Below the pieces are notes generated by a model. That model was not told the origin of the DNA. It did no database searches and saw only the letters and a program-made list of their open reading frames with translations. From the sequence record NC_054922.1: DNA of 64,000 nt; one strand, 5' to 3'. Position numbers and translations under genes: made by a program. Shown here in pieces: positions 1 to 64,000 of the stretch. Source of the DNA: Escherichia phage vB_EcoM_KAW1E185. How positions within the stretch are numbered: position 1 is the stretch's first letter; the number at the start of each line of letters is the position of its first letter.

Positions 1-446
1 TGGGTATATTTCTTTTCATCAAAAATCTTTTGTTGTCTGCGTAAACGCCATGGCATTTCAATGAACGTGTACCATATCCCAGATAGTATTGCTGCTGTAA
101 AAATATTAACAAGTATGGTTAAAATAATCCAATCTCCCGTTCTGTCTACTGGACTTTCTCCAAAGAAGCAAAATACAAATGATGTCACAGGAAAACTAAT
201 AATGTACCACAGAATCATAATTTTATCTGTGAACCAATCAGCGTTCGTTAATTTAGCGCGACCATTATGAATACACACGAATTTATCATCTGTTGCAGTA
301 GATGGCTTAGCTGCTTGATATCCCATTCTAAACTCCCTAATCAACAAATTTTTCATATCTTCGGAACAACCATTCCAGTCAACTCTATCAACTGAAATGC
401 CATCATCCCCATCATCTAAATCATACCAGCGAGTTTTTAAAATCAT
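1..446 (-). CDS. hypothetical membrane protein, N-terminal part only (ORF runs off the left edge)
   Basis: Hand translation of the minus strand from ATG 446..444 is open to position 1; hydrophobic stretch present; start overlaps the stop of the upstream ORF in an ATGA junction. Confidence 0.45.
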   Translation of the reverse strand, partial: MILKTRWYDLDDGDDGISVDRVDWNGCSEDMKNLLIREFRMGYQAAKPSTATDDKFVCIHNGRAKLTNADWFTDKIMILWYIISFPVTSFVFCFFGESPVDRTGDWIILTILVNIFTAAILSGIWYTFIEMPWRLRRQQKIFDEKKYT

Positions 447-805
447 TTAATTTTCCTACAATCACTCACAAACTCTTCCATTGATTCTTTTTCAATATAA
501 GACATGTAGCTATTATATTCCTTTAATTGTATTTTGTAATCCTTTTTTCTTTGCCAATTTATTTTAAAATTATCATAATGAAAATATAACATTGTACCAA
601 AGAATGAAAATAATGAAATAATTTTAGTATAGTGAAGTTCACTCCAAACTTCTATTATATTTACTGTGCCGTCAATGTTTAAAATAAGACAGTCAATTAA
701 CAATCCAAAAAGACTACCCGCAAGAGCTGCAGCCAACGCCACAGCAAAAATTAAAAATGACTCAGGAAGCGAATATTTGACTTTATTTAGTTTTGGCTTT
801 TGCAT
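443..805 (-). CDS. small membrane protein, 120 aa
   Basis: ORF track; hydrophobic segment near N-terminus, charged C-terminal tail; ATGA coupling to next gene. Confidence 0.5.
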   Translation of the reverse strand: MQKPKLNKVKYSLPESFLIFAVALAAALAGSLFGLLIDCLILNIDGTVNIIEVWSELHYTKIISLFSFFGTMLYFHYDNFKINWQRKKDYKIQLKEYNSYMSYIEKESMEEFVSDCRKIK

Positions 806-1200
806 CGTGATTCCTTAACAAATTTCATAATTTCATCAAATTCATACGCAGCAAGTTTAAGCTGATGTTCCTTTTTAATCTTTTTACACTGTGCTTTCCA
901 ATCACGTACGCGTTTACGATAATGCCTTCCTTGATACCAGTATCCTACCCAATTTACAGGTATTAATAAAAATGGAACTATCATTGGAAGAATTAATGTT
1001 GACGCAAATATTATATTAGATTCAATATCAGTCATAACATCTATAACTATTCCAACCCCCAGTAGAATTACAAATGATACAGCTATTACAGGACCTATTA
1101 ATACATCAGTAGAAATTATCTGACGCTTTAATTCATACTTCAACGGTTTACTTGGAAGGTATAGTGATGGTTTTGACATATTCTCTACATTCCTTAACAA
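787..1200 (-). CDS. small membrane protein, 137 aa (start may be the internal Met at 1179)
   Basis: ORF track; two hydrophobic segments; C-terminal tail resembles that of the 443..805 product. Confidence 0.45.
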   Translation of the reverse strand: MLRNVENMSKPSLYLPSKPLKYELKRQIISTDVLIGPVIAVSFVILLGVGIVIDVMTDIESNIIFASTLILPMIVPFLLIPVNWVGYWYQGRHYRKRVRDWKAQCKKIKKEHQLKLAAYEFDEIMKFVKESRCKSQN

Positions 1201-1756
1201 ATTTTTCTAATAATAAATCGCTTTCAAAATTGGGATTTTCTACGAATTTATCAAAAAGATCATCAACAATAGTTAAGATATTCTTTTTACTAAGAATACG
1301 TTTATTTTCATGCTTCGTTTCAGAATCAACTATAAGAGTAAAGAAATATTTCTTGCCCTGAAATTTTACAGTAGTATCAATATAGAATAAATTTGACTTT
1401 TGTAAATTACGTTTAAACCATGCATCACTTAAACTATAAACGCCAAGATAATCATAATCGTCGTTTAAATAACATACTGTCCATTCAGGAGAAATGAAAT
1501 CAGTAAATTCAACATCAAAATCGCATGTTAATAAATGAATTGATTCAATACTGTTAATAAGTATTCCAGGACGTATTAAAGACTTTTTACCTCTAGAAAA
1601 TCTTCCAGAAAGGCTTTCATCAGTTTCATATGAAGAACCCCAATAATAATTACGTCCTTCTGCCATACGTTTAAGAGCATTTAATAATTGGTCTGGAACA
1701 TCAACTTGTCTTTGGAATTCTTCAAACATTGAATTGAAATCACTTTGCATTCTCAT
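1148..1756 (-). CDS. hypothetical protein, 202 aa
   Basis: ORF track; no motif recognised. Confidence 0.55.
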   Translation of the reverse strand: MRMQSDFNSMFEEFQRQVDVPDQLLNALKRMAEGRNYYWGSSYETDESLSGRFSRGKKSLIRPGILINSIESIHLLTCDFDVEFTDFISPEWTVCYLNDDYDYLGVYSLSDAWFKRNLQKSNLFYIDTTVKFQGKKYFFTLIVDSETKHENKRILSKKNILTIVDDLFDKFVENPNFESDLLLEKFVKECREYVKTITIPSK

Positions 1757-1797
1757 TCCTATTTACTCCAAGTAATAGGGGTCGAAGCCCCTTATCA

Positions 1798-2391
1798 TTA
1801 TTTCAGAGAATTAATATATTCCTGAACATCGGCAGAGGTGGTTTCAACCCCAGAAATATTACCGTTAAAGGTTTCAACTCGAGCAAGAGTATCTTCAATA
1901 TCAACCTTAGTCAGCGCTGCAATTTCAACTACATCATCGGCAGTACTAATTCCAAGGGCATTCGCTGCACGAGTTTCACGGATATATTCCAATTTAACTG
2001 CAAGTTCTTGGCGAGCATCATCTAACTCAACTACTTTCTTGGCGATTTCAATTCGCATTTCAGCATAACCATCAGCTTTAGTAGTCAACTGCTCAGCTGT
2101 TCGACGATATAGTAAACCAAGTTTAGCATGCATTGTTACATCTTGACCTTCAGAAAGAAGCTTGCGAATTTCACGCTCTTTTGATTCAGCCTGTTTATTC
2201 TTTTCAATAACAAGTTCACGAATACGTTTTTCTTCATTAATAGATTTAACAGAAGCAGTTTTTAGATCTTTAATTTTATCAAGCAATTTTGCTGCTGCGG
2301 CAGTATACTGCTCTTCAACAGATAGATTTTTAGCCATAGCAGAACCAAGTTTAGTGCGAATAAACTCAACAATTTTCTTCAGTGTGTTCAT
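1798..2391 (-). CDS. coiled-coil protein with PspA/IM30-like architecture, 197 aa
   Basis: ORF track; long K/E/R-rich heptad-like helices; architecture only, no sequence search run. Confidence 0.55.
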
Positions 2392-2434
2392 AGTATTTCC
2401 TTAGGTTAATTAAGATTTAAAATCCATGAGAGTA

Positions 2435-2611
2435 TTATACTCCGGATAGTTTGTAAACTATTTCAACATCGCCTTTTGCTGCTTTATAACCTTCAGCCCA
2501 AGATATAACCGAGTTTTTATCTGAAGATTCAAATTCTGGCATTGGGCTTTCGCCAATGTTCACACAATATGTTTCTTCATTTTCGTCAAACCAAATAATT
2601 AAAGTAGTCAT
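2435..2611 (-). CDS. hypothetical small protein, 58 aa
   Basis: Hand translation (MTTLIIWFDENEET...); below the ORF-track length cut-off; fills the gap between flanking minus-strand genes. Confidence 0.3.
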   Translation of the reverse strand: MTTLIIWFDENEETYCVNIGESPMPEFESSDKNSVISWAEGYKAAKGDVEIVYKLSGV

Positions 2612-2679
2612 TTATTTCTCCGTTTCTGTATTTGTTTTGATAAGTCTATAATAACACCGTCCTTGGTGTTTGTACACAA

Positions 2680-2955
2680 TTATTTCATATTATTGAAATA
2701 TTCTTCTGCGATTTCATCGTTATCATGGTAAACTTTAGAAGACAGTTTAACATAACCTTCTGCCGTGAACATATTAATCACAACCTTTACAGTATACCAC
2801 TGACCATCTTCATTACCCATTACTGCGTAAGTTTCAAACATCGGATGATCAGGACCGATAACTTTAATATCATTCACTGTACGACCAAAATCTTCTGAAA
2901 CACATTTCATAAAGAAGTTGAACAGTTCGCCGTAATTATCCATTTCATTCTCCAA
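2680..2955 (-). CDS. hypothetical protein, 91 aa
   Basis: ORF track; early-type promoter GTTTACA-N17-TACTAT lies upstream on the minus strand. Confidence 0.5.
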   Translation of the reverse strand: MENEMDNYGELFNFFMKCVSEDFGRTVNDIKVIGPDHPMFETYAVMGNEDGQWYTVKVVINMFTAEGYVKLSSKVYHDNDEIAEEYFNNMK

Positions 2956-2986
2956 GTTGTTTTCTGTATCAGTAGTTGATAGTTGT

Positions 2987-3016
2987 ATAGTACCATGGAA
3001 GAACGGGGATGTAAAC
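2987..3016 (-). promoter_or_regulatory. early-type promoter (-35 GTTTACA, 17-nt spacer, -10 TACTAT) for 2680..2955
   Basis: Read directly on the minus strand; same architecture as the other early promoters in the window. Confidence 0.5.
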
Positions 3017-3147
3017 CGTTTTGTGAAAAAAATTTTAAAAATTTTTAGGGAATTCTAGGGCGGGGATGGAAAATTAAAAGATAGGATAATATATTATAAA
3101 GGGTAGAAACTAAATGATGCCTAGAGAGGCCCAGAAAGGCCTAGATA

Positions 3148-3178
3148 CCAAAAAGCCCCAACCGAAAGGTTGGGGCTA
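3148..3178 (-). terminator. intrinsic terminator (10-bp GC stem, GAAA loop, U-tract); copy 1 of a duplicated 36-bp element
   Basis: Plus strand reads ataccaaaaagccccaaccgaaaggttggggctaag at 3145..3180; sits just downstream of the stop of the 3185..3658 gene. Confidence 0.6.
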
Positions 3179-3184
3179 AGAATG

Positions 3185-3658
3185 TTATTTGATTTGTTTA
3201 GCAGACCAAATGCGGTCTTTGATAATTTTTTGGATGTCTTCAACATATTCAAGAGAGTGAACATGTGGGTTATCTTTGAAACTATAAGCACGAGCTAGCT
3301 TTTGGCCTTCAGTTTTGATTACTAAAAGCTCTTTAAGGATAGCTTCATATTTGGAGATAATTCCTTTAACGATATTTTTCTCTTGTGTGACTTTAGGATC
3401 TGCTTTAGGAGCAGGTTTACCCGAAGCCTTTGCAAAAGCAGCGCCAGTAGCAACTAAACTTTTCCAGGCCATACTAACTGCATTCCCTGTAAATCCTTCG
3501 GCTTTCATATCACGAGCAAATTGGAATCGTGATTCATCGGAAGCATCTTTATAGGAATATTTACCCGCGGCAATGGCTGCTTTTGCGACAGCTTGAATTT
3601 CGGTGCTAGATGCTTCATTTAACACCGCTTCATTTAAAAATTGAGCATATGATTTCAT
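3185..3658 (-). CDS. internal-protein-like protein with N-terminal capsid-targeting leader (MKSYAQFLNE), 157 aa
   Basis: ORF-track ORF trimmed to the ATG at 3658 (AGGAAA Shine-Dalgarno upstream); leader resembles T4 internal-protein leaders ending in a gp21 L/I-x-E cleavage site; late promoter upstream. Confidence 0.6.
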   Translation of the reverse strand: MKSYAQFLNEAVLNEASSTEIQAVAKAAIAAGKYSYKDASDESRFQFARDMKAEGFTGNAVSMAWKSLVATGAAFAKASGKPAPKADPKVTQEKNIVKGIISKYEAILKELLVIKTEGQKLARAYSFKDNPHVHSLEYVEDIQKIIKDRIWSAKQIK

Positions 3659-3696
3659 CTTATTTCCTGTTTTAATTTGTAGATTTAATATACTAA

Positions 3697-3704
3697 TATT
3701 TATA
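3697..3704 (-). promoter_or_regulatory. late promoter TATAAATA upstream of the 3185..3658 gene
   Basis: Plus strand reads tatttata, i.e. TATAAATA on the minus strand, about 39 nt upstream of the ATG. Confidence 0.5.
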
Positions 3705-3732
3705 CCAAAAAGCCCCAACCTTTCGGTCGGGG
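3705..3732 (-). terminator. intrinsic terminator; copy 2 of the duplicated 36-bp element (loop inverted to TTTC)
   Basis: Plus strand reads ataccaaaaagccccaacctttcggtcggggctaag at 3702..3737; ends the tRNA/stable-RNA transcription unit. Confidence 0.6.
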
Positions 3733-3740
3733 CTAAGCCT

Positions 3741-4043
3741 TGCGGCAACCTTGTCGGGGTTCCACCTGCTAAGGCAAGTGTTTGTACGAAACGCCGGGAT
3801 TCGAACCCGGTTATTAAGTAGTTGACGCTACTCAATATTTTTAAAAGGCCATATCTCGACCATATCCGAACGTTCCGTCAAAAACGCTACTCGGCTTACG
3901 GCAAAGATATTTCCTCGAATCGATAATTCGGTGCGCCGTTTCTGCTGTGATGTAAGAGGGCATCAATAAACGCAAAGATTATTAACGCAATTCCTTACTC
4001 AGGGAACATCAGTCCGACGACTTACCGGTAGCGACCCGGTTTC
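3741..4043 (-). ncRNA. putative stable small RNA(s), comparable to T4 species 1/2 RNAs downstream of tRNA-Arg
   Basis: No ORF; T-arm-like CCGGGTTCGAATCCCGG; an 8-bp long-range pairing (ACGGAACG with CGTTTCGT) could form an acceptor-like stem; boundaries approximate. Confidence 0.35.
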
Positions 4044-4394
4044 TTAATATTCTTTTAAAGCATCAATCTGTTTACGGCGTTCACGCCATAAATCAATTGC
4101 TTCATACGCGGATTCAGCATTTCGAATTAGCCGGCATTTATGTAAAGACTTATGATTTTGATATTGTGTAGATAACGGAATTTTATCTAAAAGGTCTTTA
4201 CGTTCAAAGTATTCGTAACCATCTAAGCCAAATGAACGATTTTTGAGAAATTGCCAATGACCAAATTCGTTTTGAATATAAATATAATCCGCATGTTGAT
4301 AAAGTAAATTAATTTCACGAAATGAGATATGTTTTTCATATTCATTGAAGTAAAATGTTAAATCATGAACTACTAAATAAACATTACCTTTCAT
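4044..4394 (-). CDS. hypothetical protein, 116 aa, between tRNA-Arg and the stable-RNA region
   Basis: ORF track; no motif recognised. Confidence 0.45.
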   Translation of the reverse strand: MKGNVYLVVHDLTFYFNEYEKHISFREINLLYQHADYIYIQNEFGHWQFLKNRSFGLDGYEYFERKDLLDKIPLSTQYQNHKSLHKCRLIRNAESAYEAIDLWRERRKQIDALKEY

Positions 4395-4412
4395 ATTTTC
4401 CTCACTTATAAT

Positions 4413-4488
4413 TGGTCGAGGCAGTAGGGATCGAACCTACGACCTAGGACTTAGAAGGTCCTTGCTCTTCCTTCTGAGCTATGCCCCG
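4413..4488 (-). tRNA. tRNA-Arg (anticodon UCU)
   Basis: Hand-folded cloverleaf: anticodon arm AGGAC-CTTCTAA-GTCCT, T-loop GGTTCGATCC, encoded CCA. Confidence 0.85.
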
Positions 4489-4492
4489 TAAT

Positions 4493-4568
4493 TGGGGTGA
4501 CCGATGGGAGTCGAACCCATGACTACGAGAATCACAATCTCGAGTTCTACCAACTGAACTACGGCCAC
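4493..4568 (-). tRNA. tRNA-His (anticodon GUG)
   Basis: Anticodon arm CGAGA-TTGTGAT-TCTCG, T-arm ATGGG-TTCGACT-CCCAT, discriminator C, encoded CCA. Confidence 0.8.
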
Positions 4569-4682
4569 ATTAATACCTACTCCAACAATCAAGATGTCTT
4601 CACACGAAATTAAGAGAAGAGTGATCAGTTCAACCCCTATAATCGCGTCAAGTAGATATTAATGTGACAGTTGTCACAAATT

Positions 4683-4757
4683 TGGCGGACGTGATAGGAT
4701 TCGAACCTATAACCAATCGCTTAACAGGCGATCGCTCTGCCATTGAGCTACACATCC
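4683..4757 (-). tRNA. tRNA-Asn (anticodon GUU)
   Basis: Anticodon arm ATCGC-CTGTTAA-GCGAT, T-loop GGTTCGAATCC, encoded CCA. Confidence 0.8.
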
Positions 4758-4761
4758 AAAT

Positions 4762-4848
4762 TGGTGGGGAGTGGTGGAGTCGAACCACCCGAGTCGCAAT
4801 GACAATGAATTTACAGTCCACACCGCTACCTCTACGGGATAACTCCCC
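4762..4848 (-). tRNA. type II tRNA, probably tRNA-Tyr (anticodon GUA); D-arm non-canonical
   Basis: 87 nt; acceptor GGGGAGT/ACTCCCC, loop CTGTAAA, long variable arm, T-arm GGTGG-TTCGACT-CCACC, encoded CCA; anticodon stem has two G-U pairs. Confidence 0.6.
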
Positions 4849-4857
4849 AAATTAATT

Positions 4858-4932
4858 TGGTGGCCCTGGGTGGAATTGAACCACCATCTGGCGATTATGA
4901 GTCGCTTGCTTGAACCTTCCAGCTACAGGGCC
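4858..4932 (-). tRNA. tRNA with anticodon CAU (Ile2 or Met), in the position of T4 tRNA-Ile
   Basis: Acceptor GGCCCTG/CAGGGCC, anticodon loop CTCATAA, T-loop GGTTCAATTCC, encoded CCA. Confidence 0.75.
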
Positions 4933-4933
4933 T

Positions 4934-5009
4934 TGGTGCTGATTGACGGAATCGAACCGCCGACCTTCTCATTACAAGTGAGTTGCTCTACCTACTAAGC
5001 TAAATCAGC
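4934..5009 (-). tRNA. tRNA-Thr (anticodon UGU)
   Basis: Acceptor GCTGATT/AATCAGC, anticodon loop CTTGTAA, T-loop GGTTCGATTCC, encoded CCA. Confidence 0.85.
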
Positions 5010-5014
5010 AAAAC

Positions 5015-5104
5015 TGGCGGAGGCGATAGGATTTGAACCTATGAGTCGCCGGAGCGACTGCCGGTTTTCAAGACCGGTGCATTAAACCACTCTGCCACGC
5101 CTCC
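5015..5104 (-). tRNA. tRNA-Ser (anticodon UGA), type II
   Basis: 90 nt; anticodon arm CCGGT-CTTGAAA-ACCGG, long variable arm, T-loop GGTTCAAATCC, encoded CCA. Confidence 0.85.
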
Positions 5105-5110
5105 AAATAT

Positions 5111-5761
5111 TTATATATTGTTAATTTGATTTAGAATTCTTTTTGCTTGAGTATGACTTACGCCAATATGCTTAGCATATTTAGACAATTCGCCACGTTT
5201 AGAAAAATCATATAATTTAGAAATTTCTATTCTTCTTTTTCTTTCATCCGCAGAAACTTTTGCTTCGTTTGCTTTTGCTATTTTACGTTTAGCTTCTTGA
5301 GAATGAGTTTTACCAGCAAAGCCATTCTTCATTAATCCATTTGAAGACCATCCTTTTAATTTTCCGTTAGAATGTGCCTTTTTAACACCCAATGAAATTA
5401 ATTCGCGTTGCTGATCTGTCATAGGATAATTATTTATATGGTCCCATCCACCTTCACCTCCAAGTTTTAAATTATACACATCTGGTCTATTTAAAAACTC
5501 TTCTGTGACAATATTTTTCTCGGCTTCAAGCATAGATTCTTTATCGTCAAAATACTCTAATATTTCTTTAGAAAAATTTTCTATACCATATTTATCTTGG
5601 GCTCTTTTTAATAATTTACCAGAACCCATATATCCATCATCTAAATTTTCGGTAGAATGCACACCAATATAAATTTTATTATTAATTTTATTTGTTATTT
5701 TATAAAGATAAAAATGCATATCAGTCCCTAATAAAGAACTGAGCGTCTCACGACGAGTCAT
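5111..5761 (-). mobile_element. segB: GIY-YIG homing endonuclease (SegB-like) wedged between tRNA-Gly and tRNA-Ser
   Basis: N-terminal GIY-YIG module YLYKITNKINNKIYIGVHS plus basic C-terminal region; lies inside the tRNA array as T4 segB does; true start may be the internal Met at 5719. Confidence 0.8.
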
Positions 5762-5765
5762 AAAT

Positions 5766-5839
<74 letters not shown>

Positions 5840-5844
5840 AAATT

Positions 5845-5931
5845 TGGTGCGAGAAGTGGGACTCGAACCCACAAGGAAATCATTCCGCAGCATTTTAAGT
5901 GCTGTGCCTTTACCAATTTGACCATTCTCGC
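5845..5931 (-). tRNA. tRNA-Leu (anticodon UAA), type II
   Basis: 87 nt; acceptor GCGAGAA/TTCTCGC, anticodon arm CAGCA-CTTAAAA-TGCTG, T-loop GGGTTCGAGTCCC, encoded CCA. Confidence 0.85.
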
Positions 5932-5932
5932 G

Positions 5933-6005
5933 CTGGGAATAAAGGACTCGAACCTTTGCATCTAGCAGTCAAAGTGCTATGCCTTACCAACTTGGCTAAT
6001 TCCCA
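5933..6005 (-). tRNA. tRNA-Gln (anticodon UUG), no encoded CCA, abuts tRNA-Leu
   Basis: Acceptor TGGGAAT/ATTCCCA, anticodon arm TAGCA-CTTTGAC-TGCTA, T-loop AGGTTCGAGTCCT; only 1 nt separates it from tRNA-Leu. Confidence 0.8.
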
Positions 6006-6091
6006 ATTATTAACAAAGGCTCTCAAACAAGAACCCTTGATGATAGAGGGTATTAATCAGTGCGGTATGAGTTAATAATAACAAATAATTC

Positions 6092-6607
6092 TTAAAGCAA
6101 ATTAAACATTTTAACGGTCGGCAAAACAATTTCTTCTTCTATATAAGAGTATTTAACACTCTCAACTACACGCAAAAAATCATAATCATAATACTCAGAA
6201 GCATTACCTAAAATATTAATAAGTCCTTCAAGCACTTTATTACCATTCACAAAGAATAAGTCAAATACGCGTTCTTCGTCTTCTTCGGATTTATTACCAA
6301 GGTCAACTTCTATATCAAAGACCTTTTTAATGAATTCTGGATAAAGTTGTTCTGAGAACAGTCCTTCAACCAAGTATTCATAAATAAAAAGCGATTGCTC
6401 GCTGAACAAGCCATTACCACAATAACGTTCAGCTTTAGTACTAGAATGTCTACTTTTAAACTTCTTTAAAAGATATTGAAATTGTAAGATTTCATGCTCT
6501 TCTACGCCAAACAGTGTTTTAGTTTTATAGTTGTCACCATCATTTTCCCAGGTAGTGGCATCAATTACGTAACCCTGTGGAATTGTAGTACCTAAACAAA
6601 TATTCAT
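6092..6607 (-). CDS. hypothetical protein, 171 aa, with duplicated GLFSEQ motif
   Basis: ORF track; acidic; lies in the variable locus between the tRNA array and ipI. Confidence 0.5.
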   Translation of the reverse strand: MNICLGTTIPQGYVIDATTWENDGDNYKTKTLFGVEEHEILQFQYLLKKFKSRHSSTKAERYCGNGLFSEQSLFIYEYLVEGLFSEQLYPEFIKKVFDIEVDLGNKSEEDEERVFDLFFVNGNKVLEGLINILGNASEYYDYDFLRVVESVKYSYIEEEIVLPTVKMFNLL

Positions 6608-6897
6608 TTGCTCACCATATTAATGTAAGTATATTCAATACATTCAAGACCCAAAGGATTCTTGAAAATATCATATTCAAGAGGACCTTTTTCCGTTTCA
6701 ATAAAGAAATCAAAATTTACTGTATTAAATTTACGGTCTTCCTTCACTAATTTAACCTGAGAAGATGAACGGTCAATGTAAACCTTTTCAACTTCAAAAC
6801 ATGTTAAAATGCCATAATCATCAATCAAGGCTTTAGCTGCTTCTTGATCATATTTATATCCATTTTCAATGGATGATACTTTAGCATAAAGAATCAT
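6604..6897 (-). CDS. hypothetical protein, 97 aa
   Basis: ORF track; start overlaps neighbouring stop. Confidence 0.5.
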   Translation of the reverse strand: MILYAKVSSIENGYKYDQEAAKALIDDYGILTCFEVEKVYIDRSSSQVKLVKEDRKFNTVNFDFFIETEKGPLEYDIFKNPLGLECIEYTYINMVSK

Positions 6898-6899
6898 TA

Positions 6900-7310
6900 T
6901 CAGCCTCTATCAACGATAGCATGAGTATGGGCATTTACGATTTGCCACCAGTCGAAACGATTGGAACCATAATCTGGTTTATTTTCATTTTCTTTAATGA
7001 TATCACGCAGTTTATCTTCTGTTTCAGCATACGCAATTAAATCATCATATCCGCCACAAGGATAATAATTATCACCTGCGAATAAAAGAAAATTTACCTT
7101 AGATGGATTTACGTAATAATGGTCTTTAGGATATTTAGTTCCTCTCCAATCAGTTACTTCAACATAACGGTAAGAAAATCCATTTTTACTTTCAATCCAA
7201 CTCCACGCTTCAAAAGGAGTATTAAAAACTTTATCAGGTATTAAATTACCTTCAAAATGAGAAGGATTTGCATAATCCCCGGCATAAACATAATATTCGT
7301 TAATACTCAT
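6900..7310 (-). CDS. hypothetical protein, 136 aa
   Basis: ORF track; tightly packed with neighbours. Confidence 0.5.
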   Translation of the reverse strand: MSINEYYVYAGDYANPSHFEGNLIPDKVFNTPFEAWSWIESKNGFSYRYVEVTDWRGTKYPKDHYYVNPSKVNFLLFAGDNYYPCGGYDDLIAYAETEDKLRDIIKENENKPDYGSNRFDWWQIVNAHTHAIVDRG

Positions 7311-7496
7311 TTATTCACCTTTAGAAATTTTATCCATAACAATAGCAATTAAACCAATTAAAAATGCTACTACAAGTGAAAACACATTTTCTGCTGTAGT
7401 CAATAATCCACATATAAATCCAACAAACATTGAAAAACTAAAAGCGGAAGCAGAAATTGCAATAGCAACATTTCGAATTAATTCACAACGTTTCAT
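7311..7496 (-). CDS. small hydrophobic membrane peptide, 61 aa
   Basis: ORF track; almost entirely hydrophobic; preceded by an early promoter set in an inverted repeat. Confidence 0.4.
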   Translation of the reverse strand: MKRCELIRNVAIAISASAFSFSMFVGFICGLLTTAENVFSLVVAFLIGLIAIVMDKISKGE

Positions 7497-7524
7497 TTTA
7501 TTCTCCTCAGTAGTAGATAGGGTA

Positions 7525-7555
7525 ATAGTATCACTACCCTATCTAAAAGTAAACT
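7525..7555 (-). promoter_or_regulatory. early-type promoter with -10 TACTAT set inside a perfect 10-bp inverted repeat (agatagggta / taccctatct)
   Basis: Minus strand reads GTTTACT-N17-TACTAT; inverted-repeat arms at 7515..7524 and 7535..7544. Confidence 0.5.
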
Positions 7556-7788
7556 TATTTTTTACGAAAAATTGATTTATATTTATCAGCCCATTTCTCG
7601 ATGACTTTTTCTGGTCCATAGATAACAAAATAATCACCAAACTCTTCACCACCGAGTTGACCGAAATTATCTAATGCATCACGAAGAACTCCATGAGGCA
7701 TTTCGCCCATTTTATCTTTCTTACCAATGTAAATAAACTCAACTTTTACATCAGCAGCTTCAGCAATAAATTCTTGATACGTTTTCAT
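7555..7788 (-). CDS. small internal-protein-like protein with capsid-targeting leader MKTYQEFIAE, 77 aa
   Basis: ORF-track ORF trimmed to ATG 7788 (GGAGA Shine-Dalgarno); leader is the canonical T-even internal-protein leader ending in the gp21 cleavage motif I-A-E. Confidence 0.55.
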   Translation of the reverse strand: MKTYQEFIAEAADVKVEFIYIGKKDKMGEMPHGVLRDALDNFGQLGGEEFGDYFVIYGPEKVIEKWADKYKSIFRKK

Positions 7789-7824
7789 TTTATTCTCCAA
7801 TTTCACATTTGTTTTGATAGGGCA

Positions 7825-7854
7825 ATAGTATCACTACTAAAACCCCGTGTAAAC
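7825..7854 (-). promoter_or_regulatory. early-type promoter (GTTTACA-N17-TACTAT) for the 77-aa leader-bearing gene
   Basis: Shares the repeated core aatagtatcactac and the motif gtaaacaactttgtgaaatt with the ipI promoter. Confidence 0.5.
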
Positions 7855-7873
7855 AACTTTGTGAAATTGTTTA

Positions 7874-8161
7874 TTACAAAAGATTTTTAGCAATAATCTT
7901 GAGATGTGCTGCAGAAATGTGTTTAGCTTTAAACAACGCAGTTTCTTCGGCAGGAGAGATAACGATTGTAGCACCATCCTTTTTAGCAGACCACCCATCA
8001 CCTAGGTAAACAGTACCTTTGATTTCTTCGCCATCAACCAGACTAATCATTGGTTTACCTTCTCGTCCTTTATTTGCTTTAATAACTTCAGAAGTAAGAG
8101 TAGCTTCGGTAATGGTAGAAACCGGGGTAGTTGTAGAAGTAAATTCTTTAAATGTTTTCAT
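7874..8161 (-). CDS. ipI: internal protein I (IPI), injected inhibitor of GmrS/GmrD-type restriction
   Basis: 95 aa; leader MKTFKEFTSTTTPVSTITE followed by ATLTSEVIKANKGREG..., recognised as T4 IPI. Confidence 0.9.
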   Translation of the reverse strand: MKTFKEFTSTTTPVSTITEATLTSEVIKANKGREGKPMISLVDGEEIKGTVYLGDGWSAKKDGATIVISPAEETALFKAKHISAAHLKIIAKNLL

Positions 8162-8191
8162 TTTATTTTCCTAATTAATTTTGATGAGATA

Positions 8192-8221
8192 ATAGTATCA
8201 CTACCTCATCAGTATGTAAAC
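8192..8221 (-). promoter_or_regulatory. early-type promoter for ipI, -10 flanked by inverted repeat tgatgag / ctcatca
   Basis: Minus strand reads GTTTACA-N17-TACTAT; inverted-repeat arms at 8182..8188 and 8205..8211. Confidence 0.5.
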
Positions 8222-8233
8222 AACTTTGTGAAA

Positions 8234-8930
<697 letters not shown>

Positions 8931-8931
<1 letters not shown>

Positions 8932-9656
8932 TATAGTACCTTTAGTGTATTTTTAATTTTAGAAAAAAGTTCTTCAAGAGAACCATCGTTTGTAATTACT
9001 AAATCGCCATCACGAATTGGCAATCCAGCTTCTGTAATATGCGTATCATTGGATTTTTGACCAGGACGAACTACATGAATTACTGTAGCACCCATCGCCC
9101 TAGCCGCATCCATTTCATGATCCTGACGGGTATCAGGAACGATATAATAATCATAACCTGAGTTAAATTTATCAAGATAATCTAAAGCAAATAATTTTAC
9201 CCAGTACATGCGGTCGAAGTTATTAACAATCAAATCCGTACCTAGGGCTTGCATCAGACGACGGACTGACCATTGATCTTCAATATTATTTATAACGTCA
9301 GTAATTTTGTTAAATGCTACGAAATTAACTGATTCTTTTCCTTCGTCATCAAAAACAAACACACCTTTAATTGGGCTTTTACCATTAAGATAGCAAAATG
9401 CTTGTTCCATAATCGTGATTACTTCTAATTTAGTCAGATTTAAATTAGTCTCACGATCATAGTCAATTCCTTCAAACTCTTTACGAGTTAAGCAAGGATA
9501 GTCGGTGTTTGCTGCAAATACTCCCCATGCATAAGCCAATGCATCCTTAATAGGACCAGCAAGTTGGTATTTAACTGCAGAATAATTGCTCATGATAAAA
9601 TCAGCAGTAGTATCTTTTCCACTACGCTTTACACCGCTTAAAAAGATTAGTTTCAT
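8931..9656 (-). CDS. 1: gp1 deoxynucleoside monophosphate kinase
   Basis: 241 aa from ATG 9656; P-loop GVKRSGKDT; T4 gp1 length and position. Confidence 0.9.
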
Positions 9657-9705
9657 GTGTTTCTCCTCAAATTTAATTAAGATTATAACACACAAAACTG
9701 AAGCA

Positions 9706-10236
9706 TTAAACTTCTGCTATAATTTTTCCATCTTTTTCTACTTGAAAATAGGTGTAAGGAATCGTTGCTGTACATACTAAAGCCGGGTCTGAATCTTCCG
9801 TGTAGCTAAATTCTACTTCAGACAGGTCAGAAACCCAAGGCTTATAAAAATTTATTGACATCACGATTTCAGTTTTGCTATTATCTAAGATGTAAAGCGT
9901 AATGTACTCAGGACCTGTTTTTTGTGCAGTATTTTCACCTGTAAGATAGTTGCTAGTTCCTAGCATCCATTCATACATTCCTATCCATGACTTAAGTTCT
10001 TCATCAACTATAAATCTCACGATGAGTGGATCATACTCGAATGTAACACCAGGACGTTGTGCTCGGCCCAGTCCAAACGGCCCAGTCACGGTATCAGTAA
10101 CAGGTATTCTAATTCCTGGAATAGGAACTGACTGAGCATTTAAAGTAAAAGCAGATGTAGTATTACTGTGCGGTATTGATACTACAAAGTTAGTTGTATT
10201 TGCTTGGTTAAAAATTTGTTGCAGAGCTTGCGACAT
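9706..10236 (-). CDS. 3: gp3 tail completion / sheath stabiliser
   Basis: 176 aa from the internal ATG at 10236, matching T4 gp3 length and position. Confidence 0.85.
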   Translation of the reverse strand: MSQALQQIFNQANTTNFVVSIPHSNTTSAFTLNAQSVPIPGIRIPVTDTVTGPFGLGRAQRPGVTFEYDPLIVRFIVDEELKSWIGMYEWMLGTSNYLTGENTAQKTGPEYITLYILDNSKTEIVMSINFYKPWVSDLSEVEFSYTEDSDPALVCTATIPYTYFQVEKDGKIIAEV

Positions 10237-10342
10237 ATATTCCTCATAATGCTTTATAACTGTTGGTGGTATAATGGGTCTAAGTCCCTTCCATTCAATT
10301 CCATTTAGAACAAACAACAGAAAAGAATGGAAGATAATAGAA

Positions 10343-11167
10343 TTAGATATTTGACCAGACTTTGTTTGCAGAGAAACGTTTTCCTTTTGAAACGAACTGC
10401 TGAAGTGGCATCAACACAACGTTCGCCCAGTCTTTCGGGGCGATTTCAACAAGGCTACCCATAATATTACCAGGTATATATGCCTTAATCATTTGGTCTG
10501 CACCCCTAAATCCTTTCACTTGACTCCAATCAATTTTTAATTTCGTTTTATTAGTAATAGTAGGTGTATTTGCATATTGCTTTAAAAGCTCTTCTAGGAA
10601 TTGCTGACGAGCTTTAGGTGGAATATAGTGCAAGTTTAATCCGTACATTAAATTATGCTTACCTAAACCAAGGTAAATTATCAAAGGAAATTTATCCCAG
10701 TAAGGAAGAGTTTCCTTGTGTTTAGCATCATAAGCAAAAGCATATATTCGTCCCGGCTGCGGGCGAACAACTTTATGTCCTTTTACTTGCTTAATAGTTT
10801 CAGCAAACCACTTTCTGGTTTTATTATTAATTGCTGCACCTTCATTACGAATTTTATCACGCAATGTTTGTCTGAATGAATTTATCATAAGCAGTTGTCT
10901 TTCTTGCTTATTGAGTTTATTCATTGGTTTTGATTCAAGCTTTTGAATCTTTTCAGCCGTTTTAATTCCTGAAGCATATTTTGACATTGCTGAAGTAAAC
11001 GTAGAGTATTTGATTCCTCTTTCTTCAGCAAATTGCTTTCCTGTCATTCCTTTTGCTTTGGCCTTTTTATATTCAAGACCTATCTGAATCCATTTCTTTT
11101 CGTTTAATGATTGCTTAACCTTTGGAACTTGGGGAGTGCTTTCATTAATTATTTGAAAAATAGCCAT
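10343..11167 (-). CDS. 2: gp2 DNA end-protector protein
   Basis: 274 aa; T4 gp2 length and position between genes 3 and 4. Confidence 0.85.
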
Positions 11168-11619
11168 TATGCCCCCTTAAAGCCAAGAGCTCGTAATCCA
11201 TCTTCTGTTAGAATTCTAAATTTTATTCCACGCTTTTCAGCTAAAGCTTGCGCTGCTTTCCATTTGTCGGTATTAACGGAATATGTATAAATTTCATTCA
11301 TAAATCTTTTCTTCGCTGCAGTTGTTAGATGTGCTGGTTTAACTGGTGGTTGTGTTTCTTTTTTAGGTTTTATTTCAATAAAAAATTCTTGTCCAGAAGA
11401 ATCTTTCATCCAAATATCCATGAAGTATCTACGTTTTTTCCCTTCTGCATTACAAAAATAAGGAATTACTGCTGTTTCACTACCCCATGCAATAATTTCT
11501 GGATTTTTATCTAACCATTCAAAAAAGAATTTTTCCCAATTTGATCTATACGTAATTTTTTTAGGGTCACCTCTATACTTTGATATATTTTTAGGAACCC
11601 ATTTTCCAGAATATGCCAT
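11167..11619 (-). CDS. 4: gp4 head completion protein
   Basis: 150 aa; T4 gp4 length and position; divergent from gene 53. Confidence 0.85.
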
Positions 11620-11630
11620 TGGATTCTCCT

Positions 11631-11638
11631 TATAAATA
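11631..11638 (+). promoter_or_regulatory. late promoter TATAAATA for gene 53
   Basis: Exact TATAAATA about 29 nt upstream of the gene 53 ATG. Confidence 0.6.
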
Positions 11639-11645
11639 GATAATA

Positions 11646-11653
11646 TATTTATA
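11646..11653 (-). promoter_or_regulatory. late promoter TATAAATA (minus strand) for genes 4-2-3
   Basis: Plus strand tatttata; divergent from the gene 53 promoter. Confidence 0.55.
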
Positions 11654-11666
11654 AACAGGAGGGCCC

Positions 11667-12257
11667 ATGCTCTTTACATTTTTTGATCCGATTGAATATG
11701 CGGCCAAAACGGTGAATAAAAACGCGCCGACTATTCCTATGACAGATATTTTTAGAAACTATAAAGACTATTTTAAACGCGCTCTTGCGGGATACCGCTT
11801 ACGTACTTATTATATCAAAGGTTCACCACGCCCGGAAGAATTAGCAAATACTATATATGGAAATCCACAGTTGTATTGGGTTTTATTGATGTGTAATGAT
11901 AATTATGATCCGTATTATGGATGGATTACTTCACAAGAAGCTGCTTATCAAGCATCTATACAAAAATACAAAAATGTGGGTGGAGACCAGATAGTATATC
12001 ATGTGAATGAGAACGGTGAAAAATTTTATAATTTAATATCATACGATGATAATCCATATGTTTGGTATGACAAAGGTGATAAAGCTAGAAAATATCCTCA
12101 ATATGAAGGAGCACTTGCTGCGGTCGATACGTATGAAGCTGCTGTTCTTGAAAATGAAAAACTTCGTCAAATAAAAATAATAGCAAAATCCGACATTAAT
12201 TCATTTATGAACGACCTTATACGTATAATGGAGAAATCTTATGGAAATGATAAGTAA
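11667..12257 (+). CDS. 53: gp53 baseplate wedge subunit
   Basis: 196 aa; length and position as T4 gp53; AGGAGG Shine-Dalgarno. Confidence 0.9.
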   Translation: MLFTFFDPIEYAAKTVNKNAPTIPMTDIFRNYKDYFKRALAGYRLRTYYIKGSPRPEELANTIYGNPQLYWVLLMCNDNYDPYYGWITSQEAAYQASIQKYKNVGGDQIVYHVNENGEKFYNLISYDDNPYVWYDKGDKARKYPQYEGALAAVDTYEAAVLENEKLRQIKIIAKSDINSFMNDLIRIMEKSYGNDK

Positions 12258-13968
12258 TAACCTTAATTGGTTTGTTGGTGTTGTTGAAGATAGAATGGAC
12301 CCATTAAAATTAGGTCGTGTTCGTGTTCGTGTGGTTGGTTTGCATCCACCCCAAAGAGCACAAGGTGATGTAATGGGTATTCCAACTGAAAAATTACCAT
12401 GGATGTCAGTTATTCAACCTATAACTTCTGCAGCGATGTCAGGAATTGGAGGTTCTGTTACAGGGCCAGTAGAAGGAACTAGAGTTTATGGTCATTTTTT
12501 AGACAAATGGAAAACTAACGGAATTGTCCTTGGCACATATGGTGGAATAGTTCGCGAAAAACCGAATAGACTTGAAGGATTTTCTGACCCAACTGGGCAG
12601 TATCCTAGACGTTTAGGAAATGATACGAACGTATTAAACCAAGGCGGAGAAGTAGGATATGATTCGTCTTCTAACATTATCCAAGATAGTAACTTAGACA
12701 CCGCAATAAATCCCGATGATAGACCACTATCAGAGATTCCAACCGATGATAATCCAAATATGTCAATGGCTGAAATGCTTCGCCGTGATGAAGGATTAAG
12801 ATTAAAAGTTTATTGGGATACCGAAGGATATCCGACAATTGGTATTGGTCATCTTATCATGAAGCAGCCAGTTCGTGATATGGCTCAAATTAATAAAGTT
12901 TTATCAAAACAAGTTGGTCGTGAAATTACTGGAAACCCAGGTTCTATTACAATGGAAGAGGCGACAGCTTTATTTGAGCGTGATTTGGCTGATATGCAAC
13001 GGGACATTAAATCGCATTCTAAAGTTGGCCCAGTTTGGCAGGCAGTTAATCGTTCTCGTCAAATGGCGTTAGAAAATATGGCATTTCAGATGGGTGTTGG
13101 CGGTGTAGCTAAATTTAACACAATGTTAACTGCTATGTTAGCCGGAGATTGGGAAAAAGCATATAAAGCTGGTCGTGATTCATTGTGGTATCAACAAACA
13201 AAAGGCCGTGCATCCCGTGTTACCATGATTATTCTTACGGGAAATTTGGAATCATATGGTGTTGAAGTGAAAACCCCAGCTAGGTCTCTATCAGCAATGG
13301 CTGCTACTGTAGCTAAATCTTCTGACCCTGCTGATCCTCCTATTCCAAATGACTCGAGAATTTTATTCAAAGAACCAGTTTCTTCATATAAAGGTGAATA
13401 TCCTTATGTGCATACAATGGAAACTGAAAGTGGACATATCCAAGAATTTGATGATACCCCTGGGCAAGAACGATACAGATTAGTTCATCCAACTGGAACT
13501 TATGAAGAAGTATCACCGTCAGGAAGAAGAACAAGAAAAACTGTTGATAATTTGTATGATATAACCAACGCTGATGGTAATTTTTTGGTAGCCGGTGATA
13601 AAAAGACTAACGTCGGTGGTTCAGAAATTTATTATAACATGGATAATCGTCTTCACCAAATAGATGGAAGCAATACAATATTTGTACGTGGCGATGAAAC
13701 TAAGACGGTTGAAGGTAATGGAACTATCCTAGTCAAAGGTAATGTTACTATTGTAGTTGAAGGCAATGCTGACATTACAGTTAAAGGAGATGCTACCACT
13801 TTAGTTGAAGGTAATCAAACTAATACAGTAAATGGAAATCTTTCTTGGAAAGTTGCTGGGACAGTTGATTGGGACGTTGGCGGTGATTGGACAGAAAAAA
13901 TGGCATCTATGAGTTCTATTTCATCTGGTCAATACACAATTGATGGATCGAGGATTGACATTGGCTAA
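12241..13968 (+). CDS. 5: gp5 baseplate hub subunit and tail lysozyme (cell-puncturing spike)
   Basis: 575 aa; lysozyme motif DTEGYPTIGIGHL; C-terminal VxGxxxxx beta-helix repeats. Confidence 0.97.
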   Translation: MEMISNNLNWFVGVVEDRMDPLKLGRVRVRVVGLHPPQRAQGDVMGIPTEKLPWMSVIQPITSAAMSGIGGSVTGPVEGTRVYGHFLDKWKTNGIVLGTYGGIVREKPNRLEGFSDPTGQYPRRLGNDTNVLNQGGEVGYDSSSNIIQDSNLDTAINPDDRPLSEIPTDDNPNMSMAEMLRRDEGLRLKVYWDTEGYPTIGIGHLIMKQPVRDMAQINKVLSKQVGREITGNPGSITMEEATALFERDLADMQRDIKSHSKVGPVWQAVNRSRQMALENMAFQMGVGGVAKFNTMLTAMLAGDWEKAYKAGRDSLWYQQTKGRASRVTMIILTGNLESYGVEVKTPARSLSAMAATVAKSSDPADPPIPNDSRILFKEPVSSYKGEYPYVHTMETESGHIQEFDDTPGQERYRLVHPTGTYEEVSPSGRRTRKTVDNLYDITNADGNFLVAGDKKTNVGGSEIYYNMDNRLHQIDGSNTIFVRGDETKTVEGNGTILVKGNVTIVVEGNADITVKGDATTLVEGNQTNTVNGNLSWKVAGTVDWDVGGDWTEKMASMSSISSGQYTIDGSRIDIG

Positions 13969-14497
13969 TATACTTCCAATGAGCGCTGATTTAGGAGAAT
14001 CCATGGAAGGTTCTTCTATCGACGTCACCTTTACCGCTCAATTAGAAACAGGTGAAACGTTAGTATCTATAAATATAACTAGTTACGAAGAAACTCCTGG
14101 AGTTTTAGTAGAAGAAAATCGCTTATATGGAACATATGAATCTGTATTTGGTTTCGGAAATGACGCGTTGAAATATCGTTTAGGCGATGAATTTAAAACT
14201 GCTGCTTCATGGGAAGAACTTCCTACTGATTCTGATACTCAGTTGTATTTGTGGAAAGCTCCTCAAAATCTCCAGAAGACATTCACTTACGAAGTAACAT
14301 TAATATATGACTACCAAGAACAAAGTGAATCTGGAGGTTCTGGCAGTAATTCTAGGTCATCTTCTGATACTACTGAACCGCCAGATCCTCCTGCTCCAGT
14401 AAGAAAAACTCTAGTTAAAAATTACACAAAAACTATAGTTGGAAATTGGAGTCGTTGGGCTAATAAATTGAGAAGCTATGTGTATGAGAGGCCATAA
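13940..14497 (+). CDS. hypothetical protein in the T4 gene 5.1 position, 185 aa (start uncertain)
   Basis: ORF track; overlaps the gp5 stop; S/G/P-rich linker region. Confidence 0.6.
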
Positions 14498-14791
14498 ATG
14501 TCAGGATTAAGTTATGATAAGTGTGTTACTGCTGGCCATGAAGCATGGCCTCCAACAGTTGTGAATGCTACGCAAAGTAAAGTATTCACTGGAGGAATTG
14601 CTGTTCTCGTAGCAGGCGATCCAATTACAGAACATACAGAAATTAAAAAGCCGTATGAAACACATGGTGGAGTGACACAACCCAGAACTTCTAAGGTATA
14701 TGTCACTGGAAAGAAAGCTGTTCAAATGGCTGATCCAATATCATGCGGTGATACTGTGGCTCAGGCATCATCTAAAGTATTCATTAAATAG
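14498..14791 (+). CDS. 5.4: gp5.4 PAAR-repeat spike tip protein
   Basis: 97 aa; recognised as T4 gp5.4. Confidence 0.9.
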
Positions 14792-14799
14792 GATTTAAA

Positions 14800-16782
14800 A
14801 TGGCAAATACCCCTGTAAATTATCAATTAACAAGAACAGCAAATGCTATTCCCGAGATATTCGTCGGGGGTACGTTTGCTGAAATAAAACAAAACCTCAT
14901 TGAATGGCTTAATGGCCAAAATGAATTTTTGGATTATGATTTTGAAGGCTCAAGATTAAACGTTCTGTGTGACCTTTTAGCTTATAATACATTATACATT
15001 CAGCAGTTTGGTAATGCTGCTGTGTATGAAAGCTTTATGCGTACTGCTAACTTACGAAGTTCAGTTGTTCAAGCTGCACAAGATAACGGATATTTACCTA
15101 CTTCAAAATCCGCTGCGCAGACCGAAATTATGTTAACATGCACTGACGCATTGAATAGGAATTACATTACTATTCCTCGCGGAACTCGCTTTTTAGCATA
15201 TGCAAAAGATACTTCTGTTAATCCATATAACTTCGTTTCTACCGAAGACGTTATTGCTATTCGTGATAAAAATAACCAATATTTTCCGCGTTTAAAATTG
15301 GCCCAGGGACGTATAGTAAGAACTGAAATCATTTATGATAAATTAACACCTATTATCATTTATGATAAAAATATTGATAGAAACCAGGTTAAATTATATG
15401 TTGATGGAGCGGAATGGATTAACTGGACGAGAAAGTCAATGGTTCATGCTGGTTCAACATCAACGATTTACTATATGCGTGAAACTATTGATGGAAACAC
15501 TGAATTCTATTTTGGTGAAGGCGAAATTTCTGTTAATGCTTCTGAAGGAGCTTTGACCGCTAATTATATCGGAGGTCTTAAACCTACTCAGAACTCTACG
15601 ATTGTTATTGAGTACATCAGTACTAATGGCGCTGACGCGAACGGAGCAGTCGGATTTTCATACGCAGATACATTAACAAATATAACTGTCATCAATATTA
15701 ATGAAAATCCAAACGACGACCCAGATTTTGTCGGAGCAGATGGCGGTGGTGATCCAGAAGATATTGAACGTATTCGTGAATTGGGTACTATTAAGCGTGA
15801 AACTCAGCAGCGATGCGTAACTGCGACAGATTATGATACATTTGTCTCAGAAAGATTTGGTTCTATTATTCAAGCCGTTCAGACTTTCACTGATTCTACT
15901 AAACCTGGTTATGCATTTATTGCTGCTAAACCTAAATCAGGATTGTATTTAACTACTGTGCAGCGTGAAGATATTAAAAATTATCTCAAAGATTATAATT
16001 TAGCACCTATTACGCCATCAATTATTTCTCCTAATTATCTTTTCATTAAGACTAATTTAAAAGTCACATATGCTTTAAATAAGCTGCAAGAATCTGAACA
16101 GTGGCTTGAAGGTCAAATAATTGATAAAATTGACCGCTATTATACTGAAGATGTAGAAATTTTTAACTCGTCTTTTGCCAAGTCTAAGATGTTGACATAT
16201 GTAGATGATGCAGATCATTCTATCATTGGTTCATCAGCGACTATTCAAATGGTTCGTGAAGTACAAAACTTCTATAAAACGCCTGAAGCGGGTATTAAAT
16301 ACAATAATCAAATAAAAGATCGTTCTATGGAATCTAATACGTTTTCATTTAATTCTGGACGAAAGGTTGTAAATCCTGATACTGGTTTAGAAGAAGATGT
16401 ATTATATGACGTTCGTATAGTATCAACAGACCGAGATTCTAAAGGAATTGGTAAAGTTATTATTGGTCCATTTGCTTCTGGCGATGTTACAGAAAATGAA
16501 AACATTCAGCCGTATACAGGCAACGATTTTAACAAATTAGCAAATTCTGATGGACGCGACAAATATTATGCTATCGGTGAAATAAATTATCCAGCTGACA
16601 TGATTTATTGGAATATCGCTAAAATTAATTTAACATCTGAAAAATTTGAAGTTCAGACTATTGAATTATATTCTGACCCAACCGATGATGTTATCTTTAC
16701 TCGCGATGGTTCACTGATTGTATTTGAAAATGACTTACGTCCACAATACTTAACTATCGATTTGGAGCCTATATCACAATGA
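14800..16782 (+). CDS. 6: gp6 baseplate wedge subunit
   Basis: 660 aa; T4 gp6 length and order. Confidence 0.95.
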   Translation: MANTPVNYQLTRTANAIPEIFVGGTFAEIKQNLIEWLNGQNEFLDYDFEGSRLNVLCDLLAYNTLYIQQFGNAAVYESFMRTANLRSSVVQAAQDNGYLPTSKSAAQTEIMLTCTDALNRNYITIPRGTRFLAYAKDTSVNPYNFVSTEDVIAIRDKNNQYFPRLKLAQGRIVRTEIIYDKLTPIIIYDKNIDRNQVKLYVDGAEWINWTRKSMVHAGSTSTIYYMRETIDGNTEFYFGEGEISVNASEGALTANYIGGLKPTQNSTIVIEYISTNGADANGAVGFSYADTLTNITVININENPNDDPDFVGADGGGDPEDIERIRELGTIKRETQQRCVTATDYDTFVSERFGSIIQAVQTFTDSTKPGYAFIAAKPKSGLYLTTVQREDIKNYLKDYNLAPITPSIISPNYLFIKTNLKVTYALNKLQESEQWLEGQIIDKIDRYYTEDVEIFNSSFAKSKMLTYVDDADHSIIGSSATIQMVREVQNFYKTPEAGIKYNNQIKDRSMESNTFSFNSGRKVVNPDTGLEEDVLYDVRIVSTDRDSKGIGKVIIGPFASGDVTENENIQPYTGNDFNKLANSDGRDKYYAIGEINYPADMIYWNIAKINLTSEKFEVQTIELYSDPTDDVIFTRDGSLIVFENDLRPQYLTIDLEPISQ

Positions 16783-19700
16783 CAGTAAAAGCACCTTCAG
16801 TCACTAGTCTCAGAATTTCCAAGTTATCCGCAAATCAGGTGCAAGTACGCTGGGATGACGTTGGTGCTAATTTCTACTATTTTGTAGAAATCGCTGAGAC
16901 AAAAACAGACTCGGGGGAAAAACTCCCGAGTAATCAATATCGTTGGATTAATTTAGGATATACTGCAAATAACAGCTTCTTTTTTGATGATGCTGATCCA
17001 TTAACAACATACATTATTAGAGTAGCCACAGCTGCGCAAGATTTTGAGCAGTCTGATTGGATTTATACCGAAGAGTTTGAAACTTTTGCTACAAATGCTT
17101 ATACATTTCAAAACATGATTGAAATGCAATTAGCCAATAAATTCATTCAGGAAAAATTTACTCTTAATAATTCTGATTATGTTAATTTTAATAATGACAC
17201 TATAATGGCTGCATTGATGAATGAATCGTTTCAATTCAGCCCATCATATGTTGATGTTTCATCAATAAGTAATTTTATTATTGGTGAAAATGAGTATCAT
17301 GAAATACAAGGTTCTATTCAGCAAGTATGTAAGGATATTAACCGCGTTTATTTGATGGAATCAGAAGGGATTCTATATCTTTTTGAGCGTTATCAACCTA
17401 TAGTTAAAGTATCTAATGATAAAGGACAAACCTGGAAAGCTGTGAAGCTCTTCAATGACCGTGTAGGATATCCTTTATCTAAGACAGTATATTACCAATC
17501 TGCGAACACTACATACGTTCTAGGATACGACAAGATTTTCTATGGCCGCAAATCTACTGATGTTAGATGGTCAGCTGATGATGTCAGATTTAGTTCTCAG
17601 GATATAACATTTGCTAAACTTGGCGACCAATTACATCTAGGATTTGATGTAGAAATTTTTGCCACTTACGCGACTTTGCCAGCGAATGTATACCGCATTG
17701 CAGAAGCTATTACTTGCACCGATGATTACATTTACGTTGTCGCCAGAGACAAAGTTAGATACATAAAAACGAGTAATGCACCTATAGATTCTGATCCATT
17801 ATCTCCAACATATTCGGAAAGACTTTTTGAACCTGATACCATGACTATAACCGGAAATCCTAAAGCAGTATGCTATAAAATGGATTCTATCGGTGATAAA
17901 GTTTTTGCTCTTATTATTGGTGAAGTTGAAACATTAAATGCTAATCCTAGAACATCAAAAATAATTGATTCCGCTGATAAAGGAATATATGTTTTAAATC
18001 ATGACGAAAAAACATGGAAAAGAGTTTTTGGTAATACTGAAGAAGAAAGAAGACGTATTCAACCCGGATATGCGAATATGTCAACTGACGGTAAATTAGT
18101 TTCTCTGTCTTCGAGTAATTTTAAATTTTTAAGTGATAATGTTGTTAATGACCCTGAAACTGTGGTGAAATATCAGTTAATCGGTGCTGTTAAATATGAA
18201 TTTCCTCGTGAATGGTTAGCTGATAAGCATTATCATATGATGGCATTTATAGCGGATGAAAAATCTGATTGGGAAACTTTTACGCCTCAGCCAATGAAAT
18301 ACTACGCAGAACCGTTCTTTAACTGGTCTAAAAAATCTAACACACGTTGTTGGATAAACAACTCTGATAGAGCTGTAGTAGTTTATGCTGATTTAAAATA
18401 CACCAAAGTTATAGAAAATATTCCGGAAACATCACCAGATAGATTAGTTCATGAATACTGGGATGATGGTGATTGCACTATAGTAATGCCAAATGTTAAA
18501 TTCACTGGATTTAAAAAATATGCGTCTGGGATGCTTTTCTATAAAGCCTCCGGCGAAATAATTTCTTACTATGATTTTAACTATCGTGTGAGAGATACAG
18601 TAGAAATTATTTGGAAGCCAACTGAAGTATTTTTAAAAGCATTTTTACAAAACCAAGAGCATGAGACTCCTTGGTCACCAGAAGAAGAGCGTGGATTAGC
18701 TGACCCTGATTTAAGACCATTAATTGGCACAATGATGCCTGATTCTTATTTGTTACAGGATTCGAATTTTGAAGCATTTTGCGAAGCATATATTCAATAT
18801 CTTTCTGATGGATACGGAACTCAGTATAACAATTTACGAAATTTAATTCGTAACCAATATCCACGAGAAGAGCATGCATGGGAATATTTGTGGTCAGAGA
18901 TATATAAAAGAAACATTTATTTAAATGCTGATAAACGTGATGCTGTTGCGAGATTCTTTGAATCGCGTAGCTATGATTTTTATTCTACTAAAGGAATTGA
19001 AGCATCATACAAGTTTCTTTTTAAAGTTCTTTATAATGAAGAAGTTGAAATTGAAATTGAATCTGGGGCTGGTACTGAATATGACATAATCGTTCAATCT
19101 GATTCTTTGACTGAAGATTTAGTAGGACAAACGATTTATACGGCAACAGGAAGATGTAATGTTACTTATATAGAAAGAAGCTATTCTAATGGTAAATTGC
19201 AATGGACCGTAACTATTCATAATCTTTTAGGACGATTAATTGCTGGTCAAGAAGTTAAAGCAGAAAGACTCCCTAGTTTTGAAGGCGAAATTATTCGTGG
19301 GGTTAAAGGAAAGGATTTGCTTCAAAACAATATAGACTATATTAATAGAAGTAGATCATACTATGTAATGAAAATTAAATCCAATTTACCTTCTTCTCGT
19401 TGGAAATCTGACGTTATTCGTTTTGTTCATCCAGTAGGATTTGGATTTATAGCAATTACTCTTTTAACTATGTTTATTAATGTTGGTTTAACTCTTAAAC
19501 ATACAGAGACTATAATTAATAAATACAAAAACTATAAATGGGATTCTGGATTGCCTACTGAATATGCTGATAGAGTAGCTAAATTGACTCCAACTGGTGA
19601 AATTGAGCATGATTCAGTAACAGGCGAAGCAATTTATGAGCCTGGCCCAATGGCTGGTGTAGAATACCCTCTTCCTGATGACTATAATGCTGAAAATAAC

Positions 19701-19877
19701 AATTCAATATTTCAAGGTCAATTGCCGTCTGAACGACGTAAATTAATGAGTCCTCTATTTGACGCATCTGGAACAACATTTGCGCAATTTAGAGATTTAG
19801 TTGATAAACGTCTAAAAGATAATATAGGAAATCCAAGAGACCCTGAAAATCCAACACAGGTTAAAATAGATGAATGA
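16779..19877 (+). CDS. 7: gp7 baseplate wedge initiator
   Basis: 1032 aa; T4 gp7 length and order. Confidence 0.95.
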   Translation: MTVKAPSVTSLRISKLSANQVQVRWDDVGANFYYFVEIAETKTDSGEKLPSNQYRWINLGYTANNSFFFDDADPLTTYIIRVATAAQDFEQSDWIYTEEFETFATNAYTFQNMIEMQLANKFIQEKFTLNNSDYVNFNNDTIMAALMNESFQFSPSYVDVSSISNFIIGENEYHEIQGSIQQVCKDINRVYLMESEGILYLFERYQPIVKVSNDKGQTWKAVKLFNDRVGYPLSKTVYYQSANTTYVLGYDKIFYGRKSTDVRWSADDVRFSSQDITFAKLGDQLHLGFDVEIFATYATLPANVYRIAEAITCTDDYIYVVARDKVRYIKTSNAPIDSDPLSPTYSERLFEPDTMTITGNPKAVCYKMDSIGDKVFALIIGEVETLNANPRTSKIIDSADKGIYVLNHDEKTWKRVFGNTEEERRRIQPGYANMSTDGKLVSLSSSNFKFLSDNVVNDPETVVKYQLIGAVKYEFPREWLADKHYHMMAFIADEKSDWETFTPQPMKYYAEPFFNWSKKSNTRCWINNSDRAVVVYADLKYTKVIENIPETSPDRLVHEYWDDGDCTIVMPNVKFTGFKKYASGMLFYKASGEIISYYDFNYRVRDTVEIIWKPTEVFLKAFLQNQEHETPWSPEEERGLADPDLRPLIGTMMPDSYLLQDSNFEAFCEAYIQYLSDGYGTQYNNLRNLIRNQYPREEHAWEYLWSEIYKRNIYLNADKRDAVARFFESRSYDFYSTKGIEASYKFLFKVLYNEEVEIEIESGAGTEYDIIVQSDSLTEDLVGQTIYTATGRCNVTYIERSYSNGKLQWTVTIHNLLGRLIAGQEVKAERLPSFEGEIIRGVKGKDLLQNNIDYINRSRSYYVMKIKSNLPSSRWKSDVIRFVHPVGFGFIAITLLTMFINVGLTLKHTETIINKYKNYKWDSGLPTEYADRVAKLTPTGEIEHDSVTGEAIYEPGPMAGVEYPLPDDYNAENNNSIFQGQLPSERRKLMSPLFDASGTTFAQFRDLVDKRLKDNIGNPRDPENPTQVKIDE

Positions 19878-20874
19878 TTCAAGTGTTATCTATCGTGCGA
19901 TAGTTACTTCAAAATTTAGAACAGAAAAAATGTTGAATTTTTATAATTCAATTGGAAGTGGTCCGGATAAAAACACTATCTTTATCACATTTGGAAGATC
20001 AGAACCGTGGTCATCAAATGAAAATGAGGTGGGCTTTGCCCCACCTTATCCAACCGATTCTGTATTAGGCGTAACTGACATGTGGACGCATATGATGGGA
20101 ACAGTAAAGGTTCTTCCATCAATGCTTGATGCTGTTATTCCTCGCAGAGATTGGGGAGATACTAGATATCCGGATCCATACACATTTAGAATTAACGATA
20201 TTGTAGTGTGTAACTCAGCTCCTTACAATGCTACTGAATCAGGCGCAGGCTGGTTAGTATATCGTTGTTTAGATGTTCCTGATACTGGAATGTGTTCAAT
20301 AACATCTTTAACTGATAAGGATGAATGCCTCAAATTAGGTGGAAAATGGACTCCTTCTGCTAGGTCAATGACTCCGCCTGAAGGCCGAGGAGATGCTGAA
20401 GGAACAATTGAACCAGGAGACGGGTATGTGTGGGAATATCTATTTGAGATTCCGCCTGATGTATCTATAAATAGATGCACGAATGAATATATCGTGGTTC
20501 CTTGGCCTGAGGAATTAAAAGAAGACCCGACTAGATGGGGATATGAAGACAATCTCACTTGGCAACAAGATGATTTTGGATTAATTTACCGTGTTAAGGC
20601 AAATACTATTCGTTTTAAAGCATATTTAGATTCAGTTTATTTTCCTGAAGCTGCATTGCCAGGAAATAAAGGATTTAGACAAATATCAATAATCACGAAT
20701 CCTCTTGAAGCTAAAGCTCATCCAAATGACCCAAACGTTAAAGCTGAAAAGGATTATTATGATCCGGAAGATTTAATGAGGCATTCGGGCGAAATGATTT
20801 ATATGGAAAATAGGCCACCTATTATTATGGCAATGGATCAAACAGAAGAAATCAATATTCTGTTTACATTTTAA
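19870..20874 (+). CDS. 8: gp8 baseplate wedge subunit
   Basis: 334 aa; T4 gp8 length and order. Confidence 0.95.
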   Translation: MNDSSVIYRAIVTSKFRTEKMLNFYNSIGSGPDKNTIFITFGRSEPWSSNENEVGFAPPYPTDSVLGVTDMWTHMMGTVKVLPSMLDAVIPRRDWGDTRYPDPYTFRINDIVVCNSAPYNATESGAGWLVYRCLDVPDTGMCSITSLTDKDECLKLGGKWTPSARSMTPPEGRGDAEGTIEPGDGYVWEYLFEIPPDVSINRCTNEYIVVPWPEELKEDPTRWGYEDNLTWQQDDFGLIYRVKANTIRFKAYLDSVYFPEAALPGNKGFRQISIITNPLEAKAHPNDPNVKAEKDYYDPEDLMRHSGEMIYMENRPPIIMAMDQTEEINILFTF

Positions 20875-20879
20875 ATTAA

Positions 20880-20903
20880 GGGAGCCCATGGGCTCCCTTT
20901 TTC
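20880..20903 (+). terminator. intrinsic terminator after gene 8
   Basis: Palindrome gggagcccatgggctccc followed by TTTTT. Confidence 0.65.
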
Positions 20904-20905
20904 TT

Positions 20906-20913
20906 TATAAATA
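20906..20913 (+). promoter_or_regulatory. late promoter TATAAATA for gene 9
   Basis: Exact TATAAATA about 25 nt upstream of the gene 9 ATG. Confidence 0.6.
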
Positions 20914-20937
20914 CTATAAACTCATAAGGAAACCGCT

Positions 20938-21804
20938 ATGTTCATTCAAGAACCAAAGAAATTGATTGATACCGGCGAAATTGGTAACGCTTCTACTGGT
21001 GATATCTTATTCGACGGTGGTAATAAAATTAATAGTGATTTTAACGCAATTTATAATGCGTTTGGCGATCAGCGTAAAATGGCAGTAGCAAATGGCACTG
21101 GAGCAGATGGTCAAATTATCCATGCTACTGGATATTATCAAAAACACTCTATTACAGAGTACGCAACTCCAGTGAAAGTTGGCACTAGACATGATATTGA
21201 TACCTCTACTGTAGGTGTTAAAGTTATCATTGAAAGAGGCGAACTCGGCGACTGTGTTGAATTTATTAACTCAAATGGATCAATATCAGTTACTAATCCT
21301 TTAACAATTCAAGCTATTGATTCAATTAAAGGTGTTTCGGGTAATTTAGTAGTAACTAGCCCATATAGTAAAGTTACTTTACGCTGTATTTCATCTGATA
21401 ATTCTACTTCGGTTTGGAATTATTCTATTGAAAGTATGTTTGGACAAAAGGAATCACCAGCTGAAGGTACATGGAATATTTCTACATCTGGATCAGTTGA
21501 CATTCCATTATTTCATCGCACTGAATACAATATGGCTAAATTGCTAGTTACGTGCCAATCGGTAGATGGAAGAAAAATTAAAACAGCAGAAATAAATATT
21601 CTTGTGGATACTGTTAATTCAGAGGTAATTTCTTCTGAATATGCTGTCATGCGAGTTGGGAATGAAACCGAAGAAGACGAAATCGCTAATATTGCATTTA
21701 GTATTAAAGAAAACTATGTAACGGCGACTATAAGTTCTTCAACTGTCGGTATGAGAGCAGCAGTTAAAGTTATCGCTACGCAGAAAATCGGGGTGGCTCA
21801 ATAA
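20938..21804 (+). CDS. 9: gp9 baseplate wedge, long tail fibre socket
   Basis: 288 aa; T4 gp9 length and order. Confidence 0.95.
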   Translation: MFIQEPKKLIDTGEIGNASTGDILFDGGNKINSDFNAIYNAFGDQRKMAVANGTGADGQIIHATGYYQKHSITEYATPVKVGTRHDIDTSTVGVKVIIERGELGDCVEFINSNGSISVTNPLTIQAIDSIKGVSGNLVVTSPYSKVTLRCISSDNSTSVWNYSIESMFGQKESPAEGTWNISTSGSVDIPLFHRTEYNMAKLLVTCQSVDGRKIKTAEINILVDTVNSEVISSEYAVMRVGNETEEDEIANIAFSIKENYVTATISSSTVGMRAAVKVIATQKIGVAQ

Positions 21805-23612
21805 TGAAACAAAATATTAATATCGGTAATGTTGTAGATGATGGTACCGGTGACTACCTGCGTAAAGGTGGTATAAAAATAAATGAAAACTTTGATGAGC
21901 TTTATTATGAACTCGGTGATGGTGATGTTCCATATTCAGCCGGTGCCTGGAAAACTTATAATGCTTCATCAGGACAAACATTAACAGCAGAATGGGGAAA
22001 ATCATACGCTATTAATACATCTTCTGGAAGAGTGACTATAAATCTTCCAAAGGGTACAGTTAATGATTACAACAAGGTAATTAGAGCTAGAGACGTATTT
22101 GCTACATGGAACGTCAACCCAGTTACACTAGTAGCTGCTTCCGGCGATACGATTAAAGGGTCTGCAGTGCCAGTTGAAATTAATGTTCAATTCAGCGATT
22201 TAGAACTAGTGTATTGTGCCCCAGGACGTTGGGAATATGTCAAAAATAAACAAATCGACAAAATTACCAGTTCAGACATTAGTAATGTAGCTCGCAAAGA
22301 ATTTTTAGTTGAAGTTCAAGGACAAACGGACTTTTTAGATGTTTTCCGTGGAACTAGTTATAATGTAAATAACATCAGAGTAAAACATCGCGGTAACGAA
22401 TTGTATTACGGTGATGTGTTTAGCGAAAACAGTGATTTTGGCTCTCCGGGCGAAAATGAAGGAGAACTAGTTCCTCTTGATGGATTTAATATTCGATTAA
22501 GACAGCCTTGTAATATTGGTGACACTGTTCAAATTGAAACATTTATGGATGGTGTATCGCAGTGGAGAAGTTCATATACAAGACGTCAAATTAGATTGTT
22601 AGATTCAAAATTAACGTCAAAAACTTCTTTAGAAGGAAGTATTTACGTTACTGATTTATCAACAATGAAATCAATTCCATTTTCTGCTTTTGGATTAATT
22701 CCAGGAGAACCTATTAATCCTAACTCTCTTGAGGTTCGTTTTAATGGAATTTTACAAGAATTGGCTGGAACAGTTGGAATGCCATTATTTCACTGTGTTG
22801 GTGCCGATTCAGACGATGAAGTAGAATGCTCTGTTTTAGGTGGAACTTGGGAACAATCTCATACCGATTATTCAATTGAAACTGATGAAAACGGCATACC
22901 GGAAATTTTACATTTCGATAGAGTATTTGAGCATGGTGACATTATCAATATCACCTGGTTTAATAATGATTTAGGCACATTATTAACAAAAGACGAGATT
23001 ATTGATGAAACTGATAATCTTTATGTATCTCAAGGACCGGGAGTAGATATTTCTGGTGATGTAAATTTAACAGACTTCGATAAAATTGGTTGGCCAAATG
23101 TAGAAGCAGTTCAATCTTATCAACGCGAATTTAATGCTGTTTCAAATATCTTTGATACGATTTATCCTATTGGAACTATATATGAAAACGCTGTTAATCC
23201 AAACAACCCTGTTACATATATGGGATTCGGCTCATGGAAATTATTTGGGCAAGGAAAAGTTTTAGTTGGATGGAATGAAGATATTTCGGACCCTAACTTT
23301 GCTCTAAATAACAACGATTTAGATTCGGGTGGAAATCCTTCACATACTGCAGGTGGAACAGGTGGTTCTACTTCTGTTACATTGGAAAATGCTAATCTTC
23401 CTGCAACTGAAACAGATGAAGAAGTTCTAATAGTTGATGAAAATGGATCAGTCATTGTTGGTGGGTGTCAATACGATCCAGATGAATCCGGTCCAATTTA
23501 CACTAAATACCGTGAAGCTAAAGCATCTACTAACTCTACTCACACTCCGCCAACATCAATAACTAACATTCAACCATATATTACAGTTTATCGTTGGATA
23601 AGGATTGCATAA
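21804..23612 (+). CDS. 10: gp10 baseplate wedge subunit
   Basis: 602 aa; T4 gp10 length and order. Confidence 0.95.
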
Positions 23613-24271
23613 TGAGTTTACTTAATAATAAAGCGGGAGTTATTTCCCGCTTAGCCGATTTTCTTGGTTTTAGACCTAAAGCTGGTAATATAGATGTAAT
23701 GAATCGTCAATCAGTTGGGTCAGTGACAATTTCTCAATTAGCGAAAGGATTTTATGAACCAAACGTAGAATCAGCTATTAATGATGTTCATAATTTTTCT
23801 ATAAAAGACGTTGGTACAATTATTACTAATAAAACTGGTGTTTCTCCTGAGGGTGTTTCTCAAACCGATTATTGGGCATTTTCTGGAACTGTAACAGACG
23901 ATTCTCTTCCTCCGGGTTCTCCTGTTACGGTATTAGTATTTGGTCTTCCAGTTTCAGCAACTACTGGAATGACGGCAATTGAGTTTGTTGCAAAAGTTCG
24001 TGTTGCCCTTCAAGAAGCTATTGCGTCATTTACTGCTATTAACTCATATAAAGACCATCCAACAGATGGTAGTAAATTAGAAGTTACTTATTTAGATAAT
24101 CAAAAACATGTATTAAGCACATATTCTACATATGGAATAACTATTTCACAGGAAATTATTTCTGAGTCTAAACCTGGCTACGGTACATGGAATTTATTAG
24201 GCGCACAAACTGTAACTTTAGATAATCAGCAGACTCCTACAGTATTTTATCATTTTGAGAGAACAGCATGA
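23612..24271 (+). CDS. 11: gp11 baseplate wedge, short tail fibre attachment
   Basis: 219 aa from ATG 23612 ([19 protein letters not shown]); ORF-track start is an upstream in-frame extension. Confidence 0.93.
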
Positions 24272-25851
24272 GTAATAATACATATCAACACGTTTCTAAT
24301 GAATCTCGTTATGTAAAATTTGATCCTACAGATACGAATTTTCCACCAGAGATTACTGATGTTCAGGCTGCTATAGCAGCCATTTCTCCTGCTGGCGTAA
24401 ATGGAGTTCCTGATGCATCGTCAACAACAAAGGGAATTTTATTTCTTGCCACTGAACAGGAAGTTATAGATGGAACTAATAATACCAAAGCAGTTACACC
24501 AGCAACGTTGGCAACAAGATTATCATATCCAAACGCAACTGAAACTGTTTACGGATTAACAAGATATTCAACCAATGATGAAGCCATTGCCGGAGTTAAT
24601 AATGAATCTTCTATAACTCCAGCTAAATTTACTGTTGCTCTTAATAATGCGTTTGAAACACGAGTTTCAACTGAATCCTCGAATGGTGTTATTAAAATTT
24701 CATCTCTACCGCAAGCATTAGCTGGTGCAGATGATACTACTGCAATGACTCCATTAAAAACACAGCAGTTAGCTATTAAATTAATTGCGCAAATTGCTCC
24801 TTCTGAAACCACAGCTACTGAATCGGACCAAGGTGTTGTTCAATTAGCAACAGTAGCGCAGGTTCGTCAGGGAACTTTGAGAGAAGGCTATGCAATTTCT
24901 CCTTATACGTTTATGAATTCATCTGCTACTGAAGAATATAAAGGCGTAATTAAATTAGGAACACAATCAGAAGTTAACTCGAATAATGCTTCTGTTGCGG
25001 TTACTGGCGCAACTCTTAATGGTCGTGGTTCTACAACGTCAATGAGAGGCGTAGTTAGATTAACAACAACGGCCGGTTCACAGAGTGGAGGAGATGCTTC
25101 ATCAGCCTTAGCTTGGAATGCTGACGTTATCCACCAAAGAGGCGGTCAAACTATCAATGGAACACTTCGCATTAATAACACGCTTACAATAGCTTCAGGT
25201 GGAGCAAATATTACCGGAACAGTTAACATGACCGGTGGTTATATTCAAGGTAAGCGTGTCGTAACACAAAATGAAATTGATAGAACTATTCCTGTCGGAG
25301 CTATTATGATGTGGGCCGCTGATAGTCTTCCTAGTGATGCTTGGCGTTTTTGCCACGGTGGAACTGTTTCAGCGTCAGATTGTCCATTATATGCTTCTAG
25401 AATTGGAACAAGATATGGCGGAAGCTCATCAAATCCTGGATTGCCTGACATGCGTGGTCTTTTTGTTCGTGGCTCTGGTCGTGGCTCTCACTTAACAAAT
25501 CCAAATGTTAATGGTAATGACCAATTTGGTAAACCTAGATTAGGTGTAGGTTGTACTGGTGGATATGTTGGTGAAGTACAGAAACAGCAGATGTCCTATC
25601 ATAAACATGCTGGTGGATTTGGTGAGCATGATGATTCTGGGGCATTCGGTAATACCCGTAGATCAAATTTTGTTGGTACACGTAAAGGACTTGACTGGGA
25701 TAACCGTTCATACTTCACCAATGATGGATATGAAATTGACCCGGCATCGCAGCGAAATTCCAAATATACGTTAAATCGCCCTGAATTAATTGGAAATGAA
25801 ACACGTCCATGGAACATTTCTTTAAACTACATAATTAAGGTAAAAGAATGA
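24268..25851 (+). CDS. 12: gp12 short tail fibre
   Basis: 527 aa; T4 gp12 length and order. Confidence 0.95.
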
Positions 25852-27311
25852 CAGATATTGTACTGAATGACTTACCATTCGTTGACGGCCCTCCTGCAGA
25901 GGGCCAGAGCCGCATTTCCTGGATTAAAAACGGCGAAGAAATATTAGGAGCTGACACACAGTATGGAAGCGAAGGTTCAATGAATAGACCTACAGTTTCT
26001 GTACTAAGAAATGTTGAAGTTCTTGATAAAAACATTGGAATACTTAAAACATCTTTAGAAACCGCAAATAGTGATATTAAAACAATTCAGGGCATCTTAG
26101 ATGTATCTGGTGATATTGAAGCTTTGGCCCAAATAAGTATCAATAAAAATGATATTTCTGACCTTAAAACGCTAACCAGTGAACATACAGAAATATTAAA
26201 TGGGACTAATAGTACAGTTGACAGCATTCTTGCTGATATTGGTCCATTTAACTCCGAGGCCAACTCTGTATACAGAACGATCAGAAATGATTTACTATGG
26301 ATAAAGCGTGAACTTGGACAATACACAGGTCAAGATATTAATGGTCTTCCTGTTGTAGGAAATCCTAGTAGTGGAATGAAGCATCGCATTATTAATAATA
26401 CTGATGTCATTACTTCACAGGGAATACGTTTAAGCGAATTAGAAACAAAATTTATTGAATCTGATGTAGGTTCTTTGACTATTGAAGTTGGTAATCTTCG
26501 CGAAGAGCTTGGACCAAAACCACCGTCATTTTCACAGAACGTTTACAGTCGTTTAAATGAAATTGACACTAAACAGACAACAGTTGAGTCTGACATTAGT
26601 GCTATTAAGACCTCAATAGGATATCCAGGAAATAATTCGATTATCACGAGTGTTAATACAAACACTGATAATATTGCATCTATTAATTTAGAGCTAAATC
26701 AAAGTGGAGGTATTAAACAGCGTTTAACCGTTATTGAAACTTCTATTGGATCAGACGATATTCCTTCAAGTATTAAAGGCCAAATCAAAGATAATACAAC
26801 TTCAATCGAATCTCTAAATGGAATCGTCGGTGAAAACACTTCATCTGGTTTAAGAGCGAATGTTTCATGGTTAAACCAAATTGTTGGAACTGATTCTAGC
26901 GGTGGACAACCTTCTCCTCCTGGGTCTCTTTTAAACCGAGTTTCTACAATTGAAACTTCTGTTTCAGGCTTGAATAACGATGTTCAAAACCTACAAGTAG
27001 AGATTGGTAATAACAGCACAGGAATTAAAGGACAAGTTGTAGCGTTAAATACTTTAGTAAATGGAACTAATCCAAACGGTTCAACTGTTGAAGAACGCGG
27101 ATTAACCAATTCAATAAAAGCTAACGAAACTAACATTGCATCAGTTACACAAGAAGTGAATACAGCTAAAGGCAATATATCTTCTTTACAAGACGATGTT
27201 CAAGCTCTCCAAGAAGCCAGTTATATTCCTGAAGCGCCAAGAGATGGGCAAGCTTACGTTCGTAAAGACGGCGAATGGGTATTGCTTTCTACCTTTTTAT
27301 CACCAGCATAA
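25848..27311 (+). CDS. wac: fibritin (whisker antigen control, wac)
   Basis: 487 aa; long coiled-coil heptads; C-terminal foldon [27 protein letters not shown]. Confidence 0.97.
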
Positions 27312-27314
27312 CAT

Positions 27315-27338
27315 GGGGCCGCAAGGCCCCAAAGGATT
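27315..27338 (+). terminator. hairpin GGGGCC-GCAA-GGCCCC after wac, weak U-tract
   Basis: Read directly; possibly an RNA stabiliser rather than a strong terminator. Confidence 0.4.
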
Positions 27339-27342
27339 TTAA

Positions 27343-29044
<1,702 letters not shown>

Positions 29045-29085
29045 TAAATATTATAAACTAATTAAAGCCCAGATTAGGAGAAATC

Positions 29086-32226
<3,141 letters not shown>

Positions 32227-32254
32227 TATTAAAGCATATTAAAGAGGATTAAAA

Positions 32255-34234
32255 ATGACTTTATTATCTCCGGGCATTGAGCTCAAAGAAACTACGGTTC
32301 AAAGCACCGTGGTTAATAACTCTACTGGTACAGCAGCTTTGGCCGGTAAATTCCAGTGGGGTCCTGCTTTTCAGATTAAACAGGTTACAAATGAAGTAGA
32401 TTTAGTTAATACTTTTGGTCAACCAACCGCTGAAACTGCTGACTATTTTATGTCTGCGATGAATTTCTTACAGTACGGAAATGACTTACGAGTAGTTCGT
32501 GCTGTTGATAGAGATACCGCTAAAAACTCATCTCCGATTGCTGGTAATATTGAATACACAATTTCTACCCCAGGTAGTAACTACGCGGTTGGAGATAAAA
32601 TAACTGTCAAATATGTTTCAGATGATATTGAAACTGAAGGTAAAATTACCGAAGTAGACGCAGATGGAAAAATTAAGAAAATTAATATTCCTACTGCAAA
32701 AATTATCGCTAAAGCGAAAGAAGTCGGTGAATATCCAGCACTAGGTTCTAACTGGACTGCAGAAATTTCTTCGTCTTCCTCTGGTTTAGCTGCAGTAATA
32801 ACTCTTGGAAAAATTATTACTGATTCTGGTATTTTATTAGCTGAAATTGAAAATGCTGAAGCTGCTATGACAGCTGTTGACTTTCAAGCAAGTCTCGAAA
32901 AATATGGAATTCCAGGAGTAGTAGCTCTTTATCCAGGCGAATTAGGCGATAAAATTGAAATTGAAATCGTATCTAAAGCTGACTACGCAAAAGGAGCTTC
33001 TGCATTACTCCCAATTTATCCGGGCGGTGGTACTCGTGCATCTACTGCTAAAGCAGTGTTTGGATATGGACCGCAAACTGATTCACAGTACGCTATTATA
33101 GTTCGTCGTAATGATGCTATTGTTCAAAGCGTTGTTCTTTCAACTAAGCGTGGTGAAAAAGATATTTACGATAGTAACATCTATATCGATGACTTTTTCG
33201 CAAAAGGCGGCTCAGAATATATTTTTGCAACTGCACAAAACTGGCCAGAAGGATTCTCTGGAATTTTAACTCTGTCTGGTGGATTATCATCAAATGCTGA
33301 AGTAACAGCAGGAGATTTGATGGAAGCTTGGGACTTCTTTGCTGACCGTGAATCTGTTGACGTTCAGCTGTTTATTGCGGGTTCTTGTGCCGGTGAATCT
33401 TTAGAAACAGCATCTACTGTCCAAAAACACGTCGTTTCAATTGGGGATGCTCGCCAAGATTGCTTAGTATTGTGCTCTCCTCCGCGTGAAACTGTAGTTG
33501 GAATTCCTGTAACTCGTGCTGTTGATAACTTAGTCAATTGGAGAACTGCAGCAGGTTCATACACTGATAATAACTTTAATATCAGTTCAACCTACGCAGC
33601 AATTGATGGCAACTACAAGTATCAGTATGACAAATATAATGATGTGAATCGTTGGGTTCCATTAGCAGCTGATATTGCTGGTTTATGCGCGAGAACTGAT
33701 AACGTTTCTCAGACTTGGATGTCTCCGGCTGGTTATAATCGTGGTCAGATTTTGAACGTTATTAAACTTGCTATTGAAACTCGCCAGGCGCAGCGCGACC
33801 GTTTATACCAAGAAGCTATCAACCCGGTAACCGGTACAGGTGGTGATGGTTACGTATTGTATGGTGATAAAACAGCTACTTCTGTTCCTTCTCCATTTGA
33901 TCGTATTAACGTTCGTCGTCTGTTTAATATGTTGAAAACGAATATCGGACGTAGTTCAAAATATCGTTTGTTCGAATTAAACAACGCGTTTACTCGTTCA
34001 TCGTTCCGCACAGAAACTTCCCAGTACTTGCAGGGAATTAAAGCTCTCGGTGGAATTTATGAATATCGTGTAGTTTGCGATACAACAAATAACACTCCGT
34101 CAGTAATTGATAGAAATGAGTTTGTTGCAACATTCTACATTCAACCGGCTAGAAGCATTAACTACATTACCTTAAACTTCGTAGCAACTGCTACTGGTGC
34201 AGATTTCGATGAGTTAACTGGTCTTGCGGGTTAA
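32255..34234 (+). CDS. 18: gp18 contractile tail sheath
   Basis: 659 aa; T4 gp18 length and order. Confidence 0.97.
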   Translation: MTLLSPGIELKETTVQSTVVNNSTGTAALAGKFQWGPAFQIKQVTNEVDLVNTFGQPTAETADYFMSAMNFLQYGNDLRVVRAVDRDTAKNSSPIAGNIEYTISTPGSNYAVGDKITVKYVSDDIETEGKITEVDADGKIKKINIPTAKIIAKAKEVGEYPALGSNWTAEISSSSSGLAAVITLGKIITDSGILLAEIENAEAAMTAVDFQASLEKYGIPGVVALYPGELGDKIEIEIVSKADYAKGASALLPIYPGGGTRASTAKAVFGYGPQTDSQYAIIVRRNDAIVQSVVLSTKRGEKDIYDSNIYIDDFFAKGGSEYIFATAQNWPEGFSGILTLSGGLSSNAEVTAGDLMEAWDFFADRESVDVQLFIAGSCAGESLETASTVQKHVVSIGDARQDCLVLCSPPRETVVGIPVTRAVDNLVNWRTAAGSYTDNNFNISSTYAAIDGNYKYQYDKYNDVNRWVPLAADIAGLCARTDNVSQTWMSPAGYNRGQILNVIKLAIETRQAQRDRLYQEAINPVTGTGGDGYVLYGDKTATSVPSPFDRINVRRLFNMLKTNIGRSSKYRLFELNNAFTRSSFRTETSQYLQGIKALGGIYEYRVVCDTTNNTPSVIDRNEFVATFYIQPARSINYITLNFVATATGADFDELTGLAG

Positions 34235-34328
34235 TACGGTGCATTCTAAAGGCCTGTTTCGGCAGGCCATATAAATACACTATATCCTTAATTCTTTAAT
34301 TCTATATGCCCTAGGTTAAACATAGGGA

Positions 34329-34336
34329 TATAAATA
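34329..34336 (+). promoter_or_regulatory. late promoter TATAAATA for gene 19 (second copy at 34270..34277)
   Basis: Two exact TATAAATA motifs in the 18-19 intergenic region, separated by hairpins. Confidence 0.6.
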
Positions 34337-34350
34337 CTACAGAGGCTAAT

Positions 34351-34842
34351 ATGTTTGTAGATGATGTAACACGAGCGTTTGAATCTGGTGATTTTGCTCG
34401 ACCTAACTTATTCCAAGTAGAAATTTCTTATCTTGGACAAAATTTTACGTTCCAATGTAAAGCTACTGCTCTACCAGCTGGTATTGTAGAAAAAATTCCA
34501 GTCGGATTTATGAACCGTAAAATTAACGTAGCAGGTGATCGTACATTCGATGACTGGACTGTTACAGTAATGAACGATGAGGCACATGATGCTCGCCAGA
34601 AGTTCGTTGATTGGCAAAGCATTGCTGCGGGGCAAGGAAACGAAATTACTGGTGGAAAACCTGCAGAGTATAAAAAGAGCGCTATCGTTCGTCAATATGC
34701 TCGTGACGCTAAAACAGTAACAAAAGAAATTGAAATTAAAGGTCTATGGCCTACTAACGTGGGTGAACTTCAATTAGATTGGGATTCAAACAATGAAATC
34801 CAAACCTTTGAAGTAACTCTTGCTCTCGATTATTGGGAATAA
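34351..34842 (+). CDS. 19: gp19 tail tube
   Basis: 163 aa; T4 gp19 length and order. Confidence 0.97.
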   Translation: MFVDDVTRAFESGDFARPNLFQVEISYLGQNFTFQCKATALPAGIVEKIPVGFMNRKINVAGDRTFDDWTVTVMNDEAHDARQKFVDWQSIAAGQGNEITGGKPAEYKKSAIVRQYARDAKTVTKEIEIKGLWPTNVGELQLDWDSNNEIQTFEVTLALDYWE

Positions 34843-34874
34843 AATGAATGGGGAGAAATCCCCATCCTGCTTAA

Positions 34875-36499
<1,625 letters not shown>

Positions 36500-36500
<1 letters not shown>

Positions 36501-36748
36501 TGGAAGGTTTAATTGAAGCTATTAAATCAAACGACCTCGTAGCCGCTCGTAAATTCTTTGCTGAAGCCATGGCTGCAAGAACGATTGATTTAATTAAAGA
36601 AGAAAAAATCGCTATCGCTCGTAATTTCTTAATCGAAGGTGAAGAACCCGATGATGAGGATGACGAAGACGAGGATGATGACGAAGATAGTGATGATAAA
36701 GACGACAAAAAAGACAAAGACTCTGACGAAGACGAGGATGATGAATAA
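36500..36748 (+). CDS. 67: gp67 prohead core protein with acidic D/E-rich tail
   Basis: 82 aa; position between 20 and 68; poly-D/E C-terminus. Confidence 0.9.
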
Positions 36749-37173
36749 TGCTTCTGATCCCTGAAACTCATGAATTAGTTCTCGAGAATGTCGAAGCACT
36801 TATTCCTGAAGCACAGGGTCGCTTTGACGAATTGTCTTCTGCTTTAAATAAAGACGATATAAATACAATTATCGAGAATATGCTTGATGATGAAACTGAT
36901 TTAGCAATTGCATTAGCTTCTATTAATGAAGATATGCCGCTAAATGAATTCATCGTTAAACATGTTTCTGCTCGTGGTGAAATTACACGTACTAAAGACC
37001 GCAAGACGCGTGAACGTAATGCATTTCAAACCACCGGGCTGTCTAAAGCAAAACGTAGACAAATTGCTCGCAAAGCTACCAAAACGAAGATTGCCAATCC
37101 AGCAGGTCAATCTCGTGCTCAGCGTAAGCGTAAAAAAGCTCTTAAACGCCGTAAAGCATTAGGATTAAGCTAA
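36748..37173 (+). CDS. 68: gp68 prohead core protein
   Basis: 141 aa; T4 gp68 length and order. Confidence 0.9.
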
Positions 37174-37811
37174 TGAATGAACCCCAATTACTAATTGAAA
37201 CTTGGGGTCAACCTGGCGAAATTATTGATGGTGTGCCAATGCTTGAATCCCACGATGGAAAAGACTTAGGTTTAAAACCTGGTTTATACATCGAAGGAAT
37301 ATTCATGCAAGCGGAAGTCGTCAATAGAAATAAACGTCTTTATCCAAAACGCATATTAGAAAAAGCGGTAAAAGACTATATCAATGAGCAAGTTTTAACT
37401 AAACAAGCTCTCGGAGAATTAAATCATCCTCCACGCGCTAATGTTGACCCGATGCAAGCCGCTATCATTATAGAAGATATGTGGTGGAAAGGAAATGACG
37501 TATACGGACGAGCTCGTGTTATTGAAGGTGACCATGGTCCTGGAGATAAATTAGCAGCTAATATTCGTGCCGGATGGATTCCAGGAGTTTCTTCTCGTGG
37601 ATTAGGTTCATTGACTGACACAAATAAAGGTTATCGTATCGTAAACGAAGGATTCAAATTAACTGTAGGTGTTGATGCAGTATGGGGTCCAAGTGCTCCA
37701 GATGCATGGGTAACTCCTAAGGAAATTACCGAATCACAGACGGCGGAAGCCGATACAAGTGCCGATGACGCCTATATGGCTCTCGCAGAGGCCATGAAAA
37801 AAGCGTTATAA
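37173..37811 (+). CDS. 21: gp21 prohead core scaffold protease
   Basis: 212 aa; T4 gp21 length and order. Confidence 0.95.
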   Translation: MNEPQLLIETWGQPGEIIDGVPMLESHDGKDLGLKPGLYIEGIFMQAEVVNRNKRLYPKRILEKAVKDYINEQVLTKQALGELNHPPRANVDPMQAAIIIEDMWWKGNDVYGRARVIEGDHGPGDKLAANIRAGWIPGVSSRGLGSLTDTNKGYRIVNEGFKLTVGVDAVWGPSAPDAWVTPKEITESQTAEADTSADDAYMALAEAMKKAL

Positions 37812-37814
37812 ATA
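37807..37814 (+). promoter_or_regulatory. late promoter TATAAATA for gene 22
   Basis: Exact TATAAATA overlapping the gene 21 stop. Confidence 0.6.
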
Positions 37815-37841
37815 TTATTATCTAAACAACAGGACTACAAA

Positions 37842-38651
37842 ATGCTTAAAGAACAACTGATTGCTGAAGCGCAAAAAATTGATGCTTCCGTTGCTCTTGA
37901 TAGTATTTTCGAATCAGTTAATATTTCTCCGGAAGCAAAAGAAACTTTCGGCACTGTATTCGAAGCTACCGTCAAGCAGCACGCCGTTAAATTAGCTGAA
38001 TCTCATATCGCTAAAATTGCTGAAAAAGCAGAAGAAGAAGTAGAAAAAAATAAAGAAGAAGCCGAAGAAAAAGCTGAGAAGAAAATCGCTGAGCAAGCTT
38101 CTAAATTCATCGACCATCTTGCGAAAGAATGGCTCGCTGAAAATAAATTAGCAGTTGATAAAGGCATCAAAGCCGAACTGTTTGAATCCATGCTTGGTGG
38201 ATTAAAAGAGCTCTTTGTTGAACACAACGTTGTTGTTCCAGAAGAATCAGTTGATGTTGTAGCTGAAATGGAAGAAGAGCTGCAAGAACATAAAGAAGAA
38301 TCAGCTCGTCTGTTCGAAGAACTCAATAAGCGTGACGCATATATCAATTATGTGCAGCGTGAAGTGGCATTGAGCGAAAGTACTAAAGATCTGACTGAGT
38401 CTCAAAAAGAAAAAGTCTCTGCTCTGGTCGAAGGTATGGATTATTCAGATGAATTCTCAAGTAAATTGAGTGCCATCGTAGAAATGGTGAAGAAGTCTAA
38501 TAAAGATGAAAGCACTATTACTGAGGGTATAAATACTCCTGATACTGAAGCAGCCGGACTGAATTTCGTCACTGAAGCTGTAGAAGATAAAGCTGCACCT
38601 GGTGCAGAAGATATTGTAAGTGTATATGCGAAAGTCGCATCTCGTTTCTAA
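37842..38651 (+). CDS. 22: gp22 prohead scaffold protein
   Basis: 269 aa; E/K-rich coiled coil; T4 gp22 length. Confidence 0.95.
   Translation: MLKEQLIAEAQKIDASVALDSIFESVNISPEAKETFGTVFEATVKQHAVKLAESHIAKIAEKAEEEVEKNKEEAEEKAEKKIAEQASKFIDHLAKEWLAENKLAVDKGIKAELFESMLGGLKELFVEHNVVVPEESVDVVAEMEEELQEHKEESARLFEELNKRDAYINYVQREVALSESTKDLTESQKEKVSALVEGMDYSDEFSSKLSAIVEMVKKSNKDESTITEGINTPDTEAAGLNFVTEAVEDKAAPGAEDIVSVYAKVASRF
38528..38535 (+). promoter_or_regulatory. late promoter TATAAATA for gene 23, inside the 3' end of gene 22
   Basis: Exact TATAAATA about 135 nt upstream of the gene 23 ATG. Confidence 0.65.
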
Positions 38652-38669
38652 TTTTAAAGGTTAACACAA

Positions 38670-40235
38670 ATGACTATCAAAACTAAAGCTGAACTTTTGA
38701 ACAAATGGAAACCATTACTGGAAGGTGAAGGTTTACCGGAAATTGCTAATAGCAAACAAGCGATTATCGCTAAAATCTTTGAAAACCAGGAAAAAGATTT
38801 CCAGACAGCTCCAGAGTACAAAGACGAAAAAATCGCTCAGGCGTTCGGTTCTTTCTTAACAGAAGCTGAAATCGGTGGTGACCACGGTTACAACGCTACT
38901 AACATCGCTGCTGGTCAGACTTCTGGCGCAGTAACTCAGATTGGCCCAGCTGTTATGGGTATGGTACGTCGTGCTATTCCTAACCTGATTGCTTTCGATA
39001 TTTGCGGTGTTCAGCCGATGAACAGCCCGACTGGCCAGGTATTCGCACTGCGCGCAGTATATGGTAAAGACCCAATCGCTGCCGGTGCTAAAGAAGCATT
39101 CCACCCAATGTATGGTCCAGATGCAATGTTCTCTGGTCAGGGTGCTGCTAAGAAATTCACAGCTCTGGCTGCTAGCACACAAACCACAGTAGGTGATATC
39201 TATACTCACTTCTTCCAGGACACTGGTACTGTGTATCTGCAGGCTTCTGCTCAAGTAACAATTAGTTCTACTGCAGATGATGCAGCTAAATTAGATGCTG
39301 AAATTAAGAAACAAATGGAAGCTGGTGCACTGGTAGAAATCGCTGAAGGTATGGCTACTTCTATCGCTGAACTTCAGGAAAGTTTCAACGGTTCTACCGA
39401 TAACCCATGGAATGAAATGGGCTTCCGTATCGATAAACAAGTTATCGAAGCTAAATCTCGTCAGCTGAAAGCTGCTTACTCTATCGAATTAGCACAAGAC
39501 CTCCGCGCTGTTCACGGTATGGATGCTGATGCTGAACTGTCTGGTATTCTGGCTACCGAAATCATGCTGGAAATCAACCGCGAAGTTGTTGATTGGATTA
39601 ACTACTCAGCTCAGGTTGGTAAATCTGGTATGACCCTGACTCCGGGTTCTAAAGCTGGTGTATTTGACTTCCAGGATCCGATTGATATTCGTGGTGCTCG
39701 CTGGGCGGGTGAATCCTTTAAAGCTCTGTTGTTCCAGATTGACAAAGAAGCAGTTGAAATTGCTCGTCAGACCGGTCGCGGTGAAGGTAACTTCATTATC
39801 GCTTCCCGTAACGTAGTTAACGTTCTGGCTTCAGTTGATACTGGCATTTCTTATGCTGCACAGGGTCTGGCTACCGGCTTTAACACTGATACTACCAAGT
39901 CAGTATTTGCTGGTGTTCTGGGTGGTAAATACCGTGTATATATCGACCAGTATGCTAAACAGGATTATTTCACTGTAGGTTATAAAGGTCCGAACGAAAT
40001 GGATGCTGGTATTTACTATGCTCCATATGTAGCTCTGACTCCGCTGCGTGGTTCCGATCCGAAGAACTTCCAACCAGTAATGGGATTCAAAACTCGTTAC
40101 GGTATCGGTATCAACCCATTTGCAGAATCCGCTGCTCAGGCTCCGGCTTCTCGCATCCAGAGCGGTATGCCTTCTATTCTGAATAGCCTTGGTAAAAACG
40201 CTTACTTCCGCCGTGTATATGTTAAAGGTATCTAA
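38670..40235 (+). CDS. 23: gp23 major capsid protein
   Basis: 521 aa; near-identical on sight to remembered T4 gp23 (MTIKTKAELLNKWKPLLEGEG...). Confidence 0.98.
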   Translation: MTIKTKAELLNKWKPLLEGEGLPEIANSKQAIIAKIFENQEKDFQTAPEYKDEKIAQAFGSFLTEAEIGGDHGYNATNIAAGQTSGAVTQIGPAVMGMVRRAIPNLIAFDICGVQPMNSPTGQVFALRAVYGKDPIAAGAKEAFHPMYGPDAMFSGQGAAKKFTALAASTQTTVGDIYTHFFQDTGTVYLQASAQVTISSTADDAAKLDAEIKKQMEAGALVEIAEGMATSIAELQESFNGSTDNPWNEMGFRIDKQVIEAKSRQLKAAYSIELAQDLRAVHGMDADAELSGILATEIMLEINREVVDWINYSAQVGKSGMTLTPGSKAGVFDFQDPIDIRGARWAGESFKALLFQIDKEAVEIARQTGRGEGNFIIASRNVVNVLASVDTGISYAAQGLATGFNTDTTKSVFAGVLGGKYRVYIDQYAKQDYFTVGYKGPNEMDAGIYYAPYVALTPLRGSDPKNFQPVMGFKTRYGIGINPFAESAAQAPASRIQSGMPSILNSLGKNAYFRRVYVKGI

Positions 40236-40250
40236 TCTTTGACGATTTAA

Positions 40251-40280
40251 GGGACCTTCGGGTCCCTTTAGTTGTTTTTA
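40251..40280 (+). terminator. intrinsic terminator after gene 23
   Basis: Hairpin GGGACC-TTCG-GGTCCC followed by a T-rich run. Confidence 0.7.
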
Positions 40281-40283
40281 TGG

Positions 40284-40291
40284 TATAAATA
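40284..40291 (+). promoter_or_regulatory. late promoter TATAAATA for gene 24
   Basis: Exact TATAAATA about 28 nt upstream of the gene 24 ATG. Confidence 0.6.
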
Positions 40292-40318
40292 AATCATATA
40301 AACCAAAAGGAAAGCGCA

Positions 40319-41602
40319 ATGGCTAAAATCAACGAACTTCTGCGCGAATCAACCACAACGAATAGCAACTCAATCGGTCGCCCAAATCTCGTTGCTTTGA
40401 CTCGCGCTACCACTAAATTAATATATTCTGACATTGTAGCAACGCAAAGAACTAATCAACCTGTTGCTGCTTTTTATGGTATCAAATACCTTAATCCAGA
40501 TAACGAATTTACATTTAAAACTGGTGCTACTTACGCTGGCGAAGCTGGATACGTAGACCGAGAACAAATCACAGAATTAACAGAAGAGTCTAAATTAACT
40601 CTCAATAAAGGCGATTTATTCAAATATAATAATATCGTTTATAAAGTATTAGAAGATACACCATTTGCTGATATTGAAGAAAGCGATTTAGAATTAGCTC
40701 TTCAGATTGCAATTGTTCTTTTAAAGGTTCGTTTATTTTCTGATGCTGCAGTAACAAGCAAATTTGAAAGCTCTGATAGTGAAATTGCGGATGCTAGATT
40801 CCAGATTAATAAATGGCAAACCGCAGTTAAATCTCGTAAACTTAAAACTGGCATTACGGTTGAATTAGCACAAGATTTAGAAGCAAATGGATTCGATGCT
40901 CCTAATTTCTTGGAAGATTTGCTTGCAACTGAAATGGCAGATGAAATCAATAAAGATATTCTGCAATCTTTGATTACAGTATCAAAACGCTATAAAGTTA
41001 CAGGAATTACTGATACTGGATTCATTGATTTGAGTTATGCATCTGCACCTGAAGCTGGTCGTTCATTATACCGAATGGTATGTGAAATGGTTTCGCATAT
41101 CCAAAAAGAATCAACTTATACTGCAACGTTCTGTGTTGCTTCAGCTCGTGCCGCTGCGATTCTTGCTGCATCAGGTTGGTTAAAACATAAACCAGAAGAT
41201 GACAAATATCTTTCACAAAATGCCTATGGGTTCTTAGCTAATGGTTTACCGCTTTATTGCGATACTAACAGCCCATTAGATTATGTAATCGTTGGCGTAG
41301 TAGAAAATATTGGCGAAAAAGAAATTGTTGGATCAATTTTCTATGCTCCGTATACAGAAGGTCTTGACTTAGATGACCCTGAACATGTAGGTGCATTTAA
41401 AGTTGTAGTTGATCCAGAAAGTTTGCAGCCATCTATCGGTTTATTGGTTAGATATGCTTTATCTGCAAATCCTTACACTGTAGCAAAAGATGAAAAAGAA
41501 GCAAGAATAATTGATGGTGGAGACATGGATAAAATGGCGGGTCGTTCAGATTTGTCTGTTTTATTAGGTGTTAAATTACCAAAAATTATCGTTGATGAAT
41601 AA
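40319..41602 (+). CDS. 24: gp24 capsid vertex protein
   Basis: 427 aa; paralogue of gp23; T4 gp24 length. Confidence 0.95.
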   Translation: MAKINELLRESTTTNSNSIGRPNLVALTRATTKLIYSDIVATQRTNQPVAAFYGIKYLNPDNEFTFKTGATYAGEAGYVDREQITELTEESKLTLNKGDLFKYNNIVYKVLEDTPFADIEESDLELALQIAIVLLKVRLFSDAAVTSKFESSDSEIADARFQINKWQTAVKSRKLKTGITVELAQDLEANGFDAPNFLEDLLATEMADEINKDILQSLITVSKRYKVTGITDTGFIDLSYASAPEAGRSLYRMVCEMVSHIQKESTYTATFCVASARAAAILAASGWLKHKPEDDKYLSQNAYGFLANGLPLYCDTNSPLDYVIVGVVENIGEKEIVGSIFYAPYTEGLDLDDPEHVGAFKVVVDPESLQPSIGLLVRYALSANPYTVAKDEKEARIIDGGDMDKMAGRSDLSVLLGVKLPKIIVDE

Positions 41603-41608
41603 AACAAA

Positions 41609-41633
41609 GGGACCGAAAGGTCCCTTTTTATTT
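41609..41633. terminator. bidirectional intrinsic terminator between convergent gene 24 and rnlB
   Basis: Hairpin GGGACC-GAAA-GGTCCC with A-tract before and T-tract after. Confidence 0.65.
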
Positions 41634-42636
41634 AACTTACCAGTTCAATCCAAGCCGGACGAAGTACATCTTGTACCATTTTAACTAATTCCTTTTTAAT
41701 CAAAGAAGGATTATCCGCTTGAGTTAAAGTAATACCTTCACGAGAAGTTTCTTCCAAAATATCTTGAACAGTTAGTCCCATCACCTTTCCAAAATCCTTT
41801 GGACCAATTTCGCCAATTTTAGAAATAACGTTATTTACTCGGTTCAGTGTAACGTAACAAGCTAAAATTCCAACCAATTTGTTATCAGCTTCTGACAGTT
41901 CAACTTTAGCTTTAATAGGCTTATCAGACTTTTTCTTTTCACTAAATTTAGAGTTCTTGCATTTGATGGCTACGCGATTGCCATTAGGCATCCAAGAAGG
42001 ATAACAAGGTTTCAATACATATCCTTCAGCAGTAAATACTTCGCCTTTTGCTTCAGCATTCCAAACGCATTTATTTGCATCGACTAATCCAGCATGGTCT
42101 ACTGTAAAATTATAATCTTGGACGACAGAATCTAAATCATTTGGCAATTTAATAAGCTCTTCAAATTTACCGCGACCTAAAAGTGGAGCCATTTTAAATT
42201 TAAATGTATTGCAGAATGATTCCATCATATAATCGTCGACATAAGTCACATCGCCACTTTCTGTAGTGACAATAATGTCAAATACATAAAAATCTTTATC
42301 ACCATAATCGACATTCTTCTGAATGCCAGGTCCAGCGAATTCGCCAAAGACTTGATAAGATACAACCGCTGAGGTTTCCATAATATCTTGTACTGCTTTA
42401 ATGGAATCAGCGTAATTCTTTAGAATAATTTCATACCCAAAGAAATCTTCAGCAGGAAGAATCGGTCCAGTACGTTTAGCGCAAGTTACTTTATCACGCT
42501 CAATAATCAATGAGAAATTTGTGCCGTGAATCTTTTCACGAGCTACCCATTCGCCGCCAGTCAATCCCAAGCTATAAAGTTTTTCAATAAATTTAGAGTT
42601 GTAATGATTTTCAAGACTGCTATACTTTTTAAACAT
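41632..42636 (-). CDS. rnlB: RNA ligase 2 (RnlB)
   Basis: 334 aa; adenylylation motif KIHGTN. Confidence 0.93.
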
Positions 42637-42645
42637 AATTAATCC

Positions 42646-42924
42646 TCAAAATGTAATTTCTAACCAATCACCATCACGCTGATCACTATTAACTTTAAAG
42701 CTGAATCCTTCTTTTCTCAGCCAATCACCAATTTCTTCAGTAATCAATTTATCACGAGCAATACAATAATAATTAAAATGTGTTTTACCCTGTTCAGCTG
42801 CTTTATTAGCAAGTTCCGAAAAATCTTTAATAAAACACTCTAGCTTAAACTGTTTACTTTTGAATGCTTTTTCGCGTAATTGATTAGCAAAAGATTCATT
42901 TTCATAAAGATCATACTGTTCCAT
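42646..42924 (-). CDS. hypothetical protein, 92 aa (position of T4 24.2)
   Basis: ORF track; conserved position. Confidence 0.6.
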   Translation of the reverse strand: MEQYDLYENESFANQLREKAFKSKQFKLECFIKDFSELANKAAEQGKTHFNYYCIARDKLITEEIGDWLRKEGFSFKVNSDQRDGDWLEITF

Positions 42925-43126
42925 TTTTCACCTTTTTATTGATATGTCTTTTTCTATAGACAACTTTTTCTCGAGTTTCAAATTTATTCTTAGCAGTCAT
43001 AGCTCGAGCCCATAATACAGCCACTTCTTTTGCCTGTAAGTTTAATTCACGAGCAATTTCAATGAATGACTTTCCAGACTCATGAAGAGTAAACACCACA
43101 ACCTCAGTTCTCATAATCAATCTCAT
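42911..43126 (-). CDS. small helix-turn-helix DNA-binding protein, 71 aa (position of T4 24.3)
   Basis: HTH-like segment SGKSFIEIARELNLQAKEVAVLW; basic C-terminus. Confidence 0.6.
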   Translation of the reverse strand: MRLIMRTEVVVFTLHESGKSFIEIARELNLQAKEVAVLWARAMTAKNKFETREKVVYRKRHINKKVKNGTV

Positions 43127-43195
43127 GTTATCGAGTTGGTGCCATTATATACATCATTTTCTGATTGTGTTTTGTGTGCTTTCAAAATGAAGAAA

Positions 43196-43209
43196 GGGGC
43201 CGAAGCCCC
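43196..43209 (-). terminator. intrinsic terminator after hoc (minus strand)
   Basis: Hairpin GGGGC-CGAA-GCCCC followed on the minus strand by a T-rich run. Confidence 0.55.
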
Positions 43210-43215
43210 TTATGA

Positions 43216-44346
43216 TTATGGATAGGTATAGATGATACCAGTTTCTAAAGCAGTTTTATGAATGATGTATCCATTACGCGATTCTTGGACATCAACTTCT
43301 GGATAGTCTTTCATCATCTTCTGAAGAGTGTAACGATGCAGGTAGTATTTACTATCTGGATCTTCAGTTTTCCAATCTTTACCTTCTTCAGTCATTTTTT
43401 GGATTTCATCCATAACCCACCAACCGCACCAGATGTAAGCTGAGCTACGGTGTGGAAGAGGATGAACATAAGGTAATTCACCTTCTGGTTCTGGAGCAAC
43501 TTTATCAGTTACCTGAACTTGACCTTCCGCCGTAATAGTTTTGCTATCATAATCAGCAGCAGTAACAGTTGCAGTAACTTCAATAGTTTGACTTCCAATA
43601 GATGAGGTATCAACTGTATATACATTAGTTGATCCTTCTACAGGAGAAGAATCTTTCTTCCATGAATACGCAATTTGCGCTTCTTCTGGAGCATCAGTGA
43701 CATTAGCAGTAAATGTAGCCGAAGCATCTTGTTGAACGTTAATAGAAGGAGGAGTCAATGTAACCTGTGGATTCATTGTCTTCTTATTAACTGTTAATGA
43801 TACTTCATTCGAAGTAACTTCCTTTTCATTGTAATTTTCAGCAGTTACTTGAGCTACGCATTTAATTCTTTTTACTCCACTTGTAGTTGGAGTATAGTTA
43901 AATGTAGAGTTAGTTTCTCCACCAACTTGTGAATCATCTACATACCACTGATACGTAGCAGATGCTCCATCAGGTTGAGAAGCTAAGGCAGCGGTAAATT
44001 CAACAGCTGTTCCAATCACTCCAGCAGCAGGACTATCAGGAGTTACTGCCAAGGTAGTTGTCTGTGTCTTATTTTGAACTGTGATAGTTGTTGTCGCTTC
44101 AGCCGTTTCCGGGCCTCCTTCAGAAAGTGTATTTGTTGCAACTACTTTAATAGTCTTTTGACCGGCAGGTCCTTTTAGTACATAACTAAAAGTTGCTTCA
44201 GCTCCATCTTGTGGAGCATCATCTACAGTCCAAGCATAGGTAATAGTTCCGCCTCCAGTTTCACCACTGGGTGTAGCAGTAAACTGCTGAGTCTGATCTA
44301 TAACTCCAGTAGGTGTTTTAGGAGTTATATCAACTGTAAAAGCCAT
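43216..44346 (-). CDS. hoc: Hoc, highly immunogenic outer capsid protein (Ig-like domains)
   Basis: 376 aa; repeated T/V/S-rich beta-sandwich domains; recognised as T4 Hoc. Confidence 0.93.
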   Translation of the reverse strand: MAFTVDITPKTPTGVIDQTQQFTATPSGETGGGTITYAWTVDDAPQDGAEATFSYVLKGPAGQKTIKVVATNTLSEGGPETAEATTTITVQNKTQTTTLAVTPDSPAAGVIGTAVEFTAALASQPDGASATYQWYVDDSQVGGETNSTFNYTPTTSGVKRIKCVAQVTAENYNEKEVTSNEVSLTVNKKTMNPQVTLTPPSINVQQDASATFTANVTDAPEEAQIAYSWKKDSSPVEGSTNVYTVDTSSIGSQTIEVTATVTAADYDSKTITAEGQVQVTDKVAPEPEGELPYVHPLPHRSSAYIWCGWWVMDEIQKMTEEGKDWKTEDPDSKYYLHRYTLQKMMKDYPEVDVQESRNGYIIHKTALETGIIYTYP

Positions 44347-44355
44347 AAGTTATCC

Positions 44356-45036
44356 TTATTTTAATGTTACGAAAGAAGAATTGCGTGTTTCACGAATTAG
44401 AACTGATCCGTCGCGATTAATGTAATAAATTAAGCTAAATAAAGTTTGGTGTGCCGACGCATGTTCAAAACTAGTTGGGTGAGATTTCCAATCCGGAGTT
44501 TCAGCAATCCACTGATAAATCCACCAAGGAACAGTACAGAATCCTGGATTTTTTCCAATCAGCTGAAGATTCGGACTAAAGTTTTCCGGAAGAGTAAATA
44601 CAGACGGCTTTTCAGATTCAATAATCTCAGCTACAGCTTGCTCGAATTTTTCTTCAACAAAAGGAGTATCTTCAATCAAAACATCGGTATTTTCGGGAAT
44701 TTTATCCGTTTCGACTACTTCAATTTTAATGTCAGATTTAACCGGAGAATCAATCAGAAGTGCTGCCTCTGGATTGACTTCTTCATCGTCATATTTTAAT
44801 CCGTCTGCGGCATCAGCAGCATCAATTAAGTCTTTAATAGATAACCCATCAGTCTCTGGCATAGGTTCACTAGCGAGCTTCTGGAGGGCTTCTTCAATAT
44901 CATTAACGATATTATCAAAAGATTTATTCTTTTTGACCTTTATACCAAACTGTTCAGCATATTCAGCTAATTTAGCTTTAGCTTCTTTATTATCATCAAG
45001 AGCCTTCAGCTCTGCAATATAATCTTTATCTATCAT
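44356..45036 (-). CDS. inh: Inh, inhibitor of prohead protease gp21
   Basis: 226 aa; position between hoc and uvsW; acidic N-terminal half. Confidence 0.85.
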   Translation of the reverse strand: MIDKDYIAELKALDDNKEAKAKLAEYAEQFGIKVKKNKSFDNIVNDIEEALQKLASEPMPETDGLSIKDLIDAADAADGLKYDDEEVNPEAALLIDSPVKSDIKIEVVETDKIPENTDVLIEDTPFVEEKFEQAVAEIIESEKPSVFTLPENFSPNLQLIGKNPGFCTVPWWIYQWIAETPDWKSHPTSFEHASAHQTLFSLIYYINRDGSVLIRETRNSSFVTLK

Positions 45037-45049
45037 AATATTTCCTCAG

Positions 45050-45057
45050 TATAAATA
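45050..45057 (+). promoter_or_regulatory. late promoter TATAAATA for uvsW
   Basis: Exact TATAAATA about 30 nt upstream of the uvsW ATG. Confidence 0.5.
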
Positions 45058-45086
45058 TAGATATATTTATTACATGGTATTTAGAC

Positions 45087-46598
45087 ATGACTGACATTAA
45101 AGTACATTTTTATGATTTTAGTCACGTGAGAATTGATTGTGAAGAAAGTACATTTCATGAACTCCGTGATTTCTTTAGCTTTGAAGCTGATGGGTATCGT
45201 TTTAATCCGAAGTACAAATATGGCCACTGGGATGGACGAATCCGTCTTTTAGATTATAATCGTCTTCTTCCATTCGGCTTAGTCGGGCAAATTAAAAAGT
45301 TCTGTGATAACTTTGGCTATAAAGCCTGGATTGACCCACAAATTAACGAAAAAGAAGAATTATCAAGAAAAGATTTTGATGAATGGCTTTCTAAATTAGA
45401 AATCTATTCAGGAAATAAAAGAATTGAACCACACTGGTATCAAAAAGATGCAGTGTTCGAAGGATTAGTTAATCGTCGTAGAATTCTTAATCTTCCAACA
45501 TCTGCAGGTAAATCTTTAATTCAAGCTTTGCTTGCGCGATATTATTTGGAAAATTATGAAGGTAAAATTCTTATCATTGTTCCAACAACTGCTCTGACAA
45601 CTCAGATGGCTGATGACTTCGTCGACTATCGTTTATTCAGTCATGCAATGATAAAGAAAATTGGCGGCGGAGCATCAAAAGATGATAAATATAAAAATGA
45701 TGCACCAGTCGTTGTTGGTACATGGCAAACTGTAGTTAAACAACCGAAAGAATGGTTCTCACAGTTTGGAATGATGATGAATGATGAATGTCATCTTGCT
45801 ACAGGAAAAAGTATTTCATCTATCATATCAGGTTTAAATAACTGCATGTTCAAATTCGGTTTGTCTGGTTCATTACGTGATGGCAAAGCCAATATCATGC
45901 AGTATGTTGGAATGTTTGGTGAAATATTTAAGCCAGTAACGACTTCTAAATTAATGGAAGATGGACAAGTAACTGAGCTAAAAATTAATAGTATTTTTCT
46001 TCGCTATCCCGATGAGTTCACTACTAAATTAAAGGGAAAAACTTATCAAGAAGAAATAAAAATTATTACTGGGCTTAGTAAAAGAAATAAATGGATTGCT
46101 AAATTAGCTATTAAGCTTGCGCAAAAAGATGAAAACACTTTTGTCATGTTTAAACATGTATCACATGGTAAAGCTATTTTCGATTTAATTAAAAATGAAT
46201 ACGATAAAGTTTATTACGTATCAGGGGAAGTTGATACCGAAACACGCAACGTAATGAAAACCTTAGCTGAAAACGGTAAAGGAATAATTATAGTAGCTAG
46301 TTATGGTGTATTTTCTACTGGTATTTCAGTTAAAAATCTGCATCACGTTGTTTTAGCGCACGGTGTTAAATCAAAAATCATTGTATTACAAACAATAGGT
46401 CGCGTATTACGTAAGCATGGTTCTAAAACAATCGCAACGGTCTGGGACCTCATTGATGATTGTGGTGTTAAGCCAAAATCTGCTAATACGAAAAAGAAAT
46501 ACGTTCATTTGAACTATCTTTTAAAACATGGCATTGATCGTATTCAGCGCTACGCAGATGAAAAATTTAATTACGTAATGAAAACAGTTAATTTATAA
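45087..46598 (+). CDS. uvsW: UvsW RNA-DNA/DNA-DNA helicase
   Basis: 503 aa; Walker A PTSAGKS and DECH box. Confidence 0.95.
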   Translation: MTDIKVHFYDFSHVRIDCEESTFHELRDFFSFEADGYRFNPKYKYGHWDGRIRLLDYNRLLPFGLVGQIKKFCDNFGYKAWIDPQINEKEELSRKDFDEWLSKLEIYSGNKRIEPHWYQKDAVFEGLVNRRRILNLPTSAGKSLIQALLARYYLENYEGKILIIVPTTALTTQMADDFVDYRLFSHAMIKKIGGGASKDDKYKNDAPVVVGTWQTVVKQPKEWFSQFGMMMNDECHLATGKSISSIISGLNNCMFKFGLSGSLRDGKANIMQYVGMFGEIFKPVTTSKLMEDGQVTELKINSIFLRYPDEFTTKLKGKTYQEEIKIITGLSKRNKWIAKLAIKLAQKDENTFVMFKHVSHGKAIFDLIKNEYDKVYYVSGEVDTETRNVMKTLAENGKGIIIVASYGVFSTGISVKNLHHVVLAHGVKSKIIVLQTIGRVLRKHGSKTIATVWDLIDDCGVKPKSANTKKKYVHLNYLLKHGIDRIQRYADEKFNYVMKTVNL

Positions 46599-46611
46599 GG
46601 GCTTCGGCCCT

Positions 46612-46854
46612 TTGGAGAAAAAGATGTTACTAGAATTTAAACAATTTCTTTATGAAGCTTCTATTGATGAATTTATGGGTAAAATTGCCTCTTGTCAAAC
46701 ATTAGAAGGTCTAGAAGAACTTGAAGCTTATTATAAGAAAAGAGTTAAAGAAACTGAATTAAAAGATACTGATGACATCTCTGTGAGAGATGCTTTGGCA
46801 GGAAAAAGAGCTGAATTAGAAGATTCAGACGATGAAGTAGAAGAAAGCTTTTAA
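46612..46854 (+). CDS. small acidic protein in the UvsW.1 position, 80 aa
   Basis: ORF track; immediately downstream of uvsW. Confidence 0.75.
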   Translation: MEKKMLLEFKQFLYEASIDEFMGKIASCQTLEGLEELEAYYKKRVKETELKDTDDISVRDALAGKRAELEDSDDEVEESF

Positions 46855-46909
46855 ATTAAAAAAGGCCCAACCAAAAAGGAAGGGCCAAAACTATAGACTA
46901 AAGGTCACA

Positions 46910-47077
46910 CTATAGCAAAAGTTGTGTTTCATTTAATTGTTCTTCCGAACTTTCTGAAACTGGTAGTTCTTTAATGTAATTATAACAAGGCCCAGGATGT
47001 ACAGGACCTTTGTCTGTTTCAACAACCAATGCAGAATCGATTGGAGTTTTACAGACAACACAAATCTTATCTGACAT
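46910..47077 (-). CDS. small Cys-containing protein, 55 aa (position of T4 uvsY.-2)
   Basis: Hand translation MSDKICVVCKTPIDSALVVETDKGPVHPGPCYNY...; below the ORF-track cut-off. Confidence 0.5.
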   Translation of the reverse strand: MSDKICVVCKTPIDSALVVETDKGPVHPGPCYNYIKELPVSESSEEQLNETQLLL

Positions 47078-47105
47078 GATTGTCTCCTCTAAATTATATA
47101 TCTAT

Positions 47106-47330
47106 TTATATAACTCTCATATGCATATCAATGCCCATATCTTTAGAATAAAAATATTCATCAAGATATCCGGCAAATTTTCCTTTAATATAAAGTACAT
47201 CTTCACCGCATGGGTGGTCGGCCAGGATACGAATATCCTGACGCTTGAGATTATACTTTTTCATTAAGAATTGAATTTCCGTTTCAAATTCTTCTTCATA
47301 ATTAAAAGCATCATCAATGCTATATCTCAT
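47106..47330 (-). CDS. hypothetical protein, 74 aa (position of T4 uvsY.-1)
   Basis: ORF track; start overlaps the uvsY stop. Confidence 0.7.
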   Translation of the reverse strand: MRYSIDDAFNYEEEFETEIQFLMKKYNLKRQDIRILADHPCGEDVLYIKGKFAGYLDEYFYSKDMGIDMHMRVI

Positions 47331-47743
47331 TATTTTCCAGCCTCAAATGCTCGCATGTCTTGAATATGCTTAATAGCAAATCCGCGTGATTTGATAGCAT
47401 CAAGAGCTCCGCTACAGAAATCTAATAAAATCCCCCAATACTGTAACGAGGTATCAACCTTTAAAACATCCTTATCAGCTGATAGAACTGTCTTCATTTC
47501 TGATTTCTCGTAACGATCCATACTAAATTCATCACCATCTCCTCGTCCCGAGTAGTAGTCTAATTTAGCTTTAAGAGCAACTTTTTTCTGCGCGTCAATT
47601 CTAAGCATTTCCTTTTTAATACTTGAATGCTTATTGAGCCATTTACTATATAACATCACATTATTAGCTGCTTCATACTGCAATTTAGTCGAATCTATAA
47701 ACACATCTTTCTTCAATTCTTCTTGAAGATCTTCTAATTTCAT
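47330..47743 (-). CDS. uvsY: UvsY recombination mediator
   Basis: 137 aa; recognised as T4 UvsY. Confidence 0.95.
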   Translation of the reverse strand: MKLEDLQEELKKDVFIDSTKLQYEAANNVMLYSKWLNKHSSIKKEMLRIDAQKKVALKAKLDYYSGRGDGDEFSMDRYEKSEMKTVLSADKDVLKVDTSLQYWGILLDFCSGALDAIKSRGFAIKHIQDMRAFEAGK

Positions 47744-47809
47744 ATTGTTCTCTATTCAATTGTTATTGGATGGACTTAGATTCATTATACCACGTTTATA
47801 CGTGAAGCA

Positions 47810-48208
47810 TTATACTCTGTTACTGGAAGCCAGTTGTAGTTTTATCTGCTCAATATCATCAGGGTTATCGATGACCGAAAAGCGTATTTCTACTATCAGA
47901 GTATAATCATCATAAACTGGTATTACATTAACTGCTAATTTATCAATACGTGGCTCGTAGTTTCTTACTGCGCTTTCAATGTTACGCTCAACAGTATCAG
48001 CAGTAAGAGGAGTCATATTCTCAAAAAGCTGATCAGATAAATCGCATCCAAATTCTGGGTCAAATGGCCTTGACCCTTTCCTGGTTGTAATAATTCCCAA
48101 AAGGCTATTTTTAATTGACCTTAATCCAAGAGATCTGGAAACGTCTTTGTCCCAATCCATTTTCATTTCTGGGTCAATGTCAGAATAAAGCTTATTAATA
48201 TTTGCCAT
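47810..48208 (-). CDS. 25: gp25 baseplate wedge subunit
   Basis: 132 aa; recognised as T4 gp25. Confidence 0.95.
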   Translation of the reverse strand: MANINKLYSDIDPEMKMDWDKDVSRSLGLRSIKNSLLGIITTRKGSRPFDPEFGCDLSDQLFENMTPLTADTVERNIESAVRNYEPRIDKLAVNVIPVYDDYTLIVEIRFSVIDNPDDIEQIKLQLASSNRV

Positions 48209-48834
48209 TACAATAGCTCAAAGAATTCTTTGAGTCCTCTTATTACATGAGCGTGAGATTTTCCACACTCTGGACACTTAATTGGAACAGCCAAATAAAC
48301 AGTAGGCTTTAAAAGCATATCTTTTATAGCTACAATATCTGACTCTGTGATGATAGAATATAAATCTTCCAACTCTTTTTCATTTAAGTCTTCAATTGGA
48401 ATGCTTTCACCGTTAGCATGAATCGTTTCTATACATGATACTATCATGTGGGCTATATTTTTATCATCAAAAATTTTAGGGTAATGGAACTTAATTTTAA
48501 TGTCACCCAGTGTATACCAGAGGTCTTCTGGTGCATCTATTTGTGTATGTAATAGATTTATATGGGTTGGTATTTCAGTTCCGCAGGTGCACTTCCAGGA
48601 GTTTTCGTGATTAACTTCTCCAAGAGAATGTGCCCATAAATGAATCAATAGTAGTTCTGATTCTTGGCGGTTTAAATCTTTTGCATTTGTGCATTCTTTG
48701 ATTAGCTTTTTAACGATCTCTTCTACTGAACCGTTCTTTTTAGCAGTAATAAGTTCTAGATATTCTTTAAGAGTAAATGCGCGACAGTTGATTATTTTAG
48801 AACCAACTCTCACATCAAATTTGTATTCATACAT
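48208..48834 (-). CDS. 26: gp26 baseplate hub subunit
   Basis: 208 aa; T4 gp26 length and position. Confidence 0.9.
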
Positions 48835-48855
48835 ATTTAGCTCCTTTATTTATCA

Positions 48856-48867
48856 TATTTATAAATA
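48856..48867. promoter_or_regulatory. overlapping divergent late promoters (minus-strand TATAAATA for 26-25, plus-strand TATAAATA for 51)
   Basis: Plus strand tatttataaata; minus-strand element 48856..48863, plus-strand element 48860..48867. Confidence 0.55.
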
Positions 48868-48884
48868 GAATAAAAGGAGCATCT

Positions 48885-49634
48885 ATGGCAAACATTATTC
48901 GTTGTAAATTACCAGATGGTGTTCATCGTTTTAAACCATTTACGGTAGAAGATTATCGAGATTTTTTGTTAGTTCGAAACGATATAGAACATCGGTCACC
49001 ACAAGAACAAAAAGAAATAATTGCTGATTTAATTGCCGATTATTTTGGAGACTATCCGAAGACTTGGCAACCATTTATATTTTTGCAGGTATTTGTAGGG
49101 TCAATAGGTAAAACTAAAGTACCGGTCACATTTGTATGTCCAAAATGTAAAAAAGAAAAGACAGTTCCATTTGAAATATATCAAAAAGAATTAAAGGAAC
49201 CTGTTTTTGATGTAGCTAATGTTAAAATTAAATTAAAGTTTCCTTCTGAGTTTTATGAAAATAAAGCAAAGATGATTACTGAAAATATTCATTCCGTTCA
49301 AGTAGATGAAATGTGGTATGATTGGAATGAAATTAGCGAATCAAGTCAAATAGAACTTGTTGATGCCATCGAGATAGAAACATTAGAAAAAATTCTCGAT
49401 GCAATGAATCCTATTAATTTAACATTGCATATGTCATGTTGTAATAAGTATGTAAAAAAATACACTGATATAGTAGATGTGTTTAAGCTATTAGTTAACC
49501 CAGATGAAATATTTACTTTTTATCAAATCAATCACACGCTCGTAAAAAGTAATTATAGCTTAAATTCAATAATGAAAATGATTCCTGCTGAGCGCGGATT
49601 CGTATTAAAACTGATTGAGAAGGATAAACAATAA
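48885..49634 (+). CDS. 51: gp51 baseplate hub assembly catalyst
   Basis: 249 aa; T4 gp51 length and position. Confidence 0.9.
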
Positions 49635-50809
49635 TGAGTATGTTGCAACGCCCAGGATATCCAAATCTCAGCGTTAAATTATTTGATAGCTACGACGCTT
49701 GGAGTAATAATAGATTTGTTGAATTAGCTGCTACTATTACCACATTAACTATGCGGGATTCTCTTTATGGCCGAAATGAAGGAATGCTGCAGTTTTATGA
49801 TTCTAAAAATATCCATACAAAAATGGATGGAAATGAAATAATTCAGATTTCTGTAGCTAATGCAAACGATATTAATAATGTTAAAACACGAATTTATGGA
49901 TGTAAGCATTTTTCCGTGTCAGTAGATTCAAAGGGTGATAACATCATTGCTATTGAATTGGGAACTATTCATTCTATAGAAAATCTTAAATTTGGCAGAC
50001 CGTTTTTCTCTGATGCAGGTGAATCTATAAAGGAAATGCTTGGTGTCATTTATCAGGATCGCACGTTATTAACTCCATCAATAAATGCTATAAATGCTTA
50101 TGTTCCTGATATTCCGTGGACTAGTACATTTGAAAACTATTTGTCATATGTTAGAGAAGTTGCTCTAGCTGTAGGAAGTGACAAATTTGTATTTGTGTGG
50201 CAAGACATCATGGGAGTTAACATGATGGACTATGATATGATGATAAATCAAGAACCATATCCAATGATTGTCGGTGAGCCATCTTTAATAGGTCAATTTG
50301 TCCAAGAATTAAAATACCCATTAGCATATGATTTTGTTTGGTTGACTAAATCGAATCCTCACAAACGTGACCCAATGAAAAATGCTACTATCTATGCTCA
50401 TTCATTTTTAGATTCTTCACTGCCAATGATTACTACAGGAAAGGGTGAAAACTCTATTGTAGTGTCAAGGTCAGGTGCTTATTCTGAAATGACTTATAGG
50501 AATGGATATGAAGAAGCTATTCGTCTTCAAACTATGGCACAATATGACGGCTATGCTAAATGTTCTACTGTCGGTAATTTTAACTTGACTCCTGGTGTTA
50601 AAATTATTTTTAATGATAGTAAAAACCAATTTAAAACAGAATTTTACGTTGATGAAGTTATCCATGAATTATCCAATAATAATTCAATAACTCATCTATA
50701 TATGTTCACTAATGCAACGAAACTGGAAACAATAGACCCAGTTAAGGTTAAAAATGAATTTAAATCTGATACTACCACTGAAGAAAGTAGTTCTTCCAAT
50801 AAGCAATAA
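49634..50809 (+). CDS. 27: gp27 baseplate hub subunit
   Basis: 391 aa; T4 gp27 length and position. Confidence 0.95.
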
Positions 50810-51287
50810 AGAAGTTTCTATTCCTAAAATGGGTCTTAAACATTATAACATTTTAAAAGATGTTAAAGGTCCTGATGAAAATTTAAAACTTCTTATTGAT
50901 TCTATTTGTCCGAATTTATCACCGGCAGAAGTTGATTTCGTTTCTATTCATTTATTGGAATTTAATGGAAAGATTAAATCTCGTAAAGAAATAGATGGCT
51001 ATACTTATGACATTAATGATGTTTATGTATGCCAAAGATTAGAATTTCAATACCAAGGAAATACATTTTATTTTAGACCTCCTGGAAAATTTGAACAATT
51101 TTTAACGGTGAGCGATATGTTATCTAAATGCTTGCTTAAGGTCAACGATGAAGTTAAAGAAATTAATTTTCTTGAGATGCCAGCATTCGTTTTAAAATGG
51201 GCAAATGATATTTTTACAACTTTAGCAATTCCTGGCCCTAATGGTCCAATAACTGGAATTGGCAATATTATTGGATTATTTGAATGA
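50754..51287 (+). CDS. 28: gp28 baseplate hub distal subunit
   Basis: 177 aa; overlaps the gp27 3' end. Confidence 0.9.
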
Positions 51288-53056
51288 AAAAGCCACAAGA
51301 AATGCAAACGATGCGTAGAAAAGTTATTTCAGATAATAAACCAACACAGGAAGCGGCTAAATCCGCTTCCAACACTTTATCTGGACTTAATGACATATCT
51401 ACGAAATTGGATGATGCTCAAGCTGCTTCTGAATTAATTGCTCAAACTGTCGAAGAAAAATCGAATGAAATAATTGGAGCAATTGACAATGTAGAAAGCG
51501 CAGTGAGTGATACTACTGCCGGTTCTGAGTTAATTGCTGAAACTGTCGAAATTGGCAACAATATTAATAAAGAAATCGGTGAATCGCTCGGAAGCAAATT
51601 AGATAAATTAACAAGTTTACTAGAGCAAAAAATCCAGACAGCCGGAATTCAACAAACAGGAACTAGTTTAGCTACGGTTGAAAGCGCTATTCCTGTTAAA
51701 GTTGTTGAGGACGATACAGCTGAATCTGTGGGTCCTTTATTACCGGCTCCTGAAGCAGTTAATAATGATCCTGATGCTGATTTTTTCCCTACCCCTCAGC
51801 CAGTTGAACCTAAACAAGAATCGCCAGAAGAAAAACAGAAAAAAGACGCATTTAACTTAAAATTATCTCAAGCTTTAGATAAATTAACAAAGACTGTTGA
51901 TTTCGGATTTAAGAAATCTATTTCAATTACTGATAAAATATCAAGCATGCTATTTAAGTATACCGTCAGTGCTGCTATTGAAGCTGCTAAAATGACTGCA
52001 ATGATATTGGCTGTTGTTGTTGGAATAGATCTGCTGATGGTTCATTTCAAATATTGGTCAGATAAATTTTCACAGGCTTGGGATTTGTTTAGTTCAAACT
52101 TTACTAAATTCTCTAGCGAAACCGGAACATGGGGTCCTTTATTACAGAGCATCTTTAGTTCTATTGATGAAATTAAAAAATTCTGGGAAGAGGGAGATTG
52201 GGGCGGTTTGACGGTAGCTATTGTAGAAGGGCTTGGAAAGGTTCTTTATAATTTAGGAGAACTTATTCAGCTTGGAATGGCTAAATTATCTGCTGCAATT
52301 CTTCGAGTCATTCCTGGCATGAAGGATACCGCTGATGAAGTAGAAGGAAGAGCACTAGAAAATTTCCAAAATTCTACTGGAGCATCTCTCAATAAAGAAG
52401 ACCAGGAAAAAGTTGCAAATTATCAAGATAAACGAATGAACGGAGACCTTGGTCCGATAGCAAAAGGATTAGATAAAATTGCTAATTGGAAAACTCGTGC
52501 ATCTAACTGGATTCGTGGCGTTGATAATAAAGAAGCACTAACTACCGACGAAGAACGTGCAGCAGAAGAAGAAAAATTAAAGCAACTTTCACCAGAAGAA
52601 AGAAAAAATGCTTTAATGAAGGCTAATGAAGCCCGTGCCGCGATGATTCGTTTTGAAAAATACGCTGATTCGGCTGATATGAGTAAAGACTCAACGGTTA
52701 AATCAGTTGAAGCTGCCTATGAAGACCTTAAAAAACGGATGGATGACCCGGATTTAAATAATTCACCGGCAGTTAAAAAAGAACTTGCTGCTAGATTTTC
52801 TAAAATTGATGCTACTTATCAAGAGCTCAAGAAAAATCAGCCTAATGCCAAACCTGAAACTTCTGCTAAATCGCCAGAAGCAAAACAAGTCCAGGTAATA
52901 GAAAAGAACAAAGCACAGCAAGCTCCTGTTCAACAAGCATCTCCTTCAATCAATAATACTAATAATGTTATTAAGAAAAATACTGTCGTTCATAATATGA
53001 CACCCGTAACGAGCACGACTGCTCCTGGTGTATTTGATGCGACCGGAGTTAATTAA
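51284..53056 (+). CDS. 29: gp29 baseplate hub / tail length tape measure
   Basis: 590 aa; T4 gp29 length and position. Confidence 0.95.
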   Translation: MKKPQEMQTMRRKVISDNKPTQEAAKSASNTLSGLNDISTKLDDAQAASELIAQTVEEKSNEIIGAIDNVESAVSDTTAGSELIAETVEIGNNINKEIGESLGSKLDKLTSLLEQKIQTAGIQQTGTSLATVESAIPVKVVEDDTAESVGPLLPAPEAVNNDPDADFFPTPQPVEPKQESPEEKQKKDAFNLKLSQALDKLTKTVDFGFKKSISITDKISSMLFKYTVSAAIEAAKMTAMILAVVVGIDLLMVHFKYWSDKFSQAWDLFSSNFTKFSSETGTWGPLLQSIFSSIDEIKKFWEEGDWGGLTVAIVEGLGKVLYNLGELIQLGMAKLSAAILRVIPGMKDTADEVEGRALENFQNSTGASLNKEDQEKVANYQDKRMNGDLGPIAKGLDKIANWKTRASNWIRGVDNKEALTTDEERAAEEEKLKQLSPEERKNALMKANEARAAMIRFEKYADSADMSKDSTVKSVEAAYEDLKKRMDDPDLNNSPAVKKELAARFSKIDATYQELKKNQPNAKPETSAKSPEAKQVQVIEKNKAQQAPVQQASPSINNTNNVIKKNTVVHNMTPVTSTTAPGVFDATGVN

Positions 53057-53064
53057 GGAATAAT

Positions 53065-54159
53065 ATGGCAATTGTTAAAGAAATAACTGCTGATTTAATT
53101 AAAAAGTCCGGTGAGAAAATTTCAGCCGGACAGAGTACTAAATCAGAAGTAGCAACTAAAACATACACTGCCCAGTTTCCAACTGGGCGTGCTAGTGGTA
53201 ATGACACTACAGGGGACTTCCAGGTAACAGATCTATATAAGAATGGATTATTATTTACTGCATACAATATGTCATCTAGGGATTCTGGAAGTCTTAGATC
53301 GATGAGATCTAACTACTCTTCTTCATCTTCGAGTATTTTAAGTACAGCTAGAAACACTATTAGTAGTACAGTATCAAAACTATCAAATGGATTAATATCA
53401 AACAATAATTCAGGAACAATAAGTAAAGCTCCTGTCGCAAACATTCTTTTACCGAGATCTAAATCTGACGTTGATACGTCATCACACAGATTTAATGATG
53501 TTCAAGAAAGTCTTATCAGCAGAGGCGGAGGTACTGCTACTGGCGTGTTAAGTAATATTGCTTCAACTGCAGTATTTGGGGCACTGGAAAGTATAACACA
53601 AGGTATAATGGCTGATAATAATGAACAGATTTATACGACAGCCAGAAGTATGTATGGCGGTGCTGAGAATAGAACTAAAGTGTTTACATGGGATTTGACA
53701 CCACGTTCAACAGAAGATTTGATGGCTATTATTAATATCTATCAGTATTTTAACTATTTTTCTTATGGTGAAACGGGCAAATCTCAATATGCTGCTGAAA
53801 TAAAGGGGTATTTAGATGATTGGTATCGTTCTACATTAATTGAACCTTTATCTCCGGAAGACGCGGCTAAAAATAAAACACTATTTGAGAAAATGACATC
53901 GAGTTTAACTAACGTTCTAGTAGTTTCAAACCCGACAATTTGGATGGTGAAAAACTTTGGCGCAACATCTAAGTTTGATGGAAAAACGGAAATATTTGGC
54001 CCATGCCAAATACAGAGCATCAGATTTGATAAAACACCTAATGGTAACTTTAACGGATTAGCTATTGCTCCAAACCTCCCTAGTACATTTACTCTTGAGA
54101 TTACTATGAGAGAAATTATCACGTTAAACCGTGCTTCTTTATATGCGGGGACTTTTTAA
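53065..54159 (+). CDS. 48: gp48 baseplate-tail tube junction protein
   Basis: 364 aa; T4 gp48 length and position. Confidence 0.93.
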   Translation: MAIVKEITADLIKKSGEKISAGQSTKSEVATKTYTAQFPTGRASGNDTTGDFQVTDLYKNGLLFTAYNMSSRDSGSLRSMRSNYSSSSSSILSTARNTISSTVSKLSNGLISNNNSGTISKAPVANILLPRSKSDVDTSSHRFNDVQESLISRGGGTATGVLSNIASTAVFGALESITQGIMADNNEQIYTTARSMYGGAENRTKVFTWDLTPRSTEDLMAIINIYQYFNYFSYGETGKSQYAAEIKGYLDDWYRSTLIEPLSPEDAAKNKTLFEKMTSSLTNVLVVSNPTIWMVKNFGATSKFDGKTEIFGPCQIQSIRFDKTPNGNFNGLAIAPNLPSTFTLEITMREIITLNRASLYAGTF

Positions 54160-55124
54160 TGTATTCTTTAGAGGAATTTAATAATCAAGCAATAAACGCA
54201 GATTTTCAACGTAATAATATGTTTAGCTGCGTTTTTGCGACAACTCCATCAACTAAAAGCTCTTCGTTGATAAGTTCAATTAGTAACTTTTCTTATAATA
54301 ACTTGGGTCTAAATTCAGATTGGTTAGGATTGACTCAAGGCGATATTAATCAGGGAATTACCACGCTAATTACTGCTGGCACACAAAAACTGATAAGAAA
54401 ATCAGGGGTTAGTAAATATCTTATTGGTGCCATGAGTCAACGTACAGTTCAAAGTTTATTGGGCTCATTTACAGTTGGTACATATTTAATTGACTTCTTT
54501 AACATGGCATATAACTCATCTGGATTGATGATATATTCTGTAAAAATGCCAGAGAATAGATTATCCTATGAAACTGACTGGAACTATAATTCTCCTAATA
54601 TTCGTATAACTGGGAGAGAATTAGACCCTTTGGTTATTTCATTTAGGATGGATTCAGAAGCTTGTAACTATCGTGCGATGCAAGACTGGGTTAACGCTGT
54701 TCAAGACCCAGTAACTGGATTGCGTGCTTTGCCACAAGATGTCGAGGCAGATATTCAGGTTAATCTTCATGCTCGTAATGGATTACCTCATACTGCGGTG
54801 ATGTTCACTGGATGCATTCCAGTGTCAGTGAGCGCTCCTGAGTTATCATATGATGGAGATAACCAAATAACTACATTTGATGTTACTTTTGCGTATAGAG
54901 TCATGCAGGCTGGGTCGGTTGATAGACAAGCTGCGCTTGAGTGGCTTGAATCTGCTGCTATAAATGGCATTCAAAGCGTTCTCGGAAATAGTGGAGGTGT
55001 TACTGGATTATCTAATTCGCTTTCACGACTTAGTAGATTAGGGGGAACTGCTGGAAGCATTTCAAACATTAATACTATGACAGGAATTGTCAATTCGCAA
55101 AGTAAAATATTAGGAGCAATATAA
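54159..55124 (+). CDS. 54: gp54 tail tube initiator
   Basis: 321 aa; T4 gp54 position. Confidence 0.93.
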   Translation: MYSLEEFNNQAINADFQRNNMFSCVFATTPSTKSSSLISSISNFSYNNLGLNSDWLGLTQGDINQGITTLITAGTQKLIRKSGVSKYLIGAMSQRTVQSLLGSFTVGTYLIDFFNMAYNSSGLMIYSVKMPENRLSYETDWNYNSPNIRITGRELDPLVISFRMDSEACNYRAMQDWVNAVQDPVTGLRALPQDVEADIQVNLHARNGLPHTAVMFTGCIPVSVSAPELSYDGDNQITTFDVTFAYRVMQAGSVDRQAALEWLESAAINGIQSVLGNSGGVTGLSNSLSRLSRLGGTAGSISNINTMTGIVNSQSKILGAI

Positions 55125-55128
55125 CAAT

Positions 55129-55158
55129 GGGGACCGAAAGGTCCCCATATTTTTATTT
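55129..55158 (+). terminator. intrinsic terminator after gene 54
   Basis: Hairpin GGGGACC-GAAA-GGTCCCC followed by a T-rich run. Confidence 0.7.
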
Positions 55159-55443
55159 ACGGAATGAAATAAAAGCAGCAACTGAAGCAACTAAACTGTC
55201 TTCAATATAAACTTCAATTTTTACCGGAGCTTCTGACTCAAATTTACCTGTTACTACACCTTGGAAAATGCTTTCAGTCTGCTCTGGCTTTGAAAAATTT
55301 TCAGAAGGAAAAATTCCGAACTTTTTATCTGTTCCAAAAATTTTGATAAATTCATCATAAACTGCTTCATTAAAAGCATTATCAGCAGGAATAACGCCTT
55401 CAACTACAAGTTCTTGACCTAAAAAGCGCAAAGAAGATTTCAT
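55153..55443 (-). CDS. hypothetical protein, 96 aa, downstream of alt
   Basis: ORF track. Confidence 0.6.
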   Translation of the reverse strand: MKSSLRFLGQELVVEGVIPADNAFNEAVYDEFIKIFGTDKKFGIFPSENFSKPEQTESIFQGVVTGKFESEAPVKIEVYIEDSLVASVAAFISFRK

Positions 55444-55503
55444 TTTGTGTTCCTCATGTTATGTAAGTAAAATTATTATAACACAACACGAGGGACTTGT
55501 AAA

Positions 55504-57564
55504 CTACATCTTAAACTTTTTAGACATTCCGTCGATGTTAACCAAAGAAGCTAAGATTTGAGAAACTTCGTTTTCCTCTTCTTTTGATTCTTCTACAAGG
55601 AATTGATTAAATCCAGTCATTGGACGAACTTCACCAGTTTCCATCAGATGGTCGCCATCATATACCGATTCTTCTAATTGTTCAGAAGGAGGAACGATTG
55701 TGCCTTCGATTAAATACTTGTTATAAGCAGTTTCTTTCATCATGTACGTGCTCACTTTATTAATCTTCAGCAAAATTCCACGCGGTAGAATAACTTCAGC
55801 TTCTGTTGCTATTCCGAGACTTCCTGGATATACAACATTAACTTTATGAGCTCCATCAATTGCCCATCCTATTTGAACTTTAACGTATTCAGGATTTTCT
55901 TTATACGCTCTTATTTCGTTTGGATTAATAGTTATTCCTTCTTCATTTTTATCAACCGTTAATTCGTTACGAGCTTCTGGTTCTAAAAGACCAATACCAG
56001 CATGTGTAATTCCAAAACGCCCAAAAATGATAGGAGTTAAAGAAGTAGATACAAAATTTCTGAAATAGAACACTTTATTTTTAACTAGCGCTTCGTATAT
56101 AGGAGCAGTCATACTTTGAGCACGATAAACTGTAATGCCTTCCGGTATGCGGTCACCATTTTCAAAAGCTGAATCTAAATTATTTATAGCAGATTCAATT
56201 TCTTTTTCACTCATTACATCATATCGTTCTGGATTGTAACGACCTAAAAGAAGATTATTGATGTCAGTATATCCTGAACCACAATACTCTCTAATGCCGC
56301 GCTTTTGTGATGGAGTATATTTAGAACCATCACGGGCAATAGTAATATCAATCATTGGACCTGCACCAATTCCAGAAAAACTATAAATCATTCTTTTGAG
56401 GAATTTAGTTTTTGCTGCGTTCCAGGAATTTTTAGTCATTTCTTCCCAGACTTCATCTGGCTGCCCTTTACGAGTTTTATTATGTTTATCAAGCCAATTA
56501 TCTTTATATTCTTCAAAGAGTTGATTAACAGCTGCTGCGTATTTCTCTAAACATTTTATTGAAGTAGTTGGTTCATTTTTAATCGCATTAAGAATTACAT
56601 CTTTAATTTTTTCAGAAACTTCATTAACCTCACTTTTTGAAAAGAATTTATAGTCATAATGAAGTTCATTCGCAGTTCCTTCGGCAATAATTTTTGCTGC
56701 CTTAGTTTTAGAAGCTAATGAATTAATTCCAAGCTTCATTTCTTCTGCTTCGGGAATTAAAGGAGCGGTAGCAGGTTTATTGAAATTAGCTGCGGTAGAT
56801 TCATACTTCTGGAATAATTCACTTTCAAATCTAGAAGATTCCAATGATTGACTTTGCGCAATTGCTCTACGGGAAATTTTAACTTTAACGATTACAGCTT
56901 GGTCAGAACGTTTATCATTTTCTTGTGCAATAGATGCTGCAATTGCCTCATTTTTAGTTACTTGAGCTCCAGTATCTTTATTGATATAAACATCGCCGAC
57001 TTTCGATTCAACTTTAGTAAAGAGCTCGGTACTAATTTCCGGAACTCCTGGAATGTCTTCTAGTGATACATTTTTGCGATGTATAAGAATATATGCATAC
57101 TTTTTATCATAATCCCAGAGTTCCTTAAGAAGGACGTATCTGCCACCTGAACGACTACGGATAAGTCTATCAGCAATAACTTGAATTTGTCGAGCTTGAC
57201 CAGCGGTTTTAGACTTAAGAATACGAAGCATACAAGCATCAATTTTATACTGACGCATTGTTTGCATTGCAACAGTAAAAACTGAATTGATATAATTAAT
57301 TGGGCTTGGACCGAGACCTTTTAATTTAGCAATTGAACCTTTGGCAGTTAATGTAAAAGGAACAATATGCATCATTTTATCGCCCATCTTTAAATCGCGA
57401 TTAGTATCACCTCCAGATGTATAGGTGCATAAACGAAAGCCTGGTTGTTCAATTGCATCATCAACACGAACTGAAAAAATTTGTGGTATTTTCTTCTTTG
57501 GATTTAAGTTTGTAATCGGAAGAGTAGTATCTTCGTCAAATAATTCTGTAATGAGTTCCATCAT
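55504..57564 (-). CDS. alt: Alt, packaged ADP-ribosyltransferase that modifies host RNA polymerase
   Basis: 686 aa; position between gene 54 and DNA ligase; length close to T4 Alt. Confidence 0.9.
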   Translation of the reverse strand: MMELITELFDEDTTLPITNLNPKKKIPQIFSVRVDDAIEQPGFRLCTYTSGGDTNRDLKMGDKMMHIVPFTLTAKGSIAKLKGLGPSPINYINSVFTVAMQTMRQYKIDACMLRILKSKTAGQARQIQVIADRLIRSRSGGRYVLLKELWDYDKKYAYILIHRKNVSLEDIPGVPEISTELFTKVESKVGDVYINKDTGAQVTKNEAIAASIAQENDKRSDQAVIVKVKISRRAIAQSQSLESSRFESELFQKYESTAANFNKPATAPLIPEAEEMKLGINSLASKTKAAKIIAEGTANELHYDYKFFSKSEVNEVSEKIKDVILNAIKNEPTTSIKCLEKYAAAVNQLFEEYKDNWLDKHNKTRKGQPDEVWEEMTKNSWNAAKTKFLKRMIYSFSGIGAGPMIDITIARDGSKYTPSQKRGIREYCGSGYTDINNLLLGRYNPERYDVMSEKEIESAINNLDSAFENGDRIPEGITVYRAQSMTAPIYEALVKNKVFYFRNFVSTSLTPIIFGRFGITHAGIGLLEPEARNELTVDKNEEGITINPNEIRAYKENPEYVKVQIGWAIDGAHKVNVVYPGSLGIATEAEVILPRGILLKINKVSTYMMKETAYNKYLIEGTIVPPSEQLEESVYDGDHLMETGEVRPMTGFNQFLVEESKEEENEVSQILASLVNIDGMSKKFKM

Positions 57565-57585
57565 ATCCTCTCTAGTGTTTATTCT

Positions 57586-57593
57586 ATTTATAA
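57586..57593 (-). promoter_or_regulatory. late promoter TATAAATA (minus strand) upstream of alt
   Basis: Plus strand tatttata about 22 nt upstream of the alt ATG, next to hairpin AAAGGCC-CGAA-GGCCTTT. Confidence 0.45.
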
Positions 57594-57613
57594 AATTAAA
57601 GGCCCGAAGGCCT

Positions 57614-57802
57614 TTAATAATCTATTGGTAAGAGAGTACGATATATTTCAAACTTTGGACCTTTTTCATAGGCATCAAATGTTTCTGTGAATTTATTATA
57701 AGCATATGCATCTATAAATTCAATCATAATTTGTGATACAGAAGTAGAAACATCTCCACCTTCTTTTTGAGCAACGACAATTGTTTCTAAGTAAGCTTTC
57801 AT
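57614..57802 (-). CDS. hypothetical small protein, 62 aa
   Basis: ORF track; start overlaps the ligase stop. Confidence 0.55.
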   Translation of the reverse strand: MKAYLETIVVAQKEGGDVSTSVSQIMIEFIDAYAYNKFTETFDAYEKGPKFEIYRTLLPIDY

Positions 57803-59262
57803 AGACCAGTTACCTCATGAAAATCACCAAATACATCCTCGAATGTATTAGCTTTAGTTTTATCTTCACGTAAACGAATCGCAATCGGAAGAAATAATTT
57901 AACGTAATCAGTGCGGCCATCAGATTTTAGCCAACCGTTGCATTCGCACTCTAGAATTTTTCCAATATAATAATTTTGGTTTTCCATAATGCGAGTACGG
58001 TCAAGTTCATGTGATTTTACACCGGCTTTATCTTTTAAGCCTGAACCAGCATTTACTTTAATTTTTCCACACTCTGATTCAAGAATAAATCCACCTGCTT
58101 TAGTAGGGTCTTTACGGTGAGGATAAATTCCTACAATTTTTAAATCAACATCAATTACTTCTTTAAATTTATAGAGATTTTTTGAACGAGCATTTTCCCA
58201 CAATCCATCGGTATTTTTGAGAATAATACCTTCAAGACCTTGGTCAATATACTTTTTATAAATTACCTTAGCTTCATCTAGGTTATTTACTACCTGGTTT
58301 TCAATTAAAATTACTTTATCATATCCTGATGTCATTTGTTCTAGTTTAGAAAAACGTACATCATATTTTAAACGAAACGCCGGAAGACCGTATATTTCTA
58401 CCAACGGAACATAATCCCAGACCTGAAACTTCATGCATTGAGCTTCTTTTTCTGAAATAGTTCCCTTTAAAGATTTATTAGCGATTCCATTAGAAGCAGT
58501 ACGAGATTCCGCTACTTCGGCGAATTCTTTAGCTTTACTAATTTCAGGATAATCATCAAAAAGAAAATCTAGGCCTTCTGGTTCCTTTTTAACTTGCTCA
58601 TGGTATACCAATTCGCCATCAATTAACACACCTTCTGGATGAATCTGGCGGGCTTCAGCAGTCATTTTGATTAATTCTTCCTTAAGAAGATCTAATCCTA
58701 GATATTCATTACCAGCTCGTGATAAAAGACGAACATCATCTAATTCATCGCCTCGGACTTCAGCAAAACACCTGGCTCCATCTGCTTTTAACTGTGCAAA
58801 GGCTGGAAATTTGATATTCTTACTAATGCCCTTTTCATCATAAGAACTTGCCAGCATTTGAGGTTGTTCAGGAATTAAACCTGGCCAAACTTTGTTTGCA
58901 ATAGATACTGAAGCACCGCATTCAAGGTCTCGCATCATCACTCGACGCAAAACTTCAACATCATCCTTTTTACCATCGGTGATATATCCAGTCAATTCCT
59001 CAATTGCAGCATTTCCGGTCAATTTCCGAGTAGCTAACGTGAATTCAATGAAGTCAAGCATATCGGTAATGGTCAGCATTCCAAAACTCTGGGTAGCAAT
59101 ACCAGGTTTAGGCCATTTCTTGATATAATACTGTAACCCACGAGAATAAGTTAGACGATATACTCGTTTAAGCAATTCATTATCTTTATTCTTTTCAAGA
59201 ATTGCTTGCTTCTGCTTAGTTGATCCAATAGATGCTATTTCATTCAGAATTTTAAGAATCAT
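57799..59262 (-). CDS. 30: gp30 ATP-dependent DNA ligase
   Basis: 487 aa; adenylylation motif KADGAR; N-terminus recognised as T4 DNA ligase. Confidence 0.97.
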   Translation of the reverse strand: MILKILNEIASIGSTKQKQAILEKNKDNELLKRVYRLTYSRGLQYYIKKWPKPGIATQSFGMLTITDMLDFIEFTLATRKLTGNAAIEELTGYITDGKKDDVEVLRRVMMRDLECGASVSIANKVWPGLIPEQPQMLASSYDEKGISKNIKFPAFAQLKADGARCFAEVRGDELDDVRLLSRAGNEYLGLDLLKEELIKMTAEARQIHPEGVLIDGELVYHEQVKKEPEGLDFLFDDYPEISKAKEFAEVAESRTASNGIANKSLKGTISEKEAQCMKFQVWDYVPLVEIYGLPAFRLKYDVRFSKLEQMTSGYDKVILIENQVVNNLDEAKVIYKKYIDQGLEGIILKNTDGLWENARSKNLYKFKEVIDVDLKIVGIYPHRKDPTKAGGFILESECGKIKVNAGSGLKDKAGVKSHELDRTRIMENQNYYIGKILECECNGWLKSDGRTDYVKLFLPIAIRLREDKTKANTFEDVFGDFHEVTGL

Positions 59263-59528
59263 TGTTCATCCTTCAGAGTTTGATTTACAGCTCTATTATA
59301 AATCAATTCATCATTAAGCTCAGTCAAAGACCTATGATATGTAGTTCTAACTTTATTTCCTTGCATCCAGTGCTTGACGTAAATGAAACCTTGCTCTACA
59401 CATTTTTTAAAAATTCGTTCGTCTTTTTGAGCTCGGAATTCTGGATTGCATCTAAAAAATTGATTTACGTGACCGTAATCACGTGTAGTATTACCTTCAT
59501 TTTCATAAATAGTGTGAACGACAAACAT
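59259..59528 (-). CDS. hypothetical protein, 89 aa (position of T4 30.1)
   Basis: ORF track. Confidence 0.6.
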   Translation of the reverse strand: MFVVHTIYENEGNTTRDYGHVNQFFRCNPEFRAQKDERIFKKCVEQGFIYVKHWMQGNKVRTTYHRSLTELNDELIYNRAVNQTLKDEQ

Positions 59529-60367
59529 TAGAATGCTCCTTGGAAAATATTATCACCACTAGTAGGTCTATTATACAAATACTCTATGCCACCAGGTTTA
59601 ATATAGTTCCATGTCTGAAACGGATGTGTCTGATATGGATGATATAGATGATTATAAGGATTAAATCCAGGAGTTCTCCAGGTAGTATTCCAACGAAAAG
59701 AATCGTTTTTAATCATCTTTTCAATTGCATCTTTTATAGCTTTTTCACTATCAAAACTTTCTTTATTTTCCTTCGGTGAAAAAAGCTTATTTTCTACATC
59801 ATTCCATGTATAAACTCGCTGTGCAGTTTTTGGAATACTGTCACGCTCTCCTCGAGCCATCCAATAAACAGGAACATTTAATATTTCACTCGCGTGATCG
59901 CAGTGGTGAGCGAGATCGTCAATATAACAAATTACGTTATATTTTTCTTTTGCCTTTTTGAACAGCTCTTCTTTTGAAGAATCATGACCACACATCATTA
60001 CTTCTGAGAAGGCACCAGGAAAAAGAGCATTCAAATTAAATTGACGATTCAGCAGAGCGTCAATAGAATCACCCAATGCTGTAACAGCTACAAAATTATA
60101 ATCTTCTTTTAATTTGTTAATTACACACAGAGCATCTTTATATGGAGACAAGTAACGAATAAAATCTGAACGATTGTATTTTTCAATTAACTTGACACCA
60201 AGTTCTTCATCACAATTAAAGAGTTTACCTGGAGAAATAAATTTCTCATCCTGGATCATTTTTAAAATATGTTCTAACGGAAGATTATATTTCTGAGCAA
60301 AATAAGGAAGGCCTGATTGCCAGCTTAAACATACTCCATCAATATCAGTTAAAATAGTAGGCTTCAT
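59528..60367 (-). CDS. HAD-superfamily hydrolase-like protein, 279 aa (position of T4 30.2)
   Basis: N-terminal motif ILTDIDGV (HAD motif I, DxDG) and later YIDD. Confidence 0.65.
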   Translation of the reverse strand: MKPTILTDIDGVCLSWQSGLPYFAQKYNLPLEHILKMIQDEKFISPGKLFNCDEELGVKLIEKYNRSDFIRYLSPYKDALCVINKLKEDYNFVAVTALGDSIDALLNRQFNLNALFPGAFSEVMMCGHDSSKEELFKKAKEKYNVICYIDDLAHHCDHASEILNVPVYWMARGERDSIPKTAQRVYTWNDVENKLFSPKENKESFDSEKAIKDAIEKMIKNDSFRWNTTWRTPGFNPYNHLYHPYQTHPFQTWNYIKPGGIEYLYNRPTSGDNIFQGAF

Positions 60368-60828
60368 AGAGAGTCTCTTAATAGGTTTAACACATCAATA
60401 AATTCAGCTTCGGTTAGTATTGTATCATCTTTTGTTAGACCACTAGCCATGCTGTGCTTCAAAACTTTTCCTTTCGAGGCTTGTAATGCATCGCGAAAGC
60501 CCTTGTTTTGGATCGCTGCTTCAAAATATGCATTTGTGTATAATTCTTTCCACGCTGGAGAGTATCTTGAAAACGGAACTCCAAGCCAGAAGAGGGTCCC
60601 ACGGTCCTGAGCTCTAGCATAAGCTCGTCCAGCTTGTTGGGCGGCAAGCCCGGATAACCCAAATATACGTCTTTGATGTTCAACATTTTTCACCTTACAC
60701 CCTTGGAGGAATCCTTCGAGACCTCCAAATTGGATACCATCCATAACAAAAGGCCATTGGGCGAAATTACTTAATGCGCATGATGGCCATCTAAAATTGC
60801 TTCTTATCTCTAGCTCAGACATTTTCAA
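60364..60828 (-). CDS. NADAR (YbiA-like) domain protein, 154 aa (position of T4 30.3)
   Basis: LSNFAQWPFVMDG...LEGFLQGCKV aligns by eye with E. coli YbiA DFSNFAAWPIKVDG...SEHYFQAQKF; the C-terminal half is also collinear. Confidence 0.65.
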   Translation of the reverse strand: MKMSELEIRSNFRWPSCALSNFAQWPFVMDGIQFGGLEGFLQGCKVKNVEHQRRIFGLSGLAAQQAGRAYARAQDRGTLFWLGVPFSRYSPAWKELYTNAYFEAAIQNKGFRDALQASKGKVLKHSMASGLTKDDTILTEAEFIDVLNLLRDSL

Positions 60829-61021
60829 TACTTATAATTTCAACATCAGCCCAATGACCATAGCAAGGAAGACGAAATTCAACTGGCCAGTTAGGGTCCT
60901 TTTCTAATATAATAGACTCAACTTGTGGTTCTTCGTGTTCATCAGTATATGGATTTTTATCTGTTACTTTATATGTGACCTTAATGTACTGAATTCCAAA
61001 AATCTTATTAATTATATTCAT
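60815..61021 (-). CDS. hypothetical protein, 68 aa
   Basis: ORF track; overlapping operon. Confidence 0.5.
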   Translation of the reverse strand: MNIINKIFGIQYIKVTYKVTDKNPYTDEHEEPQVESIILEKDPNWPVEFRLPCYGHWADVEIISIENV

Positions 61022-61215
61022 ACTAATTCCTTTAATCCGTAAATAGGAGATAATTCATCGCCCATACGAAGGTCTTCATTTCCATCTACCCAGGAAACAA
61101 TATAAGCCTCTTTTATTTGAATACCACTCCATTTAAATGGAGGTAGAACCTTAGAAATTAATCCAGGTATACCAACTCCCTTTAATTCAACAGTTTGACC
61201 TAAAAAGAATTTCAT
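61018..61215 (-). CDS. hypothetical protein, 65 aa
   Basis: ORF track; overlapping operon. Confidence 0.5.
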   Translation of the reverse strand: MKFFLGQTVELKGVGIPGLISKVLPPFKWSGIQIKEAYIVSWVDGNEDLRMGDELSPIYGLKELV

Positions 61216-61526
61216 TAGAACCTCATCTGAAAGCCATGCGATTTAACATTACCGCCGCCAATATCAGAAATATTAATTTCACGCGCAATTGAAGGGTCAA
61301 TGTCAATTTCACGATTGAGTTTAGTGATAGCTAAAGTATCGCGCCCATTTACAGTACGGAACTTTAAAGGACATACTACATTAACGTAGTTTTTAATCGA
61401 TTCACTAGTAGGTTGCAAATGAGCAGGAAGGTCTTTAGGCGCCTTAGAGAAAACTACTTCGCAGAAGTTTTTACGAGTATCAAAATAAGTAGTCATAAAC
61501 ATAGTATTTTCCTCAGTAAGGGCCAA
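61215..61526 (-). CDS. hypothetical protein, 103 aa
   Basis: ORF track; overlapping operon. Confidence 0.55.
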   Translation of the reverse strand: MALTEENTMFMTTYFDTRKNFCEVVFSKAPKDLPAHLQPTSESIKNYVNVVCPLKFRTVNGRDTLAITKLNREIDIDPSIAREINISDIGGGNVKSHGFQMRF

Positions 61527-61542
61527 AGCCCCTCATTTTATT

Positions 61543-61908
61543 TTAAATATCAAATTCGTTAAGAACTACATCAAAGATTGCTTCAAGATGCTCAGGTTTA
61601 GCTCTGTTACTCAGAATATGACGAATCCAAGTTTTAACAAGAAGCTTACGATTAACGCCATTCCAGCAAGGATGAGTCCCTAAATCGCGTTGACGAAAAT
61701 CATCATCCAAAGCGATTTTGAAGTTGGAACCTTCCATTGTAATTGAAACCGTGATGCCATTTTCAAATCGCATATAAACGTAGTTAGGAGTCATATACTG
61801 TTCAATTTCGCATACTGATCCATTTTGATGTTTCCAAAGGCAAATAGTATCAATAGAACCTGCAATACCATTAGAAACATATTTACGTTCAAAGTTGATG
61901 TAGTTCAT
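61543..61908 (-). CDS. hypothetical protein, 121 aa
   Basis: ORF track; preceded by a promoter set in an inverted repeat. Confidence 0.55.
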   Translation of the reverse strand: MNYINFERKYVSNGIAGSIDTICLWKHQNGSVCEIEQYMTPNYVYMRFENGITVSITMEGSNFKIALDDDFRQRDLGTHPCWNGVNRKLLVKTWIRHILSNRAKPEHLEAIFDVVLNEFDI

Positions 61909-61932
61909 TTTTATTCTCCGAGATGTTTAATT

Positions 61933-61964
61933 GCGGTACAGGTATATAATATCATATCCTGTAC
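61933..61964 (-). promoter_or_regulatory. early-type promoter with -10 region inside 8-bp inverted repeat ggtacagg / cctgtacc
   Basis: Minus strand GTTTACT-N17-ATTATA; inverted-repeat arms at 61925..61932 and 61948..61955. Confidence 0.45.
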
Positions 61965-61984
61965 CAAAGTAAACAATTATTTTA

Positions 61985-62308
61985 CTACTTTCCAGTGCTG
62001 CATGTCAAGTTTACCAACTTTTTCATCTTCTCAATTAAGCGTTCGGCACGTTGGCGAGCTGTAACATAATACCATTCACCTAATTCATTTTGTTCAATTT
62101 TTCCAACGATTACTGTATTCAATTCATAAATCCAACCAGTAAAGAAATTATGAACTTGAATTGTAAAGGTGAAATCTGTTCCCATACCTTCTGTTGTTTC
62201 TACTTCAATAATATCACCTTCAACTGCCATTAAGAACCACATAGTTTCATCATATTTACCATTGAAGCATTTAGTTTTAACTGCAGCGTTCAGATTAATC
62301 GTTTTCAT
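61985..62308 (-). CDS. hypothetical protein, 107 aa
   Basis: ORF track. Confidence 0.55.
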   Translation of the reverse strand: MKTINLNAAVKTKCFNGKYDETMWFLMAVEGDIIEVETTEGMGTDFTFTIQVHNFFTGWIYELNTVIVGKIEQNELGEWYYVTARQRAERLIEKMKKLVNLTCSTGK

Positions 62309-62335
62309 TTTATTCTCCTTTGTTTGTGTAAGATA

Positions 62336-62365
62336 ATACTATCACAAAGGAACTATACTGTAAAC
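62336..62365 (-). promoter_or_regulatory. early-type promoter (GTTTACA-N17-TAGTAT) with flanking inverted repeat tttgtg / cacaaa
   Basis: Shares the motif gtaaacaactttgtg with the promoters at 7825..7854 and 8192..8221. Confidence 0.5.
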
Positions 62366-62395
62366 AACTTTGTGCAATCTTTGGAAAATAAAAAA

Positions 62396-62413
62396 GGACT
62401 CCCGAAGGAGTCC
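62396..62413 (-). terminator. intrinsic terminator (minus strand) after the small basic protein gene
   Basis: Hairpin GGACTCC-CGAA-GGAGTCC followed on the minus strand by TTTTTT. Confidence 0.6.
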
Positions 62414-62418
62414 TCAAC

Positions 62419-62595
62419 TTATGCTTTCTGCTTACCAAAACGAGAAGCATCATCTCGAAGAACCGCGCGTGCTCGGCGCATGATCTTCTCAACAGTTTGA
62501 TTGATACGAGAGTTCGACCCACGCTTGTAGCCAGCGCGTTTAGAATCACCAACTTTCTTTTCAACTGCTTTCTTTGCTTTAGCTTGTTTTGCCAT
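62419..62595 (-). CDS. small highly basic protein, 58 aa (the longer ORF to 62727 is an alternative)
   Basis: Internal ATG at 62595 has an AAGAGA Shine-Dalgarno; product MAKQAKAKKAVEKK... is K/R-rich. Confidence 0.5.
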   Translation of the reverse strand: MAKQAKAKKAVEKKVGDSKRAGYKRGSNSRINQTVEKIMRRARAVLRDDASRFGKQKA

Positions 62596-62832
62596 TATAA
62601 ATTCTCTTTTAAATGAAAATGCAGGACTTATTGGCATTGCCGCGAAAGCCCTCAAGGGGTACTTAGGTTTTGAATATTTACCGACAGGATAACCATAAAC
62701 CTCGTCAACATTCAAGAGGTACACCATAAAACTGCCGGGGTCTTAAAACTATAATGATTCGCAAATCATTAATCAGACAGTTCGATGGCTCCTCGATTTT
62801 AGCTCACACTAAGGCAGTGAATCTCCAATAAA

Positions 62833-63081
62833 TTACTTCAGTGTTACCACAAAGTGACGAACTGCTTTTCGTGCAGCAGAAGCCAGAGGCTTAGCATACT
62901 TAAGTTCATCTTTTTCCTGAAGCTCAGCAGCTAATGCAGTTTGAGCAGGATTCAGATGTTTGAAATAACGCAGGATTTCAAGAGCTTCGGCTTCAACATC
63001 AATAGATGCGCCATAGTTTTCGTGACCATTATTCCATGCGTTTCGTTGCAGTTCAAGAGCGTGTTGTAATTGTTTAATCAT
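62833..63081 (-). CDS. rIII: rIII lysis-inhibition accessory protein
   Basis: 82 aa; recognised as T4 RIII. Confidence 0.93.
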   Translation of the reverse strand: MIKQLQHALELQRNAWNNGHENYGASIDVEAEALEILRYFKHLNPAQTALAAELQEKDELKYAKPLASAARKAVRHFVVTLK

Positions 63082-63228
63082 TTAAAAATTCTCGTTAGAG
63101 ATTAAAACTCGGTAGTCACGTTCTTCTGAATTTCATCTTCTTTCGACAGATCTCTCAGTTGTAGACTACCACATAGAATTGTTCGGTTAACTTATTATTC
63201 CGACACCCAATTCATATTATTATTTATA

Positions 63229-63564
63229 TCACTTATAAAGACACGGAATAGCTTTATAGTGACAGGTAACGAATTTTTGTTTAATTTCTTTTGGCTGCTT
63301 AAGACCCAGAGCTACAAAAGGATGCGGAACGTTTCGAATTTGACCAACTGGAAGAGAAGTCAAATCACCAACTTCGCAGAAACCTTCAGGAACATCAGGA
63401 CCAACAGAGTGAATTACACACAGTTCAGGAACTTCACCTTGAACACGTTTACCGATAATGAGTCCTGATTCTGTGACTTCTTCATCACCGGCTTGTGCAG
63501 GTTCAGAAACTAAAATAACATATTCACCGACAGCACGAATTGGTAGCTGTTGTACTTCAGACAT
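63229..63564 (-). CDS. 31: gp31 co-chaperonin (GroES analogue)
   Basis: 111 aa; recognised as T4 gp31. Confidence 0.95.
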
Positions 63565-63620
63565 CGTTTTTCCTTTTTGTTAACAGATGAATTAATAATA
63601 ACAAATAATTCTTAAAGCAT

Positions 63621-63929
63621 TTATTTACCAATAAATTGAAGCAAATGCTCAACTTTCATACCATTAACGGAAATCAATTTGTCAATAGAAAAACCTCGCC
63701 ACTCGCCAAGCTCAACATCAAATACTGGAATCATATCAGTAGATTCTTTCCGAGCAGATTCAGTCAATTTACCAGTTTGCATGGTTGGCATAAAGTCAGC
63801 ATCGCGAGTACCTTTCATAGTACGAATAGTACCATCAGACTTTTCAAAAACTACGTTTGAAATACCCATGGACAATTTAGTTTTCAAAATTTCACGAATT
63901 GCTACTTTCTGTTCAGTTGTCAGTTTCAT
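63621..63929 (-). CDS. hypothetical protein, 102 aa (position of T4 31.1)
   Basis: ORF track. Confidence 0.6.
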   Translation of the reverse strand: MKLTTEQKVAIREILKTKLSMGISNVVFEKSDGTIRTMKGTRDADFMPTMQTGKLTESARKESTDMIPVFDVELGEWRGFSIDKLISVNGMKVEHLLQFIGK

Positions 63930-64000
63930 TTATTTACCTATTACAGTTTTAATATGAGTTGTTCCACGTTCTTTAAGGGTGGAAAGTAATTTTTGGCATT

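Follow-up and report, generated by a model that had tools for sequence, protein, structure and literature searches.

Early promoter cassettes with embedded inverted repeats before genes 30.8 and 30.7 of a T4-like phage

Genes and promoter cassettes of the ligase-rIII interval

The window analyzed here is the whole stretch of 64,000 nucleotides from Escherichia phage vB_EcoM_KAW1E185 (NC_054922.1), a T4-like Tequatrovirus that shares ~97-98% identity with KRT47, Aplg8, and similar records and is distinct from T4 itself. Every gene of the ligase-rIII region is carried by the minus strand, in the transcription order 31, rIII, 30.9, 30.8, 30.7, 30.6 to 30.1, and ligase gene 30. The interval contains two cassettes only, each combining promoter motifs with an inverted repeat: cassette B (element B, promoter P30.8) before 30.8 and cassette A (element A, promoter P30.7) before 30.7. 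The features on which the analysis draws are as follows.

62833-63081, minus strand: rIII
62419-62595, minus strand: 30.9
62384..62415, minus strand: intrinsic terminator after 30.9, stem-loop GAGGACTCC-TTCG-GGAGTCCTT followed by a T-run (terminator scan)
62359..62374, minus strand: upstream and -35 region of cassette B, CACAAAGTTGTTTACA at 62374..62359
62336..62344, minus strand: extended -10 of cassette B (TGn plus -10), TGATAGTAT
62315..62352, minus strand: inverted repeat of cassette B, arms TTCCTTTGT (62352..62344) and ACAAAGGAG (62323..62315)
61985..62308, minus strand: gene 30.8, 107 aa, Pfam PF06019, the variable slot between the two cassettes
61968..61974, minus strand: -35 region of cassette A, GTTTACT
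61946..61954, minus strand: extended -10 of cassette A, TGATATTAT
61924..61975, minus strand: hairpin of cassette A, with nested arms that enclose the whole promoter and the -10 hexamer in the apical part
61906..61919, minus strand: ribosome-binding site of 30.7, GGAGAATAAAAATG, a direct repeat of that of cassette B (62318..62306)
61543..61908, minus strand: gene 30.7, 121 aa, Pfam PF06919
61520..61533, minus strand: GC-rich hairpin between 30.7 and 30.6, AGGGGCTTTGGCCC in the window and GGGGCTTCGGCCCC in relatives
57799-59262, minus strand: ligase gene 30

The terminator scan places the 30.9 terminator directly upstream of cassette B, and the same structure appears as T4 terminator 30.9(a) in a published list (PMC5931544). 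The GC-rich hairpin between 30.7 and 30.6 is without a promoter and forms the downstream end of the G8/LZ9-type deletion described below. Rfam covariance models run against 59000-64000 gave two sub-threshold, chance-like matches only, and a tRNA search (ARAGORN) was negative both for the region and for those relatives with a 155-nt insertion.

Both sites present the same succession of GTTTAC, 17-18 nt, and TGnTAnnAT, after which come GGAGAATAAA(A)ATG and the ORF of 30.8 or 30.7. In cassette B, the -35 hexamer TTTACA occupies 62364..62359, the 16-mer CACAAAGTTGTTTACA recurs within the window in the cassettes of ipI and ORF77, and transcription would start at ~62329. The repeat is perfect over 8-9 bp and spans the Shine-Dalgarno sequence: its 3' arm includes the GGAG of 30.8 (62318..62315, with the ATG at 62308), and its 5' arm lies upstream of the probable transcription start. 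The 9-bp stem would pair GGAG in long transcripts (fold z -1.1). Taken alone, this repeat is within chance (z = -1.1, with 31/200 shuffles matching it; p ~0.15 in the spacer/leader test described below), and it is invariant among Tequatroviruses.

In cassette A, transcription would start at ~61939. The inner arms of its hairpin are GGTACAGG (61965..61958) and CCTGTACC (61942..61935), and the outer arms are TGTTTACTT (61975..61967) and AATTAAACA (61932..61924). The resulting structure of ~21 bp (MFE -20.1 kcal/mol, z = -6.2, matched by 0/200 shuffles) ends 4 nt before the 30.7 Shine-Dalgarno sequence at 61919..61916, which stays unpaired ahead of the ATG at 61908. An extent of 61925..61964, as the preliminary description had given for this element, is too short, in that it leaves out the -35 hexamer (61974..61968).

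The two cassettes belong to a larger family. The pattern GTTTAC-N17/18-TANNAT has 8 matches in the window against 0.46 expected, a count reached by 0/100 shuffles. All but one of these matches lie on the minus strand, each with a Shine-Dalgarno sequence, an ATG, and an ORF after it, and they align as a single cassette family with the consensus aAAnnATTTCACAAAGTTGTTTACA...GTGATACTAT...GGAGAATAAAATGAAA. Its five further members stand before ipI, an extra 77-aa ORF, trna.4, an e.8-like ORF, and alt.-1. The preliminary description had proposed that one type of promoter and inverted-repeat cassette occurs both before 30.7 and before 30.8, and the consensus shared by the seven copies in the window bears this out.

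Comparison with T4 provides an identity for both elements. Over the stretches compared, T4 and the window agree fully in the -35, the spacer, the -10, and the repeat arms. A phiSITE-derived list places the T4 early promoters Pe128.2 at 129880..129928 and Pe128.6 at 130271..130320 (PMC5931544 supplement), and in T4 gene coordinates 30.7 starts at 129852 and 30.8 occupies 129921-130253. Because the promoter positions fit these gene coordinates, Pe128.2 corresponds to element A and Pe128.6 to element B. Both elements are labeled "predicted early promoter" in the fPS-90 record. Elements A and B are accordingly orthologues of the catalogued T4 early promoters Pe128.2 and Pe128.6, with predicted activity. 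The late promoter motif TATAAATA is absent from both intergenic regions, where the motifs are of the sigma-70 early type; a late or MotA-dependent middle promoter was considered for these two regions and rejected, as they contain neither TATAAATA nor a TGCTT box. The text of the T4 review and omics papers that were searched does not mention 30.7 or 30.8, and for the locus-specific GenBank entries FN868250 and FN868251 no accompanying paper was found in the literature.

Hairpins across cassettes and lineages

Complementarity between promoter spacer and leader was scored against a null in which the two segments were shuffled separately. The set of 27 non-redundant cassettes combined those of the window with others from related loci; 13 of them reached p <= 0.05, where ~1.4 would be expected, and 9 reached p <= 0.01; for cassette A, p = 0.003-0.005. 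The repeat arms mostly abut the extended -10. In 6/7 window cassettes, the read-through form folds around the -10 with -15 to -22 kcal/mol, the e.8 cassette giving a different fold of -13.1 kcal/mol, and transcripts beginning at the cassette's own start yield folds of 0 to -2 kcal/mol only.

For the P30.7 hairpin, conservation of pairing could be followed across lineages, with 12 ligase loci (IMG/VR) and 18 gp30.7 loci (metagenome scan) sampled, enough for covariation though not for a breakpoint census. An alignment of ten distinct sequences from Tequatro-, Mosig-, and Gaprivervirus and one metagenomic lineage has 96.4% of its cells paired, compared with 30-46% when the partners are slid. It contains 3 pairs with compensatory double changes and 20/140 G-U cells, on the basis of few independent changes. 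At the same promoter position, four other lineages carry repeats of 9-14 bp that are unrelated in sequence to the P30.7 hairpin.

L030: arms TTGGTGTAGGAGTA / TACTCTTACACCAA
L037: arms GCTGATTGAGTGT / ACACTCAATCAGC
Jiaodavirus: arms TTGGGTGGT / ACCACCCAA
L010, L011, and L013: arms CTCCGTTGTAT / ATACAACGGAG, with the Shine-Dalgarno sequence covered

When the cassettes with significant repeats were folded in both orientations, the sense fold was better than the antisense fold in 10, worse in 2, and equal in 1 (Wilcoxon p = 0.003), a comparison to be read with the caveat that strand composition differs. The sense-strand excess agrees with the occurrence of G-U pairs, and hence with a structure acting in RNA. 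Taken together, these patterns point to the hairpin as a selected structure that acts in the sense RNA, in preference to a site bound by a common protein or a cruciform in DNA. Its role as a classical terminator is doubtful, because a U-tract follows neither hairpin. Hiding of the Shine-Dalgarno sequence is predicted for P30.8, for alt.-1, and for the 30.7 cassettes of L010 and L011; as a raw count, at least 3 of the 4 Shine-Dalgarno bases pair upstream of the start in 9/27 cassettes.

Gene content and breakpoints among relatives

Within the phage collection, rIII is present at >=95% identity in ~519 records, 30.7 at >=90% in ~507, and the T4-type 30.8 body at >=95% in ~441, and an alternative 30.8 body is found in 35 records at >=95% and in 127 at 80-90%. 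Viewed from the ~519 records with rIII, ~441 carry the T4-type 30.8, ~35 the alternative allele, and the remainder neither. The alternative allele, likewise of Pfam family PF06019, shares 39% protein identity with the T4-type. Both 30.7 and 30.8 are missing from some viable relatives. In other genera, P30.8 and P30.7 are in place, with 1-2 extra ORFs between 30.8 and P30.7.

The allele swap can be read most clearly in SH-2, the junctions of which were placed by multi-way alignment. SH-2 is window-type up to GGAGAATAAAATGAAA of cassette B, Gaprivervirus/Mosigvirus-type through the 30.8 ORF, and window-type again after GTTTACTTTGGTACAGG of cassette A, so that both crossovers lie inside the cassettes, in shared stretches of 17 nt or less. 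The same junctions are found in teqskov, A2, and IME537, and since they are identical, the four carriers go back to one ancestral event; independent recombination events in these phages were considered and rejected for that reason.

Deletions affect the same slot. In Geo, 30.8 and cassette A are lost precisely, and cassette B is joined to the 30.7 ATG through recombination between two GGAGAATAAAATGAA repeats; this deletion was found once in the collection, and its junction is the ribosome-binding-site repeat. The Geo deletion is also the sole possible trace of mini-circle excision from tandem cassettes, of which it is the expected product. The G8/LZ9-type deletion (~9 records) takes out 30.8 and 30.7, its ends lying at the Shine-Dalgarno sequence of cassette B and at the GC hairpin before 30.6, and in CJY920/LH2 (two records) the sequence from codon 5 of 30.8 through the 3' end of 30.4 is gone. 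Both begin at the 3' end of cassette B. An explanation of the G8/LZ9 junction as the simple product of a 10-nt AATAAAATGA repeat was rejected, and inspection of the CJY920 junction revealed no convincing microhomology. Every surviving deletion retains P30.8 downstream of the 30.9 terminator.

Other breakpoints coincide with gene boundaries that are without a promoter, namely those of a 30.4/30.5 replacement in SH-2 (60862 and 61209) and the point where the G8 deletion ends downstream (61531). Under a gene-boundary null, with ~4 independent rearrangements, the finding of 4/8 breakpoints at ~2/9 boundaries amounts to a weak enrichment at cassettes. Selection for retaining a promoter ahead of the downstream genes, the ligase gene included, could account for the clustering of breakpoints behind P30.8.

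These comparisons bear on the suggestion, made in the preliminary description, that the genes between ligase and rIII are modular cassettes and not a fixed operon. Uniform gene content with no breakpoint at the elements, which would speak against such modularity, is not what the relatives present: 30.8 varies, and breakpoints fall inside the cassettes. The suggestion is supported for the 30.8 slot, with its swap and deletions, and not for 30.6 to 30, where start-to-stop overlaps are found and no such promoter occurs; judged from this arrangement, the block is operon-like.

Interpretation and relation to known systems

We consider it likely that the two elements are the composite cassettes Pe128.6 and Pe128.2, that their repeats form hairpins in read-through RNA, and that recombination takes place at patches of homology in the manner of the PeSL or "linker" model. 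Each cassette is made up of an A/T-rich upstream region, the GTTTAC -35, the TGnTAnnAT extended -10, a leader rich in C and A, and GGAGAATAAA(A)ATG as a strong ribosome-binding site. Host sigma-70 RNA polymerase would start ~7 nt past the -10, immediately after infection. The spacer of each promoter is complementary to its own leader, and because the transcript from the cassette's own start is without the 5' arm, a hairpin should form only in read-through RNA, as a stable structure at P30.7 and as a weaker 9-bp stem over the Shine-Dalgarno sequence at P30.8. Read-through RNA would then likely be attenuated or translationally silenced, and the unit of promoter and ORF would thereby become largely autonomous. 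The two ends of the cassette, the -35 with arm 1 and the ribosome-binding site with the first codons, are conserved across diverged T-even genomes and repeated within a genome, and T4 homologous recombination uses them as short homology patches, which implies no dedicated recombinase. One replacement and one precise deletion of 30.8 exemplify this use. Ordinary homologous recombination at the conserved ends of cassettes, together with selection, fits the data, and a dedicated mobility mechanism is not required to account for them.

A broader proposal, which we put forward tentatively and hold to be possible more than probable, is that the repeat bracketing the -10 is a selected sense-RNA hairpin common to T4-type early promoters and acts as a filter on transcript origin. 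RNA entering from upstream would be folded, and either attenuated or hidden at its leader and Shine-Dalgarno sequence, and RNA from the cassette's own promoter would stay open. If this were true, promoter-ORF units would be insulated from their genomic context and hence freely exchangeable, and the logic of the late genes e, soc, and 49 would extend to the whole class of early promoters.

A simpler account would see only ordinary promoters here, with the P30.8 repeat arising by chance and the breakpoints reflecting selection on ORF and promoter together with the only homology available. The non-significant repeat of cassette B is in keeping with it, as are the breakpoints at promoterless boundaries, the retention of P30.8 behind the 30.9 terminator in all surviving deletions, and the descent of the alternative-allele carriers from one event. 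It accords poorly with the P30.7 hairpin, which is clearly under selection, and with the strong enrichment of spacer/leader complementarity across the class; the allele-swap crossovers and the junction in Geo, moreover, lie inside the short cassette repeats and not merely close to them. As a full explanation, we regard this account as somewhat unlikely. Less probable still is that the cassettes are actively mobile, the 30.8 unit moving discretely by dedicated site-specific recombination or by excision and integration of mini-circles. The Geo deletion is the exact remnant expected from excision between tandem cassettes, mini-circles have been experimentally shown for the PeSLs of RB49/phi1 (PMC2839356), and four independent rearrangements start within ~30 nt at the end of cassette B. 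The replacement allele is nevertheless a diverged homologue at the same position and of the same Pfam family, as ordinary homologous recombination would yield; the repeat sequences differ from cassette to cassette, and there is therefore no common recognition site; further breakpoints lie at cassette-free boundaries; and no recombinase gene is found nearby.

The least probable explanation, and in our estimation a very unlikely one, is that the repeats act in DNA, as a cruciform that exposes the -10, as an operator for an early shut-off factor, or as the substrate of a structure-specific nuclease. It would give meaning to arms that abut the extended -10 in many cassettes, and the way in which T4 early promoters are shut off awaits explanation (PMC2988021). 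The arms of different cassettes, however, are unrelated in sequence, which makes a shared binding protein unlikely, the sense-strand G-U pairs (20/140 cells) would be A-C mismatches in a cruciform, and folding is better on the sense than on the antisense strand. Homology-patch recombination between composite early promoter cassettes with read-through hairpins is the reading that we prefer.

In this reading, the modular-cassette idea is the published PeSL model, and the finding is correct and already known. A reading of the sequence alone has recovered a real, previously described family, that of T4 early promoters with embedded stem-loops. What the interval adds is a clean worked PeSL example in the best-studied phage group, with the swap crossovers and the junction of a precise deletion within the cassettes, and a testable hypothesis for the spacer-leader complementarity of early promoters. 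The 30.8 slot is a natural site that comes equipped with a promoter and tolerates replacement, and as such it could help the engineering of T4-like phages, although its practical value is modest.

PeSL cassettes of T4-like phages were described by Arbiol et al. 2010 (PMC2839356) and Comeau et al. 2014 (PMC4122927). In that work, the stem-loop may lie between the -35 and -10 or overlap them, and the model also takes in the T4/PST pair, for which the promoter consensus is TTTACW-N17-TAYWAT (PMC2839356, PMC4122927). The elements of the window resemble PeSLs in the composite of early promoter, stem-loop, and Shine-Dalgarno/ATG before small non-essential ORFs, in the A/T-rich upstream region, in the placement of the Shine-Dalgarno sequence and start codon at the 3' end, and in adjoining indels or replacements between close relatives, here with few independent events. 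They differ in that their stems are AT-rich and without following U-tracts, the separate 30.9 terminator alone fitting the pattern of an intrinsic terminator. Terminator activity and the formation of mini-circles are conjectural for the T4-type cassettes. With respect to the PST/T4 layout, cassette B together with the 30.9 terminator matches it, as a stem of the AGNA...TCNT type just upstream of TTTACW-N17-TAYWAT; the stem-loop lies upstream of the promoter in that layout, whereas that of P30.7 straddles the -10 and has no upstream terminator.

The elements can also be placed beside three further systems. Promoter and stem-loop elements at the T-even IP locus were described by Repoila et al. 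1994; they are built on early promoters of T4, and their stems are AT-rich and vary in size (PMC2839356). The ipI, ORF77, and trna.4 cassettes of the window share a sequence family with elements A and B, which represent in the ligase-rIII interval the same type that was described at IP loci. In the T4 genes e, soc, 49, and I-TevI, an internal promoter is enclosed in a hairpin by which the ribosome-binding site is sequestered (PMC3014915). There, as in the present cassettes, the 5' arm precedes the internal start, so that only read-through RNA hides the Shine-Dalgarno sequence; the internal promoter of those genes is a late one and the effect on translation is known from experiment, whereas the promoter here is early and the effect predicted, and the P30.7 hairpin leaves the Shine-Dalgarno sequence uncovered. 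The "linker" sequences of Botstein and Campbell and the morons are alike in having short conserved recombination points at their borders and expression signals of their own in each unit, but the 30.8 units lie in the same orientation within a longer early transcription unit and are mostly allelic variants, not foreign. The closest counterparts remain Pe128.2 and Pe128.6 of T4 itself, which have the same placement relative to 30.7 and 30.8 and the same elements, with no material difference, as befits a window from a close relative of T4.

Possible exchange between neighbouring promoter cassettes

In several other genera (loci L021, L017/L020, L030 and L037 of our set of ligase-rIII regions), the half of P30.8, the early promoter in front of gene 30.8, that runs from -10 to +20 is nearly identical to the corresponding half of P30.7, the promoter in front of gene 30.7, in the same genome; in Jiaodavirus, for instance, the two have TATAGACCTGTACCACCCAAAC in common. 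The spacer of P30.8 is, by contrast, unlike that of P30.7 in these loci, and P30.8 lacks the repeat there. This combination suggests exchange of sequence from one neighbouring cassette to the other, with a crossover near -10.

Gene replacement, spacer length and earlier records

In phage SH-2, genes 30.5 and 30.4 (window 60863-61208) have both given way to one 30.4-related gene of 71 aa (L016 3996-4211). One breakpoint coincides with the stop codon of 30.6 and the other falls within the overlap of 30.4 and 30.3; a promoter cassette is not involved. In Mosigvirus NRG-P0074, a 204-aa ORF (L020 3900-4514) takes the place of 30.6 and is followed, ahead of 30.5, by an additional early-promoter-like motif.

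The rIII-30.9 spacer carries a 155-nt insertion/deletion polymorphism, at about 62709 in the window. The extra segment is seen directly in L019 (5421-5576), and fPS-90 (L001), L022 and L025 likewise have a spacer of about 400 nt, against the 237-245 nt that separate the two genes in T4 and the window. ARAGORN detected no tRNA in L019 or L001, although one stretch resembles a T-arm.

Two short GenBank entries, FN868250 (phage LZ1) and FN868251 (phage LZ9), span exactly the rIII-30.4 locus, and the LZ9 entry contains the deletion of 30.7 and 30.8; the locus has therefore been examined before. A literature search found no paper behind either entry. A further record, MG065689 ('Campylobacter phage A110a'), aligns with 114 nt of this region at 96.6%, apparently through contamination or wrong labelling.

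Structured elements of the region

These structured elements lie on the minus strand:

61520-61533, minus strand, GC-rich hairpin of the C(UUCG)G type at the 30.7/30.6 junction
62394-62415, minus strand, GC-rich hairpin of the C(UUCG)G type within the 30.9 terminator
63111-63170, minus strand, conserved structured intergenic element between gene 31 and rIII

In relatives the 30.7/30.6 hairpin reads GGGGCTTCGGCCCC; the window's copy is one base pair shorter and its loop is UUUG. The gene 31/rIII element is laid out as GGTAGTC-TACAAC-CTGAGAG-ATCTGTC(GAAA)GAAGAT-...-TCAG-AAGAACGT-GACTACC, with a U-rich tail on its 3' side. Among six distinct homologues, compensatory changes occur in 7 of the 18 predicted pairs, and the unpaired TACAAC and AAGAACGT are invariant. 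In Jiaodavirus-like phages and L010, the same core sits between rIII and 30.9 instead. The element has no Rfam match; a cis-regulatory RNA and a terminator of elaborate form are both possible readings.

An extra cassette and ORF at the internal-protein locus

An additional unit lies between ipI and trna.4:

7555-7854, minus strand, early-promoter cassette (start 7854) with a 77-aa ORF (7555-7788)

A Pfam search with the 77-aa ORF returned no match. At the same position T4 has just a 76-nt gap, and the unit resembles a textbook insertion of a cassette plus ORF.
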